Shown: positions 1 to 64,000 of the stretch, in pieces | Numbering within the stretch: the first letter of the stretch is position 1 | How the letters are laid out: every line of letters begins with the position of its first letter | Assembly (NCBI GenBank): GCA_965113315.1 | Contig: OZ220372.1 | Reading direction: 5' to 3' (one strand) | From: Podarcis vaucheri | Lineage: Eukaryota | Length of the DNA: 64,000 nucleotides | The notes under the pieces: generated by a model | The model's database searches: none | What the model was told of the DNA's origin: nothing | The model's input: the letters and a program-made list of their open reading frames with translations, nothing else | Made by a program: the position numbers and the translations under genes

Positions 1-328
1 AGTCTTGACAGACTCTGGGGTTTGTGCGCCCATCTCACATCTATTGGCCGGGGGCCAGCGCTGTCCGAAGACACTTCCGGGTCACGTGGCCAGCGTGACA
101 ACGCTGCTCTGGCGAGCCAGAGCCGCACACGGAACGCCGTTTACCTTCCCGCTGGTAAGCGGTACCTATTTATCTACTTGCCCCCGGGGGTGCTTTCGAA
201 CTGCTAGGTTGGCAGGCGCTGGGACCGAGCAGCGGGAGCGCACCCCGCCGCGGGGATTCGAACCGCCGACCTTTCGATCGGCAAGCCCTAGGCGCTGAGG
301 CTTTAACCCACAGCGCCACCCGCGTCCC
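1..328 (-). mobile_element. Sauria SINE (3' end cut by the window edge)
   Basis: Minus-strand head GGGACGCGGGTGGCGCTGTGGGTTAAA, B-box GGTTCGAATCC, body motif CAAGTAGATAAATAGGTAC. Confidence 0.9.
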
Positions 329-1252
329 CTACAGTAGTGTGATGCTAATAGAACTATGCTAATAGAATGCTAATAGAATAGCTAATAGATGCTAATAGAA
401 GCTACAGTAGTGTGATGCTAATAGAACTTTCTAAAGAGTAATGTTTGAATAAATATGTGTCGGACTACACTGTTAGGCACACACTATCAATGCACCTTTC
501 CAGTCAGCAAGGTACAAGATTCTGCCCAGCAAGGCTTTCTGTACCTGTCCAGGTGGTCATGTGAAACAAGAACTGAGGTGTGCATGGGGTGTGTGGGATG
601 GAAGAGCACAGTTCTGGGACTCCCCACCGCACTTCAAGCAACAGCAGTGACATAATATCACCGGCCCTCCTTCTCTGGCTAGTGAGTGAAAGGATAATGA
701 ATATTTCAAGTTAGCATAAGAGCATAATAGCCCTTCAGGATCAGGCCAGTGTCCCATCTAGACCAGCACCCTGTTTTCACAGTGACCAACCAAATGCCCA
801 CCAGGAAGCCTGCAAGCAGGTCCTGAGAGCAACAACACACTCCATTCCTGCGGTTTCCAGCAACTGGTTTTCAGAAGCATTATAGCCTTATCCTCCTTGA
901 ACTTGCCCAATCCTCTTTCAAAAGCCATCCCAGTTGGTGGGCCATCACCACTTTGTGTTCACTTCTTTAAGGGAAGCATGGAGGAAGCCAGTGGGCGAAA
1001 GAGGTGGGTGGGTGGGTGGGTGGGTAACAGCCATCCATCAAGGGCTAGGCGCTTCTTCCTTTTGGTGCAACTCCTACCCCAAGCTAGCAGCTGAAGCAGG
1101 CACCACTTCTTTCGCAAGGTCGCTAGCATTTATTTTCTTTTTCAATAGTTTTATCAAAGATTTTGTGTGTGTGTTACAAAATAATACAAATAGGTTGTTT
1201 GCATTTCTGATCAAAAGATGAACTTCTGCTGGCTGCAGATCTTTGTTTTTGT

Positions 1253-1253
1253 T

Positions 1254-1300
<47 letters not shown>
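1253..1300. repeat. Compound (TG)n(TA)n microsatellite
   Basis: Seen directly. Confidence 0.95.
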
Positions 1301-1301
<1 letters not shown>

Positions 1302-1786
1302 AATTTTTTATTAAATTTTCTGTTTTACAATTTAGAATACTCATTTAAACATCCTTAAAATATCAACGACTTCCCTTTCCACGGTTCATTTTACAAATCA
1401 TAAATCCCTGCGCATTTTACATAAACTAAATCATTCAGTATTCCATTATTACATCCATCACAATTTATTTACACTGTTGAATTTATCTCAATGCTGTGTT
1501 TTCAATGGCTGAAGATCTTTGTATGTGTCTCCATGCTGCACCTCCTACAAGCCACGAAGGAAGCACAAAGGATTTCCCCTCCCAGCTCATCGCAGCCAGC
1601 AGCTCTGCTAACATCGCGGGGCGGGGATTGAACCCGGGGCTTCCCGTGAGCCCCCGCGCCTCGTTCACTACACCCGCCGACGGAACTCCCCGCGACAAGG
1701 GAAACAACGACGGGGAAGAGGACCCGCGCCCTGAATGGCCAGCGTCGCTGCCGGCTGCCCAGGGGACCCGCCCTAGACTCTCCTAC

Positions 1787-1804
1787 CAGCGCCGCCGCCG
1801 CCAT
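1787..1804 (-). CDS. POC1B: Probable first coding exon of POC1B (MAAAAL), continuing beyond the left edge
   Basis: CCG ATG GCG GCG GCG GCG CTG|GTAGGA inside a CpG island. From memory, amniote POC1B lies directly downstream of ATP2B1 on the same strand and has a very short phase-0 first coding exon. No WD40 exon is seen in the window, so the name rests on synteny. Confidence 0.62.
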
Positions 1805-2054
1805 CGGCCTCCCGGGGCCTCCGCTCTCCCGGCCAACCACCTTCCGCGGCCCTGTCAAAATCCCCGCTCTCCAGACCATATCAGTCGAGTCCCGACCCAA
1901 GGCTGGCCCAGCCTCACCCGCGGAGATAGGCGGGCGCTCGAGGCGGGGAAGGGAGGAGGGAGAAGAAGAGCGAAGAAGCCGAGCTCGCCCATCCATGCCA
2001 TCGGCGTTCGACGATCCCTTAAAGGGGCCGGCTTTCTCCGAGGAAGCGGAGGCG

Positions 2055-2067
2055 GTTGCCTAGTGAC
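2055..2067. promoter_or_regulatory. RFX X-box motif GTTGCCTAGTGAC
   Basis: Close match to the X-box imperfect palindrome, about 250 nt upstream of the putative POC1B ATG. Confidence 0.6.
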
Positions 2068-5000
2068 GGCGCGCGCGTCGCGGAGCTTTCGCAATTGGGG
2101 GGGGGGGGGAGAAGAACGCAAAGAGGAAAGGGCAAGGCAACGTCACCTAGAACTACGGAGTGAAGCGAAGAGTTGTAGGCCCCGACTAAAGGGGGTCTCT
2201 GGCGGGTGCGCTTCGGCCTGAGGAGCAGGTGAGAGTGACGTTAGATCAGTTAAGAAGTTCAGAAAAATCGTACTTCATGGATCTGGGAAGGGGGGCAACT
2301 TTTTCTCAGTTCCCTGCTGGGGAAATGCAGACGCACCTATGCATATATGTGCACATCCACATCTATGTCTACATGCAGAGGAAGCTGGAGAAGTTAAAAG
2401 GTATGGTATCACGGATGTGCAAGGCTTTCTTTTCTCTTTGCCTTAAGCATGCAAACAACGCCACCACAACGCACTTCTGATATGTGGGAAGAGCCTGGAA
2501 TCTCTTGCATGCAAAGCGGTTGCTGTGCCATTGAGCTTAACAATGTGGCTGTCCAGTCTAGAATTATAAGGCAGAAATTCACCAGGACCAGTTTCCCCCC
2601 AGAAAAAGCACCAGCTCTTTAGTTCTTGGCGCAGAAGTTTGCAAACAGGGATTGGGGAGAGGGAGTGGCAATCCCACCCCCCACTGAAATTCTATGTCCA
2701 TTATGTGTTAAATCGAATTAACATTTATATTCTCCATTTCCATGCTAAGCTGGGTAAAGTTCACCGCAAAATCGTTTTCTGAAAGAACAAGGGCTTTGAC
2801 ACTAAGAAAAAAAGTGATCGCAACAGCGGCTTGCTTTGGCCACCATGATGCACGCAGGGTTTAGATTAAGATTTGTTATTTCCAGCTCATTATATAAGTT
2901 TTTAAAACTTAAAACTGTAGTGTAGTTAGCCTACCCGAGTGTCTTGCCAGCTAGAAAGGCTGAATTGGTGTTCATCCTCAGAGACTCACTACACCAAGAA
3001 CAGTAATACTAGGGGACCCAGAGGCAATCTGCTTGTGGGGCATGACAAAGAGCTCACTCACACCAATCCTATGAGGTGGGGCAAGCTGGGAGGCACTGCT
3101 TCTTATATTTAGTCCTTGATAGACTAAAAGGAAAGGTGGTGTAGAGATCCAGAGTTAGAGTAGTTATAATGATCTGAGCTATATACTGATCTGAGCTGAT
3201 ACTATCCCAAATCCCCGACTTGTTACAAGTAGCCAGAGCCCAATCTTCAATTCCCAGCATCTCTCCTTGAAAGTTTGGAGGGTGGGAAAGCAAATTTGTT
3301 GGGTAACATTAACATGAGCAGCTCCTGCAGCTGGGCAAAATATCAGAGTTCAAAATAGAAAGATCATGTTTATTTAAATCAGTAGAAGAAAAGGGAACAA
3401 GCTTTAAAAGAAAGCACATATAACTAAAGCAGTCCAAACTATTTACGAAAAATATATATTCATGCAACAGCAGCATAGGTTCATCCTACGCAAGTTAAGG
3501 CAGTCTTCGTCAACCTTTCGTTCAGTCCCCAGATTATGATGCAGCACAACTTCTTTTATCTCTGACCATTGGCTGGGAATGATGGGAGTTACAGCCCAGC
3601 AATATCTGGGGATCCAAGGTTAAAAAGGGGAGAGACAAAAAAACACTGGATCCTCACTCCTTTTATCACAGGAAATATCTGTGGCAGGATCGGACTGGTA
3701 GGGTCCAGGATCCTAGCAGCAGGTGGAACTAGAGCAAATGGCAGGCAGAGCCAACTAATTCTGGCTTTGTCCACATCTTCCTCCATGGTGAGTTTTACAG
3801 GGATTAAGGAGGAGGAAGTTGACAGCCAGGCATCCCACCTCCAGCTATTTGCAGGAAAGAAGACAGGCAGGTAGGGGGCTGGCTGAAGATATTTTGAAGG
3901 TGTGGCAGTACCGTATCTGCCCTTGTGGTCAGGGCAGAACCCCACTGGGTTCCATTGAAAGGCGTTATAATTTTTCTACAATTCCTGAAAATTCTCAGCT
4001 TGGTGTCCAACATCTTGTAGCAGCAAGTCATGTGAAACAGCTTGGACAAGTTCCACCACTCTGTCAGCTTACACAGAAGACTCCTGTACTCACTTCTTCC
4101 TTCTGCTGACAATCATCAGCATGGGATTTTGATGAGGTGACTCTGCTCCTTTAGGAACAGCACCGTTCAAAACTTGAGTCACCATCTCAGCAGGAAAACT
4201 TTCCTCCAGTGCTCAGATGTCATTTGACAACATTTGCCTTAAATGAATTCATCATGAAATTGTAAAGAATTGCACACTTCCACCTCTTTTCACACCACCA
4301 ATTCTTTTGTACAGATTGTGGACAATTTCAGGGTGCCCATTCTGAATGGAGAATTGCCAGAAAGAAGTATGCTGCTTTCTGTACACACATGACTGCAATG
4401 GCAATGCATCTACAGCAAAATTTTGTTTCAAACGAACTTAACATTAGGAGATCAATGGCTATGCAACTGAAGTAAGAGGTCGTAATATAATGATTCTATC
4501 CCTCCCCCAAAAAACACCTGGGCACAAAGTAAAAAGAGTACCCATTTTACTGCAAGTTCCCTAAAGCATGCTGGGGGGAAAAACCCTACAAAATTTACAC
4601 TGATTTAATCATCGTTATTAAATTTATTACCCACCCTTCACCAGCAGGTTCCATAGCAATGCATAGCTAGTCCCATTGACTATTCACTGTTTCATACATT
4701 GTTAACCTAAGATCATGAAACATCTGAGAACTGCTGCTGCTGCAGATATACCTGCCTGTACCAAGCTTGCCAGCAAACACTGCCCGCAGACCTCCTACAT
4801 GTTAGGGAGATAGGCATCCTGTTTTCGCCACATGGTCTCCTTCCACCTCCACAAGGTAGGAAGTTCAGGCAGCACAGGTCTAGAAAGGTTTGTCCTAGAC
4901 TGAAGCAAGAGACCACTCAGGCAGGCACCCTAAGGTGATCAGAGGGAAACAGTATATAACTGCATCATAAAATGACATAGCGCCTTTCACAGACTTTATA

Positions 5001-5509
5001 GTCAGGAAAGACAGCTTCAAATGATTCATTTCTGGCGTCACTCATTTGTTGCATGGAGCATTTGTAAGCCAAAGAAGAAGAAAAACAGCCTGTGTTCAAA
5101 TATTATTATTTTATAGATCCCCACCATTCCTGACCAAGTACTGTGAATGAAAAACCAGTATGTATTCTTGTGTTGTGATAAGAGCTAGAAGTTTACATTC
5201 TGTAAATGTGCGGTTCATGTTATTAAAAAGTGCAATTAATATTTATCACATAGTTTCTTTTATTTGCCATACATGCAATAACTTCAAAAGGAAAAGAAGA
5301 TCAGGGGGGGAAATGCAGCTCTTTCATGCCAAGATGCAAGAGGATTCCTTGTGAACAAAACTGTGTTCACCACTATGCATCAAATCAAATCAAAACTTTA
5401 TTAGCAAAGCCAACAGGCCACAGCTGTACAAAAATTAAAAATGAGAATAGGGATAAAAGGAAGAAAAGAACAGACAAAAGGAGGTCCGTCGGGTGAACAG
5501 GTCTGTCAC

Positions 5510-6472
5510 TCAGATGGTGGCCCTAAATTTCACAGCTCTCTCGATGTACCTCGCGACCTTCTCTGTTATCTGACTGTTCGTATCAGATAATAGAAAATGC
5601 AGTGTAATGTCTGTTGAACGGCCGGGGTTGGAGAGAATGAGTGGAGTAATAATCTCATTCCTTAGGTCTTTGTAAAGAGGGCAAGAAAAAAGGACGTGGG
5701 ACACTGTTTCCGTGTTACCATCTCCACATGGGCAGAGTCGTTTTTCAAATGGGGTCTTTTGGTAACGACCTTCGAGTACAGCAGAGGGAAGAACATCCCA
5801 TCTGGCCAATGTAAAGGCGCGTCTGTATTTTGGGATGGTTAGTTTAGACAAATATGAGGCTGGAGAGTCAAAATGAGAAGGGGGAAAGTAGGTATACCAT
5901 GGGCACAGTTTCTTTAAGATAGTCAGGTTGTTTTGTCGTTCGATGTCTTTCAGGCGCTGGCCTATTAGACTCTTTGCTTTGATGAGGCCCATTGATAGTA
6001 GGGACTGTGAGTGCAGACCGCATGTAAGGAGTTTTTTATGCACAGTTTTAAACCACTTGCTTTCGTAAGGATCTTGCATTACTAACGGCAGTAGACCAGG
6101 AGGATTCAGATTAAGACGAAGCCAATAATTAAATGTTCTCTGCCAGGTCCGAGTTTCCACAGATGGAAGGCAGGCCTCGAGTCGCAATGCTGCGTTTGGA
6201 ACACAGGGGGGGACACCGAGTATTTGCCTTAGAAATTTGGACTGGACAGTTTCAAGACTGGAGCAATGGGTCCCCGTCCAGATTTGCGCCCCGTACAATA
6301 ACTGCGCCAGAGGTTTTGCTTGATAAACTTCAAGGGCTGCTGGGATGTATCTGCCCCCCTTCGTATAGAAGAAGCGGGACAGCATCTTGATGCTTTGAGC
6401 AGCTTTTTCTTTGGCACATTTTTGGTGGACATCCCAGGACCCGGTCGACTGGAAAACGATACCCAGATATTG
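5510..6472 (-). pseudogene. C-terminal fragment of LINE ORF2 (RT 'YLG' region, thumb, CCHC zinc finger)
   Basis: Open frame from QYLGIVFQSTGSW through LLYGAQIW to GRY...RLCPC...ETVSHVLFSCPLY, ending in TGA. Confidence 0.9.
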
Positions 6473-6512
6473 CTCACCGTACCTGTAAAAAACTCACCGT
6501 ACCTGTAAAAAA

Positions 6513-7766
6513 TATTGGCAGAAGCTCTTTAACCTTCTTCCATCCCTTTCTACAAGTGGAAAAAACAAATCCAAGTCGAGTGCCATCAAAGAGACACGTA
6601 AAGTAGATACTCCCATAAAAGAATCTAAATCAAGTTCTGAAGAATCAACACCGAGCTGGGACAAAGGAACTGATCCATCTGCAGTCATATCGCCCCAGAG
6701 TCCTCTCATGGCCAGCACAGAATCAGTAGACAGAGGTGAGCAGGCGACCCAAACTATCGAGGGGAACCACTCCTCTCAAGTTCGACAGATGTTGTGTCCC
6801 AAAAGAGAATGGAGTTTAGTCCTAATCCCACAAAAGCTTGTCTTTGCTAATTACCCTAAACCGCCTAGATTTTACGCAGGGTTGGACCGTACAGACCACT
6901 TTTTGTCCATTATAAGTGGCATTTTACCGGGGGTAGTAAAAGCAACTGACATAGCCGCTATAGAGTATCTACATCAAGATGATTGCTCGGTACGAGCACT
7001 GATTACTTTTTTAGATCATAATCTGGCCAGTTTCATTTTTAGAGCTAAAAACCTATTCAAAAAAGAAAGAATAGTTCTGTTAAGAATATTTGAAAATAGA
7101 GCACCTGCAACCCCTCTGATAGGGCCCAAGAGCATAGGAGTGGAAGTTCACAAAAGGGAAAAAACCAACCACCAAAACCATCGAAATAGAAAGTATAAGT
7201 TCCAGCAGGATCATCCCCACCAAACAGCACCAAATGAAAAAAAGGAAGCCTCACACCCAACTGGCGTCGAGCCTCCCACGTGGGACAGTGAGGACTCCGT
7301 TTGGGAGGAAGAACTCTCGCTGATAAAGCGATTCTGGTCACTGCATTCTCCAGCTCAAACTGAGATCCTGAAAAGATTTGATTTACTTCGAAGCAGACTA
7401 GAAAAAAAGGATGATCAAGGTGAGACAATGAAGGACCCTTATGTGCAGCCTATATCTCCCAAATGTCTGGTGGATAAGAAGACAGTGGGAGGCACCTTTA
7501 AATGTGTGGACGTGGAATTACAATCAGAGCCCCCTGTGATGTACAATAAAGTAAGACCAAAGCAAGGTGTGAAACCTCAAAGCTCCTGGCACAGCTATCT
7601 TAAATTGTCTCCGAATGAATTAGCTTCCCCCCCAACTCCAAAACCTAGCCCCAAATCACCAAGAAAAGAGGATCACTACACTCTCTCCAAGCAGCCAGCC
7701 TCGAAAAGAACCAACGGGTGTGTTTTTTTAGACACCAAAGAATTGCTGGACATGGTGGTGACATAG
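6513..7766 (+). pseudogene. LINE ORF1, 5'-truncated (frame already open upstream of ATG 6708)
   Basis: Stop-free frame from the inversion junction to TAG 7766, directly upstream of and overlapping ORF2. Confidence 0.75.
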
Positions 7767-9777
7767 ATCCAGCCCCCCGAAGGGCCCGGGGCCTAAAAGT
7801 GCTGTCCTGGAATATCGCGGGCTGGCACGCCAAGAAAAATAATCAACAATTTTTGTGTTACCTTAAGCAATTTGACATCATCTTCCTTCAGGAGACATGG
7901 CAGAATGACCCTATATTTCTTAATGGGTATAACTGCCACTACCTGCCTGCCTCTCCATCTCAAAGGGGCGGCAGATCTAGTGGTGGCCTAGCTTGCTTCA
8001 TTTCCACGGAGCTAGCGCACTCCCTAACAGCCCTACCCAGCTGCAACTCTTTAGCAACAGCCGCCCTACTTAGCTTCAAGAGAACTATTCTCTTGCTGGT
8101 CAATGTCTATATCCCCCCAGGCCAAAAAAAACCCGTTGTTAAGGCTACATGGGCTGAGCTAGAGGCGTTTTTAGAGCCACTCGAATCTATTTACCCGTCT
8201 GCCCTGACCATTGTGTGTGGAGATTTCAACGCTCGTATAGGGACAGATGACAACAGTCTACACACTCATTTCAACCAATTTTTGGACACTGAAGAACAGA
8301 CGGATATTGGCGCGACACGTCTGTCCAAAGATAGTAGAAGTAATTTCCCAGGTCTCTGCTTAGTGCAGGCTGCTAGACGGAGGGAACTGCTGATATTAAA
8401 CGGCAATATAGAGGGGGACCGCCCCGGGGAATATACCCATTTCTCCAAGGCTGGGGGAAGTGTTATAGACTATATCTTAATCTCAAGATTTGCTCACAGC
8501 TTTATAAGGAAGTTTCAAGTGGGCCATAATACTCTGAGTGATCACCTACCTCTAATTTTAGAGCTTGTAGGCGGGCCTTTTGACTATTCTATTGCCGAGC
8601 CACAATATATACCTTCTGTAAATTTGGATATACCAGCCCCCAAAAGACTCAAATGGTCCCCAATATTGAATGAAAACCTAACCCTCCTTCTTCAGTCAGT
8701 GGAGTTAAAGCTTATTCGCTCCGCTATTGTATCAGGAAATTCAGCAGCTGCGATTATGGAACGCTTTAAATTACTCTTGGAAAGATTGAAACCCCATTTA
8801 ACAACAGTGATACATAGCTCCGCTACAAAGAGGGCAAAGGACGGAGCTAGCTGGTTTGACCTGGAGTGCAGGCAAACAAGGAGACAAATGAGAACAGCCT
8901 ACCGGAGATACAGGAAATCAGGGACTGCTCTCCTACTCAACGCTTATATTTATCTGAGACGGTCGTATAAACAATTATTAAGGAGAAAGAAACTGGAAGC
9001 TGAAAGAGCCGCATGGCACAGGTTGGTTAAGGCATCGCACGAGAAAGATACTACTTGCTTTTGGCGAACCATATCTGGTCTACTGGACCAGGAGCGCACT
9101 AATTCCATCTGTACAGTGGAACCAATGGAGTGGTTGCGCCATTTTCAATCTTTGTTCTATGACCAGGAAGCCCAACATTACAAACTATGCATTCAACTGG
9201 AGGACCTACCTCATTGGCCAGCAGTAACTTCGAAGGAAGTTGAGAACTTAATTGTACAATTAAAGAACAACAAGGCCCCAGGGAATGATTACATCCCTGC
9301 CGAACTTCTGAAGTCCAACATTGGCTGGTGGGCCCCCCTGCTGGCGTCTTTATTTTCTTGGATCGACTCAACGGGTTTACTCCCAGATGGTTGGACTGAG
9401 GCAATAATTATCCCAATCTACAAAAAAGGTCCCATGACAGATCCGGCGAGTTATAGACCAATCAGCCTTCTGCCTATACTCAGCAAACTATATGCCAAAC
9501 ATCTTTATACCAAGCTAACTAGCTGGCTGGAAACTGAAGCTATTCTAGCGGAAGAGCAAGCGGGTTTCAGGCAAGGCAGATCCACCATAGACCATTGCTT
9601 CACCCTAGCCTATTTAATTGACAAATATGCCAAAAAATCCCGTGGGGTGTTATATGCAGCCTTTATTGATCTAAAGGCTGCTTTCGATTCAATTCCACGT
9701 GTAAGACTCTGGGATAAATTGAGCACCTCTAGCATAGACAAAAGACTATTATTTCTGATCAGCTGTTTATACAAAGA
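7718..9777 (+). pseudogene. N-terminal part of LINE ORF2 (APE endonuclease and early RT domains)
   Basis: SWNIAG, LQETW, NVYIPP, GDFNAR, IDYILIS, SDHLPL (APE); KAPGND, YRPISLL, EQAGFR, FIDLKAAFDS (RT); broken at the TSD. Confidence 0.93.
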
Positions 9778-12044
9778 CACCACTATGCATTATTTTTAAC
9801 TTACCGGTATATGTAATGAAATGGGACAATAGCACCCTCTGTTTCAGTATTTCTAAATTATAATTTCTGAGAGATCCAACAGAATTTGAAAATGTACTGA
9901 CAAAAGGAACAAAAGCAACAACTTCTAAGTAAAGATGTAAGATATGTATGAATATAGATACAAATTATGTGTATCAAAGTAACAGCAAAAATGAGACAAA
10001 ATATTCTGAACGAATACGGCAACCAGTGCCACAGCAGACATTATGCACGTTTAAAAGAAAGTTTCCTTAAACTGTTATTTAAACACCTGCGTACTTTAGT
10101 CACACGATATAATTTTGCAGTTAATCTTTGTTACTACAACTTCTGTTACTACGTTTTTTTAGTTGTGTACCAAAATAGAGATATTTGGAAATTAAACTAA
10201 ATTGGTAACAGGGTACAAATCTGCAAAATATCCCTTAATAAACATATTTGGATATGTCAAAGATATAGTAGGATTAGTGGATGCAGAGCAAGTCAATATA
10301 CTTGCAATAAATATACATTTAATCATCTGTTACAATTAGAAGAAATAATTTATTCTCAAGGTGGGTAAGTAAGTAGATTATAAGAATTTGGAAACTGGTC
10401 CACAGGGTAAAGTTAACATTGGAAGGGTACTTGAAGGTAAACAGACTGCTTCATTTTTACTAGTGTAAATACTAATCAGATATTCATCCATACAGGCTAT
10501 TGGAAACAAGTTAGTGATTTATAGAATAATTCGTTTGCTCAGCAGTTTTTATGGTTCCTTTTACGTTCCTTTTGTTGTTGTTGTAAAAACTAATTATGCA
10601 TACTTGAAAACTTTTTTTATACTTGTATGTTATACCAATAAAAAACCCCACTAATTTGAATAAAGATGTAAGGTTTATGTTATTTAAAATCTAGGTTTAA
10701 AAATAAAGTTCTCCTGAATTAATATCCATGTTTTCCCCCTTCAACATGCTCCCACATTTCTGAGAGATGAAAATTTTCAAGGGTAATACTACAGTATTTT
10801 GTTTCCTTTGGATGAGAATGCGCTAGAGACTTGGGGCAATGTTATTGTTTGTTTTATTTACTAATCTACAGGACGAGCATATCAGAAACACACAACAAGT
10901 AGCTAATCTTCTAGCCCTACGAAAGGTTTTCAGAGCATGCCCTTGCATTCAAAATCGCTTCACTTTTAGCCAGTTTATAGCTCCTTTCTCCCCAAATGTA
11001 AAATTGCAGCAACTTGTTTCAAAGTTTTTTTCCTATCTCTTCTCCAACCAGGTTGGTGAGTATTTGCATTATGTCATTTGGGTTGTATTCATGGAACATC
11101 ATTTGCCATCAGACAAAGGATAAGATCCCCATATCCATAATACAGCTATGTCCATATATGAAATACAGGACAAGGAAGAACTGCACTTAAACCAAATGAT
11201 AAATGACCTGGGAAAGAAAATAAAGAGAATCTTTAACAAGAGGAAGAGTAGAATGTAAGCATAAAACTGCCAGTGTCTTCTCTAAAGTGTGCTGCAATAG
11301 AGAGAGCAGTTTCAAAATGCTTCAGAAAGTGATCAAGGGGGTTGAGCAACAGCCCCATGAGGAACGATTACAACATTTGGAAATTGCTCTCTAAAACTTA
11401 GTAGAAGTGCCAATTATCCAAATAAGTTGGATTGCGCCATATGAACGGGGCCACAATTGTTAGTATTGTTAATACCTGCCTTCTTCAAGATTCTTTCTCT
11501 TTCTCTCACATCGTGATTTCTGTTTCTGCGCCCTTCCCTTGCCACCCTCAATTCCAAGGCAAATATTCAACATTTCCCCATCCCCCCATCTTCAATAATC
11601 CCAAACACATGCACATAACAGAGTGCATCCTGTCCTGCTATATACACACATCCCAACAGATCCCAAACTTGTCAGAGAGTAGCTCCTAAGTACGTGCTAC
11701 CGATTTGGTTCAGAGGAGATTAATAGTAGAAACCGCCAACATGGTGCCCCCTCCGGAAGTTGTGAGCTACACCACCAGTCACTCCCAAGCATTGGTCATG
11801 CAGGCCGGGACTGATGGGAATTGTAATTCACAACATCTGGAAGGCACCATGTTGGCCACCGTTTCTGTAGCACAAATGTAGGCAATGTCTAGGAAACCTA
11901 AGGCCAGGTGCCAATATTTCCCAGTGTCTAGGGACAGAGATGCACATCCATGAATTTGGCAGCTGGTGTTGACTGAACCTGACTTTGACAGGGCAAAAAA
12001 CACTGAGGATGATTGCTTTTAAACTCATGGAAGTTAGGTTTAGT

Positions 12045-12302
12045 TAGTGCAGTGTAATGGTTAAGGTGTTGGACTATGACCCGGGAAACCAAGGTTTGAA
12101 TCCCCACTGGGTGACCTTGGGCCAGTCACTGCCTACGCCAACAGGTGCAGGTAACTCACTGGAACTCGCTGATCCCCAATTATAATGGGGATTGCAATTG
12201 TTCCCCATGAACAAGGAATTCCCAGGAATTGTGGGTCATAAGCTCACATTAAGTCCCTGCCCTGCCAGGATTGAAATGGGGAGGTGGAGCATGTAACACC
12301 TT
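12045..12302 (+). mobile_element. Degenerate tRNA-derived SINE interrupted by an 18S rRNA fragment
   Basis: A-box-like GTGTAATGGTTAAG, B-box-like GGTTTGAATCCC, core GGGTGACCTTGGGCCAGTCAC; SINE-like sequence resumes at AGGATTGAAATGGGGAGG. Confidence 0.7.
12131..12263 (+). pseudogene. Diverged fragment of 18S rRNA (3' region)
   Basis: GGGGATTGCAATTGTTCCCCATGAACAAGGAATTCCCAG...GGGTCATAAGCT...ATTAAGTCCCTGCCCT matches the recalled vertebrate 18S segment just before TTGTACACACCGCCC. Confidence 0.85.
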
Positions 12303-14738
12303 ACACAGTTGGTGGTATGAACTACTCTTGGCCACTGATCAAAGAGGAGTAAATCACCCACACTCTCAGAATGTTTCCAGTTTTGCTTAAAATCTGTTAC
12401 CTGTCTAGCCTACAAATGTTTAAAATTAGCTGACAAGTCCAAACATCGACCCTCCAGGTTCAAGCATCTGTAAAGTTACTAGATGTTGCTGGTGAGCAGC
12501 TACACCACCTAAGTGTATTGTGTCCAATTCATGGCTGTGCAAGACCAATTTATAGGTGACTATCATACACATAACCTGGAGCATCAAAGTAAACCACTGA
12601 TGCTTTTTTTGTAATTAGCAGAACGATTCTGCAAAACAAGAATATGCCTAAGATGTGAAATTATTCTAAGAGCTGGAGAAGAATGGTTATTAGCAAAGCC
12701 ATATAAAAATAAACATGGTTTTCACCTGAACAGAAATATGAACGCACCTGCCCACACTTAGCTGGAATCTTCTTATAAAGACAAGATTAATGATGGCCAA
12801 GTATGGTGGTTTGATGAAATATATGAAATTCCAAGGCAAATAATTAAGAGTTCTGGGTAACAAAAGTACACAAAACAGAAGTGGCATGTTTCAAGAGGGA
12901 CTATTAAAGGGAAAGCATAATATCTTACTAAAAATAATAAATAAGGCAATGGCTATGCTAAGTGAAAATAACATTCATTGATCAAATTCATTTGGACCCT
13001 AAATTTAACACAAACAATTTTAACATAGGATTCACAGTAAATACAAGTGGGTCCAGCAAGGAAGTCTTCTAGTGTAGAATTTTACTTTTTAAAGGTTCCA
13101 ACCACACAGGCCCCTTTCCAAGATACTCCATTCCACCACCACCCCTCCAATAGCCAGCATTCTGTGGCCACAGCATGCTCAGACCTCATTAGGGATGGAC
13201 GAATCTGCCAATTTAGGTTTCTCTCAGTTTCTCATTTCCCCCCATCTCAGATTCAGTTCTCCACATTTCCACAGCCATTTCTGAATTTTCTTTTTTAAAA
13301 AAATCTTCACAAAAATTCAATAATTCAGAACACATTTCTGCAACAATTTCACCTTGTAAATGCTGTACGTTGCTTTCGCTAAAGTCTGCATGATACACAC
13401 ATTATTTGGCTGTAGAACTACATTGTAAAAATCAGAGAAATGCAAATTTCAAAGGACGGCTTCACAACCTAGTGCGGAAAGTACAAATTAGGTAGTTTCT
13501 CATTAAAATGCAAACAAAATTGAATTTCTAACCCTAACCCTCACTGCACTGTTTGGGTTTTGTTTTGCTTTTTTGGGGTCTCCTCGGGGTTTCTCAAGTA
13601 TTTTGCTTCCCCCGCCACCTTGTTTATAGCCCCTCTTCCGCATGAATTATCTGCAAAAACGATTCACACTCTGAGAATGAGTTTGCTATTGGTAGATAAA
13701 ATGGCTTACATTATAAAGTGTCCTACGCTTCCTGCAAGGATCACTTCTGCTAACGGACGAATATAAGATACAACCAATTTCCACCCAATCCTTCTCAGTG
13801 ACAGCCCCCCTCAATGAACCATTACAAGAGGGTTTCCTGGTCCTTAGGAGAAGCAGTGTGAAAGCATGAGATGCCTCATGGGAAGGAAGCAGAAATGCCC
13901 CAGTGAATGAAATTCTTTGGAACCAAGGCAATAGTTACAAATTTATATACCATAAGTGGGGTCGACGCTTACTGCTGTTTTAGACATAGTTTAGGTGTCT
14001 AAAGTTCAATGGGCATGTCTAATGAGTTTATCTCATACTGATGTTAAGGGAACTAAATCTGAGAGATTTTAGAATATGATGCCACGGGAGACAAGGATCA
14101 TTCCGTCAGCCGAGGCCTTAAAATCGTAGACTAACTGCAAACATTGATACAGTCAACGAATGTAAGATTACCTGCAAGACTGCCTGCCCCCATATACACC
14201 TGTAAGAAATTCTGTTTGGGGTGAACTATCGTATGACAATGACTCCAAAACAGGCATTTCCTTCTGTTGTTCCTGTACTAGGGATAGCTTCCCTCTGCCG
14301 TATGTGAAGCAACAACCAATATTGTGGGATATTGCCCACATGTGGCCCAGATATATAGGAAGAGGCACTAAGCCAAGGTTACAAGAGTTTAGAATCATAT
14401 CCTCCAACATTGCAGAAGGTTGGACTAGATGACCCCACCAGGTCCTTTCAACTCTACTGTTCTGTGATTCTCCAATAGTTTTATTTCAAAGTGTGAGTAA
14501 TTCACATGAACAGAATATGTCTGTAGCTGTGATGCTCTGCATTGTGGCCTGTAGTGTTTTATTTGCAAATTACTTAAGCTACTACAAAAAAGCAAGAATG
14601 TGGTTTCAGAGAAAATACACTGCTGATTTTGAGGCTGAATTTTTATTTTTAAAAATTCATGACAAATTAAGCAGCTTATGTGAGACTTTTACTGGATTAA
14701 TGATACTTGGATAAATTCTATCTGTTATGATCCTAAAT

Positions 14739-14872
14739 CAGACTTCCTCAACCTCAGCCCTTGATGTTTTTGGCCTACAACTCCCATGATCCCTAGCTAG
14801 CAGGACCAGTGGTCAGGGATGATGGGAACTGTAATTTCAAAACATCTGGAGGGCCAAGGTTGAGGAAGCCTG
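14739..14872. mobile_element. hAT-type MITE with 8-bp TSD TCCTAAAT
   Basis: TIRs CAGACTTCCTCAACCT / AGGTTGAGGAAGCCTG; TSD at 14731-14738 and 14873-14880; palindromic interior. Decayed relatives at about 3500-3625, 11725-11865, 45021-45165 and 49237-49372. Confidence 0.88.
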
Positions 14873-16699
14873 TCCTAAATCAAAGACTAGTTGTCTATGA
14901 AAAGTGCTAGAATTTCTAAACACTGCAAAAAAAGAACAAGAGGAAAAATGATCACCTTATGGAGAAAACACAAATGAGGTCAATGCAGAGACAACTGAGT
15001 GAAAGTTGTCATGAGTTTTACCCTTTTCTATTGGAACTACCTTATAGTCTTAAAGTACACAATTAGTTTTCCTCTTTATTCACAAAGAAAAGCAATTCAG
15101 CTGCAGAAAAGAATTCTGCTGAAAAACCAAGGGACAGTGATCTAAATTAGTCATTACTGGAGCCCACAGGTGTCATATCACTATAAGTTCATTTTGCATG
15201 ACATATTTACAATAGTTAAACTACTCGGCTGGAGAAATCCAACTTCTTGTCTGCTGAGCAAATGGATATTGTAACCATATCCACGTAGCTCACCTGTGCT
15301 GGAGGAGTCTTCTAATTTCTATTCCAATTATGGTGCAGCAGAAGAATTCTTGTATGGGGACATACCTGGAAAAATGAGCTGCCTATGTTCTAAGTTCCTA
15401 GAATGTCAATTTGACCCTTTCAGCATGAGACATGTGCAACAACTTTCATCAAGTTCAATTAGTTCTGGTGCTAAACCTGAATCGGAGGCTTCACCAGATT
15501 TTCTGGGTCTAACATTATGTGGATTGAGTTCTCCAACCAACTCACAAAAGAATAAAATATTTACATAAAATTTGAATACGCTGTGCGTGAGATGCAAATT
15601 TGTGTCTTGTTTTGTGAGAGGAGTGGAGAGCCCAAACATAAATCTGTGGTAACTTCTGTGCTAAAATGTTTGACGGAATGTGAACAGGTGAAACTTTCCT
15701 CACAATTCTATTTCCATACTAGTAAATGCTTAACCTGTTGAATTATGGCCTGCCAAACAGCTGTTAAAAGCATAATAATTTACCTCTGATGCCAACCATA
15801 AACCAAAGCCTAGGCTGCAATCCTGTACCTGAAAATCCTTTACCTGAAAATAAGCCCATGAAACACAGAGACGTACTTATGTGAATATATGTGTACTGTA
15901 CCATTGTACTGTAGGATCAACTATGCAGTGAATTCTGGGCTGCTTTGGGAGAAGTGTAATGAAATAAATGAGTGAGTGTGTGAGTGCCTGGTGGTTTAGC
16001 TAAGTAGGAGATAGGCCCAAGCAACTTTGCAAAGTTTTCACATTTTGCACTTTCCGTAGGGTGAGTAGAGATTATTTAACAGCCACAGTAGTATTTGCAG
16101 AAAATCGCTTATTTTGAGTACCTGATGTCTCACGAACTCACCCCAGCAAAACTGCATCCTGGTTGAAAGGGGGGGAAGGAATGGCTAACTACACAGATTC
16201 AGAGGACTATGAGTATGAGACAGAAGCAGGAAAAATGCAGTAAAGGAGAGGAAAAACAGCAGCTCTTTAGGACTCTAGGAATCCTCCTATTGCCTATCCA
16301 AACAACTCGCTTGTTAGTCATAGCTCTGTCTTCACTCATAAGCTAAAACACTGAAAGGCAGCAGCAGCCAGGCTGGTTCATCTCACAGAAATCACTAAGT
16401 ACTTACTTACTTTGTAAACTTTCTTTGTAGAAGAGCTAGAGACTTGATAAAAAAGAAAGTTGTACACCAGTAACCTCTTTGCCTGTCTTGTGGTGGGCCT
16501 GAATGTGGCTCCATTATTTAGTCAGCATTCATAAGTCATTAAAAAACTTCTGCAAACAGAAATTCTGTACAAGTTTCCATATTATAAAAATAACACAGTA
16601 CACATCACACACAACTCTTAAGAAATAGATGCAAAGCTGGTTGCTTATTTAGAATAAAGTTATATATTTCAAATAAAATAAATACTTTCAAAAATTTCA

Positions 16700-19600
16700 G
16701 TCCCCATCCAGAGACAGATAAACAGCACATTTATTTATTTAAGTTACATTGAGCAAGCTAAAAAAAGCCTTACAACCAGAGAAAGCAATGTGGGGCTCAG
16801 CAGTTGAAAAGCGGCAACGATAGTTTGATAACTAACATGTTATGGTATGTTGCTTTCACAGTAGTAACGTTATTGAACAAGTAGTCCCAATTTCAGATTA
16901 CACTTACACTTGCTATAAGACTCAATGTACTGTTGGTCAACAGGATCAAAATGGTTAATTTGTACACAAAGTCTACATTTCCTCAAAAAAAGGTCTGAAA
17001 TGTATAATTCACAGTAGATTTTTGGACAGTAGAGTGCAATCATGACTACCATTCAGACAGAAAAAACCCCAGGATTGTGTTCAAATAGCAAGATAAAAAT
17101 GTAACAAGTACTATTACATTGAATCTCAACAGTTAAATTTCACCTATCTATATCTGTTGTAGGAACACTCTCCTCCTGGTTACAAGATTGTCCCCTTCCC
17201 AAACTGTATTTCCTCTCCACTTATAAGAAGGAACCTCTGGAATAGCTGTTACATAAAAGTACAAATGCAGTATGACTATATAGTGAATTTTCCAGAAGGG
17301 ACTAGGAGAATCCATTCATGAAATTTGAATGAGTGGTTGACAGTGGGATACAATGTGCAAAACCTTAAGGATGGCTATATATGCCCACTGAAGAGAGTTG
17401 GTTTGATACCAAAATCCTAAATATTTTACTTGAACCTTTGTACATCATTTCATTGAAAAACTGAAACAATATGCATTTGATTCAGGCATTACCTCCCCAG
17501 TATGATGTCAACTCAAGCACTCTTAAGTGTAGCCATTTCATTCTCGAGTTGTTTAATTCTGCACACTACATATATGGTGCATTCTCTTCTCTTTACCTTG
17601 TTAGGTTAGCTTCCCCAGAACTACTCTCCTCCAACTAGGTCAAAGCACCACCTACCATCAGAGCTGATGCATGCCAGGTTCCCTTATGAGAAAGGCACAG
17701 CTCTTACAAAAGGATTTAAAAACAGATCGCTTTGAAGAGTGAAACCTGGGCGCCTTCAGCCATGACTCAGAACATACAAAGAGCTACTGTCAAGGGCCCT
17801 GTTTCACTTTCCCACTCAGCAGTACTTTCATCAAACTACTTATCTGAGTTATTTATTCTTCTCCTCTTTGTTTGGCTTCACTGGCAAAAGAAAAAAAAAA
17901 GGTATCCAAGACGTGCAGGAGGAGAAAATGCTTTAGATGCAGAAAAGAAATCCCAAAAGGAGGAGCAGATTGTTACAAAACATTGCTTTTAGAAAAATCC
18001 AGCTTTCAGAGGCTCAAGTGTATGTTTTCCAGCTTCTTGCTACCTGTACTATTTTTGGCCCCCCAAAAAACTGCTTTATAAGGATAGTCAATACTTGCCA
18101 TCTGACTTTATTTCCAAGAATTCTGGTTTTCTTTTTTAAGTAGTCATGGGTAACCTTATAGGAGAACACATTTTGCTGCCAATATTTAGACCTTTAAGCC
18201 TTGAGAAGATATCCAGCCTGATTCACAAATCTCATTTGTTGCACCAATGAGAACAGTGAGTGATATTCAGCACTGCACCAGTGAACATGAGACAGGGCTT
18301 CCCCTTCCCTTGTAGCCACCTCCCATGCCCCCTCAAGCTGCTCCACTGGGACCCCTAATCCTATGGGGCAGATTCTGGGGGCATGCAGGGGGAGGAGAGA
18401 ATGGTGAAGTTTCAAGTCCTATCGCACAAGCAAGACTCACTTGCAAAAGCGGACTGACACTGTTGGATATCACCCAGTGTATTTTTTTTGAAAAACTTTC
18501 ATCAACTTCATTCTCAGCGAAGCCACCAAAATCTATTAAAAAAACAACAATTTGTAAAGATGCTGAATCCTGTAAAAAACATTGCCGCATATTTATTTTA
18601 ACAAAAGGGCCGATTTATTTATTTTTTTACAAATGAATTTCAAAACAAAAAGAAAACATTTATGCTACCTACTCATGACTTTCCAAATGCCAGCAGCCCT
18701 CATGCTGTAAAGATACTAAAGATCAGAAAAAATAAACAGCTTCACTCACAGTTCACCAAGACAGCACTAAGCTACTGTGTTTAGACAAAAACAAAAAGGA
18801 CTAAGGTTCTGATGTATTTTGATTTAATCCATTTTGCCTGAGATAACAAAAGTATTTCAAGCAACTTCCATCACATTGTCCTGCATTAAACAATCCTCTA
18901 CTAAATTCTGAACAGAAGTTATTCAGTAAGTTTCTCAATTTTTAAATTTTTACAGTTGCTTCAAAACCGTTAAGTAGTAAATGTTTAAGAAACTAATTAG
19001 GACAGAGGCCATAACTTCATCAGAACACCACTGCTCATGGTTTTTTTCCTGTTTTTTGTTTTTACAAAGCATTAGTGTTACCTATTTGGCTATTAGTAGT
19101 AGCAATTTTATCTACAATATTTAACAAGGTAAGTTGCAGGCAAAAATTTAGTAGTTTCAATAGAAACACCCTTTCCTGAAAATACAGCAGTATTTGATGG
19201 ACTAATATTTTNNNNNNNNNNNNNNNNNNNNNNNNNNNNNNNNNNNNNNNNNNNNNNNNNNNNNNNNNNNNNNNNNNNNNNNNNNNNNNNNNNNNNNNNN
19301 NNNNNNNNNNNNNNNNNNNNNNNNNNNNNNNNNNNNNNNNNNNNNNNNNNATCAATTCAGTGATCCAGAGCTCCCTTGCCCTTTCCTAGACCTCTCCTCA
19401 AAAAGGAACAAGAAACGAAAGCTCCGCTAAGACATTCTTAAGGGCCATTTTTAAGTACAGCTGATGATCCACAGGTCACTTAAACCAAGTTACTGTTTAT
19501 CTGTCAGAGTTCATTATTACTCCCACCCCCAAAAAAGCACCCTCAAGTCTGGCAGAAAGCTTTTTTTAAAAAAATAAATCTACATTCGTACAAGTATATC

Positions 19601-19714
19601 TTCTTGTTGAAGTCCAAGACAAGAATACCATCTTGCCCATCTCAGTGAGTGAGAAGACCCAGTTTCAATTTGTTTCTTTACAATGCAGCTAATGTATTAA
19701 CGTTCGGCTTACAA
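16700..19714 (-). other. Probable ATP2B1 3'UTR (about 3 kb); candidate AATAAA signals at about 18613 and 16730-16739
   Basis: AT-rich, largely repeat-free stretch after the stop codon with overlapping AATAAATAAA on the minus strand; the true end cannot be fixed without RNA data. Confidence 0.5.
19212..19350. other. N gap (139 nt) in the ATP2B1 3'UTR
   Basis: Run of N. Confidence 0.98.
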
Positions 19715-55344
<35,630 letters not shown>

Positions 55345-56286
55345 GATGTATATTGTTCAAGGAAGAAGTTATTTCCAAGGAGGAACAATTTTTTTTATTT
55401 GAAATATTTCCAAAAGGAAAATCCTTCAGATATGAAAACCATCAAAAGTGCAGATATAAACCACCAAAAAAGATGAGAGCCATTAGATACCCTTTCCAGG
55501 AGTGTTATCTTGAGTGCAATCCCATTGTTGGTTCCTTCATTCCAATCCAAATGAAAGGGGAATACAATCTGCAAAAGAAAGAAGATCATAGCAACAAGAT
55601 TCAACATTGCTCACAGAAGCATCACAGCCTTTTATTGTCTGCTATGCATCTGGCTAAGCAGCACTATGACACCTCTGATACACAGTGCCTCTTCTCTACC
55701 TCTGATGTTCTGCCAAGGCCTACCCCATCATTTACCCATCCACTCCTTGTTCTCTTACCAAAACTTTGCCTCCTCGAGGCTTCAATACCAAACTAGCTTT
55801 CCAACCCACCTTCCTGCCCCCTACCAGTTGCCCATTTTCCTACACTTCCCTCTACCCTTTATTTTGACTACAGTCACCTAACTAATCCTCTGTCCTCCCA
55901 TTTCCTGGTTGCTATCTCCCTTACCATTATCATTCCTCTTGTCCACATACGTTCTCCCTTATAAAAACACTCCTTAGTCCATCTTCCCTCTCCACATCAC
56001 CCCAGTTCCCTTTTTCCTTTGCCTCCATAACTTCTAGAGTGTGCTTGCCTGTTTACTCTGAACTTTTTGACTTCCCTTCCAAGTCTACTCTTGACCCCCC
56101 CCCCCAAATCTGGTTTTCACTCTTTGCATGCCACTGAAACTGTTCTTTTGCTGTTTAAATCAAAATCTCCAGTCCTCATTTTTCTTTATCTCTCTTGCAT
56201 TTGATCAGTTGGTCACACTCTCTCTCTTTATTTCTTTAAGCCATAAGTCTCTGCTATGTTGCCCTTGCTGGTTCTCCTCTTACATA

Positions 56287-56602
56287 CAGTGGTGCCCCGC
56301 AAGACGAATGCCTCGCAAGACGGAAAACCCGCTAGACGAAAGGGTTTTCCGTTTTTGAGCTGCTTCGCAAGACGATTTTCCCTATGGGCTTGCTTTGCAA
56401 GATGAAAACGTCTTGCGAGTGTTCCGATTTTTCCCCACTCCCCCCCCTTTTCTAAGCCGCTAATAGTCTTTTAGCCGCTAAGCCTTTAATAGCCGCTAAA
56501 CCGCTAATAGTGCTAATCCGCTAAGCCGCTAATAGGGTTGCTTCGCAAGACGAAAAAACCGCTAGACGGAACGGATTAATTTCATCTTGCGAGGCACCAC
56601 TG
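56287..56602. mobile_element. Second copy of the same Tigger-like MITE family
   Basis: TA|CAGTGGTGCCCCGCAAGACGAA ... TCTTGCGAGGCACCACTG|TA; first about 130 nt nearly identical to the 29922 copy. Confidence 0.9.
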
Positions 56603-57056
56603 TACTGCTTTATTGCTTGCCCTGCCTCTCTTCCTGTTTCCACTGTGCCAAAATTGTAAATTGTAAATGCCTCTCGATCTGTCCTCTCAATCATCAGAAT
56701 GTACCAAGCATACCAATGGTGTTACTGTATATAAATAATAATTCAATGAGTTAACAAATGCAGCACTAAGGTGGTGAAATGAAATGCTCAAGTTTCTTAG
56801 TAGTAAGATAATTGAATAAAGGATGTTTTAAGACTCAAATTAATACACCCTTTAAAACTTTTAGTCTCACCATTCACCAACATGCAGTTTAATTTTCTTG
56901 GTATCAACTTGAATAACGTTACATTAAATTGAAAATATTAATTCAAGGTACTCAATGGGGACAACATGGAGATACTTTTACACTGATATTTTGCAGATCC
57001 AAAGCACACTCACTCAGCTGTACCCATATCCTGAGCTTCTGGCTATAAGCTATAAG

Positions 57057-57402
57057 TCAGGACTGAGCTTCCTTTATGACAGGGGTATGACGTAGTCCGC
57101 AGAGGTCGTTTGACCGGCCCACGAGCCACCCCAAATTGAGCTATCGGTGCAGAGTGGAGCAGGGACTCACTTCCGGGGTGCCGGAAATCGCGTCTGCGCA
57201 GACGCCGAAAATCACAGGGGTGCACGCTCATGCACACACACGATCCAACCCACGAAGGGATCTCCGCGGAACTGATCTGGCCCAGGCAAGATGAACCCTG
57301 CTGACCCACTGCTTTATGGACATGCTCTTTGTGAGCCGCTTTGAGACTCCATAGGGTAGTGATAAAGCGGGATATCAAATCAAACTCTTCTTCTTCTTCT
57401 TC
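57057..57402 (+). mobile_element. CpG-rich composite repeat (MITE-like part plus L2-type retroposon tail ending in (TTC)n)
   Basis: CpG-rich block in AT-rich intron; tail GTGAGCCGCTTTGAG...AAAGCGGGATATCAAAT then CTTCTTCTT. Confidence 0.5.
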
Positions 57403-57915
57403 TCTAGCTACCATAAGCCACCATGCTATGTAAATAACTAACTTACAGGCCACGTTAACCAAAGCAAGGCATTCTTCAAGCTATTTTACCTCTGAACAAC
57501 ATATCTGATATAATCAGTCTTAAAATTAACTCCAGAAACCTTCCTCCCAGCAGAAATGCAAAAGGATTCAAATGTTTTAACATTTTCAACTTGCCATATA
57601 CTAAGAAGAGACACCACTCACAACATCAATCTCTCGCAGCAATCAACAGATACCATCTTATCAAGAGTTCCATTGTGCATGATGCTGGAATCAGGTCCTC
57701 AGAGTCGCAACATCGACTCTTTGTGACTCCTTCCAAATATAATTCATCCAAGTGTCATTTCTATTGTCTTTTCAGCACCTGCTGAAGACTTTCCTTTTTC
57801 AACAAACCTTCTAAGTGGAGATTGTAATACCAGCTGGTATCTCTATTGGATTTGAAATTGATTTTGTAAAAGTAAATGCTGCTGCTGTTGTTTTTAAGTT
57901 GATTTGTATGTGCTT

Positions 57916-58310
57916 AAAGGTAAAGGTAAAGGGACCTCTGACCATTAGGTCCAGTCGTGGCCGACTCTGGGGTTGCGGCGCTCATCTCACTTTATTGGCT
58001 GAGGGAGCCGGCGTACAGCTTCCAGGTCATGTGGCCAGCATTATTGGCCGAGGGAGGCAGAGTACAGCTTCCGGGTCATGTGGCCAGCATGACTAAGCCC
58101 CTTCTGGCAAACCAGAGCAGCGCACAGAAACACCGTTTACCTTCCCGCTAGAGCAGTACCTATTTATCTACTTGCACTTTGACATGCTTTCGAACTGCTA
58201 GGTTGGCAGGAGCAACGGGAGCTCACCCCATCGCGGGGATTCGAACCGCCGACCTTCCAATCGGCAGGTCCCAGGCTCTGTGGTTTAACCCACAGAGCCA
58301 CCCGCGTCCC
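57916..58310 (-). mobile_element. Full-length Sauria SINE with (ACCTTT)n tail and an internal 49-bp duplication
   Basis: Same head as the copy at 1-328; tail AAAGGTAAAGGTAAAGG on plus; approximate TSD TA(T/A)GTGCTTA. Confidence 0.92.
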
Positions 58311-59479
58311 TTATAAGTGCTTAGCTGGTTTTATATATGCAATTGTGGACCAGGTGGTAAGACAGTAGCTACTTTTTTGAGCTTTGTAAGGATGCTGTAT
58401 GGAACACTCATGTGGGCCCACTCACACATTGCAGTATTGCATGCAGTGAAACCTAAGTTCTTATCCAAAATATTGGGGACACCTAGATCTATTCTAAGGA
58501 CCTAGACAATTCTAAGGAAATTGCCTGATTAAAGATGGCTTTCATTCAGTGGGAATGCTTACCCAGAAAGTGGCCATCACCTGTTGGCTTAAGACAGTCT
58601 TTTGGCTTCACTTTTGGTTTTATTGGTATCTGAGGATTTGAGGAGTGATTCCTGGGAAGCTATGATGTATGCACTTTTTACTATTTGGGCTTTTCATTAG
58701 CCCACTTGATTATGATGGGCTGCAACTGTGCTCAGTTCTCCAGATGACTTGACTGATGTCAATTTTCAGACCACTATGGAACTGACTGCTGGGTGCTGCT
58801 CCAATACAATATATAAAGATTTTGTCACTCTTCCTGGGAAAGTGCCCCCTTCCTCACATGAGCTAAGATGGCTCCTGATTAATCCTTACAGCTGATGATG
58901 GTGAAAGGAACTATGGGACTCAGTATGGCGAGGCTAGAAATTGCCCAGCTGGATGCCCCAAAGTAGAGGACTTGGCACACTTTTTAACAGAATGCCCTTT
59001 GTATTCAGATTTAACTATTTTGATATCTCAAGCCCTTAAATGTGGGGATGAATAACATTTCTCTCTAAGTATAACTCCATTCCTATTGGCCACTAGAGAT
59101 CACAACAAGTCATACAAGGGCAGCCAAATGTGTCAGATTGGCTCATGAATACACTGAAAGCAACTTTGATCACCCAGCAATGGCTATCAAGTTATATAAC
59201 CAGTCATCAATACTCCTTTATTGGCAGCGCTCACAAAATATTCTGGGGATCGAAAACAACATTGGGACAGCTTGATAGCATCGATATAACTGGAGGCATC
59301 TAACAATTTTTCAAGAAATTACAAAAATATGCAGAGTGTATGATCAAAAGGACAAAAGTATGCAAAACAATAAAAAATAGCTCTACATACGCATCAAGAA
59401 AGCTGATTTTTTTACTACCCAGGAAAAGATTTTGAAAGGTTCACTGAAAACATCAACTTAATGTGCTGCAGTGGAGAAA

Positions 59480-59920
59480 GAAGTAAATCCAGTTTGAGGA
59501 ATGATTAGGAAAGCAATTAAAATGCCAGATAGTATCATAATGCCATTAGATGAGTGCTGTCCAGCCACATTAAGAATACTGTGTACAATTCTTGTTCTAT
59601 GAACCATAAAAAGGAACATATAAAATTATCAATGAATTACAGTACCTTTACACTGAACAATGGTTGAAGAGGATGGTTTAGTTTGAAGAAGAGACACCTA
59701 AAAGGGGGGGGTACATGGAAAAGGCTTATAAAGTTACATAAGTAGTAGGGCCACTAAATGAAATTAACTGGCAGTAGGCTCAGGACAGGAAAACAATACT
59801 TGCAGAACTTACAGAGTTTAAACCACTATTGTTATTATTGTTATTTCAAAAATGGTAAGACGTATTCATGGAGGATTAGCAATGACCATTAGCTATGGTA
59901 GCTAAAAATACAGTCTCCAT
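59480..59920 (+). mobile_element. Decayed CR1 LINE 3' remnant
   Basis: CCACATTAAGAATACTGTGTACAATTCTTG resembles the CR1 PHLEYCVQFW coding. Other CR1-like pieces at about 715-960, 11300-11385, 14405-14470 and 40560-40625. Confidence 0.55.
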
Positions 59921-62900
59921 GTAATAAGGCAGCGTAAAAAGAGGTGTGAGCAACACAGCTATGAAAGATAGCTAGATCTCCTCCGCAGCACATTTAGGTA
60001 TTATGCCCCATTGTCATCGACAAGGTATAAGGGGAGTTTACTACTCCTTTTAACAGGATTATGTTTTAAAGCAATGTATTACTGCATCTCATCTGGAAGG
60101 ATTTGAGAGACAAAAGTGGTGGCACAGAGTTGGTAGTGCCCACACCATGTCACTTAAGCTGCCTTACATAGTTCCCAACTGAGAGTAATCCACCTCTTGG
60201 AAAGTACCCCAGACTACTTCACTCACAACAGTAATTTGTTTTCTTTTTGACACTGTAGCATAGCATAAGTCAAAGAAAAAAACAAAAAAGGTTTACTTTT
60301 TAGTCGGTTTGCTTAGTGATACACTAATGCAGAACAGGGAGATATTTGCATATGTGACAGGAATTTCTGCTCAAATATCACAGTGCTGGCCTTTACTGCA
60401 CAGTTGGTAGTATGGAAGAAACACCAGGAGCAGCTGTGAAATTATTATTTTGGAGACAATTTACTTTAGCTGTGGAGCCAACAAATTATCTCTTGAAGTG
60501 TGTACACAATTCTGCTGATGGACTCTAAGGAATCCATGTTCAACCCAGGTGATTGTAATAAAGTATGAATGGGGGAAGATACAGGGTGTTCAAGGTTGAC
60601 TTTGTAGCACATGTTTAGTGATGTAGCAGTTTGGAACCGCCAAAGGTGGGAGATGAAGTGTGCATCTGTGTGTGAGGAATGAGGACTTAGAATACTTAAG
60701 TTGCCTCTATGCCTTACTAGCTCATGCATTCTGCATGTTAACAATATTATATTTAAAGTTTAACACTACCCTTCTAAAATCATGTCTCTCTTCCCACATA
60801 GGGATAAAAGAGATCCCCTTAAAAGCAATGACTAATTTCATTTGTAGCTGTGTCATTTTAATCAAGATATATTTCATAGCTAACCAGAATCCAGACGCTA
60901 TCCATAGACCCTGGGCTTCATATCTTGTCAATATCGGCAATTCTGATGACAACATGCTGCAAGCTTACATAAAGGTATCCAACTTTGTGTTCCCAAAATG
61001 AATTGTACCACTACAACATGCTATTTTGCTGACTTTAGAAGTAATGTGCCATCACAAGTAGGTGAAAAGTAAAAGCTTTTAACACCCACCACCACCGGTG
61101 TCTGAGCTGCAAAATATTTTTTGAAACATTCAGGAATTCAAATATTCTAATAGTTCATTTCATAACCCGCAGTTTAATCTTTGGAGAATACTATGTAGAA
61201 GGTTTGACCTTCAGCTACACATTATCAGCAGCCTGGCTCCAGAGAAGGCTCCCAAAGTGATTATCTTAGGAAAGCCTTTGCTTAAATCTAATTAGCTCAA
61301 AAGTCCTTACAAATCTGTGAAGCACCACATTGCAGCCGTCAGATAGTATCTTAGTTTTGCTTTCTTCTTAGTTTTCTAGCATTACTAAATACAACTGCTT
61401 ACTCAACAAGTGTTTAAACAATGTTTTATTAACATTTAAGACGGCCACAGGGCAGTCTCAACACAATTAGTGTTTTCAGCCAACTTCAACAAAAAAGAAA
61501 AAGAAAAATGAGAGCCTATTCGTTACTTCCAAACATGAATCAATTTCTATTGATGATTCCACTAGTGAGCAGTATAGAAATTTAATAATAAATTTGGTAA
61601 ACATTCGCCAATTTAATAGAATGAATTATATAACCTCTCCTTCGCTTGGTGCCACTTATATCATTCTTACTGAAGCATGGCAGTTTCATGGAACAAATCT
61701 ATTTTGTGCAGACAGTAAGGTGACATGAGGTATGTGATATTATCAACACTACTAAAATTAATAAACTTGTGTACATCTTTCATTGTCCCGTAAGTATTTA
61801 CAAAGGCAAAATAAACCTGAAGTGCTCGATAAAGAAATCATTATCCCACCAAGTAATATTTAGACTCCTATAGTACTTCGGAAGTTTTCAGATTGAAATC
61901 ACCAGGAAGGTCCAAGTAACTTTTATTTTATTTTCTGGGTAAGGACAGTTACATTCTTGGTCCTTACTGAAAATTGCTGAATCCTAGCCTAAAGGTGAAG
62001 CCTAATTATGTGAAGGCAAAATTGAACTCCTAGACCCAAGCATTCAATCCCATGACTATCTCCCAAAGATGCTGGTACTCAGATCAAGGCTTCTGGAAAA
62101 TCTAAGGAGGCGCAAGATGTTTGCCTGTAAGCAGTACTTTCTGTGACAGTACTCACCAATACGGTGCACCAGCACTTCAGGTTTTTTGCTGCCTTTTTAA
62201 GCACTACTTTTGGATACTGCTTTTGTCCCAATGGGCAATGCTTTAGAAGACTTAAGATTGTGATAAGCAAAAACAAAGAAGAAAAATGGTAGCATATAGT
62301 AATTCTGAAATCCATATTAGGCTACAAGAGTAGTTAGTTAGTTAGTTAGCTGGCTGCCTACATTCTGTATGTCTATAATGGTACACTATACTGCCATTCT
62401 TTTAACTGCAAATACTGAGCTTTAGTATTTTAACCATACTTGTTCCTAGCCCTAAAAATCACAGACTAGAGCTTCAAAAAGTATACTAAGCCTGAAGAAT
62501 CCAAAATGAAGTATTTTTGTCACCCACAATCTTGTTCCCTTGTTCATCTGTACATCTGTTACTATATCTCTCTACCAAGAGCAATCATTCCAATCCAACT
62601 AAGTGAATTTTATTCTATATATGGTATATACCACTTCTATTACGGTGCTAAAACATTTCCCCACATTAGTCAGAATCAAGATTACCCTGGAGGAAGAATA
62701 CCAGTGTAGCCTCTGCTCAAAGCAGCAAGGTTAATAAAACAGAAGTATTTGGAAAATGTGCAGTAATCTCCTCTCAACTAGTCACATTACTGAAAGCTAA
62801 ACTTAGTGATAACACTGTTGTCAATACCGCCTGAAAAATACTCAACTGCTAGGTAAGCAAGCTACAAAAATATTTCCATTTCTGCATCTAAAAAGATGGA

Positions 62901-64000
62901 AATTTATAAATACTGACATATATAAGGGCCAAATAAGCCCTCTCATCCAGCACCAGTTTTGTCATTGCCTCTCAGAACCTCTGCAACTCCTTTGCCCATG
63001 AACAACCCAAAAATGTCCCTGTCCTGGAACAATATAACTGAACTACTAGATTTTAAAATCCAACAAGGCATCAGTGTGGGTTTACCATTTTTTTCTGAAT
63101 TGATGCAGATATGATTTAGCATGTTTATCTGAATTACTATTCTACATAGCTCTACAGTCACGGTTCCTTCAGCACAAGGACTTTCGTTTCGCGGCACTTA
63201 TCTCCTCCTCTCCATTTCCTAAATCTATTCTGGCAATTCCTCCAACCCTCCAAAGAAGATTTGGTGATGGCACAGAAAGGGGAAATTCCTGATTTGCTAT
63301 TAGGAATCCTTGTGGAATAGGCTTCTCCTATTAATACAACAATTTAGTTGCATATAGCCCTGATATCATGTTACATTAAAACTTTTTGAGGGGTTCCCCC
63401 CCCAAAAAAAGGTCAAAAGTGGTAGACTTAAATACGACTGGGGAATCAAAGTGCTCTTTAATGTAATGCTACATTAAAACAAACTCACTTTACTTTGAAA
63501 TTTTTATTAGGATTCTTGGAAGTATTTTAAACACATTTAAATAGGACACACTTCCCTTGCATGATATTTTATGTGCATAAATGAGGAATAATTACTTGAT
63601 TTAAGTTAACTACAACTTTGATTTTATAGTTGACTGGATATTTTTCTATTCTACCTGTCAGATCCTGCCTGTATTCAATATGTTGTATGAAATTATTAAC
63701 AATGCACCTTTTCTACAGACATCAATATTTGTGAAAAGTTTTTACATACTGTACATACTCTATTATATTCTGACAGTATATAAGACATTGCAGATGTTAT
63801 ACATTTCTATTTTCCCTGTCCTAAAGTACTGGATGTTAGGGGACTCTGTGGAGGAGCTATAATGTTGTGAACTATCCTATAACCTGTGTTACCAAACACT
63901 CTAGGATAGTTAACTATTGCAGTTGGTAGACAGAAAAGCTTTAGTTAGAAAGGTATTCTCAGGAAATTGATGTATTACAATTTAGTACCAAACAGTATGC

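Follow-up and report, generated by a model that had tools for sequence, protein, structure and literature searches.

A 5′-inverted copy of a putatively non-L1 LINE within a single target-site duplication in the lizard Podarcis vaucheri, probably formed by twin priming

We analyzed a 64-kb stretch of lizard DNA (the window) and found a single 13-bp target-site duplication, CACCACTATGCAT, enclosing two oppositely oriented halves of one lacertid LINE family. The sequence occurs exactly twice in the window, at 5368–5380 and 9778–9790 on the plus strand, even when one mismatch is allowed; at least two copies were seen in 1 of 100 shuffles, and an exact repeat of 13 bp or more between random flank pairs in 1 of 1,949 trials. 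This exact pair bears out an earlier note on the locus, which had described a 13-bp duplication around two opposite halves. We saw no second tail or second duplication at the locus, and the window contained neither a second copy of the family nor a match to Rfam.

In the minus-strand half (5381–6471), the RT thumb and a C-terminal CCHC are followed by a TGA stop and the 3′ UTR. Its coding part (5510–6471) is the noninverted 3′ half of ORF2, covering family residues 817–1136 and the stop, with 303 of 320 residues identical to a full ORF2 of the family (P0201). The C-terminal C-x-C-x9-H-x4-C knuckle (5681–5734, minus strand) was read from the sequence, and the zf-RVT match to this half was below the cut-off (E 0.087). 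The 3′ UTR comprises 129 nt including the tail (5381–5509) and, read in sense, shows an AATAAA (5397–5402) immediately ahead of the tail, which is a (TTTGA)3 microsatellite and not poly(A) (5381–5395, all on the minus strand).

The plus-strand half (6491–9780) contains an ORF1 cut at its 5′ end, an APE domain (PF03372, E 3e-14) and the N-terminal part of the RT (PF00078 profile positions 3–100 of 205). The ORF1 remnant (6491–7766) starts at codon 216 and runs to codon 640 of the 640-aa family ORF1 (379/424 to P0224); in contrast to the earlier reading, ORF1 is not whole. ORF2 follows as an open frame through the APE and the RT part up to family residue T688 (7649–9780; 646/691 to P0201). A candidate –1 frameshift site lies at 7724–7730. 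An ATG 27 nt upstream of 6491 was rejected as the ORF1 start, as it corresponds to the internal M209 of the family ORF1. We also rejected the minus-strand frame at 6494–6775 as a continuation of the RT, suggested by weak tblastn extensions (P0008 and P0041): the RT-core profile found no match in it, and the family contigs place the region in the plus-strand ORF1. A structure model of the ORF1 segment at 6786–7118 (pLDDT 65) had human L1 ORF1p as its best match (rmsd 2.3, 76 aligned); with a Z score of 7.3, under the caution level of 8, the match suggests that the remnant may hold an L1-type RRM fold. Such RRMs also occur outside the L1 clade. ORF1 gave no Pfam match, no sequence match to L1 ORF1p or any solved structure, no ESM Atlas match above 0.76 and no Foldseek match at E 0.001.

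Judged by sequence, both halves belong to one LINE family. The plus half is 93% and the minus half 95% identical to the same P0201, and the corresponding values for four Podarcis muralis entries are 97.6–98.0% and 94.7–95.9%. Both halves fit contigs of the major subfamily at 99.1–100% (e.g., 4/1438, 2/438, 0/321, 5/651 and 5/546 differences), while neither fits a second subfamily, at ~89–90%; an origin in different families, raised in the earlier note, did not hold up. The family, estimated from contig sizes to be ~5.8–6.1 kb long, has tens of near-identical copies, intact members among them, and relatives in Podarcis, Zootoca and Anolis; the cluster of the 640-aa ORF1 has five members.

The RT of the family does not look L1-like, as proposed previously: in a comparison that used human L1 ORF2p, with no lizard L1 as a positive control, P0201 scored 88 bits overall and 0.4 bits over the EN stretch, against 73 bits for R2. 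In a quick tree of 94 of 207 RT domains, built without clade-labelled references, the family fell within a 28-row group together with Podarcis and Anolis entries (SH-aLRT 98), separate from 14 RNase H-bearing rows, and no RNase H domain was found in ORF2 of P0201, P0202, P0001 or P0051. An ORF1 esterase is present in some RTEX members and not universal in the clade; P0224 and P0225 had no Pfam match to one at E up to 1. The substantial ORF1 fits the description of RTEX, unlike RTE proper, in an excerpt of PMC3905857. The tail fits the repeat other than poly(A) given for algal RTEX in a table of PMC3747384, a trait common to other clades and not diagnostic, and differs from the AATAAA followed by poly(A) described for the L1 clade in part of PMC5381506. 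Of the RTE-type insertion signature, a T-stretch ~10 nt upstream (PMC6007223, in part), the target shows just TT at –8/–9.

Placed on the family sequence, the halves are complementary and without overlap, and the gap between them is 386 nt. The gap contains QGCILAP and YADD, and a six-frame search of the window with a profile of this RT core found no copy of it. The catalytic segment is therefore missing as proposed, with YADD in it, though the other motif reads QGCILAP and not QG..LSP. The copy is dead on arrival. At the inner joint, the earlier reading had overlooked a 19-nt insert (6472–6490, plus strand) consisting of one G and a copy of 6493–6510; it is templated on the neighbouring inverted end and creates a perfect 20-nt tandem pair at 6473–6512. 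The motif ATATT at 6467–6471 recurs at 6512–6516; the 3,290-nt inverted half has seven occurrences, one of them 21 nt from its end. The family ends at this joint were set by loose contig ends at 6471 and 6491. Among the contigs listed, those of the family run on beyond 6471 in three of four runs, and none spans either the inner joint or the element from end to end. The listings of the four runs, from which most single-copy joints are filtered, showed no strand-switch joints of other copies, an absence that carries no weight.

The inverted part starts within the RT sequence, flush with the right duplication, and the family contigs have a loose end behind 9780 in four of four runs. The element extends 3 nt into the duplication, and the second T of "KDTT" is thus target-derived; the plus half ends at the duplication as claimed, if not exactly at its edge. 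Past the breakpoint the family does not continue CACCAC, as had been expected, but CAC and then GGTGCTGCAT. The first three nucleotides of the duplication (CAC) are common to the family and 8 of its 13 bases match in register, giving an exact microhomology at the second primer of 3 nt and not 6. An exact 3-nt microhomology was available at 51 of 4,354 background positions and an in-register match as good as 8/13, a criterion chosen only after the match had been seen, at 3 of 4,354. On the left, the last two nucleotides of the duplication (AT) also match the tail repeat, a microhomology for the first primer.

The empty site, carrying the 13-mer just once, was found in another sample with the same species label; it is present in X1 (one contig) and in X24 (one raw read). 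The empty allele removes exactly 4,410 nt, and its presence in the other sample indicates that the insertion is young, in agreement with the earlier note. The contigs of X15, which may be the window's own sample, run from the left flank into the tail on the minus strand, and from an RT site on the plus strand into the right flank. Both outer junctions are matched with zero differences, albeit over 14 and 27–30 element letters, short of the 31 set as the bridging threshold, and their depth (33.5 and 32.8) is that of the flank (31.6). On their own, these joints are enough to establish the inversion.

The insertion is best explained, with a probability of roughly 80%, by twin priming on a single LINE RNA. 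The endonuclease would have made nicks staggered by 13 nt. The plus-strand end after 5380 would have annealed to the UUUGA tail through a 2-nt match and started a 1.09-kb cDNA, the minus half. The 13-nt minus-strand overhang would have annealed within the part of the RNA that encodes the RT, starting a 3.29-kb cDNA, the plus half, that stopped in ORF1. The overhang could form three terminal pairs and 8/13 Watson–Crick pairs in all, with two further pairs possible as G–U/T–G wobbles. The first cDNA would have halted, or been trimmed back, 386 nt short of the second primer, and the cDNA ends would have been joined after a short slip recopying ~19 nt, probably via the 5-nt match ATATT. The layout, the common family, the empty site, the break points, the size of the gap and the microhomologies are observed; we infer the order of priming, the use of one RNA instead of two and the way the joint was made. 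The single tail, the inverted end flush with the duplication and the precise empty site argue for twin priming; against it, the gap is far over the median of 14.5 bp for human L1 inversions, and the length of the inverted part is three times that of the forward part, whereas inversions in human tumours have forward parts 2.6-fold longer on average than the inverted ones (bioRxiv 2024.08.27.596794, in part).

The large gap and the reversed length ratio would also suit a single event that drew on two RNA molecules of this family. Much as in dual priming or inverted chimeras, reverse transcription would have begun at the tail of one RNA and, from the second nick, at an internal site of the other. 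The sequence of a single event reads alike for one RNA and for two near-identical ones, of which the family could supply tens, and inverted two-RNA chimeras are known for L1 (excerpts of PMC4476161, PMC13174262 and PMC2837659). The second primer would, however, have come within ~400 nt of the end of the first cDNA by chance only, an estimated ~7% of a 5.8-kb RNA, and the second tail, required for dual priming as defined in that part of PMC2837659, is not seen. We regard two RNAs as an unlikely source. Still less probable is an ordinary 5′-truncated insertion in which break repair, through microhomology-mediated joining or template switching, subsequently caused the inversion and a partial deletion, or a cDNA inverted by a repair polymerase during integration. 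The 19-nt templated insert and the 386-nt loss resemble polymerase-theta-type repair, which also leaves short microhomology, but the break would need to fall exactly at the duplication edge, retaining all 13 bp and no sense-oriented remnant; the near identity to the major family contigs left little time for it, and a match over the whole overhang is a prediction of priming. An assembly error, or a pair of adjacent insertions that are independent or nested, is highly improbable given the error-free outer joints at flank depth, the exact empty allele and the lack of a second tail or duplication, even with 433 N of gaps in the window, the inner joint unbridged among the listed contigs and the outer bridges below threshold.

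The layout supporting twin priming matches that described for L1 in the passages of PMC2912911, PMC2837659 and bioRxiv 2024.08.27.596794 that present the model of Ostertag and Kazazian 2001. As in mammalian twin-primed L1, one 10–20-bp duplication surrounds a sense 3′ part and an inverted 5′-truncated part, with an internal deletion and microhomology at the target and the inner joint (here ATATT, at a joint unbridged in the listed contigs). Unlike in mammalian L1, the host is a lizard, the RT appears far from L1, the tail is a microsatellite and the nick site is GCAT/TATT as opposed to TTTT/A, in addition to the gap and length ratio. Long ORF1, APE–RT ORF2, nonpoly(A) repeat tail and lizard host are shared with RTEX-like squamate LINEs, the putative group of this family (RTEX-2_Acar is named in an excerpt of PMC4476161), whereas the esterase of some RTEX was not found. 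The one non-L1 precedent that we found in print is a single 5′-inverted insert of zebrafish Nimb-2_DR in chicken DT40 cells (PMC4245944, in part), likewise a non-L1 LINE with a duplication of ~12 bp and a 5′ inversion in a nonmammalian cell. That insert was engineered in cell culture, while the lizard copy is natural and germ-line, has an empty allele and belongs to a lineage without RNase H. In the open literature, we found twin priming reported neither for RTEX nor for squamate non-L1 copies, and no account of inverted copies of RTEX-like squamate LINEs; in the portions available, PMC5389967, PMC2718515 and PMC6007223 mention twin priming only in reference lists and PMC6050309 has no matching passage.

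The insertion fits the previous proposal that the mechanism operates in a non-L1 reptile clade, as a single event. It is possible, though doubtful, that twin priming is a regular outcome in this young lizard family, about as frequent as in mammalian L1, for which ~30% inversions are given in part of PMC2912911. If so, the cause would lie in a long 3′ overhang together with an ORF1p chaperone of the L1 type, rather than in the RT of L1 or in host factors of mammals; with its intact members, the family would then serve as a test system. As one example of an already known process, in a group new to it, a single event changes little. Nevertheless, 5′ inversion is treated as almost exclusive to L1 in mammalian cells (excerpts of PMC4245944 and PMC2912911), and a natural germ-line case in a reptile LINE that is probably not L1, documented by both junctions, the empty allele and precise break points, indicates that this exclusivity is not absolute. 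The 13-nt overhang fits the requirement of 10–20 nt proposed in the same part of PMC4245944, and the case is consistent with the proposal that overhang length decides inversion. Counts of inverted copies across lizard LINE clades differing in duplication length would test that proposal directly.

We found the 13-mer CACCACTATGCAT at 5368–5380 and 9778–9790, and a search allowing at most one mismatch showed it to be unique to these two sites in the window. Between the copies lie one minus-strand frame without stops (5510–6493) and two on the plus strand (6489–7766 and 7649–9799). The Pfam domains on the plus strand were APE and the first half of RT; the minus part ends 3′ in a 129-nt UTR, AATAAA and (TTTGA)3, a tail that the last 2 nt of the duplication also fit. 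No second copy of the LINE family was found elsewhere in the 64-kb window.

Searching with the minus half (5381–6471), we retrieved P0201, a full family ORF2 of 1,136 aa. Its residues 1–691 match the inverted plus half (6491–9780) at 93% identity and residues 817–1136 the minus half at 95%, confirming that both halves belong to one family. Seven of the 13 members of the P0201 cluster are Podarcis muralis entries, four of which match the window at 97.6–98.0% (plus half) and 94.7–95.9% (minus half); remoter relatives are found in Anolis and, in the case of ORF1, in Zootoca. These affinities suggest as host a lacertid lizard near Podarcis. The catalytic RT segment is missing, as the earlier note claimed: 386 nt, equal to 128 codons and 2 nt, are absent between the halves, including YADD and a motif that reads QGCILAP instead of the proposed QG..LSP. 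Where the window has LYKDTTM, all 13 members have LYKDTVL. The family ORF1 has 640 aa and the window copy begins in codon 216, so the inverted half is itself 5′-truncated; its description as ORF1-APE-RT stands for APE and the N-terminal part of RT, not for a whole ORF1.

We compared reads and contigs from four of the 24 listed sequencing runs: X1 (a different sample, labelled with the species of the best holder), X17 and X24 (each another species) and X15 (possibly the window's own sample). An empty allele with a single 13-mer, a check named beforehand, was found in X1 as one contig at flank depth joining 5367 to 9778, where 13 letters could be assigned to either flank, and in one raw X24 read; the joint was not among the matches listed for X15 and X17. 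In X15, contigs at flank depth and with 0 differences cover the outer junctions: on the left they cross from the flank and extend 14 nt into the tail, and on the right they start at 9751 and continue into the flank, both bridges being shorter than the 31-letter threshold. No piece bridging the inner joint was among the matches listed for the four runs. The break points are fixed by loose ends among the matches listed, the family departing from the window after 9780 in all four runs, after 6471 in three and before 6491 in one.

The family and the duplication have CAC in common and then diverge, reducing the suggested CACCAC microhomology to its first half. Register is restored at TGCAT, giving 8/13 matches by hand count; the first three matches are present at 51 of 4,354 positions of the element's own sequence, and these plus 8/13, a criterion picked post hoc, at three. 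The inner joint (6472–6490) is one G and a copy of 6493–6510. ATATT, the final five bases of the first cDNA, reappears 21 nt inside the inverted end (one of seven sites in 3,290 nt).

Twin priming, with both nicked DNA ends priming cDNA on one LINE RNA, explains all parts of the insertion. The two strands would be nicked 13 nt apart; the plus-strand end would prime at the tail, with 1,091 nt copied, and the minus-strand overhang internally, with 3,290 nt copied; 386 nt would be lost between the cDNAs, whose ends would be joined following a short slip. We regard the twin-priming 5′ inversion of the earlier note as real and well supported by the one duplication, one family, break points, single tail and clean empty allele. 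Against it, the gap far exceeds the human L1 median of 14.5 bp and the inverted-to-forward length ratio is opposite to the human average (available text of bioRxiv 2024.08.27.596794). These two features keep alive a variant in which two RNAs were primed, which we consider unlikely. Inversion by repair at a later time is less probable still, as it would require a break precisely at the duplication edge, in a copy that is very young. We consider it very improbable that the assembly is wrong or that separate insertions lie here: both outer joints contradict this, as do the clean empty allele and the presence of one tail only.

In the accessible parts of the literature, about 31% of the L1 copies inserted recently in human and chimpanzee are 5′-inverted (PMC2912911), and inversions in cell culture were confined to L1 in human cells, bar one Nimb-2_DR insert in DT40 cells (PMC4245944). 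The 13-bp duplication agrees with the overhang of 10–20 nt proposed there as a requirement for inversion. The literature searched, incomplete in coverage, contained no twin-primed RTEX or squamate non-L1 copies.

The proposed non-L1 identity was upheld. Scored against references containing no lizard L1, P0201 reached 88 bits with human L1 ORF2p and 73 bits with R2, and its endonuclease stretch had no real match to the human protein. L1 carries a poly(A) tail in all vertebrates studied, according to the accessible part of PMC5381506, whereas the tail here is not poly(A) but (TTTGA)3. No RNase H domain was found in the family ORF2. A quick tree, built on 94 of the 207 RT domains and with rows that carry no clade labels, placed the family with Podarcis and Anolis entries, away from RNase H-bearing rows. 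Its long ORF1 sets it apart from RTE proper (PMC3905857, accessible part). From the ORF2p scores, tail, RNase H absence, tree and ORF1, we find it supported that the family is not L1 and plausible that it is RTEX.

Part of ORF1 (6786–7118) models as an RRM (pLDDT 65), with human L1 ORF1p the best match among 48,161 chains at a middling score (Z 7.3, rmsd 2.3, 76 residues); the model had no Foldseek match at E 0.001, and the 640-aa family ORF1 no Pfam match. By eye, the N-terminal part of ORF1, absent from the window copy, may contain a coiled coil.

ORF2 overlaps ORF1 at 7649–7766 in the –1 frame, and its first in-frame ATG comes only at residue 370 (8756), beyond the APE domain. A slippery heptamer, T TTT TTA, lies in phase at 7724–7730; the residues encoded there are kept as VFLD in all five ORF1 members (IFLD in the Zootoca ORF1) and as CFFR in P0201 and four ORF2 members, besides P0219, that extend there. 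Judged from sequence, a –1 frameshift giving an ORF1–ORF2 fusion is possible. Against it, heptamers of this kind are also found at two of the 383 other codons of ORF1; the RNA fold downstream was no stronger than in shuffles (z –0.3).

Exons of a plasma-membrane calcium ATPase, which we take to be ATP2B1-like, lie at 19715–43502 on the minus strand (PF12424, E 2e-15). The insertion seems intergenic, as it lies about 10 kb beyond the ATPase stop codon; a GC-rich promoter-like stretch (1600–2230), presumably that of POC1B by synteny, is about 3 kb away. The window also holds two copies, 81% alike, of a SINE (74–331 and 58068–58313) presumably resembling the lizard Sauria SINE; a short relic of a high-copy repeat (4615–4653), common to many contigs and reads that depart on both sides; LINE ORF2 fragments (22655–23086 and near 46090–46210) that we assume to be L2-type; and a 70-nt tandem duplication, 98% alike (49525–49666). 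At 5649–5685, in X24 only, 79 and 62 reads match and depart on the two sides, each set following a single consensus. This hints that a related element or a SINE has this region near the CCHC knuckle in common.

The major family contigs are 99.1–100% alike to the window, in another species (X17) too, and a second subfamily about 89–90%; the family is young. With contig depths of 760–1070 versus 32, the family would number some tens of copies, an estimate from depth that is rough and calls for caution. The X1 flanks differ from the window at 13/744 and 13/1023 positions; X1 therefore represents a distinct lineage, and one population could be fixed for the insertion.

Follow-up and report, generated by a model that had tools for sequence, protein, structure and literature searches.

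The first and second open reading frames (ORF1 and ORF2) of a young LINE family of the lizard Podarcis vaucheri overlap without an AUG codon from which ORF2 could be started in front of its endonuclease, and this layout is real and inherited as a family trait and does not arise from a sequencing error. The copy described here lies in a 64,000-nucleotide stretch of contig OZ220372.1 (assembly GCA_965113315.1), which is called the window throughout. With ORF2 in the -1 frame relative to ORF1 and with the heptamer U_UUU_UUA in the phase of ORF1, the AUG-less overlap is a fair candidate for -1 ribosomal frameshifting, while the pseudoknot that has been proposed to stimulate it is doubtful.

A 5'-inverted LINE copy and its relatives

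The LINE copy with the junction extends from 5381 to 9777 and is bounded by a 13-bp target-site duplication, recognized by sequence comparison and assigned to no strand, of which one copy flanks the 3' end of the element (5368..5380) and the second flanks the inverted 5' segment (9778..9790). A 3' tail of short pentanucleotide repeats has been read from the sequence on the minus strand (5381..5394), with an AATAAA nearby on the same strand (5397-5402). The copy is 5'-inverted, the minus strand (5381-6472) holding the 3' part of ORF2 with the tail and the plus strand (6492-9777) the 5' part. The minus-strand piece of ORF2 (5510..6472) corresponds to residues 817-1136 of the related full-length protein P0001, with 95% identity, and includes a C-terminal Cys/His knuckle and a weak match to zf-RVT (Pfam, E 0.087). 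Next comes the joint of the inversion, where 20 nt are duplicated in tandem (6473..6512; no strand). On the plus strand, ORF1 occupies about 6489/6492..7766 with residues 217-640 of a 640-aa family protein, its 5' part being lost; the overlap with ORF2 spans 7649..7766, and the apurinic-type endonuclease (APE) and the first part of the reverse transcriptase (RT), up to about residue 691 of P0001, have been placed at 7793..9777 by Pfam and by alignment to relatives. Since residues 1-216 of ORF1 and, internally, residues 692-816 of ORF2 (about 125 codons) are missing compared with full-length relatives, the copy is dead, and its ORF1/ORF2 junction mirrors that of an active parent element.

The inversion, the 13-bp duplication of the target site, the internal loss and the 20-nt duplication at the joint (5368-9790) together make up the pattern of twin priming. 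Inversions of this kind have been described as almost limited to L1 in cell assays (PMC4245944); the LINE here resembles L1 in the RRM of its ORF1. The sole other LINE remains in the window are decayed old 3' fragments of a related element at 58317-59118. The window begins with the 3' part of an apparent SINE, which we take to be of the Sauria type, followed by a short tandem repeat (1-330). In a GC- and CpG-rich region (1600-2240), open frames overlap and a splice donor may be present near 2229; the region has the appearance of a promoter or a first exon, and a Pfam search with its 246-aa frame gave no match.

The element is an APE-type non-LTR retrotransposon (LINE), as seen from an ORF2 with APE and RT, an ORF1 of the RNA-binding type with a predicted RRM, the target-site duplication and the repeat tail. 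ORF2 matches Exo_endo_phos (E 3e-14) and RVT_1 (E 9e-14) in Pfam, the APE match covering residues 52-299 of the ORF2 frame (about 7802-8545). No Pfam match was obtained for ORF1 of the window copy and no usable one for the ORF1 family. The RRM of the window ORF1 is predicted at about 6816-7097, and a structural comparison of this model with 48,161 chains puts human L1 ORF1p first (Z 8.7, rmsd 2.3, 86 residues), with L1 ORF1p matches at Z 8.7 and 8.4 and the best unrelated chain at 7.2. A Foldseek search with the predicted ORF1 structure gave no match at E 0.001, and a search of the ESM Atlas gave no usable match. Beyond about residue 372 of the window ORF the prediction is of low confidence, with a pLDDT near 40 in the junction tail.

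Relatives in the same 90% cluster derive from Podarcis muralis and farther relatives from Zootoca, Rhineura and Anolis. The ORF1 family of 600-800 aa (including P0051-P0083) spans lacertids, Rhineura and Anolis and also possesses a helical hairpin and, close to the C-terminus, the conserved motif W...L...ELG. The 22 squamate-type ORF2s group together in a single clade (SH-aLRT 100) when 45 RTs are placed in a quick tree, and this clade may be RTEX. RTEX elements have been reported to be present in amniotes (PMC5753468).

The AUG-less overlap in the young family

The first-pass annotation had described ORF2 as lying in the -1 frame and overlapping the end of ORF1, as having no ATG before or within the endonuclease domain and as sharing with ORF1 a correctly phased T_TTT_TTA, and each of these statements holds for the window copy. 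The -1 frame is open from 7649, 39 codons upstream of the ORF1 stop (TAG, 7764-7766), to 9799, and the first ATG in the ORF2 frame occurs at 8756, beyond the APE domain. The heptamer (7724..7730, plus strand) is read in ORF1 as GTT (7722), TTT (7725) and TTA (7728); it sits within a run of seven T (7723-7729) followed by AG, 12 codons before the ORF1 stop. The arrangement is that of an X_XXY_YYZ heptamer in the zero frame with an open -1 frame after it. The relatives P0001, P0040-43 and P0033 have a Met inside the APE domain at about residue 190, which is too late for a whole endonuclease. The ATG at 7752, considered as a start of ORF2, was rejected as it belongs to the ORF1 frame and is replaced by Val in four of five Logan ORF1 proteins.

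Homopolymers are prone to suspicion, and one extra T would fuse both frames; the T run could have lost a base, in sequencing or by slippage, from a fused ORF, or the ATG of ORF2 could have been lost in this copy alone. Such an artefact or private mutation is largely refuted and can be given a vanishingly small probability. The interval 7300-8200 is covered in run X1 by a single contig (depth 851) that has two substitutions and no gap. Record 12 of run X5 covers 7494-7839 with five substitutions, all of them listed and none within 7645-7773, and record 19 of run X7 differs by 15 substitutions without a gap, with none of the 13 that are listed falling into the same interval. The dominant contigs of these three runs represent three organisms. 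Among the 40 of 61 variants and 24 of 63 records listed for four runs, no indel or joint is found at the junction; the RNA run X23 contributes 9 reads in total and 0 over 7703-7733.

Equally, the proteins of 16 contigs hold the phase. Logan ORF2 proteins starting in the overlap with C-F-F-R amount to five of six (16 of 17 contigs), all five Logan ORF1 proteins end with V-F-L-D and a stop shortly thereafter, and in four of four ORF1/ORF2 protein pairs, two of them joined by equal lengths of the source contigs and two by likeness, T_TTT_TTA is forced by the reading of both frames. None of the 22 ORF2 clusters of the clade exceeds 1136 aa in a search that was open to 1988 aa and scored 8000 candidates, so that no fused ORF has been encountered. 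The heptamer, the conservation of which across copies had been proposed as a check, is thus kept in the young family in contigs of three organisms and in all four protein pairs, and neither an ATG upstream of the APE domain nor a single fused ORF, both named beforehand as arguments against frameshifting, was found in this family.

Variants are mostly silent (12 of the 20 ORF1 variants and 8 of the 9 ORF2 variants, for 29 classified among the variants listed, a count that omits 11 variants of diverged records at 8132-8158), and both ORFs are therefore under selection. In the linker a single variant is seen, at 7774, and it leaves the ORF2 protein unchanged. A second subfamily (record 2 of X1 and record 20 of X7), diverged by 7-9% in ORF1, is represented by contigs that end at 7717 and 7729; at this place, the slippery site, it may merge with the main family.

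By itself, the presence of the heptamer is weak evidence. Any phased heptamer is met in the overlap by chance in 12-16% of controls, and the element contains seven phased heptamers in 1396 codons. In favour of the site, Val-Phe-Leu would be encoded as the heptamer with a probability of just 0.028 under the codon use of the element. A second phased U_UUU_UUA(-G) is located mid-ORF1 within the RRM (7007-7013); it is not conserved, the Zootoca protein having F-T there.

Possible frameshifting, reinitiation or splicing at the junction

Even when no stimulator is present, the bare U6A site shows a low rate of slippage, and the same heptamer U_UUU_UUA is found at the 6K/TF site of alphaviruses. From the sequence, we lean slightly towards a synthesis of the ORF2 protein (ORF2p) through low-level -1 frameshifting at U_UUU_UUA. 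Most ribosomes would terminate at the UAG at 7764 and deliver the ORF1 protein (ORF1p), while a few would slip by -1 at the heptamer and continue via a linker of about 22 codons into APE and RT, giving an ORF1-ORF2 fusion. The slip, which we infer from the observed layout, would most likely depend on the U-run, with RNA structure contributing little or in an unusual way. The need for ORF2p is believed to be very small (PMC3894237), and U_UUU_UUA is the slippery site of HIV-1 (PMC5009743). HIV-1 gag-pol is alike in that the identical heptamer stands in phase close to where a structural, RNA-binding ORF ends, and leads to a polymerase; the lizard LINE differs in having neither a stem-loop at 5-9 nt nor a protease to cut the fusion. 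Of the retrovirus-style fusion suggested by the first-pass annotation, the AUG-less layout and the heptamer have survived in the young family, whereas the pseudoknot as stimulator is not supported, and an AUA at the ORF1 stop, overlooked in that annotation, competes as a site of reinitiation.

The stimulator is the weak point of frameshifting. The pairings CACCA (7733-37) with TGGTG (7753-57) and GCTGGA (7745-50) with TCCAGC (7768-73) do exist in the order of an H-type pseudoknot (7733..7773, plus strand), and the spacer between the heptamer and stem 1 is 2 nt, in agreement with the caveat raised when the structure was proposed. Its role as stimulator is, on the other hand, unsupported: with a 2-nt spacer, stem 1 of the pseudoknot as drawn would be inside the ribosome, and stem 1 is broken in the Zootoca family, where P0052 breaks two of its five pairs. 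The spacers of frameshift sites are usually 5-9 nt long, shorter ones favouring -2 over -1 slippage, with 3 nt in antizyme and 11-14 nt in the protein-stimulated sites of cardioviruses and arteriviruses (PMC5009743); a -2 slip at the present heptamer would meet the UAG at 7729 at once. No stimulatory pseudoknot starting 5-9 nt downstream of the heptamer was found. The form of lowest energy is a hairpin at 7745-7773 (-11.2 kcal/mol), 14 nt past the heptamer; plain folding of five downstream segments was not above shuffles (z -0.14 to -0.59), and Rfam gave 0 matches. From the strictest to the loosest rules, an 11-pair pseudoknot occurred in 3/1000, 2/500, 19/500, 16/500 and 77/500 shuffles, the thresholds having been set after the stems had been seen; the pseudoknot is unusual by strict rules and ordinary by loose ones.

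Among the variants listed, all four in 7731-7774 (7741, 7752, 7761 and 7774) miss the 22 paired positions, for which the chance is about 1 in 16. All five stem-1 pairs are allowed by the protein P0075, with both partners altered in one pair; of the six stem-2 pairs, P0075 breaks one. Stem 2 is broken by the loose ends of two low-depth diverged contigs, which are possibly decayed.

The spacing of the hairpin 14 nt downstream equals that of protein-stimulated frameshifting in cardioviruses. A far-reaching extension would be a squamate LINE clade devoid of an ORF2 start codon that produces its RT solely as a Gag-Pol-like fusion, with the slip of the present family switched by the RRM of ORF1p on this hairpin and the level of ORF1p setting the ORF1p:ORF2p ratio; as a whole, we regard it as quite improbable.

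Alternatively, ribosomes might stop at the UAG at 7764 and restart without an AUG at the AUA at 7763 or at GUG/CUG at 7799/7802, further near-cognate candidates in the ORF2 frame, with GC-rich hairpins helping; ORF2p would then be a separate protein and the heptamer incidental. Such termination-reinitiation is the main rival and, if on balance somewhat less likely than frameshifting, a serious possibility. It stays alive because the near-cognate AUA in the ORF2 frame overlaps the UAG of ORF1 (7763..7766, plus strand), and reinitiation is the sole route that has been tested in LINEs. An AUA in this frame, however, needs just an A before the UAG and could thus easily be there by chance; a true AUGA or UAAUG is absent, the near-cognate AUA being alone. 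Hairpins are present 3' of the ORF1 stop but are no stronger than in shuffles (z -1.6 to +0.3). Reinitiation of the TURBS type uses a UGGGA motif upstream of the stop, and none occurs in 7600-7766.

A structure downstream of the stop-start is required in SART1, L1 tolerates other sense codons in place of the ORF2 ATG whereas Zorro3 does not, and viral reinitiation from near-cognate codons has been described to reach about 45% (PMC5972666, PMC10275272, PMC1965478). SART1 of Bombyx, with UAAUG coupling, resembles the lizard LINE in the missing intergenic gap and, possibly, in structure 3' of the ORF1 stop; it differs by a real AUG, where the lizard LINE has an AUA over the stop and a -1 frame open 39 codons upstream. 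Mammalian L1 is alike in that its ORF1p is the nearest match of the predicted ORF1 RRM and in that its AUG is dispensable; as described, it differs in a 63-nt spacer, a kept AUG and ORFs without overlap.

Splicing would likewise explain a kept U-run. The T7-AG at 7723-7731 could act as a 3' splice site that joins an upstream exon with an AUG to the ORF2 frame, and a crude scoring of pyrimidines gives it a share of ranks 2-6 among the element's 108 YAG sites. Retrotransposed spliced copies would be expected to show in DNA, and no joint or listed loose end is seen at 7732 in three DNA runs; splicing is considered very improbable. The top-scoring YAG acceptor by the same crude score is the site at 7007-7013.

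Diverged families and precedents

In the diverged families, N-G-x-(V/I)-F-L-D is retained by the proteins P0052 of Zootoca and P0075, where it stands in register with the window ORF1, and the ORF1 stop is found at 7764 in the window and at places matching 7770 and 7800 in P0052 and P0075. A candidate site that is fixed while the stop moves is as predicted by frameshifting and not by stop-start coupling; P0075, in addition, cannot have the AUA there. As the ORF1 tail is predicted with low confidence, no fold explains the kept F-L-D, which in these families is an observation at the protein level and may be a short protein motif. F-L-D is confined to three of 13 ORF1 families, the other 10 being without it, and no surplus of slip-compatible tripeptides is found where the 13 clade ORF1s end (0.063 vs 0.055). 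AUG-less starts look clade-wide, yet F-L-D is restricted in this way, which speaks for reinitiation.

Among the ORF2 proteins of the clade called within the first 60 residues, eight of 12 start inside the APE and four of 12 upstream, a hint that the AUG might be missing clade-wide. The upstream-starting ones, known as proteins, are P0001 (the window has GTG there), P0002, P0003 and P0098, with the called Met of P0002 and P0003 lying 15 and 31 residues ahead of APE motif I. At the position equivalent to 7784, just before the APE, the ORF2 frame is interrupted by a TAA in one low-depth diverged contig, which is possibly decayed. In two diverged contigs with loose ends at 7751-7787, the position equivalent to 7761 holds an ATG of the ORF1 frame, displaced by one base from the called Met of P0002; a genuine start of ORF2 may have been acquired or lost here in a sister family.

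Several other candidates carry no weight. A diverged contig of X1 that matches just 7707-7752 is perhaps a 5'-truncated old copy; its six differences are the minimum for a Zootoca-like peptide and would imply an unchanged heptamer. An N-L dipeptide noticed by eye near several ORF1 ends failed in a count, and MAFFT did not recover the likeness, seen by eye, between N-G-S-I-F and an S-N-V-S motif in distant ORF1s. In scans for DNA of the diverged families, metagenomes gave 60 distant loci with best segments 21-45% identical and 0 of the squamate clade by eye, and prokaryote genomes gave 0; viral contigs gave 0 with ORF1 and one distant with ORF2.

A -1 shift in LINEs has already been claimed, which had been missed by the first-pass annotation: ORF2 of TRE5-A and TRE3-A of Dictyostelium is said to need a -1 frameshift (PMC5911963). 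These elements are alike in having two ORFs and an ORF2 with APE, RT and zinc finger; they differ in being amoebal and targeted to tRNA genes, with no slippery site or assay given in the passages on them, the element here being that of a vertebrate with an HIV-type heptamer. For groups 1-3 of the non-LTR elements of Paramecium, synthesis of ORF2 via frameshifting, reinitiation or readthrough has been proposed (PMC5405496); there, the shift is +1 or in-frame and has been deduced from consensus sequences alone. In the open-access literature, no report of frameshifting in this lizard LINE family, or of its testing in a vertebrate LINE, was found, and the cases named in the available part of a frameshifting review do not include a vertebrate LINE (PMC5009743); older papers on CR1/T1-type elements may have proposed frameshifting.

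With respect to the translation of LINE ORF2, the tested cases L1, SART1 and Zorro3 all point to initiation events. The present vertebrate LINE is young and multi-copy, its HIV-type site is invariant and an AUG is missing; for its short cassette, frameshifting and reinitiation predict opposite outcomes. If the slip is true, ORF2p would be born tethered to ORF1p, which would bear on cis preference and on the stoichiometry of ORF1p to ORF2p, and half of the endonuclease would be lost from gene models in which ORF2 begins at an internal Met. If confirmed, a vertebrate LINE with an HIV-type heptamer would extend the -1 shifting claimed for the TRE elements.
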